64,000 bases of DNA from an uncultured Litoreibacter sp. (GTDB taxonomy: Bacteria; Pseudomonadota; Alphaproteobacteria; Rhodobacterales; Rhodobacteraceae), in the NCBI RefSeq assembly GCF_947501785.1, contig NZ_CANMXB010000001.1:1319048-1383047 (forward strand), given 5' to 3'. Each line of letters opens with the position of its first letter. Positions within the stretch are counted from its first letter, which is position 1. Below the pieces are notes generated by a model. The model ran no database searches, had not been told where the DNA came from, and saw only the letters and a list, made by a program, of their open reading frames with translations. This document shows positions 1 through 64,000 of the stretch, one piece after another. Position numbers and translations under genes: made by a program.

Positions 1-127
1 CCAAACCCGCGGCGGCAAAACCGCCCAAAATCAGGTCCATCTCCTTGATGCCACGCCGCATGGAGCGCAGCTTGAGACGGCGCACCCGCGTCTCGCGCGG
101 CTCGTCATGGCGGGGCTCTTCGCGCAT
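1..127 (-). CDS. sdhE: FAD assembly factor SdhE-like (succinate dehydrogenase assembly factor 2 / DUF339), N-terminal part only; runs off the left edge
   Basis: Not in the ORF track because there is no stop in the window. Minus-strand reading from the ATG at 127..125 gives MREEPRHDEPRETRVRRLKLRSMRRGIKEMDLILGGFAAAGL..., which matches the SdhE core 'RS.RRG.KE.DL.L..F'. Its ATG overlaps the TGA of the upstream HTH gene (TGATG). Confidence 0.55.
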   Translation of the reverse strand, partial: MREEPRHDEPRETRVRRLKLRSMRRGIKEMDLILGGFAAAGL

Positions 128-531
128 CAGACGCCGTCCAGCATGGCTTTCAGGCGCTTCTCCATCCGGCCCATGCGGTTGGTCAGCCCCCTCATGTCGG
201 CCTGGGTGCGGCGCAGGTCGACCAGCAGCTCGGCCATGTCGGCGGGCAGCGCGCCCTCCTCATCCATGTCGCGCAGCCCCTCGCCCTCGCCGGTCAGCAG
301 CCACATGATCGATACGTTCAACATGCCCGCCATCATCTGCAGCTTGTTGGCGCGCGGCTCGTTGAGGTCCTGCTCCCAGCCGCGCACGGTCTTCAGCTTG
401 ACCCCCAGCTTGCGGGCAAAGGTTTCCTGATCCAGCCCCAGCCCTTCGCGGGCGGCGGTCACACGGTCGCCAAATGTTGCCGTGTCATTGCCAAAATAAT
501 CTTCTGCCTGCTCGCTCATCGGTGTCTCCAT
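127..531 (-). CDS. XRE/Cro-family helix-turn-helix transcriptional regulator
   Basis: 134-aa ORF. 'QETFARKLGVKLKTVRGWEQDLNEPRANKLQMMAGMLNVSIMWLLTGEG' is a typical XRE HTH, followed by a C-terminal coiled-coil-like tail. An alternative ATG lies at 519. Confidence 0.8.
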   Translation of the reverse strand: METPMSEQAEDYFGNDTATFGDRVTAAREGLGLDQETFARKLGVKLKTVRGWEQDLNEPRANKLQMMAGMLNVSIMWLLTGEGEGLRDMDEEGALPADMAELLVDLRRTQADMRGLTNRMGRMEKRLKAMLDGV

Positions 532-543
532 ATCAGCGCTTGA

Positions 544-1809
<1,266 letters not shown>

Positions 1810-1845
1810 GGACCCGCGACTTCGCGAAACAGCGCTTTGGTGTTA

Positions 1846-1873
1846 GGATCCTCCAACTCAGGTCGGAGGATCC
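1846..1873 (+). promoter_or_regulatory. perfect 9-bp inverted repeat (GGATCCTCC-N10-GGAGGATCC) whose 3' arm contains the SD of the GFA gene
   Basis: Arms at 1846..1854 and 1865..1873, with the ATG at 1875. It lies 37 nt after the aminotransferase stop. It could act as a terminator or attenuator and/or as an SD-sequestering hairpin. Confidence 0.4.
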
Positions 1874-1874
1874 A

Positions 1875-2249
1875 ATGAACGAGACAACAACAGGCCAGTG
1901 CTTGTGCGGGGCGTCCAGCTTCAGCGTCACAGAACCCCATAAATTCGCGATTCAATGCTATTGCCGGGACTGCCAGCACGTCTCAGGCGGGGGGCATCTG
2001 CCGCAGATCGGCGTCGCCCGCGCCGCATTCTCTTCCGCAGGGCCGGTCAAGACCTACACTCAGAAATCGGACGCGGGCAGCGACCTGTTCTTCTCGTTCT
2101 GCGCGGAATGCGGGTCTCCGCTGTTCAAGGCCACCGGCAAGGCCGCTGACCTGGTCTTCATCTACCCCGGCGCGCTGTCACATCCGCCAGAGGTGGATTT
2201 TGGCAACCATGTCTTTGAAAGCAGCCGCCAACCCTGGGACAAAGGTTAA
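1875..2249 (+). CDS. GFA (glutathione-dependent formaldehyde-activating / CENP-V-like) family protein
   Basis: 124 aa. Zinc-binding Cys pattern 'CLCG...CYCRDCQ...FCAECGSPLF'. GGAGGA SD just upstream. Confidence 0.8.
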   Translation: MNETTTGQCLCGASSFSVTEPHKFAIQCYCRDCQHVSGGGHLPQIGVARAAFSSAGPVKTYTQKSDAGSDLFFSFCAECGSPLFKATGKAADLVFIYPGALSHPPEVDFGNHVFESSRQPWDKG

Positions 2250-2341
2250 CGGGGAATTAAGCGCCAAGAATCCCTGTTCCCCGAGCGCACTGACTTGTGC
2301 TAGGCACGCCTAACGTTCACGTCACAGGCAAGTAACAGGAC

Positions 2342-2749
2342 ATGGCAGGCGAGCTTCCAGAGTTTTATTTTCGCGTTCGGGAGAACGGGGCCACCGTGTT
2401 TCGGGTGGACACCGAGAACCGGCAGCGCCGCATCGACATGTCGGAAATTGCGGTGGTCAACGTCAAGAACGGGCAGATCAAGCCGCATGGCGAGCATGAG
2501 CTAACGCCTGACGAGATGGAGGTCATCCAGGACTGGATGAACGAACGCATCGCGGTGATGGAAACCCGCGCCATCGATGACATCTACCGCGCCGTGGATT
2601 ATCTCAACCTCACAACCCACTGGGCGCAGACCCGCGCCGATGAAGAGCAGCTTGAAGACGTCACTGACGGGCTTTTGCTGGCGATGCATGACCTGCGCAC
2701 CGTGCTGGTCCGCAAGAAGGCGGACCGGCTCTTGAAGGGTGACGGGTAG
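2342..2749 (+). CDS. hypothetical protein
   Basis: 135-aa ORF with strong G/C third-position bias and no recognisable motif. Confidence 0.65.
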   Translation: MAGELPEFYFRVRENGATVFRVDTENRQRRIDMSEIAVVNVKNGQIKPHGEHELTPDEMEVIQDWMNERIAVMETRAIDDIYRAVDYLNLTTHWAQTRADEEQLEDVTDGLLLAMHDLRTVLVRKKADRLLKGDG

Positions 2750-2970
2750 AACGAAAACCATGTGGTTGGACTGCCCCACCCTGCCGGCGCCCGATGGCGG
2801 GCCTGCTACGCCAGCAGAGGGCAAGCGGGCGGGACTTTACCACCGCGCTTACCCCCCATTATGATGCCACGTCGGACCATTGGCTGACGCCGCCACAGCA
2901 GGTCGCACAGCGCATCGGCGTCCCCGTCACGCGGCTGGATGACCCCGCCGAATAATGCCATAGTCGCCAG

Positions 2971-3942
2971 ATGAAGTTGTTGAAACGTTTGGCATCCGCG
3001 GGCAAAAGGCGCCTCGTCGGAGCCGCACCCGAAGCCCCGCTCTGGGACCATCTCGACGCCTGCGGCATTCCGTTTCGCACCCCGATGGCCGATCTGATTT
3101 CCCAATACGGGTCCTACCCGATTGGGTGGAGCGAGGCTCTCGACACCTGCACGCCGCAAGGCCACGCGCAATTCATTGCGGGGCTGGCCCACCAGCCCAC
3201 TTTCCAGTTTTCCCGCGACACCGACCTGCTGGTGCCGGCCAACTACTTCTTCTGCGCCGTGCAGGAAAGCGCTGACCACCGCCTCAACTACGCCAAGGCG
3301 ATCCATGCGCTTGTCGGCCTGTTTGGCAAAGGCGAGCCGTCAAGCACGTCGAACACGGTCGCGCGGGAGTGGCGGTTCGGCCATGCGAGGCTCAGCTGCA
3401 CCGTCTGGCCGCCTGAGCGCCAGGACAAGGGCCGCAATTCCCGGCACGACATGTTTCCAGAAACCATTACCGAAGCGTCGATTACCTTCACCCCCGCGTG
3501 GCGGCCGCCGCTCAGCGCCGAAGAACGCGCCTATTGCGAGACCGCGCAGCCTTTGGATTTGGGCGCGCACCAATCCGCCGCCTACGGCCCTGTCGGCCCG
3601 CTGACCCGCGACTGGCCGGGTGACTTGGCGTCCCTGCCCCTCGGCCCGGCTTTCGCGCAAGACGATGCGGCGCTGCTATGCGCCACCGCGCCCGGGCTGG
3701 TCGACATCGTGCCACGCAGCTGGATCACCGCCATAGCCCTGGATCGCATCACCGGCGGTCGGGGCGGCATGGAGGCACTTGTGAAGTTGAATTTCGCCCG
3801 CTCCGGCCAGACCCATTTGCCAGAAAGCTGGATCACGCTGGCCTACGCCCATGGCGACCCGCACGCGCTGGATGCGCAGGCGGAGCAGTTGGCAGCCCGG
3901 CTTGGCCTCGAAATCAAGCTCTATGAAGGTCCTTCGGACTAG
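2971..3942 (+). CDS. hypothetical protein
   Basis: 323-aa ORF with coding-like codon bias. No signal peptide or motif recognised. Its stop overlaps the stop of the convergent MATE gene by 4 nt. Confidence 0.6.
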   Translation: MKLLKRLASAGKRRLVGAAPEAPLWDHLDACGIPFRTPMADLISQYGSYPIGWSEALDTCTPQGHAQFIAGLAHQPTFQFSRDTDLLVPANYFFCAVQESADHRLNYAKAIHALVGLFGKGEPSSTSNTVAREWRFGHARLSCTVWPPERQDKGRNSRHDMFPETITEASITFTPAWRPPLSAEERAYCETAQPLDLGAHQSAAYGPVGPLTRDWPGDLASLPLGPAFAQDDAALLCATAPGLVDIVPRSWITAIALDRITGGRGGMEALVKLNFARSGQTHLPESWITLAYAHGDPHALDAQAEQLAARLGLEIKLYEGPSD

Positions 3943-5303
3943 CCGCCTTGCGCCACACCTGCCGACATCTCGCGGAAGCGGCGCAGGAAGCGCCACCACA
4001 GCAGCACCGTGGCAAACAGCAAGCCGATGACCAGCCCCATCCACACGCCCACCCCGCCATAGCCCAGCGTGATGCCAAGAATGTAGCTGGCTGGGATGCC
4101 CATCACCCAATAGCTGAACGCGGCCATGATCATCGGCACGCGGGTGTCCTGGATGCCGCGCAGCACGCCAAGCGCCATCACCTGGCCCGCATCCACCAGC
4201 TGGAACAGCGCCGCCACCGCCAGCAGGGACGCGCCTATGGTCAGGATCACCTCCCGGTTCGGCTCGTCGGGGGCGATGAAGCCTTTGATCAGCAGTTCGG
4301 GCACACCGAGGAACGCGATCATCGTCAGCCCGACAATCCCAAGCGACAGCCCGACGCCCGCCATCCCGCCGCGCCCCAGCCCCGCCATGTCGCCCCGCCC
4401 AACCGCGCGACCAGCGCGCACGGTGACCGCCTGGCTCAGCCCGATATGGATCATGAAGGTGGCGCTGGTGATTTGCAGCGCAATTCCATGCGCGGCCAGC
4501 GGCAGCTTGCCAATCAGCCCAATGATCAGCGCGGAGGCGGAAAACATGCCGCTCTCGGCCAGATTGGTCAGCCCAATGGGCCAGCCCAGCCGAAACACCT
4601 CGTCCAGCGCGCCCGTGTCGGGCCGCCAGATGCGCTGGAACAAGGCGTGGTCCCGCAGCCCGTCGACCTGCGTGGCATAGAGGCCCAGCGCCGCGAGGGT
4701 CAGCACCTGCGTCAGCACCGATGCCAAAGCCGCGCCGCGCAGCCCCATTTCCGGGAAGCCGCCATTTCCGAAAATCAGCAGCCAGTTCAGCCCCGCATTG
4801 ACGCCAATCGCCGCGACGGTCACCCACAGCACCACCTGCGTGCGCTCCATCGAGGCCAGGTAGCTTTTCAGCACCATCACCAGCAAAGACGGGAACAGCC
4901 CGAAACCGGCGATGCGCAGATAGTCTTGCGCCAGCGCCGACAGCTCCTCCGTCTGCCCGGCCAATTGTAGCAAGGCCCCCGACCAGATCATTGCGGGCAG
5001 GAACACGGCGGCATAGATCACCGACAGCCACATCCCCATGCGGGTGACGCGGCGTATGCGCATCGCGTCGTCTTTTTCGGCCGCTTCCGCCACCATCGGC
5101 ATCACCGCGAAGGCAAAGCCCGACCCCATGATGAACACCACAAAGAAGAAGGAGGTCGCCAGCACCGAGGCCGCCAGCGCCGTCAGGTCATACCACCCCA
5201 GCATGATGGTATCGACCACATGCACGGCAAATTGCGCCAGGTGGCTGCCAATGAGTGGCAGCCCAAGAACCAGAAGGGCGCGTATGTGCTGGGGGTAGGT
5301 CAT
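3939..5303 (-). CDS. MATE family efflux transporter
   Basis: 454 aa, about 12 predicted TM helices. The N-terminus 'LLVLGLPLIGSHLAQFAVHVVDTIMLG' is typical of NorM/MATE proteins. Confidence 0.9.
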   Translation of the reverse strand: MTYPQHIRALLVLGLPLIGSHLAQFAVHVVDTIMLGWYDLTALAASVLATSFFFVVFIMGSGFAFAVMPMVAEAAEKDDAMRIRRVTRMGMWLSVIYAAVFLPAMIWSGALLQLAGQTEELSALAQDYLRIAGFGLFPSLLVMVLKSYLASMERTQVVLWVTVAAIGVNAGLNWLLIFGNGGFPEMGLRGAALASVLTQVLTLAALGLYATQVDGLRDHALFQRIWRPDTGALDEVFRLGWPIGLTNLAESGMFSASALIIGLIGKLPLAAHGIALQITSATFMIHIGLSQAVTVRAGRAVGRGDMAGLGRGGMAGVGLSLGIVGLTMIAFLGVPELLIKGFIAPDEPNREVILTIGASLLAVAALFQLVDAGQVMALGVLRGIQDTRVPMIMAAFSYWVMGIPASYILGITLGYGGVGVWMGLVIGLLFATVLLWWRFLRRFREMSAGVAQGG

Positions 5304-5351
5304 GGCCCAGCGCTACGCCTGCGCCGGGGCCATTTCAAGCGGTAATGCGCG

Positions 5352-5699
5352 TCAGTACATGTCACCTTCTTGGCGCGGCGCGGTGGGGTTCGCCTTGTTC
5401 TTTAGCTGGCGGCCCAATTCCCTTTCGCATTCCTTCAAGCCGGCCGCCGATGGCCCGCCAAGGCCAATGTCGCAGCTTACCACAACATTCAAATGGTGAG
5501 CCCTCTCGCCTTTTGGAATAAGGACGTAGGAGCTTTGGTTGACCTGACTGTCGCTGTGTTCGACGTCGTCCGCTGTGTAGATATCGTATTGCGTGCCTTC
5601 GTATTCATACGTGCCAATGCGCTTGAAATTCTCAAACGACGAGCAGGCGCTCACCGCCAATATCAGCCCCGCCGCCAATGTCTTCGCAATTGCCTTCAT
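5352..5699 (-). CDS. small lipoprotein, paralog 1 of a three-member family in this window
   Basis: I trimmed the 167-aa track ORF to the ATG at 5699. The product is MKAIAKTLAAGLILAVSAC... (lipobox LAVSAC), 115 aa. It shares 'IGTYEYEG.QY.IY', a Cys...LKEC pair and a C-terminal 'RQEGDMY' with the ORFs at 7370 and 10253. It ends 48 nt upstream of the MATE start. Confidence 0.7.
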   Translation of the reverse strand: MKAIAKTLAAGLILAVSACSSFENFKRIGTYEYEGTQYDIYTADDVEHSDSQVNQSSYVLIPKGERAHHLNVVVSCDIGLGGPSAAGLKECERELGRQLKNKANPTAPRQEGDMY

Positions 5700-6025
5700 T
5701 ATCGGTCTCCCCTTCTCTGTCCCTCTTGCAAGTACCGCGCGTTGCCAACACGCGTTGCCAAAAGGATGGCCCAAAGCGCGGCGTTCGACGTCACCAATTC
5801 TGGTGATGCGGCCCAAAAAGTTTGGCTGTCCGGATGTCGCTCCATTTGGTCTCAAATACTCATATGTCCCCGCTGGCCCGACGCGCGCCCTTCGGATCAG
5901 GGCGGGCGCCGAGCACCGCGAGGCTAAATATGGCGCGCGCCGCAGGCGCTCAATCAGGTCACGCTTGCCTCACGCGCGGCGGCTGTGACATAGCGGTGCA
6001 GCAAGACTGACAGGCGAGACCGATT

Positions 6026-7348
6026 ATGGACACCGACACGCTGCCCCCTTTCGTGGCCCAGGCATTGGACTATCTGGCGCAGGGCTGGGACATTGCCCAA
6101 GGCTGGTTGCTGTCCCCCGCCGCATGGTCGCAATTTGCCATTCTGGTGGTGGCTTATGGTCTGGCGGTGGTGGTCAGCCGCATGGCGGTGCCCCGCATCG
6201 CCAAAGTGCTGACCCCGCCGGCAGACAATCAATCCGCCCTCGCAACCGCGCGCCGTTTCGTGCTGCAATTCCTGCCGCTGCTCTTGCCGCTCATCGCCTT
6301 CGTGTTGACTGGCGTCGGCGAACAGGCCACGCGATCAATCTTCGGCTCCGGCGAGGTCATCGCCTTTGGCAAACGCGTCTTCATCTTCATTGCCGCCCGC
6401 ATCTTCGTGCGCGACATTCTGAAGGTCCCGTTCCTCAAGCTTCTTGGCAAATACATCCTGATCCCGGTGGCCGCGCTCTATGCGGTCGGGCTTTTGGACA
6501 ACGCCACGCTGTTTCTGGAAGACACCCGTGTGCAGATCGGCAATATCGGCTTCTCGCTGATGGCGATCGTGCGCGGGGTCATCGCGGGGTCGATCCTGTT
6601 CTGGCTCGGTGGCTGGTCCAACCAGCAATCCGCTGACTATATCGAGCAGCAGGAAATCCGCCCCTCGCTGCGCACGCTGCTGATCAAGGCGGTCGAGTTC
6701 CTGATCTTCGGCGCGGCGTTCCTGTTGTTGATGAACATCATGGGCATCAATCTGTCCGCTTTGGCCGTCTTGGGCGGCGCCATCGGCGTGGGCCTCGGCT
6801 TCGGCCTGCAGAAAATCGCGTCCAACTTCATCTCCGGCGTGATCTTGCTCTTGGAAGGTCAGGCCACCGTCGGCGACTACGTGGAACTCGATGGCGGCGA
6901 ACAGGGCAAGATCGTCAAGATGATGGCCCGCGCCGCCATTCTGGAGACGTTCGACGGCCGCTGGGTCGTGGTGCCCAACGAGGATTTCATCACCACCCGC
7001 GTCATCAACTACTCCGACTCCGGCTCCGCCAACCGGTTCGAAGCCCCCTTCTCCGTCACCTACGAGACCGACATCAACCGCGTCCCTGACATCGTGGAAA
7101 AAGCTGTCGCCACCCACAAGGACGTGCTGTCCGAGCCCTTCCCCCCCGATTGCGAGCTGCGCGGTTTCGGCGAAAGCGGCGTCGACTTTGCTTGTGAATT
7201 CTGGGTGAACGGGCTGGATGACGGGGAGCATAAATACACCTCCGACATCCTGTTTTTGATCTGGAACGCGTTGAAGGACGAAGGCATCGAGATGCCCTAC
7301 CCGCGCCGCGTTATCGAAATCAAAGGCGGGATGCCCGGTCAGGACTAG
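6026..7348 (+). CDS. mechanosensitive ion channel (MscS family) protein
   Basis: 440 aa with multiple N-terminal TM helices. The MscS core is 'GVGLGFGLQKIASNFISGVILLLEGQATVGDYVEL...GKIVKM..RAAILETFDGRWVVVPNEDF'. Confidence 0.9.
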   Translation: MDTDTLPPFVAQALDYLAQGWDIAQGWLLSPAAWSQFAILVVAYGLAVVVSRMAVPRIAKVLTPPADNQSALATARRFVLQFLPLLLPLIAFVLTGVGEQATRSIFGSGEVIAFGKRVFIFIAARIFVRDILKVPFLKLLGKYILIPVAALYAVGLLDNATLFLEDTRVQIGNIGFSLMAIVRGVIAGSILFWLGGWSNQQSADYIEQQEIRPSLRTLLIKAVEFLIFGAAFLLLMNIMGINLSALAVLGGAIGVGLGFGLQKIASNFISGVILLLEGQATVGDYVELDGGEQGKIVKMMARAAILETFDGRWVVVPNEDFITTRVINYSDSGSANRFEAPFSVTYETDINRVPDIVEKAVATHKDVLSEPFPPDCELRGFGESGVDFACEFWVNGLDDGEHKYTSDILFLIWNALKDEGIEMPYPRRVIEIKGGMPGQD

Positions 7349-7369
7349 GCGCCCAACCGGCATCAGCCC

Positions 7370-7687
7370 TCAATACCCCATGCCGCCCTCGTCGCGCACC
7401 GGCGTCGCCTCCTTGGGGCGAAGCGCCTTGCCGAACCGGGTCCGGCAAGCCTCCAGGTCTTCACCCTCACACACCTCTATCGGCGACGCGGTCGCAAGGT
7501 TGGCCCCCGGTTCATACATAAGCAACACAGCGCCCGGCGACAGGAACGGCCCGTCCTCAATCGCGCTATACACCGGGTAGTCCTTGCCCTCATAGGTGAA
7601 GGTCCCTACGCGCTTTCGGTTGCCGTAAACGGTGCACGCGGTCACCAGGAAGCTTAGCGCCAGCGCCGCCAATACAAATCGTCTCAT
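7370..7687 (-). CDS. small lipoprotein, paralog 2
   Basis: Trimmed to the ATG at 7687, with GAGAGG SD-like sequence upstream. The product is MRRFVLAALALSFLVTAC... (lipobox), 105 aa. It carries 'VGTFTYEGKDYPVY', 'LMYEPG', 'CEGEDLEACRTRFGKALR' and C-terminal 'RDEGGMGY'. Confidence 0.7.
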   Translation of the reverse strand: MRRFVLAALALSFLVTACTVYGNRKRVGTFTYEGKDYPVYSAIEDGPFLSPGAVLLMYEPGANLATASPIEVCEGEDLEACRTRFGKALRPKEATPVRDEGGMGY

Positions 7688-7915
7688 AACACCTCTCATT
7701 CTTTGCCCCACAGAGCCGCAGCTTGGCCGCTTTTCCCCGGTCACGCATCACCAATTTTGGTGACGCGCCAGGCCGGCATCGTAGTTTCGGCGCGCACCCG
7801 GCACTGGGCGCCCGTAGCGGAAATTCCTTGGTCTGCGCCCGATGCCGGCGCTAGGCTTCGGCTGTGGCACCCGTTGGGGGGCCATTTCACGACCGGTATT
7901 TAAGGGGATCATTGA

Positions 7916-9469
7916 ATGACCAACGCATCAGCGACACCGCCAGACATTACAAAAATCATCACCGAGGCCTGCGCGCGCGGCATGACCGTGACCACGTGCA
8001 ACAGCGGCGACTACAAAGAGCGCAAAGCGGTGCACAACGCGCGGCTGGACAGCGATCCGCTGGTCATCGTGACCTGCCGCGACGCGCAAGACGTGTCTTT
8101 CTGGATGCAGTCGCTTGAGGGCATAGACATCTCCATCTCGGTGCGCTCCGGCGGGCATCACCACGAGGGTATGTGCTCCAACGACGATGGCGTGGTGCTG
8201 GTGATGCAACCCGACATTCCGCTGAAGATCATCGGTGACTTCGCGTGGATCGCGCCCGGACGCAAGCTCGGCGAGATCATTGGCGAGCTGGCCTCGCATG
8301 GTCGGATGATGCCAACGGGCGGCTGCGGCTCGGTCAATGTGGGCGGGCTGACCAATGGCGGCGGCTGGGGCATGTCCTACCGCAACAAGGGGCTGACAGT
8401 GGACGCACTGCGCGAGGTGGAGATGGTGCTGCCCGACGGGGAAATCGTGTCCTTCGACAAGGAAAAATTCACCAAAGGCAATACCGACCTCGCCACGGCG
8501 AAGGACCTGTTCTGGGCCATCCGCGGCGGCGGCGGCGGCAATTTCGGGGTGGTCACCCGCTTCAAGTTCGAGCTTTACGACCCCGGCCCGGTCTTCACCA
8601 CCTTCGCACTACAATATGGCAAACCCAGCCGTCACGAGGCGGCTTTGGCGTGGATGGAGCTGTGCAGATCAGCCGATCACAGGCTCAACACATTCGCCCG
8701 CATGTCGGTCGCCGATGGCGACGCCATCGAGCTGCGGCGGCCCGCGTTTTCCATCATCGGGGTGTTCTACGGCCCACAGGCAGATTGCGCAGAGGCGCTC
8801 AAGCCGGTGCTGGCGAAAGAGCCCTTCTCGATCAGTATCGAGCCGCATGAATTCGGCACGCAGGACAGCTATCAGCGCGCCATGTTCCTGAGCGCCGGGG
8901 GCGAAGGTCCCCGCGACAATGCCACCGGCGAGCTGCTGCCGCTGCAGGCCTATGCGTTGCAGGTCGGGGCGCTGTCGGCGGACGGCCCCAAAAGCACCTG
9001 CAAAACCCCCGAGCCGCATAAGATCAGCTCCGCCATCGTTGAAGACGGGTGTGATGAGGCGGTCCTAACTGCCGCTGAGGCCTATATCGACGCCCATCAG
9101 GACAAGGCGGATACCAATATGTATCTCAGCCTGCACGGCATGGGCGGATGCGGCGCGGATACCACCCAAAATGTCGACGCCGCCTTCCCCTGGCGCGGCA
9201 AGGCCTACATGTTGCAGGTGCAAGCGTGGTGGATAAAGGACTCACCCAAGGTGAAGAATTGCGAGATCCTTGACTGGGTCTGCGGCTTCCGCAAAAAGCT
9301 TGCCGACACGGGTCACGTTGAAGGCGCGTTCATCAACTTCCCCGACCGCAAACAGAAAATTCGGCTCTATTACGGCGGATCATGGGACGAGCTCTACCGC
9401 ATCAAAAAGCAGGTGGATGAGGACAACCGGCTGGGCTTCGAGATGGGGATATTGGGGCCACGGCAATAG
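7916..9469 (+). CDS. FAD-binding oxidoreductase with C-terminal berberine-bridge-enzyme-like (BBE) domain
   Basis: 517 aa. PCMH-type FAD-binding motifs 'SVRSGGHHHEG' and 'FWAIRGGGGGNFGVVT'. C-terminal 'YRIKKQVDEDNRLGFEMGI' resembles the BBE domain. Confidence 0.85.
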   Translation: MTNASATPPDITKIITEACARGMTVTTCNSGDYKERKAVHNARLDSDPLVIVTCRDAQDVSFWMQSLEGIDISISVRSGGHHHEGMCSNDDGVVLVMQPDIPLKIIGDFAWIAPGRKLGEIIGELASHGRMMPTGGCGSVNVGGLTNGGGWGMSYRNKGLTVDALREVEMVLPDGEIVSFDKEKFTKGNTDLATAKDLFWAIRGGGGGNFGVVTRFKFELYDPGPVFTTFALQYGKPSRHEAALAWMELCRSADHRLNTFARMSVADGDAIELRRPAFSIIGVFYGPQADCAEALKPVLAKEPFSISIEPHEFGTQDSYQRAMFLSAGGEGPRDNATGELLPLQAYALQVGALSADGPKSTCKTPEPHKISSAIVEDGCDEAVLTAAEAYIDAHQDKADTNMYLSLHGMGGCGADTTQNVDAAFPWRGKAYMLQVQAWWIKDSPKVKNCEILDWVCGFRKKLADTGHVEGAFINFPDRKQKIRLYYGGSWDELYRIKKQVDEDNRLGFEMGILGPRQ

Positions 9470-9483
9470 GCAATGCCCGGGCT

Positions 9484-10170
9484 TTATCCACCCGGAACCG
9501 CCAGCTTTTTCAGGTCCTGCAACGTGCCTTTGAAGTGGTCCAGGTCGACCGGGGTGTTGATCCCTAACACCTTGCCGCTTTCAGAATGCTGCCAGATCGT
9601 CCAGCCGGTCCAACCGGTGACAGGGCGCGGCGCGCGTACCCCGTATTCGGCCACCCAAAGCGGGTAATCCGAGAATGAGCCGTCGAAATTGGCGTTCCAA
9701 AACGCGGGCTCCGTATAGACGATCGGTGTGACCCCGTAATGCGCCTTCAACAGGCTCAGGAATTCATGCAGGTCGGCGATCATCGCGGTGCGCCCCTGCG
9801 GGTGTTGCTTGCGCTCCACGTCCACCATCGGCGGCAGGTCCCCGGGCTCCAGCGTCACGTGTTTGGTGAAATTGGCCAACTGGTCTTTGGGCGGGTCTCC
9901 CACCACGTAGAAATGATAGGCCCCCCGCGTCAGCCCGGCGGATTTCATGGCGGGCCAATTGGTGGCAAAGGTCTGGTCCCCCACCGTGTCGCCCTCGGAC
10001 GCTTTGGCGTAGGCCCAATCCACGCCCGCCCCCTTCACCTTGGCCCAATCAACCGGGCCCTGATCGTGGGACACGTCAACGCCGCTGGTCAGGGTCTCGG
10101 CATTGACGGCGATGGGGAGGCTTAAACAAAGCGCAAGCGCGCAAAGCAGCAATTTGGGCATGGCAGACAT
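9484..10170 (-). CDS. secreted glycoside hydrolase family 25 lysozyme (muramidase)
   Basis: 228 aa. Signal peptide 'MPKLLLCALALCLSLPIAVNA'. The GH25 start 'GVDVSHDQGPVDWAKVKGAGVDWAYAKASEG' and 'RGAYHFY' are present. An alternative ATG lies at 10161. Confidence 0.85.
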   Translation of the reverse strand: MSAMPKLLLCALALCLSLPIAVNAETLTSGVDVSHDQGPVDWAKVKGAGVDWAYAKASEGDTVGDQTFATNWPAMKSAGLTRGAYHFYVVGDPPKDQLANFTKHVTLEPGDLPPMVDVERKQHPQGRTAMIADLHEFLSLLKAHYGVTPIVYTEPAFWNANFDGSFSDYPLWVAEYGVRAPRPVTGWTGWTIWQHSESGKVLGINTPVDLDHFKGTLQDLKKLAVPGG

Positions 10171-10252
10171 CTCAAATAAGAAAAGCTATGCCGTATCATT
10201 GCCGAAAAAGGCGTATTTGTATACCTCCTTGCCCCGCCCGAGCCGGGCCAAA

Positions 10253-10570
10253 TTAGTACATGCCGCCCTCATCGCGGACGGCCGACCCGGCGGCACGCAG
10301 CTGCTTGCCGAATTCCGTGCGGCACGCTTCCAATGACGTATCCAAGCAGGATGCGGCAGCTTTGTGCGGAAAATAGTCGTCGGTGCCCGGCTCGTATAGA
10401 AAATAGGCGCTGCCGCCAGAGGAATTGGTCTGATAAGTCATACTGACGATTTGGTATTCCTTTCCCTCGTAGGAATATGTGCCGACCAATTGCGGACTAG
10501 AGTATCTCGGTGTCTCACAGGTCCCGATCGCGAACGCGATGACCATGAATAATGCAATTTTTAGTCCCAT
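10253..10570 (-). CDS. small lipoprotein, paralog 3
   Basis: 105 aa with lipobox-like 'AIGTC'. It carries 'VGTYSYEGKEYQIV', 'FLYEPG', 'CLDTSLEACRTEFGKQLR' and C-terminal 'RDEGGMY'. GGAGAG SD upstream. It ends 82 nt upstream of the GH25 gene on the same strand. Confidence 0.7.
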   Translation of the reverse strand: MGLKIALFMVIAFAIGTCETPRYSSPQLVGTYSYEGKEYQIVSMTYQTNSSGGSAYFLYEPGTDDYFPHKAAASCLDTSLEACRTEFGKQLRAAGSAVRDEGGMY

Positions 10571-10747
10571 TTACCACTCTCCTCAAATGCACTGGACGAC
10601 GCCAAGCGGTATCCAGGTGCCCCAAGCCTACACATTCACCTCGAAAAATCCAGCAATCCCTCTGCCCGCCAGGCACCGCAAACCCTTCCCCCGCCCCGCG
10701 CACTCTGGCATACTCAGCCGCAATCAAAAGAGCAGAGCAGCCAGCCC

Positions 10748-12700
10748 ATGTCCGACCTTCTGAAGACCGAATCCGCAGATCAGTATGACGCCTCCTCCAT
10801 CGAGGTGCTGGAGGACATGGAACATGTCCGCCTGCGCCCCGGCATGTATATCGGCGGCAAGGACGAGCGCGCGCTGCACCACATGGTCGCCGAGATCATC
10901 GACAACTCGATGGACGAGGCCGTCGCCGGTCACGCCACCTGGATCGAGGTGGAGCTGCATGATGGTGGCCATGTCTCCATCCGCGACAACGGCCGCGGCA
11001 TCCCCACCGGCCCGCACCCCAAGGACCCGTCAAAGTCGGCGCTGGAAATCATCTTCTGCACGCTGAATGCGGGCGGCAAATTCTCAGGCGATAGCTACCA
11101 GACCTCTGGCGGTTTGCACGGCGTCGGCTCCTCCGTCGTCAACGCGCTGTCGGACTATCTGCGCGTGGAAGTGGCCCGCAACAAAGAGCTCTTCGCCATG
11201 GAATTCTCCCGTGGCGTGCCGCAGGGCAAGCTGGAAAAGATCGGCGCGGCCCCCAACCGGCGCGGCACAGCCGTCACCTTCCACCCGGATGCCGAAATCT
11301 TCGGCCCGCTGAAGCTGAAACCGGCGGTGCTCTACAAGATGGCCGAAAGCAAGGCCTACCTGTTCTCCGGCGTCGAAATCCGCTGGAAGACCGGCATTGA
11401 CGACGGCACCACACCGTCGGAGGCCAAGTTCCGCTTCCCCGGCGGGCTGTCGGACTACCTGATGCAAACGCTGGGCGGCTCGACAACCTATGCCGATGCG
11501 CCCTTCGCGGGCTCCGTGTCGTTCGAGAAGTTCAACGCACCCGGCAAGGTCGAATGGGCGATCAACTGGACCCCGTCGCGCGACGGGTTCATGCAATCCT
11601 TCTGTAACACCGTCCCAACGCCCGAGGGCGGCACGCATGAGGCGGGCTTCTGGGCTGCGATCTTGAAAGGCATCAAGGCGTATGGCGAGCTGACCAACAC
11701 CAAGAAGGCCTCCACCATCACCCGCGAGGATCTGACGACCGGGGCCGGCGCGCTGGTCAGCTGCTTCATCCGCGACCCCGAATTTGTGGGCCAGACCAAG
11801 GACCGGCTGGCCACGGTCGATGCGCAGCGCATGGTGGAGAATTCGGTGCGCGACCATTTCGACAACTGGCTTGCCGCCAACACCAAATCCGCCGGAGCCA
11901 TCCTCGACTTCCTCGTGCTGCGCGCCGAAGAACGCCTGCGCCGCCGCCAGGAAAAGGAAACGGCCCGCAAATCCGCAACCAAGAAGCTGCGCCTCCCCGG
12001 CAAGCTGACCGACTGCACCGCCAAATCGCGCGAGGGCACCGAGCTGTTCATCGTCGAGGGCGACTCCGCTGGCGGCTCCGCCAAAGGCGCGCGCAACCGT
12101 GAAACGCAGGCGCTGTTGCCGCTGAAAGGCAAAATCCTGAACGTGCTGGGCGCGGCCTCAAACAAGCTGACCACCAATGCCGAGATTTCCGATCTGTGCG
12201 AAGCGCTCGGCTGCGGCATGGGCGCGAAGTTCAACGCTGACGACCTGCGGTATGAAAAGATCATCATCATGACCGACGCCGATGTCGACGGCGCGCATAT
12301 CGCGTCACTGCTGATGACCTTCTTCTTCGTGCAAATGCGCCCGCTGATCGATCAGGGCCACCTGTATCTGGCCTGCCCGCCGCTTTATCGCCTCACCCAA
12401 GGCGCGCACCGCATCTACGTCCCCAATGACGAGGAAAAGGACAAGATGATGGAGAAGGGTCTGGGCGGCAAAGGCAAGATCGACGTGCAGCGGTTCAAAG
12501 GTTTGGGCGAGATGGACGCCAAGGACCTCAAAGAGACCACCATGAACCCCAAAACCCGCCAGCTCATCCGGGTCACCCTAGGCGAGGACGTTCCGGGTGA
12601 GACCGGCGACCTGGTCGAGCGGCTGATGGGCAAGAAGCCGGAACTGCGGTTCGAGTACATTCAGGAGAACGCGCGGTTTGTTGAGGATGTGGATGTTTAG
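10748..12700 (+). CDS. parE: DNA topoisomerase IV subunit B
   Basis: 650 aa. GHKL ATPase N-terminus 'LEDMEHVRLRPGMYIGG', Toprim 'ELFIVEGDSAGGSAK' and 'IIIMTDADVDGAHI'. The length is typical of alphaproteobacterial ParE rather than GyrB. Confidence 0.9.
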   Translation: MSDLLKTESADQYDASSIEVLEDMEHVRLRPGMYIGGKDERALHHMVAEIIDNSMDEAVAGHATWIEVELHDGGHVSIRDNGRGIPTGPHPKDPSKSALEIIFCTLNAGGKFSGDSYQTSGGLHGVGSSVVNALSDYLRVEVARNKELFAMEFSRGVPQGKLEKIGAAPNRRGTAVTFHPDAEIFGPLKLKPAVLYKMAESKAYLFSGVEIRWKTGIDDGTTPSEAKFRFPGGLSDYLMQTLGGSTTYADAPFAGSVSFEKFNAPGKVEWAINWTPSRDGFMQSFCNTVPTPEGGTHEAGFWAAILKGIKAYGELTNTKKASTITREDLTTGAGALVSCFIRDPEFVGQTKDRLATVDAQRMVENSVRDHFDNWLAANTKSAGAILDFLVLRAEERLRRRQEKETARKSATKKLRLPGKLTDCTAKSREGTELFIVEGDSAGGSAKGARNRETQALLPLKGKILNVLGAASNKLTTNAEISDLCEALGCGMGAKFNADDLRYEKIIIMTDADVDGAHIASLLMTFFFVQMRPLIDQGHLYLACPPLYRLTQGAHRIYVPNDEEKDKMMEKGLGGKGKIDVQRFKGLGEMDAKDLKETTMNPKTRQLIRVTLGEDVPGETGDLVERLMGKKPELRFEYIQENARFVEDVDV

Positions 12701-13587
12701 ATATTTGCACTAGCTAGCAACTTCATCAGCTGTGTTTCTGAAATAAACTCGGGCTTACCGGAGGCTTCTCTTAACTTAATAGCCTTTTCAATTTTGGTAC
12801 CTTTGTGAGTATATTTCCAGTCCCGAGAAGACTCATTTGCTATTATCACGAAATTGGTTTTCTTGCATGGCGACGACTTTGCCCGTGCGCCACATGCAGC
12901 AAGGTAGTCCTCAAGAATTCGACGCGGTTTAGTTTCGAAGTTTCCTGTCAACACAAGCAGCGAATTCTCAAAGTCGTCTATCGAAGATAGTGTCGCTTCT
13001 TCAAATACCGGCACATATCCAAGCGAACTGATTCCAGTATCTGCGTAGCAATCTCCCACTAGCCGGGTGATCGCGCGACAAATCTCCTGTGATTCCCCCG
13101 GGTCGATCACTCCATCATCTACTGAATCCGCACAGCAGACGACGATGGTACGAGAAATGGGATCTTCCAGAACTGACGGTGATGCTGCTGCCATATTAAG
13201 CACCCCCTGCGCCTCCTCAAGAGTGATTAGGTCATCACAAGCTATTCCTGAGCAATAGCCCATAAACCTATTTATTTCTGTTTTTTGGCAGTTCTGCTTT
13301 AGGTTCTTGCTTCGGAATACAACTATGTCTTCCAGCTGCTGAAAATCCAAAACGTCAGCTTTGAAATCCTCTAGTATGTCGTATGCGTCTTCGTCCCCCA
13401 TTGCGTCCAACATCTGCGCGCATACAACAACCAAAGGTTCAACTTCACCAAGCTCAATTCTTTGACTCGCCCGGACACCCTCCAGAAACCCAGTAAAATA
13501 GCCTGAAAATTTTCCGTTATTAGCCTCACGGTGAACACGCGCAAGTGCATCACTACCAACATCCCAAGTATTCAATTCACTCTCCAT
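12697..13587 (-). CDS. BRCT domain-containing protein with repeated acidic helical N-terminal modules (function unknown)
   Basis: 296 aa. The C-terminus 'LLVLTGNFETKPRRILEDYLAACGARAKSSPCKKTNFVIIA...GTKIEKAIKL...FISETQLMKLL' fits the LigA-type BRCT pattern. The N-terminus holds repeats of the form 'F.GY..G....I.L.E' and 'DDGVIDPGESQ'. The gene is clearly AT-richer (about 40-45% GC by eye) than its flanks. Confidence 0.8.
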   Translation of the reverse strand: MESELNTWDVGSDALARVHREANNGKFSGYFTGFLEGVRASQRIELGEVEPLVVVCAQMLDAMGDEDAYDILEDFKADVLDFQQLEDIVVFRSKNLKQNCQKTEINRFMGYCSGIACDDLITLEEAQGVLNMAAASPSVLEDPISRTIVVCCADSVDDGVIDPGESQEICRAITRLVGDCYADTGISSLGYVPVFEEATLSSIDDFENSLLVLTGNFETKPRRILEDYLAACGARAKSSPCKKTNFVIIANESSRDWKYTHKGTKIEKAIKLREASGKPEFISETQLMKLLASANI

Positions 13588-13844
13588 ACAGAAATATTTT
13601 ATTTGAAATCACGTTTGCCAAATCGTGGATTAGAACCGCTTTCAATGCAACATCCGTAGTCAAAGCTGGCAAGCCGTAGCACGCGTCGGGTGCATATTAA
13701 CACGCACCACCCCACCCAAGCCGCGCAGGAATGCGCCGAAACCCAAAGTAAAATACACGAAATCGGGAAACCGCCGCTCCAATTCCCCATGAAACGCTGC
13801 CACCCGGTCCCAACCTCTAAGTTACCCCCAACAGAAAGGACCCT

Positions 13845-14084
13845 ATGCAATTCAATTTCATGTACAGCTCGTTCAGGGACTTCTTCTCCTCCTTCACCTC
13901 GCCACGGGCGGAGGTCAGGCCGGGCTTGAACCACACCAATCTCCGCGTGCAAAAACGCGGCACCGCCGCCAACCCTGAATACATGTTGCGCTTCAGCTCC
14001 TGGGGCAACATCCTCTATGTGCGCCTCGACGAGCACGAGTTTGACCGCCTGGAAGCGGCCTTTGACGAAATCAAGCGGGCCTGA
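13845..14084 (+). CDS. hypothetical small protein
   Basis: 79 aa with strong G/C third-position bias. AAAGGA SD 6 nt before the ATG. No motif recognised. Confidence 0.55.
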   Translation: MQFNFMYSSFRDFFSSFTSPRAEVRPGLNHTNLRVQKRGTAANPEYMLRFSSWGNILYVRLDEHEFDRLEAAFDEIKRA

Positions 14085-14112
14085 CGCGGCCGGCTGGCGG
14101 CCCGGGCCCACG

Positions 14113-14135
14113 CTTCTTTCTGCCAAAAATATGCA
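14113..14135. repeat. dispersed intergenic repeat, tail type 2 (CTTCTTTCTGCCAAAAATATGC)
   Basis: Near-identical copies at 20474, 50188 and 57578 (variant), and in reverse orientation at 44000 and 58925. Confidence 0.85.
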
Positions 14136-14174
14136 ATCGACACGGGCCAAACCAGCGCCCCCACCGGCGGCGAG

Positions 14175-14570
14175 TCACTCCTCCTGCAACGCCTCCAGAT
14201 ACTGCGCTATTGCCAGCATTTCGGGCGACACGGGCGTCATCACCCCGTCGCCCACATCCACCAGCTCGGTCGGGTCGCTGAAGATAAGCCCCCATTCCGG
14301 CATGGCGCTTTCGGGCAGGCGCGTGCGGTGGAACCCGTCAATCGTGCTCAAGACCTCGGCCATCGGGAACAACCCGCCATTGCGCGCCGAGATCTGCGTC
14401 AGGTCGGCCGGCCGCACCGCCAGCTCTGTCGCCGCCTGCCCGCGGCCCTTGGCGTCCGCCCCGTGGCACCCCGCGCAATTCTCCGCAAAAAGCCGCGCCC
14501 CGTCTGGCGTTTCGGGCTCCGGCGCGCACCCGGCGGCCAGAACCGCGGCAAGAAAGGCCAAATATCTCAT
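14175..14570 (-). CDS. cytochrome c family lipoprotein
   Basis: Trimmed to the ATG at 14570 (AGGAG SD upstream). The product is MRYLAFLAAVLAAGC (lipobox) with a single heme motif 'CAGCH', 131 aa. Confidence 0.75.
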   Translation of the reverse strand: MRYLAFLAAVLAAGCAPEPETPDGARLFAENCAGCHGADAKGRGQAATELAVRPADLTQISARNGGLFPMAEVLSTIDGFHRTRLPESAMPEWGLIFSDPTELVDVGDGVMTPVSPEMLAIAQYLEALQEE

Positions 14571-14676
14571 ATGCTGCTCCTGTTTTGGTCCTGCCAACCT
14601 AGCCGCCCGCCGCAGCCCTTACTTTGACCCAAATCAAGCCCTTGCCCTGACCCCGCCTGTCGGCCACTCTCCGCCC

Positions 14677-15360
14677 ATGAGACGTGCCGCCCTGCTCCTT
14701 CTTGCCCTCACCGCCGCCTGCGGCAGGCCCCTGTCAGAGGGGGAGGAAGCCTTCGCCCGCGCCTGGCACGGCGAGGGCTTGGACACCGAAAAGGTGCGCA
14801 TCGTGCAGAACCCGCTGATCAAGCTTTACGTCTCCACCTCGCCCATCCCGCCGCGCACCACCTGCGCCGAAAATATCCTGCCGCCCAGCACCGACACGCA
14901 TTACACCGGCTCCCCCGCGGCGACCGTGCTGTTCAACAAGATCACCGTGAACCCCGACATCGCCGCCCGCGACTACATGGCCGCCTGGCCCCGCGCCGCG
15001 CATCTGCGCGCCACGATGTTTCTGGCCCATGAACTGGTGCACACATGGCAATGGCAGCACCGCGACCGCACCGGCTACCACCCGCTGAAAGCCGCCCGCG
15101 AGCACCAGTATTCCGAAGACCCCTACCTGTTTGATCTGTCCAACGAGGCCAAATTCCTCGACTACGGCTACGAGCAACAGGGCGCAATTGCCGCCGAATA
15201 CGTGTGCTGCGCCGCGCTGGACCCCGAGGGCAGGCGCACCCAGCGGCTGAAGGCCCTGCTGGAACAGGAATTCCCGATCCAAAATCTCAGCAAAATCCTG
15301 CCCCAAACCCCGGTTGTGCTGCCGTGGAAAGGCGTCATGACCCAAGGCATTTGCAGCTAA
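14677..15360 (+). CDS. putative lipoprotein with HExxH metallopeptidase-like motif
   Basis: I keep only the 3' 227 codons of the 447-aa track ORF, starting at the ATG at 14677. The product is MRRAALLLLALTAAC (lipobox) and contains 'MFLAHELVHTWQWQH'. Confidence 0.7.
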   Translation: MRRAALLLLALTAACGRPLSEGEEAFARAWHGEGLDTEKVRIVQNPLIKLYVSTSPIPPRTTCAENILPPSTDTHYTGSPAATVLFNKITVNPDIAARDYMAAWPRAAHLRATMFLAHELVHTWQWQHRDRTGYHPLKAAREHQYSEDPYLFDLSNEAKFLDYGYEQQGAIAAEYVCCAALDPEGRRTQRLKALLEQEFPIQNLSKILPQTPVVLPWKGVMTQGICS

Positions 15361-15369
15361 GGAGCCTAC

Positions 15370-16089
15370 ATGAACACCATCGATCTCACCGGCAAAACCG
15401 CAATCGTCACCGGCGGCGCGCAGGGCATCGGGCTGGCGGTGGTCACGCGCCTGCAGGCCTCCGGCGCCAAGGTCGCGGTGTGGGATATGACTGCCTCGGA
15501 GGCGGGCGATTTCAACGCAAGCTGCGACATTGCGGATATGGCCTCCGTCCAGTCTGCACTTAAGACCACCGAACAAGCCCTTGGTCCCGTTGATATTTTG
15601 GTCAACTCGGCGGGCGTCGCCGGGCCCAACATGCCCATTCAGGACTACCCCGATGACGCTTGGGCGCAGATCGTCGCCATCAACCTGACTGGCACCTACA
15701 ACACCAACAAGGCGGTGCTGCCGGGCATGCGGGACCGCGGCTACGGGCGCATCCTCAACATCGCCTCCATCGCGGGCAAGGAGGGCAATCCCAACGCCTG
15801 CGCCTATTCCGCCTCCAAGGCGGGCGTCATCGGCTTCACCAAATCGGCGGGCAAGGAAAACGCCGATAAGGACATCGCGGTCAACTGCGTCACCCCAGCC
15901 GCCGCCCGCACGCCGATTTTCGACCAGATGAGCGAGGAGCATATCGGCTACATGCTCTCCAAAATCCCGCGCGAGCGTTTCCTGGAGGTCGAGGAAGCCG
16001 CCAACATGATCGCCTGGATCGTCTCCGCCGAGAACAGCTTTACGACGGGTGCGGTGTTTGATCTGTCCGGCGGGCGGGCCACCTATTGA
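15370..16089 (+). CDS. SDR family oxidoreductase (FabG-like)
   Basis: 239 aa. 'TGGAQGIG' cofactor loop, 'NSAG', catalytic 'YSASKAG'. AAGGAG SD upstream. Confidence 0.9.
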   Translation: MNTIDLTGKTAIVTGGAQGIGLAVVTRLQASGAKVAVWDMTASEAGDFNASCDIADMASVQSALKTTEQALGPVDILVNSAGVAGPNMPIQDYPDDAWAQIVAINLTGTYNTNKAVLPGMRDRGYGRILNIASIAGKEGNPNACAYSASKAGVIGFTKSAGKENADKDIAVNCVTPAAARTPIFDQMSEEHIGYMLSKIPRERFLEVEEAANMIAWIVSAENSFTTGAVFDLSGGRATY

Positions 16090-16439
16090 GCCGGGCGCCC
16101 CGCCGCAACAAGGCCCGTCTGGCCAGCTCGGTCTTTGTGTGGATTATCTTGGCTCTGATGTTGGGAGCCATCATGGTCTTTTGGCTGGAACCTGAAACTG
16201 AACCGACATTTGTGCGCGTATCGATCATTGAACGGGGGACCTCCCGCACCAGCTCCGAAAACGCCGCCCGAAGCGAGCCCGGGATTGTCATAGAATTGGC
16301 CGACGGATCACGCAGAACTCTTCCGAGCCTGTATTACGCGCTTCACCCCGAACTTGCGGAGGCTTGCATGCGTCAAACCACAACGCGGTTCTCCGGCGTC
16401 GACAAATCAACGCTCATCCCGCCGCAAAACTGCCCCTAA
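16086..16439 (+). CDS. hypothetical membrane-anchored protein
   Basis: 117-aa ORF starting at a TTG that overlaps the SDR stop. One TM helix ('VFVWIILALMLGAIMVFW'). Moderate coding bias; the start is uncertain. Confidence 0.45.
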   Translation: MSRAPRRNKARLASSVFVWIILALMLGAIMVFWLEPETEPTFVRVSIIERGTSRTSSENAARSEPGIVIELADGSRRTLPSLYYALHPELAEACMRQTTTRFSGVDKSTLIPPQNCP

Positions 16440-17038
16440 CCCTTCGCCGCCAGCTGCGCCTCCAACTCCGCGATCCGCGCGCCCATTTGGGCCAACGCCT
16501 GTTGCACCTCGCCCTTGGTGTAGCGCTCGGTGATATATTTCGGGCAATTCCACTCGAAGCTCGCCACTGTCACGACCATGCCCCGCTCCACCTTCAACCC
16601 GTCGCTGCCCTCGGTGAGCGTCTCCATCACCGGGTCGTCCAACCCCACAACCCGCGCATGGCCATAGACTTTCAGCCGTGTCTTCGACGCGTAATCAATG
16701 AAAAACAACGACACTCGGTCGTTGCCCGCAATGTTCCCGGTCGAGATATATTGCCGGTTCCCCCAATACTCCGCCCACCCAAATTCCTGCGCGTTCAGCA
16801 CCTTGGCAAACCCAACCGGCCCGCCACGATGCTGCATGTAAGGCCACCCGGTCTCCGACACGGATGACATATAAAACGAGTCTCGCCCCGCAATATATCC
16901 CATCTCCGGCTCACCCAATTCCGTCTTCATCCGCTTCTCGGACGCCTCATATTTGGCGTACATCTCGCGGCTGCCCTCAGCCTCCTGCAGCGCCTTTACG
17001 GCAGGGGTAAACGCGATCTCATGATAGACATTCGGCAT
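16436..17038 (-). CDS. pyridoxamine 5'-phosphate oxidase-like FMN-binding family protein
   Basis: Trimmed from a 343-aa ORF to the ATG at 17038, giving 200 aa. 'GRDSFYMSSVSETGWPYMQHRGGPVGF' and 'NDRVSLFFIDY' resemble the split-barrel PNPOx-like fold. The C-terminus is a short coiled coil. Confidence 0.75.
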   Translation of the reverse strand: MPNVYHEIAFTPAVKALQEAEGSREMYAKYEASEKRMKTELGEPEMGYIAGRDSFYMSSVSETGWPYMQHRGGPVGFAKVLNAQEFGWAEYWGNRQYISTGNIAGNDRVSLFFIDYASKTRLKVYGHARVVGLDDPVMETLTEGSDGLKVERGMVVTVASFEWNCPKYITERYTKGEVQQALAQMGARIAELEAQLAAKG

Positions 17039-17194
17039 CGACACAGCTCCATAGCATTCCATTAAGGTTAACGCGCCCCGCCAAAGATCACATCTCCCGA
17101 ATTCCGCACAAACACCGTGCACCCCTCTTCCCTTTCGTCGCGCAACGCCCCACTCTTTCCATGTTCCAAAATATCCCCGCCGGAGGCTCCCGCC

Positions 17195-17641
17195 ATGACC
17201 AACACATCCTACGCCCTGATCATGCTGGTGGCCGGCATCGGCATCCCCGTGCTCGCCGCGCTCAACGCCGCTTTGGGCCGCGCCATCTCGGCCCCTGCAG
17301 CCGCCTCGGTGGTGCTGTTCGTCGTAGCCTTCCTGACCTCGCTCGCCGTGGTGATCTTCACCGGCCCGCAGGCCATAGCCAAGGTCGCCACGGCCCCAAA
17401 ACACCTGCTGCTGGCGGGCGCGCTGATTGCGTTCTACGTGCTGAGTATCACCTATATCGCCCCGCATTTCGGGGTCGGCAACGCGGTGTTCTTCGTGCTC
17501 CTGGGCCAGCTGATCTCAGCCGCCGCCATTGACCATTTCGCGCTGTTCGGGGCCACGCAAACGCCCCTGACTTGGATCCGCGCCTCTGGCATCACGGTGA
17601 TGGCCGCGGGCGTCTTCATCACCCAAATCGCCGCCCGCTAG
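17195..17641 (+). CDS. DMT superfamily transporter (YdcZ/DUF606-like)
   Basis: Trimmed to the ATG at 17195 (GGAGGC SD upstream). 148 aa with about 5 TM helices. Sequence resembles the DUF606 family. Confidence 0.7.
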   Translation: MTNTSYALIMLVAGIGIPVLAALNAALGRAISAPAAASVVLFVVAFLTSLAVVIFTGPQAIAKVATAPKHLLLAGALIAFYVLSITYIAPHFGVGNAVFFVLLGQLISAAAIDHFALFGATQTPLTWIRASGITVMAAGVFITQIAAR

Positions 17642-18615
17642 CCTAACGCCGACACGCTCGTCCACAATGCATCCGGCACATCGACCACATCCATCTCGCG
17701 CCGCGCAGCGCCGGGCACGCGCGCGCCCTCTTGCGCCTCCACGGCCTCAGCCACCCGCGCAAAACGGTCGAAAAACGCGTCCGTGTAGGTGCCGGGGTCC
17801 ATCACGATGTAGAACTGCCCCAGCCCATGCGGCGGCCCGTCGGCCAGCTTCAACCCGCCAACGTCAAGCGAGTTGACCGACCCCGTCATGCCCGCCGCCA
17901 GCAGCTCCACCATCAGCCCAAAGCCCCAACCCTTGTAGCCCCCAGCCGAGACCAACGCCCCGCCCAAAGCGGCCTCCGGGTCCTCCGTGGGTTCCCCGTC
18001 CGCATCCACAGCCCAGCCCAGTGGAATGCTCTCCCCTGCCGCTTTCGCCATGGTGATCTTGCCCAAGGCCACAGCCGAGGTCGAAAAGTCGAAATGCATC
18101 CCCACGCCACCACCTTTGGCAGGCACAGACATCGCAATCGGGTTGGTCCCGATCGTCTTGGCATTCCCGCCAGGAGGAGCAACCACCGGCGACGCATTGG
18201 TCATGCCAATCGCCACCAAACCAGCCTCTGCAAATTGCTCCGTAAAGAAGCCCAGCGAGGTGCAGGTATGCGCATGTGCCACGGCAAATGACGCGGTGCC
18301 GTTCTCCCGCGCGGCCGCGCAAGCCTCAGAAAACCCGCGCGAAAACGCGGCTTGCGCAAAGCCAAACTTCGCATCCGCCTTCACCGCACCGGGTCGCACG
18401 CGGGTCACCTCAGGCTCCACCGAGCCCGACACCCGCCCTGATGCCAACTGCGTGCAATAGCTTTCCAAATAATACAGCCCGCAAATCACATTGCCCGTCT
18501 GCTCCGCCCGCCGAACGGCGCGAGCCACCTCTCGTGCGATCCATTCGACAGCCCCATGCGCGCGCAGAGCCGCAAAAGAGACGTCTTCAATCTGGTCCAG
18601 CGTTACCTCAGCCAC
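17638..18615 (-). CDS. Ldh family oxidoreductase (malate/L-lactate dehydrogenase type 2 family)
   Basis: 325 aa with a GTG start. 'AHAHTCTSLGFF', 'GTNPIAMSVP' and 'GGYKGWGFGLMVELL' are typical of the Ldh_2 family. It overlaps the upstream ABC-F stop by 8 nt. Confidence 0.85.
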   Translation of the reverse strand: MAEVTLDQIEDVSFAALRAHGAVEWIAREVARAVRRAEQTGNVICGLYYLESYCTQLASGRVSGSVEPEVTRVRPGAVKADAKFGFAQAAFSRGFSEACAAARENGTASFAVAHAHTCTSLGFFTEQFAEAGLVAIGMTNASPVVAPPGGNAKTIGTNPIAMSVPAKGGGVGMHFDFSTSAVALGKITMAKAAGESIPLGWAVDADGEPTEDPEAALGGALVSAGGYKGWGFGLMVELLAAGMTGSVNSLDVGGLKLADGPPHGLGQFYIVMDPGTYTDAFFDRFARVAEAVEAQEGARVPGAARREMDVVDVPDALWTSVSALG

Positions 18616-20428
18616 CCGCCTTCTCCTCCAACATCAGCCATTCTTCTTCCGCATTCTGCAACGCGGTGTTGCGCTCTACCAAAGCCTCGCTGGCTTTGGC
18701 AAACTTGGCGGGCTGCGACGTGAACAGTTCAGGGTTCGACAGAAATTCGGTCAGCTTGGCGATCTCGGCCTCCAGACGCGCCATCTCGTCGGGCAGCGCC
18801 TCCAGCCGGTGCTTTTCGGTAAAGGACAAACCGCTCTCCGCCTTCTTGGCCTCCGCCGCCTCCCGCCCTTTGGCGCGGCGCGACTTGGCTGGCCCATCCG
18901 ACAGCACGACATCGCCGCCGCCCTCACGGGCCTGCGCCTGATAGTCAGACCAGCCGCCAGCATAAACCGTTGCCTTGCCGTCCTTCAACGCAATGGTGGT
19001 GGAGGCCACACGGTCCAGAAAATCCCGGTCGTGGCTGACCAGAATCACCGTACCGTCATAATCGCCGATCAATTCCTGCAGCAAATCCAGCGTCTCGATG
19101 TCCAGATCGTTGGTCGGCTCGTCAAGGATCAGCAGGTTGCTTTCCCGCGCCATGATCCGCGCCAAAAGCAGCCGCGCCTTCTCGCCGCCGGACAGCGACT
19201 TGATCTGCGCGCGCGCCTGCGCCTCGTCAAACAGGAAGTCCTTGAGATACCCCACCACATGTTTCGGCGTGCCGCGCACAGAGATATGGTCGCCCATCCC
19301 CCGCACCCGGGTGGCGGGGTCCTCGGTCAGCGCGCCCCACAACGTGTCTTCCGGGTTCAGCGCCGCGCGGTTTTGGTCAAACACCGCCATATCAAGATTG
19401 GTGCCCATCTTCACGGTGCCGCTGTCGGGGTCAACCTCCCCCGTCATCAGCTTCAGCAACGTGGTTTTGCCCGCCCCGTTCGGCCCCACCAAGGCAATCC
19501 GGTCGCCCCGGTTCACCTTGATCGAGAAATCCCGCACGATGGTCTTGTCCTCAAACGCCTTGGAAACGCCGTCCAGCACAAACACCTGCTTGCCGGACTT
19601 GCGCCCCGCATCCAGCTCCATCGCGGCCGTGCCCTGCCGTTTGATCTGGCTGGCGCGTTCCGCTCGCAGCTCCTGCAACGCCCGCACGCGCCCCTGATTG
19701 CGCTTGCGCCGGGCCGAGATGCCTTCAACCGCCCACCGCGCCTCCGCCTTGATCTTGCGGTTCAGCTTGTGGCGCTGCGCGTCTTCCTCTTCCCACGCCT
19801 TGTCGCGCCACTCCTCAAAGCGGTCGAACCCTTGTTCCTGACGGCTGACCTTGCCGCGATCAATCCACAATGTCGCCCGCGTCAGCGCCCGCAAAAACGC
19901 CCGGTCGTGCGAGATCAAAATGTAGGCCGCCCGCGTGGTCGACAGATGGTCCTCCAACCACGCAATTGCCTCGATATCCAGGTGGTTGGTCGGCTCGTCC
20001 AGCAACATCAATTCCGGCGCTTCCGCCAGCAGCTTGGCCAAGGCCGCGCGGCGCCGCTCTCCACCGGATGCGGCCTCGACCGTTGCATCAAGGTTAAGCT
20101 TCAACCCCTCCGCAGCACTCAATAATTTGTATTCCTCGGAAGGGTCCATCTCGCTCAACGCGAAATCCCCCAACGTGGCAAACCCCGACAGGTCGGGCTC
20201 CTGCTGCATGTAGCCGGTGGTCACGCCCGGCGCCAAAAACCGCGCCCCGGTGTCGGGTTCCACCAACCCGCCCATCACCTTCATCAAGGTCGATTTGCCC
20301 GACCCGTTGCGCCCCACCAAGGCGACGCGGTCGCCCTGCTGGACCACCAGCCCAAGGTCGGAAAAAACAGGATCCCCGCCAAAGGTCAGCGAAATGTCGG
20401 TCAGTTGAAGGAGGGGTGCTCTAGCCAT
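18608..20428 (-). CDS. ABC-F family ATPase (Uup-like)
   Basis: 606 aa with two ABC cassettes: Walker A 'GRNGSGKST' and 'GPNGAGKTT', signatures 'ASGGERRR' and 'LSGGEKARL'. There are no TM domains. The C-terminus is a coiled coil. Confidence 0.9.
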   Translation of the reverse strand: MARAPLLQLTDISLTFGGDPVFSDLGLVVQQGDRVALVGRNGSGKSTLMKVMGGLVEPDTGARFLAPGVTTGYMQQEPDLSGFATLGDFALSEMDPSEEYKLLSAAEGLKLNLDATVEAASGGERRRAALAKLLAEAPELMLLDEPTNHLDIEAIAWLEDHLSTTRAAYILISHDRAFLRALTRATLWIDRGKVSRQEQGFDRFEEWRDKAWEEEDAQRHKLNRKIKAEARWAVEGISARRKRNQGRVRALQELRAERASQIKRQGTAAMELDAGRKSGKQVFVLDGVSKAFEDKTIVRDFSIKVNRGDRIALVGPNGAGKTTLLKLMTGEVDPDSGTVKMGTNLDMAVFDQNRAALNPEDTLWGALTEDPATRVRGMGDHISVRGTPKHVVGYLKDFLFDEAQARAQIKSLSGGEKARLLLARIMARESNLLILDEPTNDLDIETLDLLQELIGDYDGTVILVSHDRDFLDRVASTTIALKDGKATVYAGGWSDYQAQAREGGGDVVLSDGPAKSRRAKGREAAEAKKAESGLSFTEKHRLEALPDEMARLEAEIAKLTEFLSNPELFTSQPAKFAKASEALVERNTALQNAEEEWLMLEEKAGG

Positions 20429-20473
20429 GCCGACAGGCGCTAATCGCTCGGCCCCGGCGCGTCAACCTCACGG

Positions 20474-20498
20474 CTTCTTTCTGCTGAAAATATGCAAA
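20474..20498. repeat. dispersed intergenic repeat, tail type 2 variant (CTTCTTTCTGCTGAAAATATGCAAA)
   Basis: Same family as the copy at 14113. It lies between the ABC-F start and the acyltransferase stop. Confidence 0.8.
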
Positions 20499-21245
20499 TC
20501 ACCCGGCCACCGCCCGCAGCGCCTTCGCCCGGGCCGGCGGGATGGCGGCAATTTCGACGCCTGTAAACACATGCAACGTCCCCAGATCACGGTCCACGAC
20601 CGCATGGTCGCTGACCCAGCCGCCCATCGCCAGATAGGTCCGCAACAGCGGCGGCAGGCCCTTGACCCCCAACCGCAGGTCCGACGCGCCGGATGTCACG
20701 ACATCCACAAAGGCCACCACCTCGCCCGCCTTGACCTTCGGACGCCAGGGATCGGGCCCCAAATGCCGGTCGTTGAGCAAGGACAGCGCGTCCAGATGCC
20801 GATCCGCCGCCGTGCCCTCAAAGGAGGAGCAGCCAAAGAGCAGCCCCACCCCATGCGCATCGACATGCGCCGTCACCGCGCCCCAGGCAACACGCAAAAT
20901 GTCGGGATCCAGGGCCCGCGGCGAGACGCAGAAACGGCCGACCTCGGCCATCGCGCCCTGAAATCCCGATAGCCCTGCCAAATCATAGAATTGCGCGGCG
21001 TAGCTGCGCGAAATTTCGTCCCCTGAGGCCAACGTCATCATCCGAAAGCAGCACACCAATGCACCCGTTTCGGCATCCTCCACCAGCACGTGATCGCAGC
21101 TTGCGTCATACGCATCACGATCCACCCCCTCGCCGCCGCGAAACACCCGGTGCCGCAGGCCTTGCGCCGCCGCCAAATCCGCCGCGCCACACGCGAAGCG
21201 GGCCGTGTAGCGGCCACGCGACAGGCGGATGGGCGTTTGCAACAT
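20499..21245 (-). CDS. GNAT family N-acyltransferase (OlsB / N-acyl amino acid synthase-like)
   Basis: 248 aa from the ATG at 21245 (a GTG alternative lies at 21263). 'LRHRVFRGGEGVDRDAYDASCDHVLVED' and 'VGRFCV' resemble the Acetyltransf_5/OlsB-like family. Confidence 0.75.
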   Translation of the reverse strand: MLQTPIRLSRGRYTARFACGAADLAAAQGLRHRVFRGGEGVDRDAYDASCDHVLVEDAETGALVCCFRMMTLASGDEISRSYAAQFYDLAGLSGFQGAMAEVGRFCVSPRALDPDILRVAWGAVTAHVDAHGVGLLFGCSSFEGTAADRHLDALSLLNDRHLGPDPWRPKVKAGEVVAFVDVVTSGASDLRLGVKGLPPLLRTYLAMGGWVSDHAVVDRDLGTLHVFTGVEIAAIPPARAKALRAVAG

Positions 21246-21388
21246 GGGGCGGTTTTCCTTCACTCAGGTCACACAAGCGCGAGCCGCTATTGGACAGCAG
21301 CACACACGCGATTAACTATGGCGCAACGCAAAGCCTAAGCATAGCCCGTAACGGGCGCATGACGTTGGCAGTTCAGGAGGGATCACCT

Positions 21389-21787
21389 ATGGTCGACAAA
21401 GTCATCAAATCCGACGCCGAATGGCGCGCGCAGCTCAGCGACATGGAATACAAGGTCCTGCGCAAACATGGCACCGAACGCGCCTTCAGCAATGACGCCT
21501 TCCCCAAAACCGGCGGCACCTATTTCTGCAAGGGGTGCGGCACACCGCTGTTTGAGGGCAACACCAAATTCGATTCCGGTACCGGCTGGCCCAGCTTCTA
21601 TGCGCCGATTGACGGCGAAAATGTCGGCGAAAGCCAGGATAACAGCTGGTTCATGAAGCGCACCGAGGTGCATTGCAATGCCTGCGACGGCCATCTGGGC
21701 CATGTCTTTCCCGACGGGCCGCAGCCCACGGGGCTGCGCTACTGCATCAACGGGGCGTCCCTGACCCATGAGCCAGACGGCGGCTGA
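21389..21787 (+). CDS. msrB: peptide-methionine (R)-S-oxide reductase
   Basis: Trimmed to the ATG at 21389 (AGGAGG SD upstream), giving 132 aa. 'YFCKGCGTPLF', 'CNACDGHLGHVF' and 'RYCINGASL' are canonical MsrB motifs. Confidence 0.92.
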   Translation: MVDKVIKSDAEWRAQLSDMEYKVLRKHGTERAFSNDAFPKTGGTYFCKGCGTPLFEGNTKFDSGTGWPSFYAPIDGENVGESQDNSWFMKRTEVHCNACDGHLGHVFPDGPQPTGLRYCINGASLTHEPDGG

Positions 21788-21792
21788 GGGGC

Positions 21793-21841
21793 AAAATTCT
21801 TCGTCGAAGAATTTTACTTGAAAATCCTCGGTGAGGATTTT
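21793..21841. terminator. two adjacent AT-rich perfect palindromes between convergent msrB and bamE (putative bidirectional terminators)
   Basis: AAAATTCTTCG-T-CGAAGAATTTT (21793..21815) and AAAATCCTC-GGT-GAGGATTTT (21821..21841). Each is flanked by A/T runs on both strands. Confidence 0.5.
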
Positions 21842-21846
21842 CCGCC

Positions 21847-22317
21847 CTATCCTCCCAGCGCCTCGCCCAGGTCAATCCGGCCGAAGTTGCGAATGATTTG
21901 GCGGATGAAGGTCACATCCCGCACCGATGTCTCGGTGACGCGGCGCGACAGCGTAACCACCTGCCCGCGTTCCAGCCCAAACCGCTCCACATTTGTCACC
22001 GTGTCATTGCCATCAAAGCGGATCGCCACAACCTGGCGGTCGATTTCTTTTGGCTTTTTCGCGCCGAAATGGCGCACTTTTGAGCCGATGTAGAAATAGC
22101 CGCCTTCGCGCAGCACGCCTGAGGCCGCCGGTTTGCCGATAACGGCCTCGACGCTGTCGCGGGTGTCGACCCCCACGATGATGGCGTCCAGGTCCTCTTG
22201 CGGCGGGATATAGCCGTGCTGGCGGATGATTTCCTGGCACGCGCTCAGCGCCATTAGCGCCGCGCAAAGCAGCAGCGGAACTGCCCCCGCCGTTTTCCGG
22301 TTCATTGCCCGCAACAT
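21847..22317 (-). CDS. bamE: outer membrane protein assembly factor BamE (SmpA/OmlA)
   Basis: Trimmed to the ATG at 22317, giving 156 aa. Lipobox 'LMALSAC' followed by 'HGYIPPQEDLDAIIVGVDTRDSVEAVIGKP', typical of alphaproteobacterial BamE. Confidence 0.8.
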   Translation of the reverse strand: MLRAMNRKTAGAVPLLLCAALMALSACQEIIRQHGYIPPQEDLDAIIVGVDTRDSVEAVIGKPAASGVLREGGYFYIGSKVRHFGAKKPKEIDRQVVAIRFDGNDTVTNVERFGLERGQVVTLSRRVTETSVRDVTFIRQIIRNFGRIDLGEALGG

Positions 22318-22407
22318 GCCCGCACCCTCACGTCTTGCTCTTTTGCTTGGCTTAGGCTTACAGAAGGAACCCAAGCTGTTCAAGAAAGATGCGGGAGCGC
22401 CGTTCAC

Positions 22408-22950
22408 ATGTCTGACACAAATCCATTGTTCTTCCGCACCGCTGACCTGCCCCAAAAGCGGATCACGCCGCTGGAATTTGCCGCAGACGCGGCCCAGCGC
22501 GCGGCCATGGCCGCCGATCTGGAGGTCGCCCAAATCAAGAAACTGGCCTTCAAAGGCACGCTACGCGCCGCGGGCAAGACCGACTGGACGCTCACGGGCC
22601 ATCTTGGGGCCACCGTGGTGCAGCCTTGCGTGATCACGCTCGATCCGGTCACCACGCGGGTCGAGGAGGACGTGACCCGGCACTACATCTCGGATTGGCA
22701 GGACCCCGAGGATGCCGAGGTAGAGATGCCCGGCGATGACACATCCGAGCCGCTGGGCGCCGAGATCGACGTTATGGCCACGATCACCGAGGCCTTGTCG
22801 CTGGCCATCCCCGCCTACCCGCGCGCCAACGGCGCGGAACTTGGGGCGATGGTGCATGCAGAACCCGGCATCGAGCCGTTGAACGAAGAAACGGTAAAAC
22901 CCTTCGCCAGCCTCGCAGATCTGAAGAAGAAGATGGAAAACAAGGGCTAA
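22408..22950 (+). CDS. yceD: YceD family protein (DUF177)
   Basis: 180 aa. 'GTLRAAGKTDWTLTGHLGATVVQPCVITLDPV' fits DUF177. In other bacteria this gene normally precedes rpmF-plsX. Confidence 0.8.
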   Translation: MSDTNPLFFRTADLPQKRITPLEFAADAAQRAAMAADLEVAQIKKLAFKGTLRAAGKTDWTLTGHLGATVVQPCVITLDPVTTRVEEDVTRHYISDWQDPEDAEVEMPGDDTSEPLGAEIDVMATITEALSLAIPAYPRANGAELGAMVHAEPGIEPLNEETVKPFASLADLKKKMENKG

Positions 22951-23022
22951 CCCGCCCTAATTGGCGTTCTGGGCCACGAATTCCCCTTAACGCAGCTCCC
23001 CAAAAAGGGGTAAGCTGCTACC

Positions 23023-23487
23023 ATGTCTGGATCCTTACAAGAATTCGAAAACAGCCCCTATTTCTGGCTGTTCTTTGTCATCGCCTTCCCATTGTTGTTC
23101 CTTGCGATCTGGTCTTTCGTGCTGTGGATCACGGCGCGCATGTCGGGCTGGAACGTGCTGGCACGGCTTTACCCCTATTCCGGCGAAGAAGCGCTAAAAT
23201 GGCAACACCGCGGCGGCGGCGGCGTCTACCGTGCCCACCTGCCCTTTGCCGGCATGCGCGGCCGCCTGGCCGTCGGCGCCACCAAGACGGGCATCATCAT
23301 CAAACCACCCTTCATCTTGCGCCCTTTCCACCCGGCCTTCTTCCTGCCCTTCGACAAAATCGTGGCCGAGGAGCCGCTGACCATCCTTTCTTTCGACTTC
23401 GTGCTGCTGACCATGCAGGACGCCCCCGACCTGCGTATCGGCATCCTGACATCCGCACGCGAGATGGCCGAGGCTGCGCGACAATAG
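23023..23487 (+). CDS. hypothetical membrane protein
   Basis: 154 aa with one or two N-terminal TM helices ('YFWLFFVIAFPLLFLAIWSFVLWI'). No motif recognised. Confidence 0.55.
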   Translation: MSGSLQEFENSPYFWLFFVIAFPLLFLAIWSFVLWITARMSGWNVLARLYPYSGEEALKWQHRGGGGVYRAHLPFAGMRGRLAVGATKTGIIIKPPFILRPFHPAFFLPFDKIVAEEPLTILSFDFVLLTMQDAPDLRIGILTSAREMAEAARQ

Positions 23488-23635
23488 GCCGGGCCTGTTG
23501 CCAACGTGACGGGAAGTCTGCTTTGAGCCCAAATTGACTGTTGCTGCAAGATACACGATCGGCGGCTAATCGCAGAAAGTGGACTTTGCAAAGTATTCCA
23601 AGATCAACAGAACAACTTACCTCTTATATTCAAAA

Positions 23636-24094
23636 CTATCGAGTAAACGGGATGTCGCCATAGGCCCAAATGACTGTGCCAGCACACGCTAGAACAAAAC
23701 CAATTGATGGTAACAGCTTGCGGACTGGATGCACCCAGCCTCTCTCAAACGTTCTGTACCCAGTCGCGTGACCCAAGTTGGCGAACTCGACAAAAACTGA
23801 AGCGGCAACCAACAATGCACCTGACCTCTGAAACCAATACATGGGCTCTTCGGCGCAATCGCGACGGTCCCAGCCGAAACTGAGACAAACGAAAACAATC
23901 GAAGCGATTAGAGACAAAGCGGACAAAACTTCCATGCTTACACGGTACGACATGTTCCAAGTTTTGAAGTCTCCAGTAACCTCATTTTCATGAAATTTTT
24001 GTGCCTCTTGACCGCGCCAAACAAGCATCCACGAAAGGAAAGCTATGCGAATTTCTGTTCTCTTTTCTCGGGTCCACACTTGTTCAATTCCCAT
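23636..24094 (-). CDS. hypothetical membrane protein encoded in a very AT-rich patch
   Basis: 152 aa with 3-4 predicted TM helices. The surrounding DNA (23.5-24.3 kb) is by eye the lowest-GC stretch in the window. Confidence 0.55.
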   Translation of the reverse strand: MGIEQVWTREKRTEIRIAFLSWMLVWRGQEAQKFHENEVTGDFKTWNMSYRVSMEVLSALSLIASIVFVCLSFGWDRRDCAEEPMYWFQRSGALLVAASVFVEFANLGHATGYRTFERGWVHPVRKLLPSIGFVLACAGTVIWAYGDIPFTR

Positions 24095-24271
24095 TTATGG
24101 CGGCCGAGCAATACGTTCAGAACAATCCGTAGATTAGGCTGAGTCCTGCAAGCGTTTGCTCATGGTTGGTGGGCGATCACACTGGATTTGTCTTAGTGCG
24201 GACACTCTCAAAATGCCAACATTATCCGTTCGGTTACTTGGTAAACGCCATGATACAATGTCCGCTTTGGG

Positions 24272-25597
24272 TTGGAACCGCTCATCGAGCGTATTTGCCT
24301 AGAGGTCTGTTTTGTCCCGCAATGCAGCCAACTGAGACAGGATAGTGGGGAGCCTTCGTCGACTGTCCGCTTACGAGCCCAGGTGGACATCCATTTTGCG
24401 AAGACGCTAAGATCATCTGTGTCGTTTAGCCAAGATCTTGCACCCATTCTGGACGTCGTAAAACGGATCGACCCGAGCTTTGGATCGGTCGATCCTGAAC
24501 AGATCGCTTCTCATGCCGAAGATGCCCATCGGTACGCGTCAGGGACTGCAAAAGACCGTTTCCTGCTTTCGGCGATGCGTCTGCTGGCCCTGTCAGGCAA
24601 TCGCCACACGCGCCTGATCCCCAATGATGCAATCCATGTACTGCCGCTTCGATTCGTAACAGTCGGGACGTCGGTGTTCCTGACGAAAGCATCAACGCCG
24701 GTCGCAGAATTTGCGCCCTGCAAGCTGGTCGCGGTGAACGGCGTCCCTGTCGAACGTATCGAACGCGCGGCAGAATGCCTGTTGGCGGGGACATCGCAGA
24801 GGAAACGCGTGATCGGGCCGCTGCTATTTGCCTGGCCGGCGGCTTTGGTCCATCTGGGGTGTGCATCAAGCGGTGACAAAACCCAATATCAGTTTGAAAC
24901 TGGCGACGGGCACACAGCCAAGGCGAATGTGTCTATCTCTGATGCTGTCCCGGCGTCGGAATTCTATCCCAGCAACGAGCATGGCCAGGTTGATCCCGTC
25001 TGGTCCCCAAATGGTTTTGTGGCCATCCACGACTACGCCGATGACGGCCTCGCATTGACGCTGCCAAGTTTCTTCGATCCTGACGAACGCGCGTTCCCCG
25101 AAGCAATTGACAGGGCCGCCACTTGGGTCCGGTCCCGGCGCGACGGCTTCCTTGTGATCGATCTTCGAGGCAACACAGGAGGCGACTTTCTGGCGACGAT
25201 GCCGCTGATCGACGCTATCACCGAAAGCGCCCGGACAAACGGCTGCGCCGTGCTGGTGGATAAGTTCACCTTCTCTGCTGCAATCGTCTTTGTCGCGATC
25301 CTGCGATATCGGCTGAAGCGCAAGCTGCAAATCATCGGAGAAGACATGGGCGACGGTCTCAGGTTTTTTGCGGAAGGTGGCCTGATCGAGCTGCCAGCCA
25401 GCGGCGCATCCATTCGCTACTCAACCGCGCTTCACGATTGGGAAAACGGGTTGGCTGATCAAACGACGCCGCCCGAAATCGCGCGCCAGATTGTGGCGGT
25501 TGGCAAGCTCGAAATTGATCGGACTTGGGTCACGGCACCTTTCGACGCGACGCCGAAAGATGTCCTGTACAGACAGCTGATCAATGATTTGGCTTAA
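24272..25597 (+). CDS. S41 (C-terminal processing peptidase)-like protein; start uncertain
   Basis: 441-aa ORF from a TTG. 'FLVIDLRGNTGGDF' resembles the S41 'DLR.N.GG' motif, and 'DKFTFSAAIVF' sits where the catalytic Ser segment would be. No PDZ domain is obvious. GC is intermediate. Confidence 0.55.
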   Translation: MEPLIERICLEVCFVPQCSQLRQDSGEPSSTVRLRAQVDIHFAKTLRSSVSFSQDLAPILDVVKRIDPSFGSVDPEQIASHAEDAHRYASGTAKDRFLLSAMRLLALSGNRHTRLIPNDAIHVLPLRFVTVGTSVFLTKASTPVAEFAPCKLVAVNGVPVERIERAAECLLAGTSQRKRVIGPLLFAWPAALVHLGCASSGDKTQYQFETGDGHTAKANVSISDAVPASEFYPSNEHGQVDPVWSPNGFVAIHDYADDGLALTLPSFFDPDERAFPEAIDRAATWVRSRRDGFLVIDLRGNTGGDFLATMPLIDAITESARTNGCAVLVDKFTFSAAIVFVAILRYRLKRKLQIIGEDMGDGLRFFAEGGLIELPASGASIRYSTALHDWENGLADQTTPPEIARQIVAVGKLEIDRTWVTAPFDATPKDVLYRQLINDLA

Positions 25598-25981
25598 CTG
25601 TCAAAAGGCCGCAATGGGTCGCATTGCATCCTTTGCCCCCCACCGAACGCCCCGTTAACCACCTGCTAAATCCACGCGGCTATACCCCTCCCCGGGAACC
25701 CGAGGCGTCTTTCGAACGCCAACTACATATCACGGATTGCGGCAGTTCGTTCAGGGCTGCCTTGCGATCACCGGTGACAAGGCAAGGCCGGTCTGCGCAC
25801 AAAACGCAGGCGGGAACCGCTTCCTCTGATATGGATCAGGGTGGCGCCACCTTTCTTTCGCTCCCGAACGATATGGCGGGATGGCCAACCCCATCCACAC
25901 CAAGCTTCGAGACACCCACCACCTGCGCGGGGCCAAAAGCCCCAAAGCAGGCATTGGTGCGGGCATGCGCAGCAGCGTTGC

Positions 25982-26362
25982 TCATGTGTCGGACGCGTTG
26001 ACCACCAACAACTCCAGCCGCTTCACCTCCCGGATGACCCGGTCGGCCTGCATTTGCGGCGCGAGGCTCAGCTTCAGCTGCACCGCCATGATCATCAGCA
26101 CGGCGGACGATATCCCCCATTTCACCGCGGCCAAAACGTCGACGGCAGCAAAGAGTTGAACCGCGCAACAAACGCCCACGATGAACAGGACCGCCTGCAC
26201 CACCATGATCACCCATGTCACCCAGCCCAGCTTGCCGCCGAACTGGCTGAGGCCAAGGGCGAGGTAGCCCAATTCCTCCGTCTCCTTGAGTATGTCTTTG
26301 TCCTGCCCGGTCAGGGCGGCCTTGATCAGGTCGTCGAGGCGGGTTTTTTCGCTATTGGTCAT
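25982..26362 (-). CDS. two-TM membrane protein, putative partner (anti-sigma-like) of the upstream ECF sigma factor
   Basis: 126 aa. Its start overlaps the sigma-factor stop by 11 nt. Two TM helices ('WVTWVIMVVQAVLFIVGVCCAV' and 'GISSAVLMIMAVQL'). No zf-HC2 motif. Confidence 0.6.
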   Translation of the reverse strand: MTNSEKTRLDDLIKAALTGQDKDILKETEELGYLALGLSQFGGKLGWVTWVIMVVQAVLFIVGVCCAVQLFAAVDVLAAVKWGISSAVLMIMAVQLKLSLAPQMQADRVIREVKRLELLVVNASDT

Positions 26363-26906
26363 TTTCTTCTCCTTTCAGAGTGGTTCTCAATTTGTCGCGC
26401 GCCAGCATCAGGCGGCGTTTCACGGTGCCAACGGGGACGTCCATCGCGACGGACACCTCCGCGACACCCATATCGTCGAGGTAGAACAGCGCCACCGTGG
26501 CGGCCTGGTCGGGTGGCAGGCTTGCAATGGCGCGACGCACATGGGCCGCACGCACCGCATCCGGCCCGGTTTCGGGCGCGGCGTCTTCACGTTCGGCCAG
26601 CAGCGCGGCGCTGAGCGCCCGGTCGCCTTGCTTGCGTTTGATCACCGCAGCGCAGCGGCGGGTCACGATCCGGGTCGCCCAGGCCGGGAACGCTTGGGTG
26701 TCCCGCAGGCCGCTCAGGCCCTTGAAAATGGCCACCCAAGCGTCCTGAACCGCGTCGCGCGCCTCTTCGGGGTCCCCCAGCAATCGGGTGGCATGCACCT
26801 GCAACCTGGGCCCGCGCAACGCAACAAGCTGCTCCATCGCCGATCGCTCGCCCAATTGGGCGGCGGCCACGAGGTAATGCTCCAAACTGCGCGATTTACG
26901 GGTCAC
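26352..26906 (-). CDS. RNA polymerase sigma-70 family, ECF subfamily
   Basis: I keep only the 3' third of the 576-aa track ORF, starting at the GTG at 26906, giving 184 aa. Region 2 is 'EARDAVQDAWVAIFKGL...FPAWATRIVTRR' and region 4 is 'LPPDQAATVALFYLDDMGVAEVSVAMDVPVGTVKRRL'. Confidence 0.85.
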   Translation of the reverse strand: MTRKSRSLEHYLVAAAQLGERSAMEQLVALRGPRLQVHATRLLGDPEEARDAVQDAWVAIFKGLSGLRDTQAFPAWATRIVTRRCAAVIKRKQGDRALSAALLAEREDAAPETGPDAVRAAHVRRAIASLPPDQAATVALFYLDDMGVAEVSVAMDVPVGTVKRRLMLARDKLRTTLKGEENDQ

Positions 26907-27031
26907 CGACGTCCTGCCTTTTTTGCCGTTGTCATATCTAAGGTGCGCCGGGCGGATGATCTGGTTCAATCCGGGGCCAAAAAAATCTGCAAAGGCCCTG
27001 GTCTTTGGCCCCCGCCAAGGCCGCATGGGGC

Positions 27032-27059
27032 TTGCAAATATGTAGAATCCAAGTATATC
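27032..27059 (+). promoter_or_regulatory. possible sigma70-type promoter for rpmF-plsX-fabH (TTGCAA-N16-TATATC)
   Basis: -35-like hexamer at 27032..27037 and -10-like hexamer at 27054..27059, about 130 nt upstream of the rpmF ATG. This is a pattern match only. Confidence 0.3.
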
Positions 27060-27190
27060 CCACGCTTCTTTCGGAAAACGGGCTGGACTGGCCCCCGCTG
27101 AGTCGTTAGACGCAGCCCGAAGCGCCCTCAAGGGGCGACAATCAGATGACACGCGAGGGCCTTTGCCCCTCCCCCAACGAGGACGACACG

Positions 27191-27397
27191 ATGGCTGTCC
27201 AGCAGAATAAAGTTTCCAAGTCGCGCCGCAACAACCGCCGCGCACATGACGCGCTGAGCGCAGATGCCCGCAACGAATGCTCCAACTGCGGCGAGCTGAA
27301 GCGCCCGCACCACGTTTGCGCCTCGTGCGGCCATTACGACGACAAGGAAGTTGTTGCGATGGTGGACGAAGTCGAACTGGACGACGACGCCGCATAA
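27191..27397 (+). CDS. rpmF: 50S ribosomal protein L32
   Basis: Trimmed to the ATG at 27191, giving 68 aa. The product starts '[19 protein letters not shown]' and carries the 'CSNCG...[10 protein letters not shown]' zinc ribbon. Confidence 0.92.
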
Positions 27398-27455
27398 GCT
27401 TAGGCTGAACTGGCTTACCGCAAGGTAGGGTAGAACAGTTCGGGCAGGCACGCCG

Positions 27456-28562
27456 TTGGGCACATCTAAGACAGTTATTTCGATCGACGCCATGGGCGGG
27501 GATCGCGGACCGGCGGCAGTTGTCGCCGGTATTTCCAAATCTGCGGCCAAGAATCCCGACATCCGGTTCATCGTGCATGGGCCGCGGTCGGAACTGGCCC
27601 CCCTGATCTCCAAACGCAAACTGGACGCGCAATGCGAAATCCGCGACGCGGCGGAAGTGGTGTCGATGGACGCCAAACCCTCCTATGTGATGCGCCACGG
27701 CAAGAAGACCTCGATGTGGTCGGCCATTGAAAGCGTGCGCGACAAGGAGGCGGATGTCTGCATCTCCTGCGGCAATACCGGCGCGCTGATGGCGGTGTCG
27801 ATGATCCGGCTGCGCAAGGCCGAGGGTGTCAACCGCCCCGCCATTGCCTGCCTCTGGCCGTCGCGCAACGCGTCTGGCTTCAACATCATGCTGGATGTGG
27901 GCGCCGATATCCGCGCCGATCAGGACGACCTGCTGCAATACGCGCTGATGGGCATGAGTTACGCCCGCAACGGGTTTGGGCTGAAGCGCCCGCGCGTGGG
28001 GCTGCTGAATGTGGGCACCGAGGAACACAAAGGCCGCGCCGAGCTGAAAGTGGCCAACGATATCATCGCCGACGCCGCGCAAGCCAATGATTTCGACTAT
28101 GTGGGTTTTGTGGAGGGCGGCGACATCCCCAGCGACCGCGTCGACGTCATCGTCACTGACGGGTTCACCGGCAATGTGGCGCTAAAGACCGCCGAAGGCA
28201 CAGCTTCCCTGATCTCGGAACTGTTGCGCGCCGCGTTCAAATACACGCCGCTGTCGCGCATCGCCTCGCTGCTGGCCTACCCCTCGCTGAAACGCCTTTC
28301 GAAACGGATCGACCCGCGCCAGGTCAATGGCGGGGTGTTTCTGGGGCTGAACGGCAGCGTGGTCAAAAGCCACGGATCGGCGGACGCCACCGGCGTTTCG
28401 GCGGCGATCAAGCTGGGCTTCACGCTCGCTCAAACAGGATTCACCGAGAAGCTGGCCGCACGGGTTGCATCCAATGTCACCTCGGGCCAAGGTGACGAAC
28501 GCGACGCCGCTGAGACCAGCGGTGATGCTGGGGATCATAACGACCAAACGGATAGCAAATGA
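27456..28562 (+). CDS. plsX: phosphate acyltransferase PlsX
   Basis: 368 aa from a TTG. 'ISIDAMGGDRGP' and 'TDGFTGNVALKT' are canonical PlsX motifs. Its stop overlaps the fabH ATG (ATGA). Confidence 0.92.
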   Translation: MGTSKTVISIDAMGGDRGPAAVVAGISKSAAKNPDIRFIVHGPRSELAPLISKRKLDAQCEIRDAAEVVSMDAKPSYVMRHGKKTSMWSAIESVRDKEADVCISCGNTGALMAVSMIRLRKAEGVNRPAIACLWPSRNASGFNIMLDVGADIRADQDDLLQYALMGMSYARNGFGLKRPRVGLLNVGTEEHKGRAELKVANDIIADAAQANDFDYVGFVEGGDIPSDRVDVIVTDGFTGNVALKTAEGTASLISELLRAAFKYTPLSRIASLLAYPSLKRLSKRIDPRQVNGGVFLGLNGSVVKSHGSADATGVSAAIKLGFTLAQTGFTEKLAARVASNVTSGQGDERDAAETSGDAGDHNDQTDSK

Positions 28563-29515
28563 CACGCAAAGCCATCTTGCGCGGGGTTGGGCATTACCTG
28601 CCCGCAAGGGTCGTAGAGAACGCCGAAATGGAGAGCATGGTCGACACGACCGACGAGTGGATCAAGACCCGCTCCGGCATCGAACGCCGCCATTTTGCCG
28701 CCGAGGGGGAGCTGACCTCCGATCTGGCCATCCATGCCGCCAAGGCAGCCCTTGCCGATGCCGGGATAGGGGCAGAAGACATCGACGCGCTGGTCGTGGC
28801 CACCTCGACGCCTGACCAGACCTTCCCATCTGTGGCGACCGTGGTGCAGGGCGCGCTGGGCACCAATGGCTTTGCCTTCGACGTGCAGGCCGTCTGCGCG
28901 GGGTTCGTCTACGCCATGTCGACCGCCAATGCGTTCATCACCTCCGGGCAGGCCAACCGGGTGTTGGTCATCGGGGCCGAAACCTTTTCGCGCATCATGA
29001 ACTGGGAAGACCGCACCACCTGCGTGCTGTTCGGCGACGGCGCGGGCGCGGTCGTTCTGGAGGCGGGCGACGGTGACGCGGGCATTCTGGCCACAGATCT
29101 GAATTCCGACGGGCGGTTCCGCGACCTGCTTTACGTTGATGGCGGCGTGTCCTCCACTCAGACCACCGGCGTGCTGGTGATGCAGGGCAAGGAGGTGTTC
29201 CGCCACGCGGTCGAAAAGCTGGCACAGACGGCGGAAACGGCGCTGGAAAAGGCCGGTTTGACCCCTGACGACGTCGACTGGATTGTGCCGCATCAGGCCA
29301 ATTCGCGCATCATCACCCGCACCGCGCAGAAGATGGGCGTGTCGATGGACCGGGTCGTCATGACCGTGCAGGACCACGGCAACACCTCGGCCGCATCGAT
29401 TCCATTGGCGCTGTCCGTGGCCAAGTCAGAGGGCAAATTTGCCCCCGGCCAGGTGCTGGTGATGGAGGCAATCGGCGGCGGTTTGGCCTGGGGCGCCGTG
29501 GTTTTGCGCCTGTAA
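28559..29515 (+). CDS. fabH: beta-ketoacyl-ACP synthase III
   Basis: 318 aa. Active-site 'AVCAGFVYAM', 'VPHQANSRI' and 'GNTSAASIPLAL' are present. Confidence 0.93.
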   Translation: MTRKAILRGVGHYLPARVVENAEMESMVDTTDEWIKTRSGIERRHFAAEGELTSDLAIHAAKAALADAGIGAEDIDALVVATSTPDQTFPSVATVVQGALGTNGFAFDVQAVCAGFVYAMSTANAFITSGQANRVLVIGAETFSRIMNWEDRTTCVLFGDGAGAVVLEAGDGDAGILATDLNSDGRFRDLLYVDGGVSSTQTTGVLVMQGKEVFRHAVEKLAQTAETALEKAGLTPDDVDWIVPHQANSRIITRTAQKMGVSMDRVVMTVQDHGNTSAASIPLALSVAKSEGKFAPGQVLVMEAIGGGLAWGAVVLRL

Positions 29516-29625
29516 GCGTCGTTTTTGCGCTTAAACGGTGTGTTGCAAGCCCTTGATATTGACTCTGAATTTGCGCGTCCCCTATCGTGGCTGAAAAATA
29601 AGTGAATTCAACGTCGGGGGACATA

Positions 29626-29928
29626 ATGAGTGCAAAGACACTAACACGGATGGATCTAAGCGAGGCGGTGTTTCGCGAAGTAGGCCTGTCCCGCAATGAA
29701 TCGGCTGATCTGGTCGAAAGCGTTTTGCAACACATGTCCGACGCCCTTGTGCGCGGGGAGCAGGTGAAAATCTCCTCTTTCGGCACGTTCAGCGTCCGCG
29801 AAAAGTCGGCCCGCGTGGGCCGCAACCCCAAAACAGGCGAAGAGGTGCCAATCCACCCGCGCCGCGTTTTGACCTTCCGCCCGTCCCACCTGATGAAAGA
29901 CCGCGTCGCAGACGGCAACAAGTCCTGA
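29626..29928 (+). CDS. ihfA: integration host factor subunit alpha
   Basis: Trimmed to the ATG at 29626, giving 100 aa. '[10 protein letters not shown]', 'VKISSFGTF' and '[12 protein letters not shown]' are present. Confidence 0.92.
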
Positions 29929-29953
29929 TCGCGACACCAGCGGGGGAGCAGTA

Positions 29954-30919
<966 letters not shown>

Positions 30920-31013
30920 GCGCGGCGATTGAACCGGCATCCAACCGAATGACGCCTAAATCCAAAACCGGCCCTTGCGCGCCCGCGCAAAACTCGTATG
31001 AAGGGCCATTCGT

Positions 31014-31090
31014 CGGGCTATGGCGCAGCCTGGTAGCGCGTCCGTCTGGGGGACGGAAGGTCGCAGGTTCGAGTCCTGCTAGCCCGACCA
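31014..31090 (+). tRNA. tRNA-Pro (anticodon GGG)
   Basis: Hand-folded cloverleaf. Acceptor stem CGGGCTA/TAGCCCG with discriminator A and encoded CCA. D stem GCGC/GCGC. Anticodon stem TCCGT/ACGGA with loop CTGGGGG (anticodon GGG, G37). T stem GCAGG/CCTGC with loop TTCGAGT. Confidence 0.9.
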
Positions 31091-31148
31091 ATCACCAAAC
31101 GCTCGTCCCCTTGGGGTGCGGGCGTTTCGTGTATCAGGGGTGTGAAAC

Positions 31149-32237
31149 GTGACAACGCAGATGGCAAACGGGGTCCTGTCGGACCGGCAAATGACCGCGA
31201 TGATCGCGTCGGGCCAGATCACGTCTGAGACGACAATCACCGACGGCCAGATCCAGCCCGCGTCCCTTGACCTGCGCTTGGGATCAACCGCCTACCGTGT
31301 CCGCGCCTCGTTTCTGGCCGGCAAAGGGAATACTGTTGCGGACCGCCTGAAACTGTTCGAGATGCACAAGATCGACCTGACCCAAGGCGCGGTGCTGGAA
31401 AAGGGCTGCGTCTATGTGGTCCCTCTGCAAGAAGGCCTCGCCCTGCCCAAGGGCATGACGGGTGCGGCCTCGGCCAAATCCTCCATCGGGCGGCTGGACC
31501 TGTTGACCCGGGTCATCACTGACAATGGCGTGGAATTCGACCGTGTGCCCGATGGCTACCAAGGCCCGCTCTATGTGGAAATTTGCCCCCGCTCCTTCTC
31601 CGTCGTGGCGAGGCAGGGGCAGATGCTGAACCAGATCATCTTCCGCGTCGGCAAAACCATCATCACCGACGACGCGCTGAAAGCGCTGCACGCCGAGACC
31701 CCGATTGTCTCCGGTGACGCGGTCATCTCAGACGGGCTGGGCTTTTCGGTCGATCTGAAGCCTGAACAAGGCGACCTCGTAGGCTACCGCGCCAAGCCGC
31801 ATACTGGCGTTATCGATCTCGACAATCTGGCCCATTACAACCCGGCGGAGTATTGGGAAGAAATCCGCACCACCGATGGCCGCATCATCCTCGATCCCGG
31901 CGCGTTCTATATCCTCGTCAGCCGTGAGGCGATCACCATCCCGCCCAATTGCGCCGCCGAAATGGCGCCCTACCTCGCCATGGTCGGCGAATTCCGGGTG
32001 CATTACGCAGGGTTCTTCGACCCCGGTTTTGGCCATTCCACGGAAGGCACCGGCTCACGCGGGGTGCTGGAAGTGCGCTGCCACGAGGCCCCTTTCGTGC
32101 TGGAACACGGCCAGGTGGTTGGCCGGCTCGTCTATGAACACATGTCCGAGGTCCCGGCCCAGCTTTACGGCATCGACATCAAGTCAAACTACCAGGGTCA
32201 GGGCTTGAAACTCTCCAAGCATTTCAAAGCGCCCTGA
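31149..32237 (+). CDS. dcd: 2'-deoxycytidine 5'-triphosphate deaminase (long, two-domain form)
   Basis: 362 aa from a GTG (an ATG alternative lies at 31161). 'IQPASLDLRLG' and 'SSIGRLDLLTRV' are dCTP deaminase/dUTPase-fold motifs. The length fits the alphaproteobacterial long form. Confidence 0.8.
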   Translation: MTTQMANGVLSDRQMTAMIASGQITSETTITDGQIQPASLDLRLGSTAYRVRASFLAGKGNTVADRLKLFEMHKIDLTQGAVLEKGCVYVVPLQEGLALPKGMTGAASAKSSIGRLDLLTRVITDNGVEFDRVPDGYQGPLYVEICPRSFSVVARQGQMLNQIIFRVGKTIITDDALKALHAETPIVSGDAVISDGLGFSVDLKPEQGDLVGYRAKPHTGVIDLDNLAHYNPAEYWEEIRTTDGRIILDPGAFYILVSREAITIPPNCAAEMAPYLAMVGEFRVHYAGFFDPGFGHSTEGTGSRGVLEVRCHEAPFVLEHGQVVGRLVYEHMSEVPAQLYGIDIKSNYQGQGLKLSKHFKAP

Positions 32238-32313
32238 CCCATCATTGTTTCAAAAATACCTCGGGGGTGTGGGGGCAGAGCCCCCACGGATCGGCGCGCG
32301 AAGCGCGGCGAAA
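32238..32313. repeat. dispersed intergenic repeat, full-length copy (tail type 1 plus GGGGGC..GCCCCC hairpin plus CGCGC-GAA-GCGCG hairpin)
   Basis: It fills the entire gap between the dcd stop and the stop of the convergent DMT gene. The tail CATCATTGTTTCAAAAATACC recurs at 40248 and 54029. The right part is near-identical to 60281..60331 and, in reverse orientation, to 43917..43975. Confidence 0.85.
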
Positions 32314-33174
32314 CTAGGTTTTGGCCAAACGCTCCCGGTGGATCACGTAAAGCCCCGTCGCCATGATCACCGCCGCCCCGGCCCAGGTCCACATATCTGG
32401 CAGCTGGCCAAAGACGAAATACCCGTAACCCGTCCCCCAAATGATCAGCGAATAATGCACCGGGGCCAGCACCACGGCTTGCGCCAGCTCCAGCGACTTG
32501 ATCACCAATGTCTCGCCGCAGGCTGCAAGCGCGGCCAGCCCCAGCAGCAGGGGCAGCTCGGTGCTCAAATCCGGCATTTGCCACACGAAGGGCAGCGGCA
32601 CGGTCAGGATCAGGCTCGAAGTGATCGCCGTATAGGCCACGGTGGTCAGGGTGCTGTCTGCGCCGCTCAGCACCCGGCTGAGGATCTGGCGCAGCGCAAA
32701 GAATGTGGCGGCCACCACCACCAGCAACATCGCGGGATGCACCACGCCCAACCCGGGGCGGATCACCATCAACATGCCAAGAAACCCCACGCCGACCGCC
32801 ATCCAGCGGCGGCGGCCGACCCGCTCTTTCAACACAAGCGCGCCCAGCACGGTGACCACGAACGGGGCCACAAAGCTGACCGCCACGGCATCGGCTAGCG
32901 GCACATAGGCAATCGCAAAGATGAAGAACGTGCCGGACCCGACGGCCAACACCCCGCGCGCGATCTGCAGCTTGGGATTGGCGGAACGCAATATGCCCCG
33001 CCCCTTGATCGCCAACAGGACCAACACCCCCACCAAGAGCCCCAATTGCCGGGACCAGACGATCTGGACCGGGTGCAGGTCGCTGGTCAGCAGTTTGGCC
33101 AACGTGTCAGCGCCTGAGAACAGGAACATGCCAAACGCCATGCAGGCGATGCCTTTCAGGCTTTCGCTGCGCAA
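32314..33174 (-). CDS. DMT family transporter (EamA-like)
   Basis: 286 aa with about 10 TM helices and two EamA-like halves. TTG start. Confidence 0.8.
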   Translation of the reverse strand: MRSESLKGIACMAFGMFLFSGADTLAKLLTSDLHPVQIVWSRQLGLLVGVLVLLAIKGRGILRSANPKLQIARGVLAVGSGTFFIFAIAYVPLADAVAVSFVAPFVVTVLGALVLKERVGRRRWMAVGVGFLGMLMVIRPGLGVVHPAMLLVVVAATFFALRQILSRVLSGADSTLTTVAYTAITSSLILTVPLPFVWQMPDLSTELPLLLGLAALAACGETLVIKSLELAQAVVLAPVHYSLIIWGTGYGYFVFGQLPDMWTWAGAAVIMATGLYVIHRERLAKT

Positions 33175-33228
33175 AGGGGCGGAGGCTGACGTCAGCGGAG
33201 AGATTGGCGGAAGCGCGATTGCCCTGCC

Positions 33229-33633
33229 CTACCCCTGCACTACGAAAGAGCCGCGCTCGCCCAGGATGTATCGCGCGACATCGACGTAATCGAAGGCCAG
33301 CGAAATCACGATGATGCCCAGAATGACCCACATAATCCGGCGCGGCCAGATGGGCATGTCGATACGCCCGATCTGCCTCCAGAGGTAAATCGCCAGCGGG
33401 GTCCAGAGGATCAGATGTGGCAGGCCCAGCAATTTGACATAGCCCATCTGCCCGAACATCCAGACCACGCTGACCCCGGCCAAAAGCGACGCGATCAGTG
33501 TCCAGACGGCCACCATGCGGGACGGTTTCCAGAAAAGCAGCGCCACTGGCAGGACGAAGGCCCCGAGAAACAGCACATTGAGCCAAATCCCGACCCATGC
33601 GGGCTGAAGGGCAATGGCCTCTTCAAAACTCAT
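33229..33633 (-). CDS. hypothetical membrane protein
   Basis: Trimmed to the ATG at 33633, which overlaps the stop of the upstream small gene (ATGA). 134 aa with 4 TM helices. Confidence 0.6.
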   Translation of the reverse strand: MSFEEAIALQPAWVGIWLNVLFLGAFVLPVALLFWKPSRMVAVWTLIASLLAGVSVVWMFGQMGYVKLLGLPHLILWTPLAIYLWRQIGRIDMPIWPRRIMWVILGIIVISLAFDYVDVARYILGERGSFVVQG

Positions 33634-33836
33634 CTGCCACCCCGGCGCGCCATGCGCATCGCTTGCTTGGCGCGTTTGCTTTGCTCCGCAGCGATCCGTT
33701 GCTGCTCCGGCGTCATCTCTTGCGCATGGGCGGTTTTGGCCTGCCGCTTCGACATCATGCCAATGCCCTTCTTGATCCCCAAGCGCATCAGCTGACGCAA
33801 CAGGATACGGACGGCCATGTTGATAATCTGGTTCAT
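33630..33836 (-). CDS. small basic hypothetical protein
   Basis: 68 aa, rich in Lys/Arg/Gln, with good G/C third-position bias. Its start lies 30 nt after the stop of the macro-like gene. Its stop overlaps the next start. Confidence 0.5.
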   Translation of the reverse strand: MNQIINMAVRILLRQLMRLGIKKGIGMMSKRQAKTAHAQEMTPEQQRIAAEQSKRAKQAMRMARRGGR

Positions 33837-33866
33837 GACGCTGGCATAGCACGGGAACGGAACCGC

Positions 33867-34835
33867 TCAAAGCGCGCGTTGGATCATCGCGTCCAACGCG
33901 CTGTCGGGCGCGCCGTAGCTGACGACGCGCACGTCCAGCCCAGAGCGCGAGAAGCAGCGCAGCGCTGCCTCAATGGCATCCGTGATCCACTCTTTGGGAT
34001 TGCCGAAGGCCCCGCCGCCGAGCAGCGTCAGGAACACGCGGTCATTGCCGGTGGCCTCTGCGTTCAGAATGGCGGCGTGAAGTGTCGCCTCGTAGGCGGC
34101 GTTCAGCACCATGCAGCCCAGAGGCTTCCACAGGGTTGGCGACAGGCCGGAATAACTGACAGGCACGGCGCTGCAATAGGCTTGGGTCACCCTTATGTCA
34201 GTGCCGGTGACGCTGGTGTCGCCTTGCAATCCGATGCGCAGCAGCCCGTCCATGTCGGGCATTAACTTGGTATTCACTTCATGCAACGCAGCCTCGCTAT
34301 GGGGCAGAAGGTAGCCGTTCTCCATCCGCCAATAGCTGCCCACATCGCCCAAAGCCGCCTCCAAGTCCGATGCCATGTCGAGCTGACGATAGATCAGCTG
34401 GCCGCGATGCGGGCCGAACGGCAAGAAGTAGTTGCGAAACAGCGTTCCGGCCCCGCAGGCTATGGCGCAAACCGGGCCCTGGGTGTGGTCATGGGCGTAG
34501 CCGGTGATGCCGTCCTCAGGCGTCGCCTCTGGGCTGATCATCTCCAACAGGTTGAACTGGGAGGCCACCTGAAACAGCGCCCCCGCATGCGCCGCGTCGC
34601 GGTGCAGCGCGGCGGCGTCGGCCACGATTTGCGACGCTCCTATGGGTTTCCCCCGATCCAGCAGCCCCGCCGTGCGGGCGCGCAGGTCTGACAGGCTGGG
34701 GGTGGTGAGTGTCCCGAAATGCAGGCGCCGCCCGTCATGGCGGCTGACCAGTTCCGGCCCATCGACATCAAACACGTCCCAGACCTCGGCATGCCCGTCA
34801 GAGGACAGCCCTGTGAGGTCGCGAAACCAGCTCAA
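33867..34835 (-). CDS. conserved hypothetical protein, possibly a PARG/DUF2263-like macrodomain
   Basis: 322 aa. The TTG start overlaps the scpB TGA (TTGA). 'ALFQVASQFNLLE', 'HDHTQGPVCAIACG' and the C-terminal glycine-rich 'FLTLLGGGAFGNPKEW' recall the microbial PARG/macrodomain layout. The functional call is weak. Confidence 0.7.
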   Translation of the reverse strand: MSWFRDLTGLSSDGHAEVWDVFDVDGPELVSRHDGRRLHFGTLTTPSLSDLRARTAGLLDRGKPIGASQIVADAAALHRDAAHAGALFQVASQFNLLEMISPEATPEDGITGYAHDHTQGPVCAIACGAGTLFRNYFLPFGPHRGQLIYRQLDMASDLEAALGDVGSYWRMENGYLLPHSEAALHEVNTKLMPDMDGLLRIGLQGDTSVTGTDIRVTQAYCSAVPVSYSGLSPTLWKPLGCMVLNAAYEATLHAAILNAEATGNDRVFLTLLGGGAFGNPKEWITDAIEAALRCFSRSGLDVRVVSYGAPDSALDAMIQRAL

Positions 34836-35506
34836 TCCTCGAACAGCTCGTTCTGACCCTCGGGGCTTTCATCCTCGTCCTCGTCATCATCGGGCAAGGC
34901 ATCCGCGCCGGGCGGCGGGCGGTTGTCCAGAAGGCCCGCAGCGCGCAATTCCTTGAGGCCCGGCAGGTCGCGGGCGTTTTCCAGCCCGAAATGGTCGAGG
35001 AAATGCTGGGTGACCACGTAAGTGACGGGCCGGCCCGGGGTCATGCGACGCCGGCCAAAACGGATCCATTCCATCTCGATCAGCTGATCGACGGTGCCGC
35101 GCGACACGGACACGCCGCGAATTTCTTCGATCTCAGCGCGGGTGACAGGCTGATGATAGGCGCAAATGGCCAGCGTCTCGATCGCCGCGCGGGACAGTTT
35201 GCGGGTCTCAACTGTCTCTTTTTGCATGAGAAATCCAAGATCGCCCGCCGTGCGCATCGCCCATGCGTCATCGACCTTGACCAGATTGACGCCGCGCCCA
35301 TCATAGCGTTTGCGCAGATGCACCAACGCCTCCGCCGGGTCCGACCCATGCGGCATGCGCGCGGTCAGTTCGCGCACCGAGATCGGTTCTGCCGAGGCAA
35401 AGAGGATGGCCTCAACCATGCGCTCCTGCTCGCCCATGGGCGGGGCCTCGAACAGGCTGTCATTTTCGGGGCCCTCGGCCTCTTTGGTCTCAGTTTCTTC
35501 GGTCAT
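34832..35506 (-). CDS. scpB: SMC-Scp complex subunit ScpB
   Basis: 224 aa. 'VEAILFASAEPISVREL', 'LSRAAIETLAICAYHQPVTRAEIEEIRGV' and 'GRPVTYVVT' are canonical. Confidence 0.9.
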   Translation of the reverse strand: MTEETETKEAEGPENDSLFEAPPMGEQERMVEAILFASAEPISVRELTARMPHGSDPAEALVHLRKRYDGRGVNLVKVDDAWAMRTAGDLGFLMQKETVETRKLSRAAIETLAICAYHQPVTRAEIEEIRGVSVSRGTVDQLIEMEWIRFGRRRMTPGRPVTYVVTQHFLDHFGLENARDLPGLKELRAAGLLDNRPPPGADALPDDDEDEDESPEGQNELFED

Positions 35507-36308
35507 TTTCGTCTCGTTTGCGGATTTGGATGGGGGCGAACACGTCGCCCTGCCTCAATTCGATCTGACCTGCCTTGGCCAGTTCCAGCGAGGCCGCAAA
35601 AGTGGCTGCCGTGGCGGAGCGGCGTTTGACGGGGTCGGTTTCCCACCCCTCGGGCAGCCAGCTTGTCAGGTCCGACCATTCGCCCGCGAAGCCGATCAGG
35701 CCGCGCATACGGTCCAGCGCCTGCTCCATCGTGAAGACCTTTTCGCGGTCCATCACAAAGGGGCGAAACTCGTCCTTGGTTTTGATCCGCGCATAGGCCT
35801 GCATCAAATCCAGCAGCGTGGCGGTGTAGGTCACCTTGCGGATGCGGGTCACATCCTCGGGGATACCACGGGCAAAGAAATCGCGGCCCAGCTGGTCGCG
35901 GGCCATCAATTTGGCCGACGCCTCACGCATTGCGGCCAGCCGTTCCAACTGGAACGCCAGATGCGCGGCCAGTTCTTCGCCTGAGGGACCTTCTTCGGTG
36001 GGGTCCGGCGGCAAAAGCAGGCGGGATTTGAGGAAGGCGAGCCATGCGGCCATCACCAGATAGTCGGCGGCCAATTCCAGCCGCAGCTCTTTCGCCTTTT
36101 CGATGAATAGCAGGTATTGCTCTGCCAGTTGCAGGACGGAGACCTTCCGCAGGTCGACCTTTTGGGTGCGCGACAGGGTCAGCAGCAGGTCCAGCGGGCC
36201 TTCGAAACCGTCCACATCGACGATCAGTGCCTCGGCGGCCAGACGCGCCTCGACCCCCTCGGTTTCCCACGAGGTGTCTACCGTTTCACTGCCCGGAGCA
36301 TCCGACAT
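35490..36308 (-). CDS. scpA: segregation and condensation protein A (kleisin)
   Basis: 272 aa. 'FEGPLDLLLTLSRTQKVDLRKVSVLQLAEQYL' is the typical ScpA N-terminus. It overlaps scpB by 17 nt. Confidence 0.9.
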   Translation of the reverse strand: MSDAPGSETVDTSWETEGVEARLAAEALIVDVDGFEGPLDLLLTLSRTQKVDLRKVSVLQLAEQYLLFIEKAKELRLELAADYLVMAAWLAFLKSRLLLPPDPTEEGPSGEELAAHLAFQLERLAAMREASAKLMARDQLGRDFFARGIPEDVTRIRKVTYTATLLDLMQAYARIKTKDEFRPFVMDREKVFTMEQALDRMRGLIGFAGEWSDLTSWLPEGWETDPVKRRSATAATFAASLELAKAGQIELRQGDVFAPIQIRKRDENDRRN

Positions 36309-36324
36309 TTTTACAGGCTACGCC

Positions 36325-37317
36325 CTACCCAGAAATAAGGCGCTCAAGTTCGCGGGTGGCGGCTGAAATGTCAATCTCTGTTGGGGTTTTGCGCTGCGCA
36401 AGCGCCGCATCCGCGCGGGCCTGCGCCTTGGGTGGCATGGGTCCGCACATTTCGGCCACGGCGACCATATCCGCCATCTCGCCATTGCAATGCAGCACCA
36501 GATCACAGCCTGCGTCGAGCGAGGCTTTTGATCGGTCCGCAATCGTGCCCGACAGCGCCTCCATCGAGATGTCGTCGGTCATGATCAACCCGTCAAAGCC
36601 GATATCTTTGCGGATCATTTCCATCGCCTTTGCGCTGGTGGTGGCGGGCTTGTCGTCGATCACCGGAAACACAATATGCGCGGTCATGCCCATCTTGATG
36701 TCGTTGAGCTGCTTGAACGGCGCGAAATCCAATTTCTCCAGTTCGTCGCGGGACACATCGACGGTGGGCAGGTCCTTGTGCCCGTCCACCACTGCGCGGC
36801 CATATCCGGGGATATGTTTGAGCACCGGCAGCACCCCGCCATCGAGGAAACCCCTGACCGTTTCGCGGCACATGGCCACCACCGTGTCCACGTCGTCGCC
36901 GTAGCAACGGTTGCGCAACACGGGGTGGCTTTCCGGCCAGATCACATCGGCCAAGGGCGCGCAGTTCACGTCGATGCCGACTTCGTGCAACTCCTCGGCA
37001 ATCAGCCGGTTGCGCAGATACATGGCGCGCGCGGCGTTGTCGCCTGCCGCCTGCATCTGGTCCAAGGCCGGAAGATACTCCCGCCACTCAGGGGCGCGCA
37101 TGCGCTGCACCCTGCCGCCTTCCTGATCAATCAGGATCGGCGCATCCCAGCCAACAGAGGCCCGCAGATCATCTGTGAGCCGCTTCAGCTGCGTTCGATC
37201 AGCGATATTTCGGGCAAATAGAATGAATCCCCACGGGTTTGCGCTTGCAAAAAACCGAGATTCCTGGGGGCTGAGCACCTCGCTTTCACAGCCGAAAATG
37301 ACGGAATTACAAGGCAT
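36325..37317 (-). CDS. nagZ: beta-N-acetylhexosaminidase (GH3)
   Basis: Trimmed to the ATG at 37317, giving 330 aa. 'ILIDQEGGRVQR', 'GIDVNCAPLADV' and 'KHIPGYGR' are NagZ/GH3 motifs. Confidence 0.88.
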   Translation of the reverse strand: MPCNSVIFGCESEVLSPQESRFFASANPWGFILFARNIADRTQLKRLTDDLRASVGWDAPILIDQEGGRVQRMRAPEWREYLPALDQMQAAGDNAARAMYLRNRLIAEELHEVGIDVNCAPLADVIWPESHPVLRNRCYGDDVDTVVAMCRETVRGFLDGGVLPVLKHIPGYGRAVVDGHKDLPTVDVSRDELEKLDFAPFKQLNDIKMGMTAHIVFPVIDDKPATTSAKAMEMIRKDIGFDGLIMTDDISMEALSGTIADRSKASLDAGCDLVLHCNGEMADMVAVAEMCGPMPPKAQARADAALAQRKTPTEIDISAATRELERLISG

Positions 37318-37368
37318 TACAAATTTCCTCTGGCCATGTCGGGCCAAGCGGCTTGTGATTGTGCAACT

Positions 37369-38361
37369 TTAGCGGGCCAAAACGGGGATGCAGGCGGCGT
37401 TTTCGGCCACCAGCACCGCGCAGAACCGGCGAGAGGCGTTTAGATCGTCAAACCCGACCGCCCGCAGCCGGTAGAATGTGCGCCCGCCGCTTTTGGCTTC
37501 CTGGATCAGGCGTTGCTTGCCCTCGATGTAATCCTCAAACTTGCCCGCGATCTTGTTCCATTCGGAAATGGCGGTTTCGCGGTCATCATAGGCGCCCAGC
37601 TGCACCAACCGAGTGCCGGACGCGATGCTGGCAGGGTCCACCTCTGTGATCGCCTGTACAGAGCCGACGGCCGCAGCGATCGCCGCGGTCTGCTGCAAGT
37701 TCTGCAAATCCACCTTCGGGCGAAGCGCAGGGCGCGGTGATCGTTTGACCCCCGGCACGGACGGATCCACGGCAGGCACCTCCGGCCGCGCCAGAGTGGT
37801 TTGAACCTCGCCAATCTCACCTGTCAGGGGTTCCAGCGGCTCCACCCCATCGGCCAGGCGCGACGCCAAAAGTTCGGCTTGCTGCTCGACCGTCAGGTTT
37901 TGCTCTTCAAGCGACAGTGACACGACGGTGCCGATGGCCTCGGCCACCTCGTCCTCTGCGACCACCTCCGTCTCGGAGGGCGCGGCGAGGATGATGTCGT
38001 CATTGGTCAGGTCAATCGGTTCGGGCGCAAGGATCACTTGGGGCACCGGCCCCTCGGCCTCCCCCTCGGCTTGCACTGTGTTGACGGCCAGCCCCTGATG
38101 CTGGGCCAATTGGCCGCCTGCATTGTCAGGTTTCACGCGAGCCGGTCCCTCAAGGGCGCGGATCACCGGCACCTCGGTCACGTCGCGGATCGTCAGCTGG
38201 TAGCCCCAAATGCCAAGGCCAATCACGAGGGCCACGGAACTGGCCGCACCCACATAGCTCATCATTTTTGACAGGATGCCGGGATGGGCCGGGACTTGAA
38301 ATTCCTGCCCGCCATAGGGCTCGTTTTGCGCACCATATGCGTCGTAGTCGTGATGTGCCAT
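37369..38361 (-). CDS. SPOR domain-containing protein
   Basis: Trimmed to the ATG at 38361, giving 330 aa. One TM helix. The C-terminal SPOR domain is 'RLVQLGAYDDRETAISEWNKI...YRLRAVGFDDLNASRRFC'. Confidence 0.8.
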   Translation of the reverse strand: MAHHDYDAYGAQNEPYGGQEFQVPAHPGILSKMMSYVGAASSVALVIGLGIWGYQLTIRDVTEVPVIRALEGPARVKPDNAGGQLAQHQGLAVNTVQAEGEAEGPVPQVILAPEPIDLTNDDIILAAPSETEVVAEDEVAEAIGTVVSLSLEEQNLTVEQQAELLASRLADGVEPLEPLTGEIGEVQTTLARPEVPAVDPSVPGVKRSPRPALRPKVDLQNLQQTAAIAAAVGSVQAITEVDPASIASGTRLVQLGAYDDRETAISEWNKIAGKFEDYIEGKQRLIQEAKSGGRTFYRLRAVGFDDLNASRRFCAVLVAENAACIPVLAR

Positions 38362-38448
38362 GTCAGCCTCTCCGCCCCCGGGTTCAAGCCCGGATGGTCT
38401 GTCTTTAACTCTGCTCGTCACTCGCGGCAGGAGGCTGATCGTTTGGCG

Positions 38449-40191
38449 TCAGCGCATCTCGGTAGCCGGAGTTACGCCCAGAATACCAAGACCTGCGGAA
38501 ATAACAATCGCCGTGGCACGTGCGAGCGCAATTTTTGGCAAGGATGCGGCCTCAGAGTCCTGCAAGAACCGCAATTCGGGCACGTCGTTGCCCCGGTTCC
38601 ACAGCGCGTGCAGTTCTCCGGCCAGCTCATAGAGGTAGAACGCGATGCGGTGCGGCTCGTTCGTGCGGGCGGCAATTTCGACCAACCGCGGCCATTCGGC
38701 CAGCTTTGCGGCCAACGTCAGCTCGGCCTCATGCGTGTTGCCAGACAGATCGGCCTTGGCCAGCACCGCGTCGGACATGTCCCAGCCCGCGTCCTGCGCC
38801 TTGCGCAAGACCGAGCACACCCGCGCATGGGCGTATTGCACGTAGAAAACCGGGTTGTCTTTGGACTGCTCCAGCACCTTGTCCAGATCGAAATCCAGCG
38901 GCGCGTCCTGCTTGCGGGTCAGCATGACGAAGCGGGTCACATCGGGGCCTACCTGATCGACCACGTCGCGCAACGTGATGAAGGTGCCGGCGCGTTTCGA
39001 CATCTTGAAGGGCTCGCCGTTCTTGGTCAGCTTCACCAGCTGGGTCAGCTTAATGTCGACCGGCACCTTGCCGTCAGACAGCGCCGACACCGCCGCTTTC
39101 ATGCGTTTGACGTAGCCGCCGTGATCGGCGCCAAACACATCAATAAGGGCGTCGAACCCTCTGGAAACCTTATCATAATGATAAGCAATGTCGGGCGCGA
39201 AATAGGTCCACGCCCCGTCCGATTTCTTGACAGGCCGGTCCACATCGTCGCCGTGTTCGGTTGACTTGAACAGCGTCTGTTCGCGCGGCTCCCAGTCCTC
39301 CGGCTTCTTGCCTTTGGGCGGCTCCAGCACGCCCTCGTAGATCAGGCCCTTGTCGTCCAGCTCGGCAATGGCGGCCTCAATCCGGCCGGTGCCGTAGAGC
39401 GACTTTTCCGAATAAAACACGTCCATTTCGATGCCCAAAGCGGCAAGATCGGACCGGATCAAATCCATCATGGCTTCTGTTGAGAAGTCGCGCACGTCAT
39501 CCAGCCAAAACTGCTCGCCCTTGTCCACAAAGGCGTCGCCGACCTTAGCCTTCAACGCCTCACCGACGGCGACCAGATAGTCGCCGGGATAGGTGCCATC
39601 GGGGAACGCCACCTCCTGACCATGTGCCTCCAGATAACGCAAATAGACCGACCGCGCCAAAACATCGACCTGCGCGCCGCCGTCGTTGATGTAATATTCC
39701 CGCGTCACCTCGTGGCCCGCATAGGCCAGCAAGGAGGCCAAAGCGTCGCCAAACACCGCCCCGCGGGTGTGGCCCACATGCAGCGGCCCCGTCGGGTTGG
39801 CGGAGACATATTCCACATTCACCTTCCGGCCCGCGCCCATGGAGGACTGGCCAAACGCGGCGCCATCCGTCAACGCCGTCTGCACCACGCCGTCCCACAC
39901 GGATGTTGCCAACCGCAGATTCAAAAAGCCCGGCCCCGCGACCTCGGCCAAATCCACCCGAGGGTCGGCCTGCAAATGCGCCGCCAGGGCCTCCGCGATA
40001 TCGCGGGGCTTCAGCTTGGCGGGCTTGGCCAGAACCATGGCCGCATTGGTCGCCATATCGCCATGCGCCGCGTCGCGCGGCGGCTCGACCGCCACATTGG
40101 CAAAGTCCAACCCCTCGGGCAAAACGCCCTCGGCCACCATGGTGTCGAGCGCGGCAATCACCAGCGCGCGGATATCTGAAAACAGGTTCAT
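38449..40191 (-). CDS. argS: arginine--tRNA ligase
   Basis: 580 aa. Class I '[12 protein letters not shown]' (HIGH) and 'FKMSKRAG' (KMSKS-like) motifs are present. Confidence 0.95.
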
Positions 40192-40245
40192 CTCATCACC
40201 TCAAAAAGTTACGCGCGGTTTATCACGACAGGCCCTGCGGTCCAC

Positions 40246-40292
40246 CCCATCATTGTTTCAAAAATACCTTGGGGGTTTGGGGGCTAGCCCCC
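40246..40292. repeat. dispersed intergenic repeat (tail type 1 plus GGGGGCTAGCCCCC hairpin)
   Basis: CATCATTGTTTCAAAAATACC at 40248..40268 and the hairpin at 40279..40292. It lies between the dgt stop and the argS start. Confidence 0.85.
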
Positions 40293-40325
40293 AATAAACA
40301 AAGACGCGCCGCAGGCACAATTGGA

Positions 40326-41501
40326 TCAAGGCTGCCCCATCACGTAGCTGTCGGCCTCGATCCCGCCGATCAGGCGGGCATGTTCCTGCAAGGCAAACCG
40401 GTCGGTCATGCCCGCAATGTAATCGGCCACGATGCGCGCCAGTTCCACCTCGCCCGCAGCGTCCTCAACATCCTTGCGCCACTGCTTGGGCAGCAGGTCA
40501 GGCTGCGACATGAACAACGGAAACAACTCATCCACCACCTGAGTGACCTGCACCCGCATCTCCACCACGGCAGGCGCGCGGTACATGCGTTCAAACAGGA
40601 AGCGGCGGATCACTTTCAATTGCTCCCATATCTCGGGCGAGAATTGCACCATCGGCTTGCCTGCTGCACGAATGTCGACCACCGATGACGGGCCAAGCGC
40701 GTTCAAACGCGCTTTTGCCACGGCGATCACATCTTCCACCAGAATGCCGAAGAACCGGCGCAGCGCCTCATGGCGGCGGCGGTAGTAGTTCAGCCCGGGG
40801 TAAAGCTCATCTACCCGGGCAAAGCACGGACCCACCAACGGCAACTCGGCCAGCTCGTCGGTGGAAAACAGCTCGGCCCGCAGCCCGTCATGCAGGTCGT
40901 GGTTGTTATAGGCGATGTCGTCGGCAAGGGCCGCGACCTGCGCCTCGGCACTGGCATAGGTGCCCAATTCCAGATCGTGACGCGCAGAATATTCGGACAA
41001 TGCGTAGGGCAAATCGCCCGTAACCGGCCCGTTATGTTTCGCAATGCCTTCAAGGGCTTCCCAGGTGAGGTTCAACCCGTCCCATTCCGCGTAGTGGCGT
41101 TCCAGCGAGGTCACGATTTTCAGCGCCTGCGCGTTGTGGTCAAACCCGCCATAAGGGGTCATCAACGCGTCCAGCGCCTCTTCGCCCGTGTGGCCAAAGG
41201 GGGTATGGCCCAGATCATGGGCCAGGGCGACAGCCTCGGTCAGTTCTTCGTTCAGGCCCAAAACGCCCGCGATGGTGCGCGCCACCTGCGCCACCTCGAT
41301 GGAATGGGTCAGCCGGGTGCGGAAATAATCGCCCTCATGTTCGATGAACACTTGTGTCTTGTGCTTCAAGCGCCGGAAGGCGGAGGCGTGAATGATGCGG
41401 TCCCGGTCGCGCTGAAAGCAGCTGCGGAAGGTGCTTTCCTGCTCAGGATAAAGCCTGCCCCGGCTGTCTTCGGGGTGGCACGCGTAGTTTGCCCGCGTCA
41501 T
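40326..41501 (-). CDS. dgt: deoxyguanosinetriphosphate triphosphohydrolase-like protein (HD domain)
   Basis: 391 aa. 'RDRDRIIHASAFRRLKHKTQVF', 'RTRLTHSIEVAQ' and 'HDLGHTPFGH' are present. Confidence 0.9.
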   Translation of the reverse strand: MTRANYACHPEDSRGRLYPEQESTFRSCFQRDRDRIIHASAFRRLKHKTQVFIEHEGDYFRTRLTHSIEVAQVARTIAGVLGLNEELTEAVALAHDLGHTPFGHTGEEALDALMTPYGGFDHNAQALKIVTSLERHYAEWDGLNLTWEALEGIAKHNGPVTGDLPYALSEYSARHDLELGTYASAEAQVAALADDIAYNNHDLHDGLRAELFSTDELAELPLVGPCFARVDELYPGLNYYRRRHEALRRFFGILVEDVIAVAKARLNALGPSSVVDIRAAGKPMVQFSPEIWEQLKVIRRFLFERMYRAPAVVEMRVQVTQVVDELFPLFMSQPDLLPKQWRKDVEDAAGEVELARIVADYIAGMTDRFALQEHARLIGGIEADSYVMGQP

Positions 41502-41571
41502 GTGGCTGCCTCTTCTTGTTCTTGTCCCGCAGGCATCCTACATTGAGCTGGCAACAGATACGAGACATGAC

Positions 41572-41901
41572 ATGGACCTCGCCCTGCCCCCAAAAGTGAC
41601 CGACCGCGCCTTCGCGCGCCTTGCCGAGATTGGTGCAGGTGACGAAGGCCAAGCGCTGCGCGTCGCTGTCGAAGGCGGCGGATGTTCGGGGTTTCAGTAT
41701 GAAATCAAGCTCGACGCGCCGGCCGATGACGATCTGGTGCTGGAACAAAAAGGCCAGAAAGTCGTGGTCGACAGCGTGTCGCTGCCGTTTTTGGAAAATG
41801 CGGTGATCGACTTCACCGAAGAGCTGATAGGCGCCCGGTTTGTCATCGACAACCCGAACGCCACCTCGTCCTGCGGCTGCGGGACGTCTTTTTCGATGTA
41901 G
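41572..41901 (+). CDS. erpA: iron-sulfur cluster insertion protein ErpA (HesB/IscA family)
   Basis: Trimmed to the ATG at 41572, giving 109 aa. 'LRVAVEGGGCSGFQY' and the C-terminal 'CGCGTSF' are present. Confidence 0.88.
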   Translation: MDLALPPKVTDRAFARLAEIGAGDEGQALRVAVEGGGCSGFQYEIKLDAPADDDLVLEQKGQKVVVDSVSLPFLENAVIDFTEELIGARFVIDNPNATSSCGCGTSFSM

Positions 41902-41979
41902 GTGATATCGGCCGCAGCCGATTGGTCAGAAATTCAATTTATTCAGAAAGCATAGGGTCTTATCGCCCCTTTTTCATGC

Positions 41980-42162
41980 TTACTGATAGCTTTCCACAAC
42001 CTCGGCCCACGCCTGCGACTGAGCAAGCTCAGCCGGGTTGACGGGCACGAAGAAAGCCTGTCCCAGAGGTTTGAAGTCGGACTTGGAGGAAATGTCCTCA
42101 TTCGCCGGCACACCACATGCGGCGAGCATAGCTAAAGCGCCTATAATCATTACGTTTTTCAT
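41980..42162 (-). CDS. small putative lipoprotein
   Basis: Trimmed to the ATG at 42162. 60 aa starting MKNVMIIGALAMLAAC (lipobox). It lies in a locally AT-richer patch. Confidence 0.5.
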   Translation of the reverse strand: MKNVMIIGALAMLAACGVPANEDISSKSDFKPLGQAFFVPVNPAELAQSQAWAEVVESYQ

Positions 42163-42387
42163 CACTGCCCCACAGTAAATTTGCTCGGTCGTCTTTTTTA
42201 TTGTTCCCCTTATCGTCGGGGATTGGGGCGCAAATGTGGCAATATCGAAAATTTTTGCAAAATCTTCCAATTCCAGCCGGATTGTCCAAAAAAGGAAGAC
42301 AATGCCACGAGAATGCGTCCCTCCCCCCTCGTCAAACGCGGATTGCGCCTTAGGTCAAGCCTCAAGACGGGCGAAGCGGAATCGAAG

Positions 42388-43104
42388 ATGACGACTGTAT
42401 TGATCCTGGGCAGCGGCCCAAACGTGCTGGACGCGCGGGTTTGGCCGCGCGCGCCGTTTGACCACATTCTGGCGATTAACAATGCCTTTGCAGTGCGCCC
42501 CGACTGGGACAGCCTGATCCACCCCGAAGATTTCGACCCGGACAGGTTGCCCCGGCATCTGGAGCCCGCCCAATCCATTGTGACCGCTGATGACTATGTG
42601 CCCGCCCAAAACGCTTATGGCGGCTTTGTCTATGCGGGCGGCACCATGGCCTTCACGGCGGGCTACTGGGCGCTTTGTCACCACCGCCCCAGCTGTCTGG
42701 CGTATTTGGGCTGCGACATGACCTATGCCCCCCGTGGGGAGACACATTTTTACGGGACAGGCGAAGCTGACCCGCTGCGTGACGACATCACCCTGCAATC
42801 GCTGGAGGCGAAATCAGCGCGGTTGGAAATAATTGCCGCGCGGCAAGGCTGCGCCGTGGTGAACCTGTCACAAGCCGACAGCCGCCTTCTCTTCCCGCGC
42901 CGGACGCCGTTTGATCTGCAGGACGTGTCCCCGCGCGGCTTTGTCGAGAATTTGGTTGATGACGCGCTGCACCGCGAAGACGCGCTGGGCTATATGGCCG
43001 CCTCCGGTCGGTATTGGGAGGAGCTGGAACGCTTTGACGCCGCCGCACTGGCGGATCTGGACGCGCTTTGGCTTGCGGCGGCGGGGTCTTCGCGCGATAC
43101 GTGA
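42388..43104 (+). CDS. hypothetical protein with Rossmann-like 'ILGSGPN' N-terminus (possibly DUF115/MptE-like)
   Basis: Trimmed to the ATG at 42388, giving 238 aa with good codon bias. 'VLILGSGPNV' and 'GGTMAFTAGYWALCHHRPSCLAYLGCDM' loosely recall the DUF115 pattern. The family assignment is weak. Confidence 0.55.
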   Translation: MTTVLILGSGPNVLDARVWPRAPFDHILAINNAFAVRPDWDSLIHPEDFDPDRLPRHLEPAQSIVTADDYVPAQNAYGGFVYAGGTMAFTAGYWALCHHRPSCLAYLGCDMTYAPRGETHFYGTGEADPLRDDITLQSLEAKSARLEIIAARQGCAVVNLSQADSRLLFPRRTPFDLQDVSPRGFVENLVDDALHREDALGYMAASGRYWEELERFDAAALADLDALWLAAAGSSRDT

Positions 43105-43130
43105 CCCATGACGCATCTGGGGGCCGCCAC

Positions 43131-43913
43131 ATGAAAATCGCCACATTCAACATCAACGGCATCAAGGCCCGCATCAACGCCCTGCCCGTCTGGCTGGACG
43201 AGGCGCGACCTGACGTGGCGGTGCTGCAAGAGATCAAATCGGTGGATGAGGCCTTCCCCCGCGAGGTTTTTGAAGAGCGCGGCTACAACGTCGAAACCCA
43301 TGGGCAAAAGTCGTTCAACGGCGTGGCCATTCTGTCCAAATTGCCGCTGGAAGACGTGCGGCGCGGCCTGCCAGGCGACGACGAGGACGAACAGGCCCGC
43401 TGGATCGAAGCGCTGGTGATGGGCGAGACCCGTCCGATACGCATTTGCGGGCTGTATTTGCCCAACGGCAACCCGGCACCGGGGCCGAAATACGACTACA
43501 AGCTAGCCTGGATGGAGCGGATGTACGTCCGCGCGCAAGAGCTTTTGGCTGAAGAAATCCCTGCCATGATGGCGGGCGATTACAACATTATCCCCCAGCC
43601 CGAGGACGCCAAGCGGCCCGACGCCTGGCAAGACGACGCCTTGTTCCGGCCAGAGAGCCGCGCCGCCTTTCGCAAGATCCTGAATTTGGGCTTCACCGAC
43701 GCCTTCCGCGCGCGCAACCAGCTGCCGGAGCAGTTCTCCTTTTGGGATTACCAAGCCGGTGCGTGGAACCGCAATGACGGTATCCGGATCGACCACCTGC
43801 TGCTATCGCCGCAGGCGGCGGATTGTCTAACCGAGTGCAAGATTGATTTCGAGATACGCGGGCGGGAGAAACCATCAGACCACGTGCCGGTCTGGGTGGA
43901 GCTCGACTTGTAA
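43131..43913 (+). CDS. xthA: exodeoxyribonuclease III
   Basis: Trimmed to the ATG at 43131, giving 260 aa. 'MKIATFNINGI', 'DVAVLQEIK', 'GDYNIIP' and 'RIDHLLLS...SDHVPVW' are present. Confidence 0.92.
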   Translation: MKIATFNINGIKARINALPVWLDEARPDVAVLQEIKSVDEAFPREVFEERGYNVETHGQKSFNGVAILSKLPLEDVRRGLPGDDEDEQARWIEALVMGETRPIRICGLYLPNGNPAPGPKYDYKLAWMERMYVRAQELLAEEIPAMMAGDYNIIPQPEDAKRPDAWQDDALFRPESRAAFRKILNLGFTDAFRARNQLPEQFSFWDYQAGAWNRNDGIRIDHLLLSPQAADCLTECKIDFEIRGREKPSDHVPVWVELDL

Positions 43914-43916
43914 GGT

Positions 43917-44022
43917 TTTGCGCCGCGCTTGCGCGCGTCGCGATGGTGGGGGCCAGCCCCCACACCCCCGTTCCATGGGGGCTCTGCCCCCAAACCCCCG
44001 GCATATTTCTTCCAAGATGAAG
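43917..44022. repeat. dispersed intergenic repeat, reverse orientation, with two tandem G5/C5 hairpins and a tail type 2 variant
   Basis: The copy reads GCGCCGCGCTTGCGCGCGTCG..., then GGGGGCCAGCCCCC, then GGGGGCTCTGCCCCC, then GGCATATTTCTTCCAAGATGAAG. It fills the gap between convergent xthA and the LysE gene. Confidence 0.85.
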
Positions 44023-44023
44023 A

Positions 44024-44620
44024 CTACGCGTTCAGCGACGTCCACAGGGCCAGCCCCACGACCGCGAGCATCGCGCAGGCCATGAAGATGTTGATGGCGC
44101 GTTGGGTGCGATGGGCAAGGTTCATCGCCTTGATGCGAGCACCGACCCACAGCCACAGGAAATGCAGCGCGCACCAGATGACATTCATGATGATGAATTT
44201 CAGCGTGACTTCCAAAGCATAGGCGCCCGGCAGGAAGGCAAAGCCCGAAAACAGCGTGGTGTTGACCACATAGGCCTTCGGATTGATCGCCTGCAGCATC
44301 AGCCCGTCGCGAATGCCCGGCTGTCGGGTTGCGGCGGTGAAGCCGATCTTGCTGCCCGCCGTGGCAATCTTGAAGGCCATGTACAGCAGATACCCGGTCG
44401 AGGCCGCCATCAGCACCGTGCGGATCACCGGATTGGCCAGGATCAACGCCGCAAGCCCGGTGACCACCGCCAACCCCACCAGATTGGTGCCGATGAACAG
44501 CCCCATGAAGTAGCGCAGCCCCGCGCGAAACCCGTAGGCCGCGCCGACGCCCGCCAGCGACAGCACGCCCGGACCAGGGGTGATGATCAACAAGAAGACG
44601 GCAGCGGCGAAACTCAGCAT
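44024..44620 (-). CDS. LysE family translocator (RhtB-like amino acid exporter)
   Basis: 198 aa with about 6 TM helices. The N-terminus 'FLLIITPGPGVL' is typical of the LysE/RhtB family. Confidence 0.88.
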   Translation of the reverse strand: MLSFAAAVFLLIITPGPGVLSLAGVGAAYGFRAGLRYFMGLFIGTNLVGLAVVTGLAALILANPVIRTVLMAASTGYLLYMAFKIATAGSKIGFTAATRQPGIRDGLMLQAINPKAYVVNTTLFSGFAFLPGAYALEVTLKFIIMNVIWCALHFLWLWVGARIKAMNLAHRTQRAINIFMACAMLAVVGLALWTSLNA

Positions 44621-44630
44621 ACCCCTACCC

Positions 44631-44664
44631 TACAAAAGAAAATGCCGGGCGCTAGGCCCGGCAT
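44631..44664 (-). terminator. Rho-independent terminator downstream of dksA
   Basis: On the minus strand: ATGCCGGGC-CTAGC-GCCCGGCAT (9-bp stem) followed by TTTTCTTTTG. Confidence 0.65.
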
Positions 44665-44686
44665 CGTCGAATATCTGTGTCGCGGC

Positions 44687-45109
44687 TTAGTCGTCGCGGT
44701 GGACTTTCTCGCGGCGTTCGTGGCGTTCCTGCGCCTCAAGGCTCAGGGTGGCAATGGGGCGGGCATCCAGACGCTTCAGCGAAATCGGCTCCCCAGTATC
44801 GTCGCAATAGCCGTATTCGCCTTCGTCAATGCGGCGCAGCGCGGCATCAATCTTGGAGATCACCTTGCGTTGACGGTCCCGGGTGCGCAATTCCAGCGCG
44901 CGGTCGGTTTCTTCCGAGGCACGGTCTGCAATGTCGGGAATGTTACGGGTGCCTTCCTGCATGCCTTCGATGGTGGAGTTGGTCTCATCCAGGATGGACT
45001 GCCGCCAATCGGTCAGCTTGCGACGAAAATATTCGGTCTGGCGCTCGTTCATGAACGGCTCATCCTCGGCAGGACGGTAATCATCCGGCAAAAACACTTC
45101 AGCTTTCAT
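44687..45109 (-). CDS. dksA: RNA polymerase-binding transcription factor DksA
   Basis: 140 aa. 'DRASEETDRALELRTRDRQRK' (coiled-coil tip with DxxDxA) and the zinc-finger region 'YGYCDDTGEPI' are present. Confidence 0.92.
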   Translation of the reverse strand: MKAEVFLPDDYRPAEDEPFMNERQTEYFRRKLTDWRQSILDETNSTIEGMQEGTRNIPDIADRASEETDRALELRTRDRQRKVISKIDAALRRIDEGEYGYCDDTGEPISLKRLDARPIATLSLEAQERHERREKVHRDD

Positions 45110-45295
45110 CCCCTAAACTCCCTAAACTGGGCCAGACATGGTTAACACCCTCGACTCAAGGCCCGCAGCTGGCTGTCTCTGCGCATCGTCTACCGAAACC
45201 GCCCGCCCTTGTCACGCAGATAAGGGACGTTATGAAGGGAAATTGAACGCGAGGTGAGCCTCGCCAACACCGACCTGCAGGGGCTTGATCGCGCG

Positions 45296-46135
45296 ATGAA
45301 ATTTACTGGAACTGACACATACGTGGCCACGGATGACCTGACGGTGGCCGTAAACGCATCTGTCGCGCTGCAGCGCCCGCTTTTGGTCAAGGGTGAGCCC
45401 GGCACCGGAAAGACCGAGCTGGCGCTCCAGGTCTCGGCCGCGCTGGGGCTGGAGATGATCGAATGGCATGTCAAATCCACCACGAAAGCGCAGCAGGGTC
45501 TGTATGAGTACGACGCGGTATCGCGGCTGCGCGACAGCCAGCTGGGCGACGAGAAGGTGCATGACGTCAAGAACTACATCCGCAAAGGCAAGCTGTGGCA
45601 GGCCTTTGAGGCCTCCGAGCGCAAGGTCTTGCTGATTGACGAGGTCGACAAGGCCGATATCGAATTCCCCAACGACCTGCTGCAGGAGCTCGACCGGATG
45701 GAGTTCCATGTCTACGAGACCGGCGAGACGATCACGGCCAAACAGCGACCCATCGTGATCATCACCTCCAACAATGAAAAAGAGCTGCCGGACGCGTTTC
45801 TGCGCCGCTGCTTCTTCCATTACATCAAATTCCCGGATGCCGAGACCCTGAAGAAGATTGTCGAGGTGCATCATCCGGGCATCAAACCGGCGCTTCTGAA
45901 CGCCGCGCTGACCGAGTTTTTTGAGATACGCGAGACGCCGGGATTGAAGAAGAAGCCTTCAACATCCGAGGTGCTGGACTGGTTGAAACTTCTGCTGGCA
46001 GAGGACCTTGATCCCTCAGACCTGAAACGTGACGGCGCGAATGCGCTGCCCAAGCTGCATGGGGCATTGCTGAAGAACGAGCAGGACGTGCATCTGTTCG
46101 AACGGCTTGCCTTCATGGCGCGGGCCCAGAGGTAG
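45296..46135 (+). CDS. MoxR-like AAA+ ATPase
   Basis: 279 aa from the ATG at 45296 (a GTG alternative lies at 45254). Walker A 'GEPGTGKT', Walker B 'LLIDEVDK' and 'ITSNNEKELPDAFLRRC' are present. Confidence 0.88.
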   Translation: MKFTGTDTYVATDDLTVAVNASVALQRPLLVKGEPGTGKTELALQVSAALGLEMIEWHVKSTTKAQQGLYEYDAVSRLRDSQLGDEKVHDVKNYIRKGKLWQAFEASERKVLLIDEVDKADIEFPNDLLQELDRMEFHVYETGETITAKQRPIVIITSNNEKELPDAFLRRCFFHYIKFPDAETLKKIVEVHHPGIKPALLNAALTEFFEIRETPGLKKKPSTSEVLDWLKLLLAEDLDPSDLKRDGANALPKLHGALLKNEQDVHLFERLAFMARAQR

Positions 46136-46381
46136 GCGCGGCTGGTGGGCGGGTCGCTGAGGCGCAAGCCGAAGTCGAGGCGTCTTCCAGCAAGCCAACC
46201 ATCGAGCCGCCGGCGCATAACCGCCAGCTCCCAGTCTTCTGCCTGCATCGCTTAACGCCACGTCAACGAAACAATCTCCACCGAAATCCTGCATTGATCC
46301 ATAAAATGCCGCATTCGTTGCATGACACCGCCCCAATCTCGGTGGATCACGGCTATTGAATACGAATGAGGGACGATACCT

Positions 46382-46828
46382 GTGGGTGAATTGACGATCA
46401 GACTGCTCGAGGCGGCGGACAGGGACGCGTGGGGCGTTCTGTGGACGGCCTATCTCGATTTCTACGACTCCACGGTCCCGCAAACCGTTTACGACACCTA
46501 TTTCGGCCGCCTTCTTGGCGACGATCCGCAGGACTACCACGGGTTGATCGCGCTCTATGACGGCCAACCGGTCGGGCTTACCCATTACCTGTTTCACCGC
46601 CACGGCTGGTCCGTCGAAAATGTCTGCTATCTACAGGATCTCTATGTCGATCCAGGCGTTCGCGGCACCGGCGCGGGACGTGCATTGATGGAGGCGGTCT
46701 ACGCCGCCGCCGATGAAGCAGGCGCCCCGGGCGTGTACTGGCTGACGCAGGACTTCAACGAAACGGCCCGAAAACTCTACGATCGCATTGGCGAAAAAAC
46801 CCCCTTTATCAAATACAAACGAGTATAA
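46382..46828 (+). CDS. GNAT family N-acetyltransferase
   Basis: 148 aa with a GTG start. The acetyl-CoA motif is 'LYVDPGVRGTGAGRALMEAV'. Confidence 0.8.
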   Translation: MGELTIRLLEAADRDAWGVLWTAYLDFYDSTVPQTVYDTYFGRLLGDDPQDYHGLIALYDGQPVGLTHYLFHRHGWSVENVCYLQDLYVDPGVRGTGAGRALMEAVYAAADEAGAPGVYWLTQDFNETARKLYDRIGEKTPFIKYKRV

Positions 46829-46835
46829 CCGCCTG

Positions 46836-48215
46836 ATGCTTGCCTATATGAAACCGATTCTGCCGACAGCAGCGCTGGGACTGAGCTTCCTCCTTGCAGC
46901 CTGCGCCCCGACCTCCGTCACGGAGGTCGCGCAACGCGCGGCGACCACGTCCAACCTGCCGCCCATGAAGAGCTTTGCCGCCAGGCGCGGCAAGCCTGTC
47001 CTAAAGTCAAACGCAGAAATTGCGCGTGATTTCATAGACTTGTCCTTCCAGATGGAAAGCGGGCGGCAGCTTCCCTTCCTCACAAAATTTCAGGGACCGA
47101 TCAAAGTAGCGGTCTCCAGCGGGGCGCCGGCAAACCTGGAAAACGACCTCGCACAGCTGATGTCGCGGCTGCGCAACGAGGCGGGGATCGACATCTCCCG
47201 CGCCCGCAGCGGTGAAAGCGCGCAGATCATCATCGAAGCGATCCCGCGCAAAAAGCTACAAAAAGCGGTCCCGCAAGCGGCCTGTTTCGTGGTGCCAAAC
47301 GTGTCGGGCTGGGCCGAATTCAAGAAGAACCGTGCCCGCGGGGTCACAGACTGGACCAAGCTGACCACGCGCAAGCGCGCCACGGTGATCATCCCGTCCG
47401 ACGTCTCCCCGCAAGAAGTGCGCGACTGCCTGCATGAGGAAGTGGCCCAGGCGCTCGGGCCTCTCAATGACCTCTACCGTTTGCCGGATTCGATCTTCAA
47501 TGACGACAATTTTCACACCGTCCTGACCGGCTTCGACATGCTGATCCTGCGCGCCTACTATTCGCCCGAGATGCGCAACGGCATGAACCGCGCCCAAGCG
47601 CGCGCCGCTCTGCCCGGTCTTTTGGCCCGGCTGAACCCGCGCGGCGCCCGGACCGGCATGCGCGCAGCATCTGCGACGCCGCAGGAATGGAACCGCATCA
47701 TCGCCGCCTCACTGGCACCGCGCGCGACCCCGTCCAAACGTGCAAATCTGGCAGCCCAGGCCGTCAACATCGCCAAAAACCAAGGGTGGCGCGACAACCG
47801 GCTGGCGTTCTCCCTCTTCGTGCAGGGCCGGGTCACCTTGGGCCAAAAGCCGCAACTGGCCATCGAAAGCTTCGTGCAATCGGGTGAGATTTACAAAAGC
47901 CTGTACGGCGCGTCGGTTCAGGCCGCGCATGTCTCCACCCAATTGGCCGCTTTCGCGCTGTCATCGGCGCAATATGGCACAGCCATCCAAATCGCGAATG
48001 AGGCCATTCCCGCCGCCCAAGCCGGCGAAAACGCCGCGCTTTTGGCGACGCTATTGATGATCAAGGCGCAAGCCCTGGAAAAGACCAACCGCGACGCAGA
48101 GGCGCAGGCCACCCGGCTGGACGCGCTGGCCTGGGGGCGGTATGGGTTCGGCTCTGACCGCAACGTGCGCGCCCGGCTGAACGAAATTCGGGCGCTGACA
48201 CCCAGACGAGGGTAA
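46836..48215 (+). CDS. lipoprotein with DUF2927-like 'HEE.AQ.LG..ND' motif and helical C-terminal extension
   Basis: 459 aa from the ATG at 46836 (an alternative lies at 46848). Lipobox 'FLLAAC' and 'CLHEEVAQALGPLNDLYRLPDSIFNDD' are present. Confidence 0.72.
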   Translation: MLAYMKPILPTAALGLSFLLAACAPTSVTEVAQRAATTSNLPPMKSFAARRGKPVLKSNAEIARDFIDLSFQMESGRQLPFLTKFQGPIKVAVSSGAPANLENDLAQLMSRLRNEAGIDISRARSGESAQIIIEAIPRKKLQKAVPQAACFVVPNVSGWAEFKKNRARGVTDWTKLTTRKRATVIIPSDVSPQEVRDCLHEEVAQALGPLNDLYRLPDSIFNDDNFHTVLTGFDMLILRAYYSPEMRNGMNRAQARAALPGLLARLNPRGARTGMRAASATPQEWNRIIAASLAPRATPSKRANLAAQAVNIAKNQGWRDNRLAFSLFVQGRVTLGQKPQLAIESFVQSGEIYKSLYGASVQAAHVSTQLAAFALSSAQYGTAIQIANEAIPAAQAGENAALLATLLMIKAQALEKTNRDAEAQATRLDALAWGRYGFGSDRNVRARLNEIRALTPRRG

Positions 48216-48223
48216 CCGCTGAG

Positions 48224-48394
48224 ATGACAGCCTTCCTGATTGGCGCCTGTGTGGGCGCACTCACCGGCGGCACCATTGTCGGTCGGCGCGGCGGCAACAA
48301 GAAAGACATCGCACAATACGCGGCCGGCTACGGCGTGTCTTTCGGCTTTGTGGCGATGTTCATCTGGATTTTCGCGCTGCGCATGGCGGCGTAA
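48224..48394 (+). CDS. small membrane protein (56 aa), not in the ORF track
   Basis: My translation is MTAFLIGACVGALTGGTIVGRRGGNKKDIAQYAAGYGVSFGFVAMFIWIFALRMAA, with two hydrophobic segments and good G/C third positions. It is wedged 8 nt after the lipoprotein stop and 6 nt before the VWA ATG. Confidence 0.4.
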   Translation: MTAFLIGACVGALTGGTIVGRRGGNKKDIAQYAAGYGVSFGFVAMFIWIFALRMAA

Positions 48395-48400
48395 CCCCTT

Positions 48401-49588
48401 ATGTTTCTGCGGTTTTTCGAAAATCTGCGATCCGCCAAAGTCCCCGTTTCCTTGCGCGAATACCTGTCCTTTCTGGAAGGGCTGCGCGCCGGATTGGTGA
48501 CCTACGACATGGACGGGTTCTACTACTTCGCCCGCGCCGTGATGGTGAAGGATGAACGCCACCTCGACCGGTTCGACCGCGCCTTCGCCGCCACCTTCGA
48601 GGGGCTGGAACATATCGACACCGCCGAAATGCTGGAAGCCGTCGACATCCCCGAGGAATGGATCCGCAAATTGGCCGAGAAGCACCTCAGCGAGGAGGAG
48701 CGCGCCGAAATTGAAGCGCTGGGCGGCTTCGACAAGCTGATGGAGACGCTGAAAGAACGCCTGAAAGAACAGGAAAAGCGCCATCAAGGCGGTTCCAAAT
48801 GGATCGGCACCGCCGGTACGAGCCCGTTCGGTGCCTATGGATACAACCCCGAAGGCGTGCGCATCGGCCAGCATGAATCGCGCCACCAGCGGGCGGTCAA
48901 GGTTTGGGACAAGCGCGAATTCCGCGATTTGGATGGCACCACCGAGCTTGGCACCCGCAACATCAAGGTGGCCCTGAAACGCCTGCGCAAATGGGCCCGT
49001 GACGGCGCGGCAGACGAGCTGGACCTCAGCGGCACCATCCGCGCCACGGCGGAAAACGGCTATCTGGACGTCAAAACGCGGCCTGAACGGCGCAACGCCG
49101 TCAAAGTGCTGCTGTTTCTGGATGTGGGCGGCTCGATGGACCCGCATGTCAAAGTGGTGGAAGAGCTGTTCTCGGCCGCCAAGACCGAGTTCAAACATCT
49201 CAAACATTACTACTTCCACAATTGCCTTTACGAAGGCGTGTGGACGGACAACAAACGCCGCTGGTCTGAGCAAACGGAAACACATGAACTGCTGCGCACC
49301 TATGGGCCGGATTACAAATGCATTTTCGTGGGCGACGCGTCGATGTCACCCTATGAGATCGCCTATCCCGGCGGCGCGAATGAGCATTGGAACGCGGAAA
49401 CCGGCGAGGTCTGGCTGGGCCGCGCCCGCGACCAGTGGCAGTCCAACCTCTGGATCAACCCGCTGGACGAACGCTACTGGCGCCACACCCAATCGACGCA
49501 GATGATCCAACAGATTTTTGGCGCGGACCGCATGGTCCCGATGACGTTGGACGGCATCGAGCGCGGCATGAAACTGCTCACCAGATAA
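48401..49588 (+). CDS. VWA domain-containing protein (CoxE-like), partner of the MoxR ATPase
   Basis: 395 aa. The N-terminus 'FFENLRSAKVPVSLREYLSFLEGL' and the C-terminal VWA 'VLLFLDVGGSMD' (MIDAS DxSxS-like) are typical of the CoxE/VWA_CoxE family. Confidence 0.85.
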   Translation: MFLRFFENLRSAKVPVSLREYLSFLEGLRAGLVTYDMDGFYYFARAVMVKDERHLDRFDRAFAATFEGLEHIDTAEMLEAVDIPEEWIRKLAEKHLSEEERAEIEALGGFDKLMETLKERLKEQEKRHQGGSKWIGTAGTSPFGAYGYNPEGVRIGQHESRHQRAVKVWDKREFRDLDGTTELGTRNIKVALKRLRKWARDGAADELDLSGTIRATAENGYLDVKTRPERRNAVKVLLFLDVGGSMDPHVKVVEELFSAAKTEFKHLKHYYFHNCLYEGVWTDNKRRWSEQTETHELLRTYGPDYKCIFVGDASMSPYEIAYPGGANEHWNAETGEVWLGRARDQWQSNLWINPLDERYWRHTQSTQMIQQIFGADRMVPMTLDGIERGMKLLTR

Positions 49589-49596
49589 CAAGAAAC

Positions 49597-49621
49597 GGCC
49601 TCCCCCGGTTTGGGGAAGGCC
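49597..49621. terminator. GC-rich hairpin between convergent VWA and repeat-protein genes
   Basis: GGCCTCCCC-CGGTTT-GGGGAAGGCC, with one bulged A. Confidence 0.4.
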
Positions 49622-49659
49622 GCTTGGTGATCTTCTGGGAGGAAAGATCGGGGGGGAAC

Positions 49660-49947
49660 TTAGTTCTCTGCAGGCGAGTCGTTGGTCAGCGCGAACATCG
49701 CTTGGATCGCCGACACGTCAACGTTGCGAGCACGGTCGAAGTTCACGATGTTCTCGGCAGGCGAGTCGTTGGTCAGCGCTAGAACTTCGGCGGCACCAAC
49801 GGGGTTGCCGGTGGATGTGTCGCCAACGATGCGCTCGGCAGCAGAGTCGTTGCTCAGCGCGAAGAAGGCTTTTGCGTCGGACACGTCTGCCGCAGCAGGA
49901 GCAGCAAGGGACAGGGCGACGAGAGCGGATGCGATTACAGTTTTCAT
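49660..49947 (-). CDS. secreted small protein composed of three 'ALxNDSxAE(N/R)IV' repeats
   Basis: Trimmed to the ATG at 49947 (GGAGA SD upstream), giving 95 aa. Signal peptide 'MKTVIASALVALSLAAPAAA'. The repeats read FFALSNDSAAERIV, VLALTNDSPAENIV and MFALTNDSPAEN-COOH. Confidence 0.65.
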   Translation of the reverse strand: MKTVIASALVALSLAAPAAADVSDAKAFFALSNDSAAERIVGDTSTGNPVGAAEVLALTNDSPAENIVNFDRARNVDVSAIQAMFALTNDSPAEN

Positions 49948-50187
49948 TTCAGTTTCTCCAGTATGTGGTGCCGTTTCCGGCGTTGTGTGTGTTCGGCGTG
50001 TTTGCCGTTTGATGAGTTGAATATGCGCCTTCCCGCCGCCTCTTTCAATGCACCAAAACACGAAACATACGTGATTTTAGTGCGCTCACGCACATATACC
50101 TAAACACCACGGACCACAGGCTCACGCCGCCGTGAGAACCCGCTCACAAAACGCGAGAACGCTGAAACAAGCGCGCAACCCCCCCCG

Positions 50188-50210
50188 CTTCTTTCTGCCA
50201 AAAATATGCG
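50188..50210. repeat. dispersed intergenic repeat, tail type 2
   Basis: CTTCTTTCTGCCAAAAATATGCG, preceded by a C-rich run. It lies upstream of the M48 peptidase gene. Confidence 0.8.
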
Positions 50211-50284
50211 AATCCCACGTCCGCAAACCGCGATGCGCCCTGATTCAATTTGATAACAACCGCCCCGCGCCCCATATCCAACAC

Positions 50285-50971
50285 ATGATCAAGCTCACCC
50301 CCATCCTGCTGGCCATCCTCTATGCATATGTGTCCTACCGCTTCTCGGCGTGGAACACGCGGCGGATGCTGAATGCCAAATCCACCCGGTTGGCCGACCC
50401 GACACTGGAGCAGATGAACAAGGACATGGCCCGCGCGTTGGATGTGCCGCAGATCAACGTTCATATTTTCGAGGTTGAGCCCGTCAACGGGCTGGCCGCG
50501 CCGGATGGGCGCATCTTCATCACGCGGGGGTTTTACAACAAGTACAAAGCTGGCGATGTCAGCGCAGAGGAACTGGCCTCCGTCATCGCCCATGAGCTGG
50601 GGCACGTGGCGCTGGGCCATAGCCGCCGCCGGATGATCGACTTCTCCGGCCAGAATGCGATACGCGTCGTGCTGGCCTCGTTGCTGGGCCGCCTGATCCC
50701 TTTTGCGGGTGTCTGGTTGGCCAATATGCTGACCACAATGCTGGCCGCCAAGCTGTCGCGCCGTGACGAGTATGAGGCGGACGCCTATGCCTCCGCCCTG
50801 CTGACCAAAGCAGGCATCGGGACCGGGCCGCAGAAAACATTGTTTGAAAAGCTGGACATGTTGTCGGCGGGGATGGGCGGGGCAACCCCTGCCTGGCTGC
50901 TAAGCCATCCCAAAACAGCGGAGCGTATCGCCGCCATTGAAGAAAACGAGGCGAAGTGGGGCGTGACCTGA
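50285..50971 (+). CDS. M48 family metallopeptidase (HtpX-like)
   Basis: Trimmed to the ATG at 50285, giving 228 aa. N-terminal TM helix. 'IAHELGHVALGH' (HExxH) and a downstream 'EYEADAY' are present. Confidence 0.88.
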   Translation: MIKLTPILLAILYAYVSYRFSAWNTRRMLNAKSTRLADPTLEQMNKDMARALDVPQINVHIFEVEPVNGLAAPDGRIFITRGFYNKYKAGDVSAEELASVIAHELGHVALGHSRRRMIDFSGQNAIRVVLASLLGRLIPFAGVWLANMLTTMLAAKLSRRDEYEADAYASALLTKAGIGTGPQKTLFEKLDMLSAGMGGATPAWLLSHPKTAERIAAIEENEAKWGVT

Positions 50972-51018
50972 CAGAGTTTCCCCGAAACTCTGGCTCCATT
51001 TTTTCGTTGAAAAAATGG
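50972..51018. terminator. two adjacent perfect palindromes between the convergent M48 and PIN genes
   Basis: CAGAGTTTC-CCC-GAAACTCTG (50972..50992) and CCATTTTTTC-GTT-GAAAAAATGG (50996..51018). Confidence 0.5.
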
Positions 51019-51023
51019 GCGCC

Positions 51024-51563
51024 CTAGGCGAGCGCCTTGCCCAAACGCGGCAGCCGCGCCCGTTTCATCAGCGCGCGCAGGGCGATGTCTTCGCCCATCA
51101 TCTGCACCGCCACACCATGCACGTCCTTCACCACTTGTTCGACCGCCGCAGGCGCTTCCATCCACCGGTCCATCAGAAATTCGTCGGGGCTGAGGCGTTT
51201 GACCCCTTCAAACGCCAATGTCTGGCGCGGGAAGTCCTTCGCGTTCAGCGTCACGATCACATCCGCCGAGCCCGCAATGGCCGAGGCCAGCACATGGATG
51301 TCATCTTCATCGGGCAGATGCAGCCGCGCCATGTCCCCCGCCCGGGGCTGCGCAGACGCATTCGGGAAATGCGCCTTCAGCACCGCGATCTCCCCCCGCG
51401 CCTGAGTTTCCGCGCCCGGCCCAAGCTTCACTGTTGCGCGCGCCCATTCCTCCAAGATGCGCTCGGACCAGATCGGCTGGTACAATCCCAGCGCCGCGAC
51501 ACCGGTCAGCACCTCCCTGAGCACTGTCGGAAACAGCACGCAAGCGTCCAGACAGACGCGCAT
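51024..51563 (-). CDS. PIN domain-containing protein
   Basis: Trimmed to the ATG at 51563, giving 179 aa. 'MRVCLDACVLFP' (first acidic residue) and 'DEDDIHVLASAIAGSADVIVTLNAKDF' are typical of PIN_3-type domains. The ATG overlaps the TGA of the upstream methyltransferase (TGATG). Confidence 0.8.
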   Translation of the reverse strand: MRVCLDACVLFPTVLREVLTGVAALGLYQPIWSERILEEWARATVKLGPGAETQARGEIAVLKAHFPNASAQPRAGDMARLHLPDEDDIHVLASAIAGSADVIVTLNAKDFPRQTLAFEGVKRLSPDEFLMDRWMEAPAAVEQVVKDVHGVAVQMMGEDIALRALMKRARLPRLGKALA

Positions 51564-52783
51564 CAGTCCAGCCGCAAAAACAGCGCCTTGAGGTAGCTGC
51601 TTTCGGCCAAAGCCGCATGCACGGGATGGTCCGGCCCCGCGCCACCCGTGCCGATCAACTGCGCACTGCGTCCCGCGCGCGCCACCCCGCGCAGCGAGGC
51701 TTGCCGAAACTTCGATAGCTCCGCCGCATGGGAGCAGGAACACAGCACCAGATACCCCCCCGGAGCCACCAGCTTGGCCGACATCGAGGCCACGCGGCTA
51801 TACGCCGTCAGCCCGTTTTGCAGCGCCTTCTTTGAGGGCGCAAAGGCAGGCGGGTCGGCGATAACCAGATCGAAACTGGCCCCCTCTTCCAGCAACGCCT
51901 CCATGGTTTTGAAAGCGTCGCCCTTGCGGGTGTCAAAGCGGTCCGCGAAGCCTGACGCCGCCGCGCCCTGCACCGCGAGGTCCAATGCGGGCTGCGATCC
52001 GTCCACGGCCAAAGCGGACACTGCGCCGCCCGCCAAGGCCGCCAGCCCGAAGCCGCCCACATGGGAAAACACATCCAACACCCGCGCGCCCTCCGCCAGC
52101 GATGCCGCGAAGGCGTGGTTTGGCCGTTGATCGTAAAAGAGCCCTGTCTTCTGCCCGCCCGCGATGTCAGCCAAATAGGTGGCCCCGTTCATCACCACCG
52201 GCACCAGGCCGTCCAGCGCACCGCGCACCAGTTTGCTTTCAGTGTCGAGGCCTTCCAATTCCCGCGTGCGTCCGCTGGCGCTTTTGTAGACGGTCGCGAC
52301 GCCGGTCGCCGCGACAAGCGCGTCCACCAGCATGTCGAACCGTGTGTCGGCCCAGGCCGCATTGGCCTGAACCACGCAAATCTCGCCGAACCGGTCCACG
52401 ACCACGCCGGGCAACCCGTCGCCTTCCGCGTGGACAAGGCGGTAGAACGGCGCGTCATAGAGCCGTTCGCGCAGTGCCAAGGCACGGGAAAACCGTGCCT
52501 TAAACCACGCCTGATCAATCTCCGCCTCTATGTCGTCATCCAGCATCCGCACCATGATCTTGGACAGCCCGTTGACGGCCACCAGCCCGATCTCCTGCCG
52601 CTCCGCGTCCTGCAGGACGGCAATTGCACCGGGCGCGATGTTCTTGGTGCGCCGGTCGGTCACGATGTCATCGGCATAGACCCAAGGCGCGCCGCGCCGG
52701 ATGCGCAGGGCGTCGGCTTTGGGTTTCAGGCGGACCACCGGTCTGGTGGTGGCGATTTGGGCGGGGGGCTGAGTATCTGTCAT
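51563..52783 (-). CDS. class I SAM-dependent rRNA methyltransferase (RlmI-like, PUA-like N-terminus)
   Basis: 406 aa. N-terminus 'RLKPKADALRIRRGAPWVYADDI'. SAM motif 'VLDVFSHVGGFGLAA', 'DLVIADPPAF' and 'LVLCSCSH' are present. Confidence 0.88.
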   Translation of the reverse strand: MTDTQPPAQIATTRPVVRLKPKADALRIRRGAPWVYADDIVTDRRTKNIAPGAIAVLQDAERQEIGLVAVNGLSKIMVRMLDDDIEAEIDQAWFKARFSRALALRERLYDAPFYRLVHAEGDGLPGVVVDRFGEICVVQANAAWADTRFDMLVDALVAATGVATVYKSASGRTRELEGLDTESKLVRGALDGLVPVVMNGATYLADIAGGQKTGLFYDQRPNHAFAASLAEGARVLDVFSHVGGFGLAALAGGAVSALAVDGSQPALDLAVQGAAASGFADRFDTRKGDAFKTMEALLEEGASFDLVIADPPAFAPSKKALQNGLTAYSRVASMSAKLVAPGGYLVLCSCSHAAELSKFRQASLRGVARAGRSAQLIGTGGAGPDHPVHAALAESSYLKALFLRLD

Positions 52784-52841
52784 GGCCTCCCCCTACCCCC
52801 ATTGGGCCCTGCGCGAAAGGCGCATTCGCGGCAAAGGCACC

Positions 52842-52889
52842 TCAAACAAAAGGCCCCGGACCAGCCGCAACGGGCGATTCCGGGGCCTT
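52842..52889 (-). terminator. Rho-independent terminator downstream of the 51-aa gene
   Basis: The 10-bp stem AAGGCCCCGG/CCGGGGCCTT (52850..52859 and 52880..52889) is followed on the minus strand by TTTTGTTTG. Confidence 0.6.
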
Positions 52890-52920
52890 AAAGCGACCAC
52901 TGCTCTCGGAAGGAGAAGGC

Positions 52921-53076
52921 TCAGGCCGCTTTGACTTTCCCAGCGAACACTGTCGAAAAGGCGTTTGCGACGGCTTTGCGCAGGGCCAGCAGGCCTTCGC
53001 GCGCCGCTTCTGCGCGCAGTTGGCGAGCGCGGGCTTCGATGTCGTTACGGTTGATGGACTGGTAGGTATCGCTCAT
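52921..53076 (-). CDS. small hypothetical protein (51 aa)
   Basis: Trimmed to the ATG at 53076. The product is MSDTYQSINRNDIEARARQLRAEAAREGLLALRKAVANAFSTVFAGKVKAA. It has its own terminator downstream. Confidence 0.5.
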   Translation of the reverse strand: MSDTYQSINRNDIEARARQLRAEAAREGLLALRKAVANAFSTVFAGKVKAA

Positions 53077-53206
53077 GGGTTTGCTCCGGTTCGGGTCTTT
53101 GTTTCTGTTGAGACAAAGATAGGCATGCTGCGGCGCAGCAACATCCCCCAATTGCGAAAAACCGCTATGCATAAAACGCATAGCCCGGAGGTAACCTTCC
53201 TTTAAG

Positions 53207-53965
53207 TCACCTTTTTATGCCCGCCGCCGCGGCCCTTGCGCCAGCCAACATCCAGCTATGCTCGGACGCCGCAACATAGGTGGTGAAGCCATACTTGTCC
53301 CATTCCGCCGCCTTTTCCGGCCCCGGCACCCAAGTGATGTAGGCCACGCCATGGGCTTTGGCCGCCTCTCCCACGCGCTGCATCGCCTCGCCCAGCTCCG
53401 GCGAATTGATATCCGATTTGCCCAGAGACACGCTGAGGTCGGCCGGGCCAATAAACACGCCGTCAATGCCGTCGCATCCGGCAATGGCATCGATGGCCTC
53501 AACGCCCTCGACCTCTTCGATTTGCGCGATGACAATCGTCTCGTCTTTCGCCTGTTGAAGCACCTCCGCCATGCTTCGCGTCGCAAACCCGGCCCAGCGG
53601 GTCGACCCGGCATAGCCGCGCCCACCCGGCCCAAAGCGCGAGGACCGCGCCACTATCTCGGCCTTCTCGGCGCTGTCGACATGCGGCACCACAACCCCCA
53701 CGGCACCTGCATCCAGCACTTTCAGCAGCTCATCAGGCGTCCCCGCAGGCACCCGCACGAGCAGCGGAAAGTCCAAGGCGCGGCCCACGGCCAGGCAGGC
53801 ATCCAGCCGCATCCGGTCAAATGGCGCGTGTTCCGCGTCCAAAACAATGAAATCCAGGCCCGACCCGGACAGTATCTCGATCAAATCCACCGACGGCGTC
53901 TTCAAAAACGTGCCGACCAGCCGGTCCCCTCCTGTCATCCGCGCTTTCAGATCCGCGATGCTCAT
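53207..53965 (-). CDS. HpcH/HpaI aldolase/citrate lyase family protein
   Basis: Trimmed to the ATG at 53965, giving 252 aa. 'GLDFIVLDAEHAPF', 'LLVRVP' and 'IAQIEEVEGVEAIDAI..GIDGVFIGPADLS' are present. Confidence 0.88.
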   Translation of the reverse strand: MSIADLKARMTGGDRLVGTFLKTPSVDLIEILSGSGLDFIVLDAEHAPFDRMRLDACLAVGRALDFPLLVRVPAGTPDELLKVLDAGAVGVVVPHVDSAEKAEIVARSSRFGPGGRGYAGSTRWAGFATRSMAEVLQQAKDETIVIAQIEEVEGVEAIDAIAGCDGIDGVFIGPADLSVSLGKSDINSPELGEAMQRVGEAAKAHGVAYITWVPGPEKAAEWDKYGFTTYVAASEHSWMLAGARAAAAGIKR

Positions 53966-54028
53966 ATGCTTTCTCCCAATTGCTTGGGGACACAGTACGC
54001 CCGCAGGATCAAAGCGAAACCCCTCTCC

Positions 54029-54049
54029 CATCATTGTTTCAAAAATACC
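54029..54049. repeat. dispersed intergenic repeat, tail type 1 only (CATCATTGTTTCAAAAATACC)
   Basis: Identical 21-mer to 32240 and 40248. This copy lacks the G5/C5 hairpin. It lies in the divergent promoter region between the HpcH and exonuclease genes. Confidence 0.85.
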
Positions 54050-54089
54050 AAAACCCCGCCCTCGCAACCCCGCGAAACGCTGCTAGGAT

Positions 54090-55106
54090 ATGCACATGGT
54101 TCTCGAATTCCGCCCCCAAGGCATTTATTGCCCCGCCGGAGATTTCTACATCGATCCGTGGAAGCCGGTGGACCGCGCGTTGATCACCCATGGCCATGCC
54201 GACCATTCGCATTGGGGCATGAAGCGCTACCTCGCGACCGAGGCCGCGACGCCCGTGATCAAGCACCGCCTTGGCGACATCAAGATCGAGACCACAAAAT
54301 ATGCCGAGACCCGCCAGATCGGCGGCGCAAAGGTCTCGTTCCACCCAGCGGGACACGTGCCCGGCTCGGCGCAAGTCCGCGTTGAGGTCGACGGGGAGGT
54401 CTGGGTGGCCTCCGGCGACTACAAAACCACCGATGACGGGCTGTCGGAACCCTTCGAGCCGGTGCAATGCCACGCGTTCATCACGGAAAGCACATTCGGG
54501 CTGCCCGTGTTCAAATGGGACGCCCAGGATGATGTCATCGCCGCCATCAACGCATGGTGGCAGGCCAACAAAGACGCCGGCAAATTCTCGATCATCGGCG
54601 CCTATGCGTTGGGCAAGGCGCAGCGCATTTTGGCCAATGTCGACACCTCCATCGGGCCGATCCTGACCCATGGCGCGATCGAGAACACCAACCGTGTCTT
54701 GCGCGCGCAAGGCGTGCCCCTGCCCGACACGGTCCATGTCACGGCTGACACCCATGTCAAAGACCACGCCGGCGCGCTGGTCATCGCGACGCCGTCGGCC
54801 ATGAATGGCCCCTGGGCGCGCAAATTCGGCCAAGCATCCACCGCGTTCGCGTCCGGCTGGATGGCGATGCGCGGCGTGCGCCGCCGCCGCTCCGCCGACC
54901 GAGGGTTCGTGATGTCGGATCACGCCGATTGGGAGGGGCTGAACAGCGCCATCAAGGCCACCGGCGCGGAACGGGTCTTTGTCACACATGGCTACACCGC
55001 TCAATTTTCCCGCTGGCTCAGCGATCAAGGCTATGACGCCGCCGTGGTGGAGACCGAGTTTGAAGGCGAAAGCCTCGACCAACCGGAACCGGAGGTCGTC
55101 GAATGA
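54090..55106 (+). CDS. ligase-associated DNA damage response exonuclease (metallo-beta-lactamase fold)
   Basis: 338 aa. 'LITHGHADHSHWG' (MBL HxHxDH). The N-terminus 'GIYCPAGDFYIDPW' and the C-terminus 'VFVTHGY' are typical of the family found beside ATP-dependent ligases. Confidence 0.82.
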   Translation: MHMVLEFRPQGIYCPAGDFYIDPWKPVDRALITHGHADHSHWGMKRYLATEAATPVIKHRLGDIKIETTKYAETRQIGGAKVSFHPAGHVPGSAQVRVEVDGEVWVASGDYKTTDDGLSEPFEPVQCHAFITESTFGLPVFKWDAQDDVIAAINAWWQANKDAGKFSIIGAYALGKAQRILANVDTSIGPILTHGAIENTNRVLRAQGVPLPDTVHVTADTHVKDHAGALVIATPSAMNGPWARKFGQASTAFASGWMAMRGVRRRRSADRGFVMSDHADWEGLNSAIKATGAERVFVTHGYTAQFSRWLSDQGYDAAVVETEFEGESLDQPEPEVVE

Positions 55107-55984
55107 TTTCAAAGCAACAAAAGGGTTTCAACGCCCTGTCGCGCTACCTGCAAAAGCCGATGCTGGCCCATGTCGGCAACCAACGGTTGTTGAACCGGAT
55201 CTTCGGCCTGATGGCCTATTCCATGAAGCCGCTGCCCGGCACCCAAGACAACATGACCGCGCTGGGTGGCGTGCCCACACGGCAGATGACGCCGCCACAG
55301 GCCGCAGGAAACACGCTGCTCTACCTGCATGGCGGCGGCTTCACCATCGGGTCGTCCTTCACCTACCGCTGGCTGGCCGCGCGCATTGCCGATCAGATCG
55401 GGGCCACGGCCTACCTGCCTGATTACCGGCTTGGCGACCGCCACGCCTACCCCGCCGCGCCCGAGGATTGCCTCGCCGCCTACCGCGCGTTGTTGCAGCA
55501 GACCGACGCCAAGCGGATCGTGATCGCAGGCGACAGCGCGGGAGGGTGCCTCGCGCTGAACACCCTGACCCGAGCGGCAGAACAGGGCCTGCCCATGCCA
55601 GCCGCCTTGGGGCTGCTGTCACCGTTGACCGACCTGACGGGGTCCAGCGCCAGCAGGCAGGCATTCCGCGACACCGATATGGTGCTGCCCCATTCCTGGG
55701 TGACCAGCTCCACCGCACGCTATTTGGCCGGGCATGACGCCACAGATTCGCAGGCCTCGCCCGCCTTTGCCGATCTGTCTACGTTGCCTCCGACGCTGGT
55801 GCAGATCGCCGAAGGAGAGATGTTCTTCGACGAGGCCGTGGCCTTGGGGGACACCATTCCCGACGCCTCGGTCGACATTTGGCAGGACGTTCCGCATGGA
55901 TGGCAACTGGCCGCGGGCCGCAGCCCCGAAGCAGACGAGGCCGTGACGCGCATGGCAGCTTTCCTGAGGTCCCATCTGCCGTGA
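55103..55984 (+). CDS. alpha/beta hydrolase (HSL/esterase-lipase type)
   Basis: 293 aa. Oxyanion 'YLHGGGF', nucleophile elbow 'GDSAGG' and a late 'DVPHGW' are present. It has an ATGA overlap with the exonuclease stop and a GTGA overlap with the ligase start. Confidence 0.85.
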   Translation: MISKQQKGFNALSRYLQKPMLAHVGNQRLLNRIFGLMAYSMKPLPGTQDNMTALGGVPTRQMTPPQAAGNTLLYLHGGGFTIGSSFTYRWLAARIADQIGATAYLPDYRLGDRHAYPAAPEDCLAAYRALLQQTDAKRIVIAGDSAGGCLALNTLTRAAEQGLPMPAALGLLSPLTDLTGSSASRQAFRDTDMVLPHSWVTSSTARYLAGHDATDSQASPAFADLSTLPPTLVQIAEGEMFFDEAVALGDTIPDASVDIWQDVPHGWQLAAGRSPEADEAVTRMAAFLRSHLP

Positions 55985-57576
55985 AACGCTTCGCCCAACT
56001 CTTCACGGCGCTGGACCAGACCACCAAGACCAACGCCAAGGTGGCCGCGCTCGCGTCCTATTTCAGGGACGCATCCGATACCGACAAGCTGTGGACCATC
56101 GCGCTGTTGTCGGGCCGCCGCCCCAAACGCGGGGTGACCACCACATTGCTGCGCGAATGGGCGGCGGGGAAAGCGGGAATCCCGCTCTGGCTATTCGAGG
56201 AATGCTACCCCATCGTGGGCGACCTGTCGGAGACCATCGCGCTGGTGCTGCCGCCGGCCACTGGCACCTCGGACCGCACGCTGACCGCTTGGATCGAGGT
56301 GGTGCGCGACATCGGCAAACACGAGGTCGCGACCAAGAAAGAGATCATCCTCAACGCATGGGACAGCCTGCCCCCCATCGAACGCTTCCTGTTCAACAAG
56401 CTCATCACCGGCGGGCTGCGCATCGGGGTTAGCCAAAAGCTGATGACCCGCGCGCTGGCACAGGCCACCGAGATCGAGGAGGCCACCCTTGCCCACCGCC
56501 TGATGGGCGACTGGACACCCGACACCACCACTTTCGAAGACCTGATCCTGTCGGAAAACCCGGAGGCTGACGCCTCCAAGCCCTACCCGTTCTATCTGGC
56601 TTATCAGTTGGAAGACCTTGAAGCACTCGGCCCGCCCGAGGACTGGCGCGCCGAATGGAAATGGGACGGCATTCGCGGGCAATTGGTGATCCGGCGCGGC
56701 GCCCATCACCTGTGGTCGCGCGGGGAGGAGCTGATCACCGACCGCTTCCCCGAATTCGCCATGCTGCGCGACTTCGTCCCTGACGGCACCGTCTTTGACG
56801 GCGAAATACTGGCCTGGGACCACACGGCCGACGCGCCGCAATCCTTCAACGCGCTGCAACCACGTATCGGCCGCAAAACCGTGCCCAAAAAGCTGCTCAA
56901 AGAAGCGCCGGCAGTGCTTTACGCCTATGACCTGCTTGAGCATCAAGGCACCGACATCCGCGGCCAGCCCTATGACGTCAGACGCAAACACCTCGCCGAA
57001 ACTATCGCCGCCCTGCCGCCCGACGCCCCGATCTGCCTGTCGGCCAACGAGCCATTTGCGGATTGGGCCGCACTTGGCCAGCTGCGCGAGATCTCCCGCG
57101 ACCGGTTGGCAGAAGGCTTCATGCTGAAACGCGGCGACAGCCCCTACCGGTCGGGCCGCAAAAAGGGCGATTGGTGGAAATGGAAGGTCGACCCGCTGAT
57201 GATCGATGCGGTGATGATCTATGCGCAAGCAGGATCGGGCCGGCGCGCCAACCTGTTCACCGACTTCACCTTCGCCGTGCGCAACGGCAACGAGCTGGTC
57301 CCGTTCACAAAGGCCTATTCCGGCCTGACGGATGCCGAATTCCGCCAGATCACCGCTTGGGTCAAACGCAACACGGTGCAAAAATTTGGCCCCGTGCGGC
57401 AGGTCACCCCACAACATGTGTTCGAGATCGCATTCGAGGGCATCCAGAAATCCCCCCGACACAAATCCGGCGTGGCCCTGCGCTTTCCGCGCATGTCCCG
57501 CTGGCGGCATGATAAGCCGATAGACGAGGCAAACACGCTGGACGACCTCAACGAAATGCTGGAACAATACGGCTAA
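55981..57576 (+). CDS. ATP-dependent DNA ligase (ligase-associated/cisplatin damage response type)
   Basis: Trimmed to the GTG at 55981, giving 531 aa. Adenylation motif I 'EWKWDGIRG'. 'MLKRGDSPYRSGRKKGDWWKWK' and 'RFPRMSRWRHDK' are typical ligase motifs. Confidence 0.9.
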   Translation: MKRFAQLFTALDQTTKTNAKVAALASYFRDASDTDKLWTIALLSGRRPKRGVTTTLLREWAAGKAGIPLWLFEECYPIVGDLSETIALVLPPATGTSDRTLTAWIEVVRDIGKHEVATKKEIILNAWDSLPPIERFLFNKLITGGLRIGVSQKLMTRALAQATEIEEATLAHRLMGDWTPDTTTFEDLILSENPEADASKPYPFYLAYQLEDLEALGPPEDWRAEWKWDGIRGQLVIRRGAHHLWSRGEELITDRFPEFAMLRDFVPDGTVFDGEILAWDHTADAPQSFNALQPRIGRKTVPKKLLKEAPAVLYAYDLLEHQGTDIRGQPYDVRRKHLAETIAALPPDAPICLSANEPFADWAALGQLREISRDRLAEGFMLKRGDSPYRSGRKKGDWWKWKVDPLMIDAVMIYAQAGSGRRANLFTDFTFAVRNGNELVPFTKAYSGLTDAEFRQITAWVKRNTVQKFGPVRQVTPQHVFEIAFEGIQKSPRHKSGVALRFPRMSRWRHDKPIDEANTLDDLNEMLEQYG

Positions 57577-57577
57577 G

Positions 57578-57607
57578 TTTCATCTTGGCAAAAATATGCA
57601 AAATCCC
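57578..57607. repeat. dispersed intergenic repeat, tail type 2 variant (TTTCATCTTGGCAAAAATATGCAAAATCCC)
   Basis: It starts 2 nt after the ligase stop. The ATG inside ...AAAATATGCAAA... is the only available start for the next gene. Confidence 0.75.
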
Positions 57608-58480
57608 GATATCCCCATCAGCGCCGCCCCGCGTCCGGCGAGCACACCGCAGCAACAGGCCCCCGAGGGCGCGGTAGACACCCATATTCACGTGCTGGGC
57701 GCGCCGGATGAGTTCCCCCTGTCCCCATCCCGGGTCGAGGATCCAGCCGGCCTTACGATGGACGGCTTCCTCAACGCCTACAAAAGCCAATGTGCCACGC
57801 TCGGCATCCGCCGCACTGTGGTGGTGCATTCAATCCTGTACGGCGCGGACAACGCCGTTACCATCGAGGCCGTCCGCCGCCTTGGCGACGACGCACGCGG
57901 CATCGGCCTGCTGACCGACAACGCCACAGAAGCGCAGCTCGACGCCTTGGCAGAGGCCAACATCAAAGGCATCCGCCTGAACTATGTGCATGGCGGCGTG
58001 CTCAGCTGGGACGGCGCGAAGGCCCTTGCCCCCGCGCTCGCAGATCGCGGCATGCATCTGCAGATGCTGGTCAACTCTGACAAACATATGGCCGAAATCG
58101 CGGGCGATATCCGCGCGCTGCCATGCCCGGTCGTCTTCGACCATATTGGCTGGCCCGACGTCGCCGCGGGCCCCACCGAGCCTGGCTTTCAAGCTATGGT
58201 GGCCCTCGTCAAGGACGGCGCCGCCTATGTCAAACTTTCGGGCCTCTACCGCGTCTCAACCTCCCCGTGGCACGATACTGACCCGCTGGTCGAAGCGCTG
58301 GCACAGGCCAACCCAGAACGTTGCCTCTGGGGGTCCGACTTCCCCTATATCATGCTTGCGGATGCCGAGATGCCCGATGCCGGCCTTGCGCTTGACGCGT
58401 TCCACCGCGTGGTTTCCAGCGCCTCGGCGCGCCGGACCATCCTCGTTGACGCGCCGGTCGCGCTTTACGGGTTCGACTGA
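57596..58480 (+). CDS. amidohydrolase family protein (amidohydrolase_2 / LigI-like)
   Basis: 294 aa. 'AVDTHIHVLG' (HxH metal site), 'VFDHIGWP' and 'LWGSDFPY' are present. Confidence 0.85.
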   Translation: MQNPDIPISAAPRPASTPQQQAPEGAVDTHIHVLGAPDEFPLSPSRVEDPAGLTMDGFLNAYKSQCATLGIRRTVVVHSILYGADNAVTIEAVRRLGDDARGIGLLTDNATEAQLDALAEANIKGIRLNYVHGGVLSWDGAKALAPALADRGMHLQMLVNSDKHMAEIAGDIRALPCPVVFDHIGWPDVAAGPTEPGFQAMVALVKDGAAYVKLSGLYRVSTSPWHDTDPLVEALAQANPERCLWGSDFPYIMLADAEMPDAGLALDAFHRVVSSASARRTILVDAPVALYGFD

Positions 58481-58543
58481 CGCCACGTTTTCATTGCGAA
58501 GCCGGGTGAGCGTGCCAAAGTGGCGCCAATGTCAGGAGACCCT

Positions 58544-58834
58544 ATGCAAACCGTCCTAGAAGACTTTGTCACGACGCTCGCCCCAAAAGTGCGAGGCACC
58601 ATCAAAGGCACTGCCAAGCTGGTGATCAAGGATCACGGTGCGGTCATGTTGTCGGAAGACGGGGCCACGGCCACAGATGGAGACGCTGACGTGACGCTGA
58701 AAGCGTCCGAGAAAACCTTCCGCGCCATTCTGGACGGGTCACAAAATCCCATCATGGCGGTGATGTCGGGCAAGCTGAAGGTCGACGGTAACCAGATGCG
58801 CGCCCTGAAGGTCAGCGACATACTCACAGCGTGA
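58544..58834 (+). CDS. SCP2 sterol-binding domain-containing protein
   Basis: Trimmed to the ATG at 58544 (AGGAGA SD upstream), giving 96 aa. 'TFRAILDGSQNPIMAVMSGKLKVDGNQMRALKV' is a typical SCP2 C-terminus. Confidence 0.75.
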   Translation: MQTVLEDFVTTLAPKVRGTIKGTAKLVIKDHGAVMLSEDGATATDGDADVTLKASEKTFRAILDGSQNPIMAVMSGKLKVDGNQMRALKVSDILTA

Positions 58835-58924
58835 CCAAATTGAGCGGCTGCGCCGCACCCTATGCCCCTCGCTGATATCAGCGATATTGAGGGCTCCGCC
58901 CTCGGCGCATACGCGCCTTCACCC

Positions 58925-58947
58925 GGCATATTTTGAGCAGAAAGAAG
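58925..58947. repeat. dispersed intergenic repeat, tail type 2, reverse orientation
   Basis: GGCATATTTTGAGCAGAAAGAAG is the reverse complement of CTTCTTTCTGCTCAAAATATGCC. It lies between two convergent genes. Confidence 0.8.
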
Positions 58948-58951
58948 ACGT

Positions 58952-59728
58952 TCAGGCCGTTTTCAGAACCTTTGGGCGGTTGCCGGACTTCCATTGCCGC
59001 GCCGCGTCCCCAAACGCCTCGAATAGCGGTTTGGACACCGGGTCCTGCACCGCGCAATATTCGGGATGCCATTGCACCGACAGGCAAAATCCCGGCGCGT
59101 CCTTGATGTAGATTGCCTCGGGCGTGCCATCGGGTGCATAGCCGTCGATGATCACCCTCTCGCCCGCATCCTTGATACCCTGCCCGTGCAGCGTATTGGT
59201 CATCACCTCCGCATCGCCGAGGATTTGGTGGAAGGGGCCGCCTGCGGTGAATTTGACCGTGTGGCGCAACTCGAACTTTTCCTCCAAAGTGCCATCGGGC
59301 GGCATCCGGTGGTTCATGCGGCCCGGCAGGTCGCGGATTTCCGGGTAGAGCGTGCCGCCCATTGCCACATTGACCTCTTGAAAGCCCCGGCAGACGCCAA
59401 AGAATGGCAACCCTGAGGCCACGCAGGCGCGGATCAGCGGCAAGGCAACCCCGTCGCGTTCCCTGTCAAAGGCGCCATGCGCCTCGGTTGCGGGTTCGCC
59501 GTATTCCTCGGGGTGCACATTGGGCCGCCCACCGGTGAACAGGAAGCCGTCGCACATGTCCATCAGCTCAGACGTGGTCGCATAATCGGGGTTGGTGGGA
59601 ATGATCACAGGCAGCGCGCCCGTGGCGTCAGCCACGGCGTCGCAATTCATCTTGCCGCAGGCATAGGCGGGGTATTCGTCGTTGATCAGATACGAGTTGC
59701 CAATGATGCCAATGACAGGCCGAGACAT
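58952..59728 (-). CDS. gamma-glutamyl-gamma-aminobutyrate hydrolase family protein (class I glutamine amidotransferase-like, peptidase C26)
   Basis: Trimmed to the ATG at 59728, giving 258 aa. 'PFFGVCRGFQEVNVAMGG' (nucleophile Cys) and 'VQWHPE' are present. Confidence 0.88.
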   Translation of the reverse strand: MSRPVIGIIGNSYLINDEYPAYACGKMNCDAVADATGALPVIIPTNPDYATTSELMDMCDGFLFTGGRPNVHPEEYGEPATEAHGAFDRERDGVALPLIRACVASGLPFFGVCRGFQEVNVAMGGTLYPEIRDLPGRMNHRMPPDGTLEEKFELRHTVKFTAGGPFHQILGDAEVMTNTLHGQGIKDAGERVIIDGYAPDGTPEAIYIKDAPGFCLSVQWHPEYCAVQDPVSKPLFEAFGDAARQWKSGNRPKVLKTA

Positions 59729-59823
59729 GTGGTCACCTTCCCTAATTTTAGGCAACATACGCAAAAGGACGGCCCGGTGTCGAGCCGTCCCGCCGCACAT
59801 AGCATGTGCAGTTTAAGAAAGGC

Positions 59824-60252
59824 TTAGGCCTCTCCCGTGAGCACGGCCGCGTCGATGCCCGCCATGGCCGCAATCGCGTCATTGTCGGAGGTGTCGCCGG
59901 TGACCCCAACGGCCCCGATCACCGCCCCGCGTTTGTCGCGGACCAGAACGCCGCCAGGCACAGGCACGACCTGCCCGCCAAAGAGCCCGTTGACGGCTGT
60001 CATGAAGTAGTGCTGCTGCTCGGCGCGTGCCATCTGCGCGGTGCCCGCCATGCCCAGCATGACCGACCCGTAGGCCTTGCCATGCGCAATCGCAAAGCGG
60101 CCCGGCGCGGCGCCGTCCTCGCGTTCAAACGCTTTGACGTTGCCCCCCGCATCCAGCACCACCACCGAGAGCGGTTTAAGCTCCAGCTCCTGGCCCTTTG
60201 CAATCGCCTTCCGCACAATGGTGCGCGCCTTGTTCAACGAAATCTCAGCCAT
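59824..60252 (-). CDS. glcG: GlcG/HbpS family heme-binding protein (DUF336)
   Basis: 142 aa. 'LSVVVLDAGGNVKAFEREDGA' and 'GAVGVTGDTSDNDAIAA' are present. It lies downstream of glcB. Confidence 0.82.
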   Translation of the reverse strand: MAEISLNKARTIVRKAIAKGQELELKPLSVVVLDAGGNVKAFEREDGAAPGRFAIAHGKAYGSVMLGMAGTAQMARAEQQHYFMTAVNGLFGGQVVPVPGGVLVRDKRGAVIGAVGVTGDTSDNDAIAAMAGIDAAVLTGEA

Positions 60253-60265
60253 ACCGTCTCCATTT

Positions 60266-60331
60266 GGTTAGAAATATCCCGGGGGTGCGGGGGCGGGCCC
60301 CCGCGGATCGACGCGCGCAAGCGCGGCGAAA
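60266..60331. repeat. dispersed intergenic repeat (degenerate tail plus GGGGGCGGGCCCCC hairpin plus CGCGC-AA-GCGCG hairpin)
   Basis: GGTTAGAAATATCCCGGGGGTGCGGGGGCGGGCCCCCGCGGATCGACGCGCGCAAGCGCGGCGAAA aligns almost base for base with 32257..32312. Confidence 0.85.
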
Positions 60332-62470
60332 TCAGCTTGCTTTCAGCTCCAGCCGCCGCGCATGCAGCACCGGTTCGGTGTAGCCCGACGGCTGAACCCG
60401 CCCCTTGAAGACCAGATCGCAGGCCGCCTGAAAGGCGATGCCGTTATAGTCCGGCGCCATCGGGGTGTAGCTGGCGTCGCCCGCGTTCTGCTCATCCACA
60501 ACAGCCGCCATCTTCTGCATCGCGGCCATCACCTGCTGGCCGTTGACCACGTCGTGGTGCAGCCAGTTGGCCAAGGCTTGGCTGGATATGCGGCAGGTCG
60601 CGCGGTCCTCCATGAGGCCCACATTGTTGATATCCGGCACTTTTGAGCAGCCGACCCCCTGATCGATCCAGCGCACCACATAACCGAGAATGCCTTGCGC
60701 ATTGTTCTCCACCTCCCGCATGATCTGACCCTCGGTCCACATGCCGTAAGTTGCCAGCGGGATTTCCAAGATGGTCTCCACATGGCCGCGCCGGCCACCT
60801 TTCAAAAGCTTCTCCTGGACCGCGAAGACGTCAACCTTGTGGTAATGCAGCGCATGCAGCGTCGCCGCCGTGGGCGACGGCACCCAGGCGCAGTTGGCGC
60901 CCGATTTGGGATGCTCGATCTTCTGCTCCAGCATCGCCGCCATCATGTCCGGCATGGCCCACATCCCCTTGCCGATCTGCGCCTTGCCCGACAGCCCGCA
61001 TTCCAGCCCGATATCGACATTCTGGTTCTCGTAGCCGCCAATCCACGCCTTGCGCTTGATGAAATCCTTGCGCGAGAACGGCCCCGCCTCCATCGAGGTG
61101 TGGATTTCGTCGCCGGTGCGGTCCAGGAACCCGGTGTTGATGAACGCCACCCGAGACTTAGCGGCCCGGATGCACTCCTTCAAATTCACCGTGGTGCGGC
61201 GTTCCTCGTCCATGATGCCGATCTTCACCGTATTGGCGGGCAGGCCCAACGCCTGTTCCACCATGGTAAAAATCTCGTCGGTGAAGGCGACCTCTTCCGG
61301 CCCATGCATTTTGGGCTTCACCACATAGACGGAGCCCGTCACCGAGTTGCCGCCCTCGCGCTGCAGGTCATGCATCGCAATCAGCGTGGTGACCAGCGCG
61401 TCCATCAGCCCTTCGTAAATTTCGCCGCCGTCTCGGTCCAGCACGGCGGGGTTGGTCATCAAATGCCCGACATTGCGCACCAGCATCAGCGCGCGGCCCT
61501 TTACAACCACTTTGCCGCCATCCGGCCCGGTGTAGGTGCGGTCCCCATTCAGCACGCGGGTGATGGTCTTGCCGCCCTTTTCCAGCGTCTCCTCCAGATC
61601 GCCGCGCATCAGGCCCAGCCAGTTGCCATAGGCCAGCACCTTGTCTTCGGCATCCACGCAAGCCACCGAATCCTCGCAGTCCATGATCGCCGACATCGCG
61701 CTTTCCATCACCACATCGGCCAGCCCCGCCTGGTCGCGAGAACCGATCATATGGGTGCGGTCGAAGACAAGTTCGACATGCAAGCCATTGTTTTTCAACA
61801 ATATGGCGTCAGGCGCTTTAGGATGACCCCGGTAGCCCACAAATTTCTCAGGCGAGGCCAGCGGCATGTCGTCCACCATCAGCGCGCCGTCGCGCACCGA
61901 ATAGCGCCGGGCGTCGGCGTGGCTTGTCCCTTCCAACGGGAAGGCCTCGTCCAGAAACACCCGTGCGCGCGCCACAACCCGGGCACCGCGCCCCTTATCA
62001 TAGCCACCCTTGGATGGGGGCGTGCCCATAGCATCGGTGCCGTAGAACCCATCATAGAGCGAGCCCCAGCGGGCGTTTGCCGCGTTCAGCGCGTAGCGCG
62101 CATTGGTGATGGGCACCACCAGCTGCGGGCCCGCGATTGTCGCGATTTCTTCGTCCACATTGGCGGTGTCGATCTGAAAATCGCCCCCTTCGGGTACCAG
62201 ATACCCTATTTCTTGCAGAAACGCCTTATAGGCGGCGTGGTCATGGGTCTTGCCGCGATTTTCGACATGCCAGGCGTCAATCTGCCCCTGAATGGTTTCG
62301 CGTTTCTCCAGCAATGCGGCGTTGCGCGGCCCCATTTCGTGAGCCAGCTTCGACAGCGCGTCCCAAAACGTATCTGCCGAGACGCCAGTGCCCTCAAGCG
62401 CCTGATTTTCAATGAAATCCGCGAGGATTTTGTCGACAGCCAGCTCGGAGCGTGTGACGCGGTCAGTCAT
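60332..62470 (-). CDS. glcB: malate synthase G
   Basis: Trimmed to the ATG at 62470 (AAGGA SD upstream), giving 712 aa. The N-terminus '[21 protein letters not shown]' is typical, and the protein matches GlcB along its length ('[15 protein letters not shown]', '[21 protein letters not shown]'). Confidence 0.93.
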
Positions 62471-62508
62471 GGAGAGAATCCTTGTATGCAATCGTACATG
62501 TTTCCTTT

Positions 62509-62538
62509 ACGAAACAAACTTCCTGAACGCAACAAACT
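62509..62538 (-). promoter_or_regulatory. 12-nt direct repeat pair (ACGAAACAAACT / ACGCAACAAACT) in the AT-rich glcB upstream region
   Basis: Copies at 62509..62520 and 62527..62538, spaced 18 nt start to start, 39-68 nt upstream of the glcB ATG. This is a candidate regulator-binding site with no known motif assigned. Confidence 0.3.
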
Positions 62539-62566
62539 GGTAAGAAAAAATTACCAATCCATCCGA

Positions 62567-62713
62567 TCAGGGGGATTTTGACCGCCTGCATCGCTCGGAG
62601 CAATATTTCACCTCCTTCCAGACCTTCGCCCATTTCTTGCGCCACGAGAACGGCAACCCGCACGTGGCGCAAGTCTTGGAAGACAGGTCGGGCTTCTTGC
62701 GCATCTTTGCCAT
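62567..62713 (-). CDS. DUF2256-like small zinc-ribbon protein (48 aa), not in the ORF track
   Basis: My translation is MAKMRKKPDLSSKTCATCGLPFSWRKKWAKVWKEVKYCSERCRRSKSP. 'C..CG..F.WRKKW...W..V.YCS..C' is the DUF2256 signature as I remember it. Confidence 0.65.
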   Translation of the reverse strand: MAKMRKKPDLSSKTCATCGLPFSWRKKWAKVWKEVKYCSERCRRSKSP

Positions 62714-62995
62714 CACATATCGCCCCGCCCCGTCCCATCAACACGGCACCTGCAGAAACCTGTCCGGCACCTCGGCCAGCTCGGGGCACCAGCGGCGACT
62801 GGCATACAAACCCGTCCCTCTGCCGCCAAGCGCAGCGCAGTATGGTCGCTGACCCGCACGTCGCGTTTCGGCCGATGGAACTTCGTCGTCATGCAATCGG
62901 ACCTAGCCGCGCATCGCGCAAAGGCAATCGCAGTTGCGCCGCCCTGACGCCCATGCCTATCTACACCCGACCCATTTGCCCGCAGGAGAGCCGCC

Positions 62996-64000
62996 ATGAA
63001 AGACGCCAGCCCCGCCGCCGCCCCGCTTGAAATCTTTCTGAGCGACTACACACCGCCCGCCTATCTGGTCGACACGGTAGAGCTGACCTTCAAGCTGCAT
63101 CCCACGAAAACAAGGGTGATCTCGAAGATCGCATTCCGCCCCAACCCTGAGGCGACGGACAAGACGTTCTACCTGCACGGGGAGGACCTGACCCTGATTC
63201 GCGCCTCTATCGACGGGCAGGATTGGAAACCATACGCGACCGAGCATGGCCTGACCGCCCGGGTTCCCGACGCGCCGTTCATCTGGGAGGCGGAGGTCGA
63301 AATCTCCCCCTCCACCAACACCGCATTGGAAGGGCTTTACATGTCGAACGGCATGTATTGCACCCAATGCGAGGCAGAGGGCTTTCGCAAGATCTCCTAC
63401 TACCCCGACCGTCCTGATGTGATGGCGGTGTTCACCGTCACCATCGAAGGCGATGAGAAGGTCAAACTGTCAAACGGCAACGACCTTGGGGATGGCAAGT
63501 GGCACGACCCACATCCAAAGCCCGCCTACCTTTTCGCGCTGGTCGCAGGCGATCTGGTCAACTTGCACGACACGTTCACCACCAAGTCGGGCCGCGAGGT
63601 CGATCTGAACATCTATGTGCGCGACGGCGACCTGCACAAAACCCCCTTTGGCATGGACGCCCTCAAACGGTCCATGAAATGGGACGAGGATGTCTATGGA
63701 CGCGAGTATGACCTCGACTTGTTCAACATCGTGGCCGTCGACGATTTCAATATGGGCGCGATGGAAAACAAGGGGTTGAACATCTTCAACTCGTCGGCCG
63801 TGCTGGCGTCGCCCGACACCTCCACCGACGGCAACTTTCACCGGATCGAGACGATCATCGCGCATGAGTATTTCCACAATTGGACAGGCAATCGCATCAC
63901 CTGCCGCGACTGGTTCCAGCTGTGCCTGAAGGAAGGCCTGACCGTCTTCCGCGACCAGCAATTCTCCGGCGATACGCGCGGTCATGCGGTGGAACGCATC
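62996..64000 (+). CDS. pepN: aminopeptidase N (M1 family), N-terminal 335 codons; runs off the right edge
   Basis: Not in the ORF track because there is no stop in the window. The ATG at 62996 follows an AGGAGAG SD. 'YTPPAYLVD', 'GAMENKGLNIFN' and 'HEYFHNWTGNRITCRDWFQLCLKEGLTVF' (HExxH...E) are present. Confidence 0.92.
   Translation, partial: MKDASPAAAPLEIFLSDYTPPAYLVDTVELTFKLHPTKTRVISKIAFRPNPEATDKTFYLHGEDLTLIRASIDGQDWKPYATEHGLTARVPDAPFIWEAEVEISPSTNTALEGLYMSNGMYCTQCEAEGFRKISYYPDRPDVMAVFTVTIEGDEKVKLSNGNDLGDGKWHDPHPKPAYLFALVAGDLVNLHDTFTTKSGREVDLNIYVRDGDLHKTPFGMDALKRSMKWDEDVYGREYDLDLFNIVAVDDFNMGAMENKGLNIFNSSAVLASPDTSTDGNFHRIETIIAHEYFHNWTGNRITCRDWFQLCLKEGLTVFRDQQFSGDTRGHAVERI

Follow-up and report, generated by a model that had tools for sequence, protein, structure and literature searches.

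Terminal or near-terminal aromatic residues serve as periplasmic recognition elements in several described systems, among them the BAM beta-signal, the DegS-activating YxF motif and the colicin TolB box (DGSGW), where the aromatic residue sits in a disordered peptide rich in Asp, Gly and Ser. Another type is represented by the MepS-Prc system, and LbcA-CtpA of Pseudomonas is of the same type. In MepS/Prc, with NlpI as the adaptor, the last residues of an outer-membrane lipoprotein are recognised in the periplasm by the PDZ domain of a tail-specific protease (PMC5686067). The C-terminal 12-residue peptide of MepS, presumed to be the ligand of the Prc PDZ domain, blocks MepS degradation, and LSRS-COOH has been modelled bound to this domain (PMC5686067). 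A 64-kb stretch of DNA from an uncultured Litoreibacter sp., the whole of which is called the window here, holds three genes (L1, L2 and L3) for small proteins whose C-terminal tails invite comparison with these systems.

Results

All three genes lie on the minus strand, L1 at 5352..5699 (115 aa, with a mature domain of 97 aa), L2 at 7370..7687 (105 aa) and L3 at 10253..10570 (105 aa). Their coordinates and strand, as given in a first-pass annotation of the window, were verified, as were the motifs quoted for them, which are present in the translations. A Shine-Dalgarno-like sequence is found ahead of the ATGs of both L1 and L3. The proposed paralogy was confirmed by BLASTP of the mature parts, with E 3e-17 and an identity of 43% for L2 and L3, E 3e-9 for L1 and L2, and E 4e-8 for L1 and L3. 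The family is present in the window in exactly three copies, and tblastn and the family HMM found no fourth in the six-frame translation.

Each of the three products starts with a Sec-type leader with a conserved Cys at its end. A lipobox had been assigned to each ORF, and this holds for L1 (VSAC; Cys19, codon 5643-5645, minus strand) and L2 (VTAC; Cys18, codon 7634-7636, minus strand), both included in the 31 of 38 members that pass a strict rule of the PROSITE PS51257 type ([LVI][ASTVI][GAS]-C approximately 15-35 residues from the start, with a positively charged n-region followed by a hydrophobic h-region). It does not hold for L3, where the lipobox is atypical (IGTC, Thr at -1; Cys18, codon 10517-10519, minus strand). 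The same applies to P0004 and P0009, and these three sequences, with IGTC/VGTC, fail the strict pattern, their Cys being in register. Thr at -1 makes it possible that members of the L3 subclade are cleaved by signal peptidase I instead, for which A-I-G would be a plausible alternative site. In general, the family proteins are probably lipid-anchored and facing the periplasm.

An exhaustive search of 1.84 billion representatives with the family HMM resulted in 35 matches at E<=1e-3, of which 34 are small family members, and in 12 matches at E<=1e-10. One further weak member, P0052, was obtained in a word-indexed search, while a pattern scan of genome contigs yielded L. meonggei alone because the back-translated pattern is narrow. 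No relatives were found in the pattern scan of JGI metagenomes, and no homologs in phage and plasmid collections searched by tblastn. The hosts comprise Litoreibacter, Lentilitoribacter, Roseibium and marine MAGs, and the family statistics (Cys, lipobox, tail, Pfam scan) are taken over 38 members. Homologs encoded in other genomes carry the shared motifs too, so that the similarity among the three proteins is not a product of chance. The nearest relatives of L1 are P0003 (97%) and P0005 (41%). L2 is identical to P0001, the record of which is titled 'hypothetical protein, uncultured Litoreibacter sp.', and its nearest other relatives, P0015 and P0010 (47-48%), are only slightly above L3 (44%). 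L3 itself is identical to P0002 and has orthologs in P0004 (64%) and P0009 (56%). In a tree built from the hmmalign alignment, L1, L2 and L3 belong to three separate subclades, and L1 and L3 are each clearly closer to an ortholog from a different genome than to their paralogs in the window. The sequences indicate that the three genes are paralogs of ancient divergence, and that their family, which is rare and without annotation, belongs to marine Alphaproteobacteria.

The view of this family as an unrecognised one was borne out by searches of annotated collections. Pfam, NCBIfam and PHROGs gave nothing meaningful for L1-L3 or any of the 38 members, none of which matches any Pfam family at E<=1, PADLOC had no match among the window proteins, and searches of the PDB with 9- and 38-sequence profiles found no match at E<=10. 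UniRef calls P0012, the L. janthinus member, DUF2799. This label is the only likeness to DUF2799, and the membership was rejected, since no DUF2799 match at E<=1 was found by hmmscan against Pfam-A in any of the 38 members, P0012 included. Literature searches on DUF2799, on 'C-terminal tyrosine' lipoproteins and on GH25 inhibitors returned nothing relevant.

AlphaFold2 models of L1 (m33fb43068891) and L3 (m24413d933ff7) reached a pLDDT of 85.6 and 83.7 and a pTM of 0.69 and 0.73, respectively. Common to both is one topology, in which a beta-hairpin and two more strands form a four-stranded sheet accompanied by one long helix, the confidently folded domain taking up ~80 aa of a mature protein of ~90 aa. 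The N-terminal motif, described previously as beta-hairpin-like, is modelled as a beta-hairpin in each. Two Cys are invariant across the 38 members, one lying in strand 4 and the other where the helix begins. They are the pair noticed in the first-pass annotation, and from their invariance and the modelled topology we infer that a disulfide connects the two residues. Foldseek found no match at E<0.04 for either model against the PDB, or for the L3 model against BFVD, and the models thus present a compact fold without a match in the libraries searched.

The proteins end in ...APRQEGDMY (L1, 5355-5381), VRDEGGMGY (L2, 7373-7399) and VRDEGGMY (L3, 10256-10279), all encoded on the minus strand. 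The conservation of this acidic/aromatic tail extends to the whole family, as 37 of the 38 members have a C-terminal Tyr, with M-(G/K)?-Y as the ending of 31. Gly, Ser, Asp and Glu abound in the tail, Met makes up 9.7% of its residues compared to 0.8% of the body (38 members), and the second Cys is 18 to 28 residues away from the C-terminus, depending on the member. In both AlphaFold2 models the tail is of low confidence (pLDDT 44-54), which is no proof of disorder, and it could also fold back on the domain or serve stability alone. In the tail-coding DNA synonymous codons vary and all three stop codons occur, so the constraint acts on the protein.

In regard to the genomic neighbourhood, the edges of the syntenic frame are formed by a MATE exporter gene (3939..5303, minus strand; MatE in Pfam) and a parE-type topoisomerase subunit gene (10748..12700, plus strand; GyrB/ParE-type in Pfam), the latter being divergent from L3 across a 177-nt intergenic region. 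The spacing reported for the family genes was verified: MATE lies downstream of L1 at a distance of 48 nt, L2 and an MscS gene (MscS in Pfam) are convergent with 21 nt between them, and 82 nt separate L3 from the gene of a Sec-signal GH25 muramidase (9484-10170, minus strand; Glyco_hydro_25 in Pfam). Together with an FAD/BBE oxidase gene (7916-9469, plus strand; FAD_binding_4+BBE in Pfam), the GH25 gene represents a window-specific insert between L2 and L3, and homologs of these two genes were found in none of the 23 other fetched family loci. The arrangement of parE next to family genes is also present in loci L001, L004, L005, L007, L020 and L023, and apparently in L003, L008, L021 and L022, in which parE is represented by no more than a short 5' fragment at the end of the contig. 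L. janthinus holds a parE 5' pseudogene fragment between its two copies, and tandem arrays occur in L003, L005 and L014. The conserved context is a variable interval between parE and MATE, in which segmental duplication raises the number of copies and genes without relation to the family (in the window MscS, the oxidase and GH25) are inserted.

In the case of the L3 orthologs P0004 and P0009, the next gene encodes a Kelch protein without a signal peptide (cytoplasmic), distant members have unrelated neighbours with none in common, and no conserved partner gene was found in ~10 independent contexts. The recurrence of MATE, EamA and MscS genes does not constitute independent evidence, as it concerns the same interval in related genomes, and functional coupling to them was rejected, the tight spacing being confined to the window. 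The functional link to adjoining envelope genes that the first-pass annotation had proposed was not supported: what is conserved is parE...MATE synteny, of which MATE is an edge.

Discussion

Taken as a whole, the data are best explained by old paralogs that are exported and present a tethered periplasmic domain with a C-terminal docking motif, while the neighbouring genes are bystanders; we give this reading a probability of about 0.5. The domain would be held at the membrane on its periplasmic side and offer its C-terminus to a partner: the tail would be a short linear motif, and its free terminal Tyr would dock into a protein that recognises C-termini. Most probably, this partner would be a PDZ-domain periplasmic protease, for which the family protein could be a tethered ligand, an adaptor or a regulated substrate, and the MATE, MscS and GH25 neighbours would not be partners. 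A role of the tail as a docking or sorting signal, as suggested early on, is plausible. The 97% retention of the free terminal Tyr on a low-complexity linker of variable length is typical of a recognition motif. Against the docking model, no partner gene lies nearby, the tail could act intramolecularly, and the PDZ pocket of Prc is of small size and hydrophobic character, its modelled ligand being LSRS-COOH and not an acidic/Gly-Tyr end (PMC5686067). A more far-reaching proposal, that the tail is a dedicated and previously undescribed periplasmic recognition signal (for docking, degradation or sorting) through which one specific machine of marine Alphaproteobacteria reads the 1-4 diverged paralogs of a genome, each presenting a different domain to it, is doubtful. 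It would make the family a new lipoprotein module addressed by its tail, on a fold without a match in the libraries searched.

Periplasmic proteins and lipoproteins of small size are also the form that known lysozyme inhibitors take; MliC/PliC, PliG, PliI and Ivy, like the family, are exported by the Sec route into the envelope of Gram-negative bacteria. MliC is an example of this kind (PMC13036076). L3, or the whole family, could accordingly be imagined as a periplasmic inhibitor of, or immunity protein for, the adjoining GH25, a role favoured by the co-directional position of L3 upstream of that gene and previously put forward for L3. However, only one family copy adjoins a muramidase gene and this neighbourhood is not conserved; the lack of GH25 homologs in the other loci, the Kelch genes beside the L3 orthologs and the lack of a common neighbour among distant members leave the idea unsupported. 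Since no member matches any Pfam family, none matches the families of lysozyme inhibitors, and the models differ as well: Ivy was found at a TM of 0.18 (E. coli 1xs0, E 1.3; Foldseek), MliC, PliC and PliG are not among the best 50 Foldseek matches listed for either model, and a four-stranded sheet with one helix stands against the eight-stranded beta-barrel of MliC/PliC. On these grounds, membership in both MliC/PliC and Ivy (PF08816) was rejected. Of three related Litoreibacter assemblies that were inspected, two have a canonical Ivy-domain protein (PF08816) encoded elsewhere, and, so far as we are aware, the lysozymes against which these inhibitors act are of the c-, g- and i-types and do not include GH25. 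We therefore hold this role to be very improbable.

The rapid divergence of the L3 orthologs (56-64% aa identity, compared to 82-98% for the flanking genes) would also fit an arms race, in which rapidly changing lipoproteins, clustered in arrays, would provide immunity or mask receptors and so protect against interbacterial toxins or phage, and orphan copies would accumulate at a recombination hot spot. The occurrence of 2-4 diverged paralogs in arrays, the variability of the interval, where identity falls abruptly at window position ~10683 (from 90% to 66% nt), and the location of two distant members within a few kb of a DUF1376 and S24-repressor module are in line with such a scenario. It is nevertheless quite unlikely, as no toxin, T6SS or CDI gene adjoins family genes in any context, matches in PADLOC and PHROGs and homologs in phage and plasmids are lacking, and the invariant tail and hairpin point to a common conserved partner and not to diversified toxins. 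For many small lipoproteins that are specific to one lineage no partner is known, and the family could also consist of structural or stress proteins, an envelope filler of the OsmB/OsmE kind whose tail would serve folding, stability or membrane association only. The lack of a conserved partner gene and the MscS gene in the same interval of the window, L004 and L007 agree with this, yet MscS adjoins family genes in the window only, and the terminal Tyr is retained while the identity of the body is ~25-30%, which makes this explanation unlikely. Finally, the resemblance of the tail to E-G-G-M-Y, together with the IMG name of P0022, 'radical SAM superfamily enzyme', could suggest the precursor of a peptide or cofactor, with a radical-SAM enzyme modifying the Tyr at its C-terminus (PqqA-like E-x3-Y, MftA-like ...GVY). 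Such precursors are short unfolded cytoplasmic peptides encoded beside a radical-SAM maturase gene, whereas family members carry a leader of the Sec/lipoprotein kind in front of 80 aa that are modelled with confidence as a folded domain. The number of residues between Glu and Tyr varies, none of the contexts contains a radical-SAM, PqqB-E or MftB-F gene, and this reading was rejected as close to refuted.

If the tail is a true recognition signal, a single terminal Tyr would provide a compact and easily mutated handle on an envelope machine that reads C-termini in the roseobacter group, where little of the envelope biology has been charted. At present the family is well delimited and restricted to its lineage. 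The small alpha/beta domain without a PDB or BFVD match adds to the catalogue of lipoprotein folds, and a new family model could supplant 'hypothetical protein' in annotation. The locus also advises caution, as function should not be read off adjacency inside a variable genomic interval.

Among known structures, a weak partial likeness of both models was found to the LolA-like/LprG/LppX half-barrels (TMq 0.40-0.48 over ~65 aligned residues), which are also lipoproteins and share a curved antiparallel sheet on a helix. These matches are not significant (E about 0.66-1.4) and concern targets of 180-205 residues, and the fold was not assigned, as the best TMq of 0.48 is below the threshold of 0.5 and E >= 0.66. 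The family domain is half their size and has a single helix, which leaves it no obvious space for a ligand cavity. The BAM beta-signal also differs, since the family is not a beta-barrel, its register varies (MY vs MGY) and the consensus is not fitted. MepS, an NlpC/P60 hydrolase, and the TPR proteins NlpI and LbcA are without sequence or fold relation to the family, whose tail is acidic, Gly-rich and Tyr-ended, in contrast to LSRS-COOH. As a mechanism by which a free and conserved C-terminus might act from the end of a flexible tail, the MepS-Prc type is nevertheless the best analogy.

The family and its distribution

The first-pass annotation gave the three genes exactly as they were found here, with L1 at 5352-5699 (115 aa), L2 at 7370-7687 (105 aa) and L3 at 10253-10570 (105 aa), all on the minus strand, and a Shine-Dalgarno-like sequence is present 5′ of the ATG in L1 and in L3. 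Its proposal that they are paralogs holds as well, since the mature parts (leaders removed) are significantly similar, with 43% identity and E 3e-17 between L2 and L3, E 3e-9 between L1 and L2, and E 4e-8 between L1 and L3. No further copies were detected in the window by tblastn with each of the three or by the family HMM in all six frames. L2 and L3 are each identical to a database "hypothetical protein" of an uncultured Litoreibacter sp.

As initially suspected, the products could not be assigned to a named family. Neither L1-L3 nor the 38 members of the family alignment, scanned singly at permissive thresholds, matched any Pfam-A or NCBIfam entry, and profile searches of all PDB chain sequences gave no match at E<=10. 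PHROGs yielded nothing meaningful for the family, PADLOC had no match for the window proteins, and no family homolog was found by tblastn against 50,697 phage and 72,556 plasmid records. By sequence, L1-L3 thus belong to no known family. Two database labels, "DUF2799" on the L. janthinus member P0012 (UniRef) and "radical SAM superfamily enzyme" on the Lentilitoribacter member P0022 (IMG), were reproduced neither by hmmscan nor by genomic context and look like annotation artefacts.

Word-indexed searches of 5.8 billion clusters returned only 6-9 family proteins, while an exhaustive HMM search of 1.84 billion 50%-identity representatives recovered 35 at E<=1e-3, 12 of them at E<=1e-10. All but one of the 35 are 94-143 aa long and have a common architecture. 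The outlier, P0039 (556 aa), is a large unrelated protein that matches the profile by the hairpin motif alone, in two copies of "QGTYTY(N/G)G.DY.I(Y/F)LLGCD", so the Y-x-Y-x-G-x-x-Y hairpin motif recurs outside the family. The named hosts belong to Litoreibacter (Roseobacteraceae), Lentilitoribacter (Rhizobiaceae) and Roseibium (Stappiaceae); the remaining members derive from records of metagenomes, run assemblies or MAGs, of which three carry the label "Pseudomonadota bacterium". Genomes carry one to four diverged copies, and a fourth member (P0041) lies at an unrelated locus adjoining an FMN reductase gene in three related assemblies. These searches show a rare, lineage-restricted and unannotated family of small Sec-exported proteins, new to the curated and fold libraries searched. 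So far this establishes a family of hypothetical proteins and no new system.

Leader, fold and C-terminal tail

A lipobox had been claimed for all three proteins. L1 (VSAC) and L2 (VTAC) are among the 31 of 38 members that pass a strict PROSITE-type pattern; among those that fail, several lack a complete N-terminus or have a Cys at -3. L3 fails: in its subclade (L3, P0004 and P0009) the Cys is in register but preceded by Thr at -1 (IGTC/VGTC), and lipidation of this subclade is therefore uncertain.

AlphaFold2 (AF2) was run on mature L3 with 9 sequences (pLDDT 83.7, pTM 0.69) and on mature L1 with 38 (pLDDT 85.6, pTM 0.73), and the two independent models have the same topology, a long beta-hairpin followed by two more strands and one long C-terminal helix. 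In both, the G-T-Y-x-Y-E-G-x-x-Y motif sits on the long hairpin, in agreement with the hairpin-like N-terminus first described. The presumed Cys pair is invariant and fits this topology, with one residue in strand 4, the other at the helix start, 6-14 residues apart, and 34/38 members have exactly two Cys past the signal-peptide region; a disulfide is therefore likely. Foldseek found nothing significant for either model in the PDB (best E 0.26 and 0.59), nor for the L3 model in BFVD (best E 0.048). The sole recurrent resemblance, a partial one, was to LprG/LppX/LolA-like half-barrels (TM 0.40-0.48), and the modelled fold has no counterpart in the libraries searched.

What sets the family apart is a free C-terminal Tyr motif, nearly invariant and carried on a flexible tail. 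The acidic/aromatic tail noticed in L1-L3 extends family-wide: 37 of 38 members end in Tyr and 31 in M-(G/K)?-Y, Gly occupies position -3 in 31/38, and Glu, Asp or Gly predominate at -4 to -6. Met accounts for 9.7% of the residues in the tail versus 0.8% in the body. Residues past the helix are of low confidence in both AF2 models (block mean pLDDT 44 and 54), the second Cys stands anywhere from 18 to 28 residues before the C-terminus, and body identity among members is only about 25-30%. Such a combination of a conserved terminal motif, a variable low-complexity, low-confidence linker and a diverged body is the hallmark of a short linear motif on a tether. Tail and hairpin contain synonymous codon differences between the genes, and each of the three stop codons is used, which places the constraint at the protein level.

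Genomic context and duplication

The distances of L1-L3 to their neighbours are right by coordinates, and Pfam bears out the neighbour types MATE (MatE, 3939-5303, minus strand), MscS (6026-7348, plus) and GH25 muramidase (Glyco_hydro_25 with a Sec-type leader, 9484-10170, minus); it also identifies a FAD_binding_4/BBE oxidase (7916-9469, plus) and a 650-aa GyrB/ParE-type protein (10748-12700, plus). The supposed conserved neighbourhood of envelope genes is, however, contradicted by the relatives, where the conserved frame is a parE-MATE interval in the order parE, divergent family gene, variable content and MATE gene. It holds one copy in L. meonggei, two in L. janthinus, and PPK2, three tandem copies, EamA and PPK2 in MAG GCA_028284705.1; in MAG GCA_039195745.1, an L3-type copy is followed by Kelch, FolD, AraC, MscS and a 363-aa protein. 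The frame is also present in the close relative L004 and in the more distant P0025 loci (parE 73%, MATE only 53% identical), and two short contigs (L003, L008) fit it, with a parE 5′ fragment at the contig start adjoining a family gene. L3 orthologs are followed by a Kelch-repeat protein without signal peptide in place of GH25. Outside this clade, neighbours are unrelated: GerE/LysR regulators, dnaE with a biopterin hydroxylase, a PAD_porph enzyme, an ECF sigma/anti-sigma pair or an FMN reductase.

The oxidase and secreted GH25 between L2 and L3 (7916-10170) lack homologs in all 23 other fetched loci, and the pair looks like an insertion specific to the window genome. At 2971-3942 (plus), in convergent orientation to the MATE gene, lies a 323-aa ORF with no Pfam or PADLOC match; a 46%-identical homolog occupies the corresponding place in L. 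janthinus (L020, 12061-12966), and the ORF is thus a second conserved hypothetical gene of the syntenic block. Directly after parE lies a low-GC segment (12500-14000, 0.49-0.55 versus about 0.62 around) with a 296-aa ORF (12697-13587, minus) that has a weak BRCT domain and no PADLOC match. As relatives have different genes there, variable spots lie on either side of parE. The only tRNA/Rfam match in the 64 kb is a single tRNA-Pro(GGG) at 31014-31090 (plus).

Tandem arrays comprise four copies in L003, three in L005/L006, and two each in L014 and L020. Between the L. janthinus copies (L020, 8001-8354 and 8996-9355) lies a parE 5′-end pseudogene fragment (8545-8723, minus strand), which shows that the family expands by segmental duplication of the parE 5′ end together with the family gene. 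Despite duplication in the interval, L1, L2 and L3 are old paralogs. They fall in three separate subclades, with clearly closer relatives in other genomes for L1 (P0005, 41%) and L3 (P0004, 64%; P0009, 56%), and the nearest relatives of L2 (P0015 and P0010, 47-48%) are little closer to it than L3 is (44%). Between the window and L004, nucleotide identity breaks sharply between parE and L3 (10259-10748): it is about 90% through parE as far as 10683, in the intergenic region, then 66% across L3, and 80% in MscS. L3-type genes therefore border a replaced or variable segment, and they diverge much faster than their flanks (56-64% versus 82-98% amino acid identity).

Two distant members, P0022 and P0017, lie a few kb from similar modules of DUF1376, small ORFs and an HTH_3-Peptidase_S24 repressor (L009-L011, about 920-4830; L014, 12744-14411). 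The L014 module is joined by an IS1595 transposase and RhuM, which suggests a prophage-like or mobile neighbourhood.

Possible functions

With moderate confidence, the domain would sit against a membrane, facing the periplasm and attached through a very short linker to a lipid at the N-terminus, and the disulfide would staple the helix to the sheet. With low to moderate confidence, the flexible tail would offer its free Met-(Gly)-Tyr carboxylate to a C-terminus-reading partner. Since no gene for it is linked to the family, this partner would belong to the generally conserved parts of the envelope. That the tail is a dedicated recognition signal is a tentative reading, with a probability of about 0.2; the proteins could, just as tentatively, be structural or stress lipoproteins without a partner.

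An array of immunity or receptor-masking lipoproteins would fit the tandem copies, the hot spot and the fast divergence, but a toxin, phage or defence signal was looked for and not found, and the invariance of the tail speaks for one partner common to all copies; this reading is rather improbable. The lysozyme-inhibitor role once suggested for L3 is very unlikely: GH25 does not co-occur with the family in the other fetched loci, and the fold is unlike that of known inhibitors (Ivy TM 0.18; MliC, PliC and PliG none among the Foldseek matches listed). A RiPP-like precursor is essentially excluded. A genuine Ivy domain (PF08816) was observed in a 275-aa protein encoded directly after ruvCAB (L017, 2415-3242; L019, 3285-4112). 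In two of the three uncultured Litoreibacter assemblies inspected, its gene lies some 3 kb from P0041; a canonical lysozyme inhibitor is thus already present in the lineage.

Among known systems, NlpI-Prc and LbcA-CtpA are related examples of lipoprotein-protease pairs, and other candidate readers of C-termini are TolB-type propellers (as for the colicin TolB box) and BAM or DegS, which recognise terminal aromatic residues. The clearest precedent is MepS, whose C-terminal 12-residue peptide, the presumed ligand of the Prc PDZ domain, blocks MepS degradation, and whose terminal LSRS-COOH peptide has been modelled bound to that domain (PMC5686067). The likeness to the present family would lie in a lipoprotein C-terminus that is read by a PDZ domain.

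Follow-up and report, generated by a model that had tools for sequence, protein, structure and literature searches.

The 64-kb window (the whole stretch of DNA analysed) carries, directly behind parE, a chromosomal gene of the Vibrio phage K139 Orf2 family (PHROG 3989). It forms the single-gene cargo of a hypervariable, low-GC defence hotspot and, judging from family and location, probably protects against incoming phage, through superinfection exclusion or as a defence gene. K139 Orf2 reportedly prevents superinfection, and an unannotated marine Rhodobacteraceae gene ('BRCT domain-containing protein') is thereby tied to a phage protein with this reported property.

The variable slot behind parE

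The locus comprises the following features, with positions given in the window:

10748..12700, plus strand: parE (topoisomerase IV subunit B), 650 aa, with HATPase_c, DNA_gyraseB, Toprim and DNA_gyraseB_C; conserved left anchor of the variable slot, its TAG overlapping the stop of the cargo gene
12701..13761, no strand: accessory tract of low GC (0.464) that the closest relative lacks, a different low-GC cargo occupying the slot there
12697..13587, minus strand: 296-aa gene of the K139 Orf2 family (PHROG 3989), two TerB-like helical units plus BRCT; orthologs under purifying selection
13294..13524, minus strand: helical unit 1, residues 22-98; G33, G37 and E48 kept across the broad family
13033..13293, minus strand: helical unit 2, residues 99-185, duplicate of unit 1; G110, G114, D118, E125, D158 and E165 kept, GDxYxDTG motif at the end
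12709..12996, minus strand: BRCT domain, residues about 198-293; T214, G215, R222 and K265 family-conserved, family-specific S-x-x-W insert (254-257)
13593..13621, minus strand: candidate promoter-like hexamers TTGGCA-17-AATATT directly 5' of the ATG of the BRCT gene, a consensus match only
13845..14084, plus strand: 79-aa ORF, conserved right flank, also conserved in the closest relative, whose homology resumes at 13762

The 296-aa ORF begins with ATG and ends in a minus-strand TAA (12697-12699) that overlaps the parE TAG (12698-12700) in the TTAG of the sequence ...GTTTAG at 12695-12700. The overlap of the two stop codons proposed in the initial annotation is thus present in the sequence, as are, in the translation of the ORF, all peptide motifs quoted there. 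The same annotation had described a single-gene low-GC island at 12697-13620. This segment has a GC content of 0.453 (z = -6.2), whereas stretches of equal size in the rest of the 64 kb average 0.618 (sd 0.027), and the region of the gene is the most tetranucleotide-deviant kilobase of the window. The gene itself possesses 45% GC and a GC3 of 0.438, against about 0.75-0.85 in the other long ORFs of the window. Sliding-window GC, tetranucleotide deviation and comparison with the closest relative agree on the presence of the low-GC island; only its extent needs correction, as the foreign tract delimited by that relative is slightly longer (12701-13761, 1,061 bp).

In the closest relative, homology stops exactly at the parE stop codon (12700) and the slot contains a BglII-type restriction-modification pair, consisting of an MT-A70 methylase and a BglII endonuclease. 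The BRCT gene is found in none of the 80 nearest ParE loci (80 nearest species by ParE). Its absence from these species and the restriction-modification pair in the same slot support the initial view of an accessory, not a housekeeping, gene.

Of the 69 evaluable Rhodobacteraceae species, 46 have a low-GC tract that is 450 bp or longer and begins no more than 200 nt from the parE stop. The 97 ORFs of these tracts fall into 73 clusters, 65 of which are singletons, with matches to HEPN_AbiU2, GmrSD_N, RelA_SpoT, Abi_C, DUF3800, HNH, a TIR effector, NsnA, PD-T4-2_A, PDC-S33 and PDC-S42. The parE-adjacent slot is a core-gene-flanked defence hotspot that bears no mobile-element signature. As initially noted, an integrase and direct repeats are lacking at the site: the flanking repeats are short and at chance level, no tRNA lies nearby and no Rfam match occurs. 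Searches for promoters, terminators and shared k-mers over 91 slots yield no site motif. Delivery of the island by a mobile element was rejected, given that integrase, tRNA target, repeats and a site-marking k-mer are all missing. Along parE, identity to the closest relative stays even as far as the stop codon; hence no imported 3' end is visible, and a recombination tract inside parE was rejected likewise. In other species, a RelA/SpoT toxSAS-like protein and a T6SS VasI-like protein fill the parE slot.

Core defence hotspots between conserved genes and free of mobile-element markers are described as the cDHS of Pseudomonas aeruginosa (PMC10250203) and from Acinetobacter (PMC11723918). With these the parE slot shares its fixed place by a core gene, defence systems that differ among genomes and the lack of integrase and repeats. 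It differs in its tiny size (0.45-1.75 kb, one or two genes), in starting at, and often overlapping, the stop codon of an essential gene, and in spanning a whole bacterial family instead of one species. No report of a parE hotspot was found in the searched literature. The first kilobase after parE constitutes a compact and easily located hotspot, which holds dozens of unrelated small genes in our sample, most of them without family assignment. For the roseobacters, a group of ecological importance whose phage defence has received little study, it offers ready access to candidate defence genes.

Domain composition and kinship with phage K139 Orf2

The C-terminus of the 296-aa protein had been read as a LigA-type BRCT domain, and Pfam score, predicted fold and structural comparison all agree with this reading. 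BRCT (PF00533) is matched at residues 205-270 with 24.9 bits (Pfam gathering score 21.3), and a BRCT match is present in all 22 close family members. In the AF2 model (pLDDT 83.6), strands and helices follow each other in the order beta-alpha-beta-beta-alpha-beta-alpha (E210-214, H222-231, E235-237, E246-249, H264-276, E280-283, H284-293). Foldseek with the full-length model returns BRCT domains only, with the BRCTs of RFC1, XRCC1 and LigIV matched at probability 1.0 (2ebu, 2k7f and 7u19 among the matches). By sequence profile, the C-terminal ~90 aa match 1l7b (E = 2.8e-6) and 2ebu/2k6g (about 2e-4). T214, G215 and R222 correspond in the alignment to T, G and R of the RFC1 BRCT, where these residues contact the 5'-phosphate, and T214/G215/R222/K265 are conserved in 97/106/91/98 of about 110 family members. 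The domain is accordingly assigned, at the level of sequence, to the LigA/RFC1 subtype, with a predicted phosphate pocket of T214, G215, R222 and K265.

The likeness to LigA and RFC1 (p140) extends in profile and fold over this C-terminus of about 90 aa. The 296-aa protein differs in lacking adenylation, OB, zinc-finger and HhH domains as well as an AAA+ module, and the S-x-x-W insert is peculiar to its family. Identity as LigA was rejected, as the NCBIfam LigA scores of 22.5 and 16.9 bits fall far short of the cut-offs (369 and 444), with the match confined to the BRCT region. The labels 'NAD-dependent DNA ligase' on some relatives are misannotations of the BRCT domain. Comparisons with Pfam, NCBIfam, PDB profiles and Foldseek uphold the earlier description of a stand-alone BRCT protein without a ligase, polymerase or nuclease domain.

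An internal duplication of an acidic helical unit makes up the N-terminal 185 aa (hhalign E = 9e-16), and in it the repeated acidic helical motif of the initial annotation finds its counterpart. The resemblance to TerB and the DjlA N-terminal domain suggested there holds in part: it is perceptible, below threshold, in the consensus and in distant relatives, but the protein itself has no TerB match. Pfam TerB is matched neither by the 296-aa protein (E up to 10) nor by the 22 close members (E up to 5). For the unit 2 consensus, TerB is the best Pfam match (E = 2.4e-4), with 21.8 bits below the cut-off of 24.4 and one third of the model covered. Among 111 distant relatives, 13 match TerB with an E no higher than 0.05, the score staying under the cut-off wherever one is listed, and six match DUF533, one of them above the cut-off (35.7 bits vs 29.6). 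A separate model of residues 1-195 (pLDDT 76, pTM 0.75) has no significant Foldseek match in the PDB, the best E being 0.66. With the TerB superfamily (TerB PF05099, DUF533 PF04391, DjlA N-terminal domain) the protein shares helix-loop-helix units with an acidic motif of the A-D-G-x-I-x-x-x-E type; it differs in remaining below the Pfam thresholds and in a Foldseek E of only 7.6 to the TerB-like 2h5n.

Three further candidates for the N-terminal domain were discarded. The 2S albumin, sole PDB sequence-profile match of this domain, was judged spurious, and the DNA-mimic DMP19 was dropped with an E of 0.11 in one family member only. A cysteine metal cluster was rejected because C100 and C170 are invariant among close relatives only, the broad family having S/E and L instead.

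The PHROG 3989 profile matches the protein over its full length (E = 5e-31, residues 20-293 against profile positions 10-294 of 296). In tblastn, K139 orf2 and kp3 of phage Kappa are matched with 93% of the query covered (E = 3e-14), and hhalign of the family against K139 Orf2 results in a probability of 99.6% (E = 1.6e-24, 277 columns), at an identity of the 296-aa protein to Orf2 of only 24%. On these sequence and profile comparisons, the protein is a homologue of Vibrio phage K139 Orf2 and a member of PHROG 3989. Both proteins (301 vs 296 aa) agree from end to end in the succession of duplicated helical units, linker and BRCT, in the G-x-F/Y-x-D-T-G linker and in BRCT motifs (TG, R, S-R-D-W, G-x-K-I-E). 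They differ in setting: Orf2 of the Vibrio cholerae temperate phage is encoded in a cI-orf2-glo-int prophage operon, annotated in K139 as lysogenic operon (PL -> cI - orf2 - glo - int), whereas the copy in the window stands alone on the chromosome, convergent with parE, outside any lysogeny module and with no phage genes nearby in the window. A review attributes, in a single sentence that cites Nesper 1999, superinfection immunity to K139 Orf2. PHROG 3989 is listed as 'unknown function'.

The K139 Orf2-type family comprises 323 clusters at 50% identity in public data. The relatives P0066 and P0123 combine an RNase_T domain (DEDD 3'-5' exonuclease) with the helical units and BRCT, the RNase_T being confined to these two. 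P0123 is located in a prophage, where it immediately follows a CI-like HTH repressor and has a serine recombinase close by, so that relatives directly follow a repressor gene in two prophage lysogeny modules (K139 and the prophage with P0123). A shorter relative occurs in Pseudomonas phage Lodos, two genes downstream of its integrase. The 296-aa protein also matches the C-terminal BRCT part of PRK06195 (DEDD exonuclease-BRCT, annotated 'DNA polymerase III subunit epsilon'), but lacks the exonuclease (27.1 bits vs a cut-off of 373, residues 203-290 only), and PRK06195 as modelled is without the duplicated helical module. A plasmid search resulted in three weak or partial matches only, therefore the BRCT gene is not regarded as a plasmid gene. 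The searched literature contains nothing on a TerB plus BRCT combination, on BRCT in prophage exclusion or on the domain make-up and distribution of K139 Orf2. One distant relative adjoins a Rap1a immunity gene.

Probable phage protection and competing functions

Because the 296-aa protein is related to a phage protein to which blocking of superinfection is ascribed, and because it occupies a slot of diverse anti-phage genes, a one-gene phage defence is its most likely role. The hotspot cargo and the Orf2 homology favour the anti-phage context already considered in the initial annotation: defence-type genes occupy the same slot in other species, and relatives lie in two prophage lysogeny modules. 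Conclusions drawn from a position in a hotspot or in such modules are guilt by association. PADLOC-DB 2.0, which the initial annotation had named for screening, does not assign the protein to any known defence system: no match is significant, the only one being PDC-S48 over the BRCT segment (E = 0.011).

An enzymatic effector domain is lacking, hence the way in which the protein would stop a phage is speculative. On the phage genome, as it enters or replicates, the BRCT pocket might bind either a phosphoprotein or a DNA end or nick that carries a 5'-phosphate, and the TerB-like module, possibly metal-binding or oligomerising, could block further processing such as ligation or circularisation. 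Alternatively, this module could recruit a host nuclease; relatives fused to an exonuclease would carry their own effector. A BRCT pocket for DNA ends acting as phage sensor is a concrete and testable idea. Tentatively, and with considerable doubt, the proposal may be widened: the K139 Orf2 family would then be a widespread one-protein anti-phage system that senses phage DNA ends or nicks by a LigA-type BRCT pocket, and the few hundred bases behind parE a Rhodobacteraceae-wide defence hotspot, its cargo exchanged by parE-anchored homologous recombination, with gene transfer agents conceivably lending help and mobile elements playing no part.

The location of family genes in the K139 cI operon and beside a CI-like repressor in another prophage, together with the standing of BRCT domains as classic DNA-damage modules, would also fit a phage-derived lysogeny or DNA-damage sensor that serves prophage maintenance or induction via DNA ends and persists here as a remnant or in domesticated form. 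Such a sensor appears unlikely: phage genes surround the gene neither in the window nor in about 30 chromosomal loci, the lone gene is kept under purifying selection, and the review gives Orf2 superinfection immunity, not control of induction.

Adjacency to parE might itself indicate function, if the BRCT protein were a vertically inherited accessory of topoisomerase IV/gyrase or of DNA repair that works with ParE, e.g. in sensing or protecting cleaved DNA ends. Of the 30 genome-scan loci, about 20 adjoin parE, in several genera, in two orientations and with a varying other flank, and one locus, in an uncultured alphaproteobacterium (L033), is situated directly downstream of gyrB. The distance matrices agree in part (Mantel r = 0.53, p = 2e-4), and within Roseovarius the gene has co-diverged with parE at similar dS. 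However, all 80 nearest species retain parE in the absence of the gene, and unrelated restriction-modification, Abi and toxin-type genes occupy the same slot elsewhere, so that the hotspot explains the adjacency. No topoisomerase gene lies near the members in Rhodobacter, Limimaricola, Roseovarius, phages and plasmids, the convergent orientation with overlapping stops does not form an operon, and ParE shows no counterpart of the two deep clades of the protein. We consider a topoisomerase accessory quite improbable.

A selfish or addiction-type cargo (toxin-like or anti-defence protein), kept because its loss is costly and conferring no phage protection, has a slim chance: hotspots also gather toxin-antitoxin and counter-defence genes, and the toxSAS-like and VasI-like occupants of other parE slots and the Rap1a neighbour point in the same direction, but the single gene has neither a partner antitoxin nor a recognisable toxin fold, and its frequent absence from close relatives indicates that its loss is tolerated.

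Age of the gene and persistence of low GC

The initial annotation had inferred horizontal acquisition, and the condition it set for refutation applies in part: some 20 further species, drawn from several genera, have homologs of similarly low GC next to parE. Given this distribution and the co-divergence in Roseovarius, the low GC of the window copy does not imply a recent low-GC donor. Orthologs have a dN/dS of about 0.10, and the gene is under purifying selection. It is a long-lived but patchy accessory gene of the parE slot.

A recent transfer from a low-GC donor, with the low GC as un-ameliorated foreign signature, was the model implicit in the initial annotation. The GC3 of 0.44 vs 0.80, the sharp boundary at the parE stop and the absence of the gene from the closest relatives are in line with it, but we give it little credence: orthologs stay at GC 0.43-0.50 even where they have diverged with the host, and the known carriers are all high-GC alphaproteobacteria. 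The best explanation for the persistent low GC is that the gene, being accessory, is not subject to the GC enrichment linked to recombination in core genes; no recent low-GC donor is needed. Low GC of a gene alone is no proof of recent transfer. The range of GC 0.43-0.50 is found in nearly every genus, and low GC is retained despite divergence with the host to a dS of about 0.5 (Roseovarius) or to saturation (Celeribacter). Host-like GC is restricted to a few copies (L027, L028, L030 and L032).

A low-GC gene convergent with parE

In the window, the DNA directly 3' of the parE stop codon (the slot) holds a minus-strand gene convergent with parE:

10748..12700, plus strand, parE (650 aa)
12697..13587, minus strand, BRCT-domain ORF (296 aa)

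Both stop codons, TAG of parE and TAA of the opposite strand, lie within the hexamer GTTTAG (12695-12700), an overlap already recognised in the initial annotation, whose quoted peptide motifs are all found in the ORF. The sharp fall in GC that it described after parE holds as well: GC is 0.453 for 12697-13620 against a mean of 0.618 (sd 0.027) in same-size windows elsewhere in the 64 kb (z = -6.2), the kilobase of the BRCT gene is the most tetranucleotide-deviant of the window, and third-position GC of the gene is 0.438, compared to 0.75-0.85 in other long ORFs. Because the stop codons overlap, terminator space is absent between the two genes; parE transcripts must thus extend antisense into the cargo gene, whose expression this could damp. 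Stop codons common to both convergent genes, as at 12697-12700, are likewise present at the equivalent positions of L015 and L031, two loci carrying a family member. A second low-GC, tetranucleotide-deviant patch (23500-24500, GC about 0.49) contains an ORF, hydrophobic by eye, which may be another small accessory insert:

23636..24094, minus strand, ORF of 152 aa

The closest relative, an uncultured Litoreibacter sp. (locus L036), has 88% nucleotide identity in parE, uniform right to the stop codon. Homology with the window ends exactly at this stop (12700) and resumes at 13762. The slot of L036 contains a different low-GC insert, an MT-A70 methyltransferase with a BglII-type endonuclease, and this restriction-modification pair is complete (5901-7369) where the window has the BRCT gene:

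L036 5974-6606, MT-A70 methylase
L036 6611-7336, BglII-type endonuclease

The same endonuclease occupies the slot of L061, another locus of a near species. The comparison of relatives downstream of parE, proposed initially, reveals variable presence of the gene. Within 5 kb of parE it is found in none of the 80 species closest in the C-terminus of ParE, including uncultured Litoreibacter genomes (91-98% ParE identity) and two Celeribacter species.

Domain architecture and phage relatives

BRCT is the sole Pfam domain of the window protein (24.9 bits, gathering score 21.3, residues 205-270). A profile of 22 relatives matches the BRCT domain of LigA (1l7b, E = 2.8e-6) and that of RFC1, and the AlphaFold2 model (mean pLDDT 83.6) shows nine helices (residues 13-180) joined by a linker of low confidence to a canonical BRCT fold, which Foldseek places with those of RFC1, XRCC1 and ligase IV (probability 1.0). 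The C-terminal BRCT domain of LigA type proposed earlier is thereby corroborated, as is the lack of a ligase, polymerase or nuclease domain in front of it, with LigA and PRK06195 scores far under their cut-offs. T214, G215 and R222 correspond in the alignment to T, G and R residues that form the phosphate-binding pocket in the BRCT of RFC1; among about 110 distant relatives, these residues are conserved in 97, 106 and 91, and K265 in 98. Cysteines kept in close relatives lose their conservation across the wider family.

In the N-terminal region, residues 22-98 and 99-185 are duplicates of each other (hhalign probability 98.6%, E = 9e-16), both units opening with L-x-G-F-L-x-G-I-x-A-D-G-x-I-x-x-x-E, in agreement with the repeated acidic helical motif first noticed. 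The likeness to TerB drawn from it is real but sub-threshold: Pfam detects no TerB match in the window protein and 22 close relatives, 13 of 111 distant relatives match TerB at E <= 0.05, none with a listed score reaching the cut-off, and the unit 2 consensus scores 21.8 bits against TerB, under the 24.4 cut-off. DUF533 is matched in six of the 111, once above threshold. The suggested structure search, with residues 1-195 modelled separately, returned no significant PDB neighbour (best E = 0.66; TerB-like 2h5n, E = 7.6). The giant protein P0071 (2967 aa), from the search of cluster representatives, matches residues 117-161 of the helical unit at 28 separate places, so that the acidic D-G-x-I-x-x-x-E hairpin also exists elsewhere as a long tandem repeat.

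A word-indexed search detected 42 full-length relatives (43-78% identity), the named ones being Rhodobacteraceae (Celeribacter, Marinovum, Primorskyibacter). The profile of the N-domain alone yielded 323 cluster representatives; nearly all are about 290-300 aa long, which implies the same architecture, and 87 of 111 scanned match Pfam BRCT. A few, e.g. P0066 and P0123, possess an additional N-terminal DEDD exonuclease (RNase_T) domain. The family link that we regard as decisive is the alignment with phage proteins. PHROG 3989, listed with "unknown function", is hit by the window protein from end to end (E = 5e-31). Over 93% of its length the protein aligns with the product of orf2 in Vibrio phage K139, that of kp3 in phage Kappa and relatives of these two; family and K139 Orf2 align over 277 columns (hhalign probability 99.6%, E = 1.6e-24) and have in common the helical-unit motifs, a G-x-F/Y-x-D-T-G linker motif and the BRCT motifs S-R-D-W and G-x-K-I-E. 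An abstract by Nesper and colleagues reportedly describes superinfection immunity from K139 Orf2. The lysogenic operon of K139 is annotated in the order PL -> cI - orf2 - glo - int, with glo "involved in phage exclusion", and superinfection immunity has been observed for Orf2 according to the passage of a review that cites Nesper et al. 1999. Exonuclease-fused P0123 directly follows a CI-like HTH repressor near a serine recombinase at a prophage edge, and a shorter relative is found in Pseudomonas phage Lodos, two genes past the integrase in the downstream direction. The alignments make the window gene a new chromosomal member of a phage family that is known but little studied and probably acts in superinfection exclusion; a rival reading is a sensor of lysogeny or damage.

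Cargo of the parE slot

Low-GC tracts of 0.45-1.75 kb, starting at or <= 200 nt from the parE stop, are present in 46 of the 69 evaluable loci among the 80 selected by ParE. Over all loci, 97 low-GC slot ORFs form 73 clusters (65 singletons), in either orientation and often with one to a few bases shared with the parE stop. In 27 slot ORFs, Pfam detected HEPN_AbiU2 (two), BglII endonuclease, MT-A70, GmrSD_N, RelA_SpoT, DUF3800, HNH, Abi_C and a nucleoside deoxyribosyltransferase-like domain, and PADLOC detected NsnA, type II methylase and endonuclease, PD-T4-2_A, PDC-S33, PDC-S42, a TIR effector, HEC-05/06, SspE and AbiJ. The family itself is absent from the systems recognised by PADLOC. With K139 Orf2 and this cargo, the anti-phage context of the initial interpretation is largely supported, its TerB component only below threshold.

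The window slot lacks an integrase ORF, Rfam matches and meaningful repeats, as first noted for integrase and direct repeats; the only tRNA in the window is tRNA-Pro (31014-31090), away from the slot, and the slots have no attachment-site k-mer in common. The pattern is that of the defence hotspots flanked by core genes in Pseudomonas and Acinetobacter (PMC10250203, PMC11723918), but with one or two genes only, pressed on the stop codon of an essential gene. We found no literature report of a hotspot adjacent to parE, and the location appears to be an unreported defence hotspot of Rhodobacteraceae. An addiction or counter-defence gene is another rival reading of the window gene.

In the first 0.5-1.8 kb past parE of the ParE-selected loci, most slot ORFs are singletons without Pfam or PADLOC match, and the start codon of several overlaps the parE stop in an ATGA-type arrangement. 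Together the slot ORFs constitute a pool of candidate new defence genes. L063 (Nocardioides marinus strain DP1N28-1 by title) has a typical low-GC slot, and its ParE shares 85% identity with the query from Rhodobacteraceae; this actinobacterial record is probably mislabelled or contaminated.

Distribution, inheritance and candidate functions

With one genome per species, 30 loci carry a family member, GC 0.43-0.50 in nearly all against 0.56-0.69 in the flanks. The initial annotation had held that low-GC homologs at the same position in all relatives would speak for ancient, vertical inheritance, and in part this holds: in about 20 loci the gene does adjoin parE, mostly convergent and few bases from its stop (upstream on the same strand in L008 and L009), yet the 80 nearest species lack it. 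Other copies adjoin lepA, yebC or leuA. Copies in Roseovarius MAGs and an uncultured alphaproteobacterium (L027, L028, L030, L032) have a host-like GC of 0.64-0.67, unlike all others, and may be fully assimilated; yebC adjoins the Roseovarius copies L027, L028 and L030. In L011 (Roseovarius MAG), a second isolated gene of low GC (11105-11962; 285 aa, GC 0.43, without Pfam match) lies 4 kb from the BRCT gene.

In Roseovarius, dS is similar for the gene (0.09-0.48) and parE (0.25-0.60), and dN/dS of the gene is about 0.10, i.e. purifying selection; hence the gene is functional and has descended along with parE over some period, with no gain in GC. In Celeribacter, synonymous sites are saturated in the gene and unsaturated in parE. 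Distance matrices of gene and ParE are partly congruent (Mantel r = 0.53, p = 2e-4), the protein forms two deep clades whose split ParE does not reproduce, and the window copy differs from each of the others by about 50%, yet its ParE is closest to Celeribacter baekdonensis. Together this describes an accessory gene that is patchy but long-lived and is replaced or transferred on occasion; a simple recent transfer from a donor of low GC is a further rival reading. It is established in population-genetic theory that accessory genes which seldom recombine are left out of the GC enrichment seen in core genes, and the persistent low GC would fit this.

On balance we lean slightly towards a phage-exclusion or defence role. 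A specific mechanism is considerably less probable: the BRCT pocket would recognise phage DNA, on entry or in replication, by a 5'-phosphorylated end or nick or by a phosphoprotein on it, and the duplicated TerB-like module would then block processing or recruit a nuclease. The exonuclease fused in some relatives suggests DNA ends as the target. A topoisomerase or repair partner, to which adjacency to parE and gyrB would point, is much less probable given the absence of the gene in relatives and the unrelated cargo in the same slot. In the gyrB case, L033 (uncultured alphaproteobacterium, 3521-6861), gyrB encodes 741 aa with the GyrB insert domain and is immediately followed, on its own strand, by the family member, which here is not beside parE. 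The arrangement could be coincidental, reflect a second hotspot at the paralog's 3' end or hint at a link to topoisomerase.
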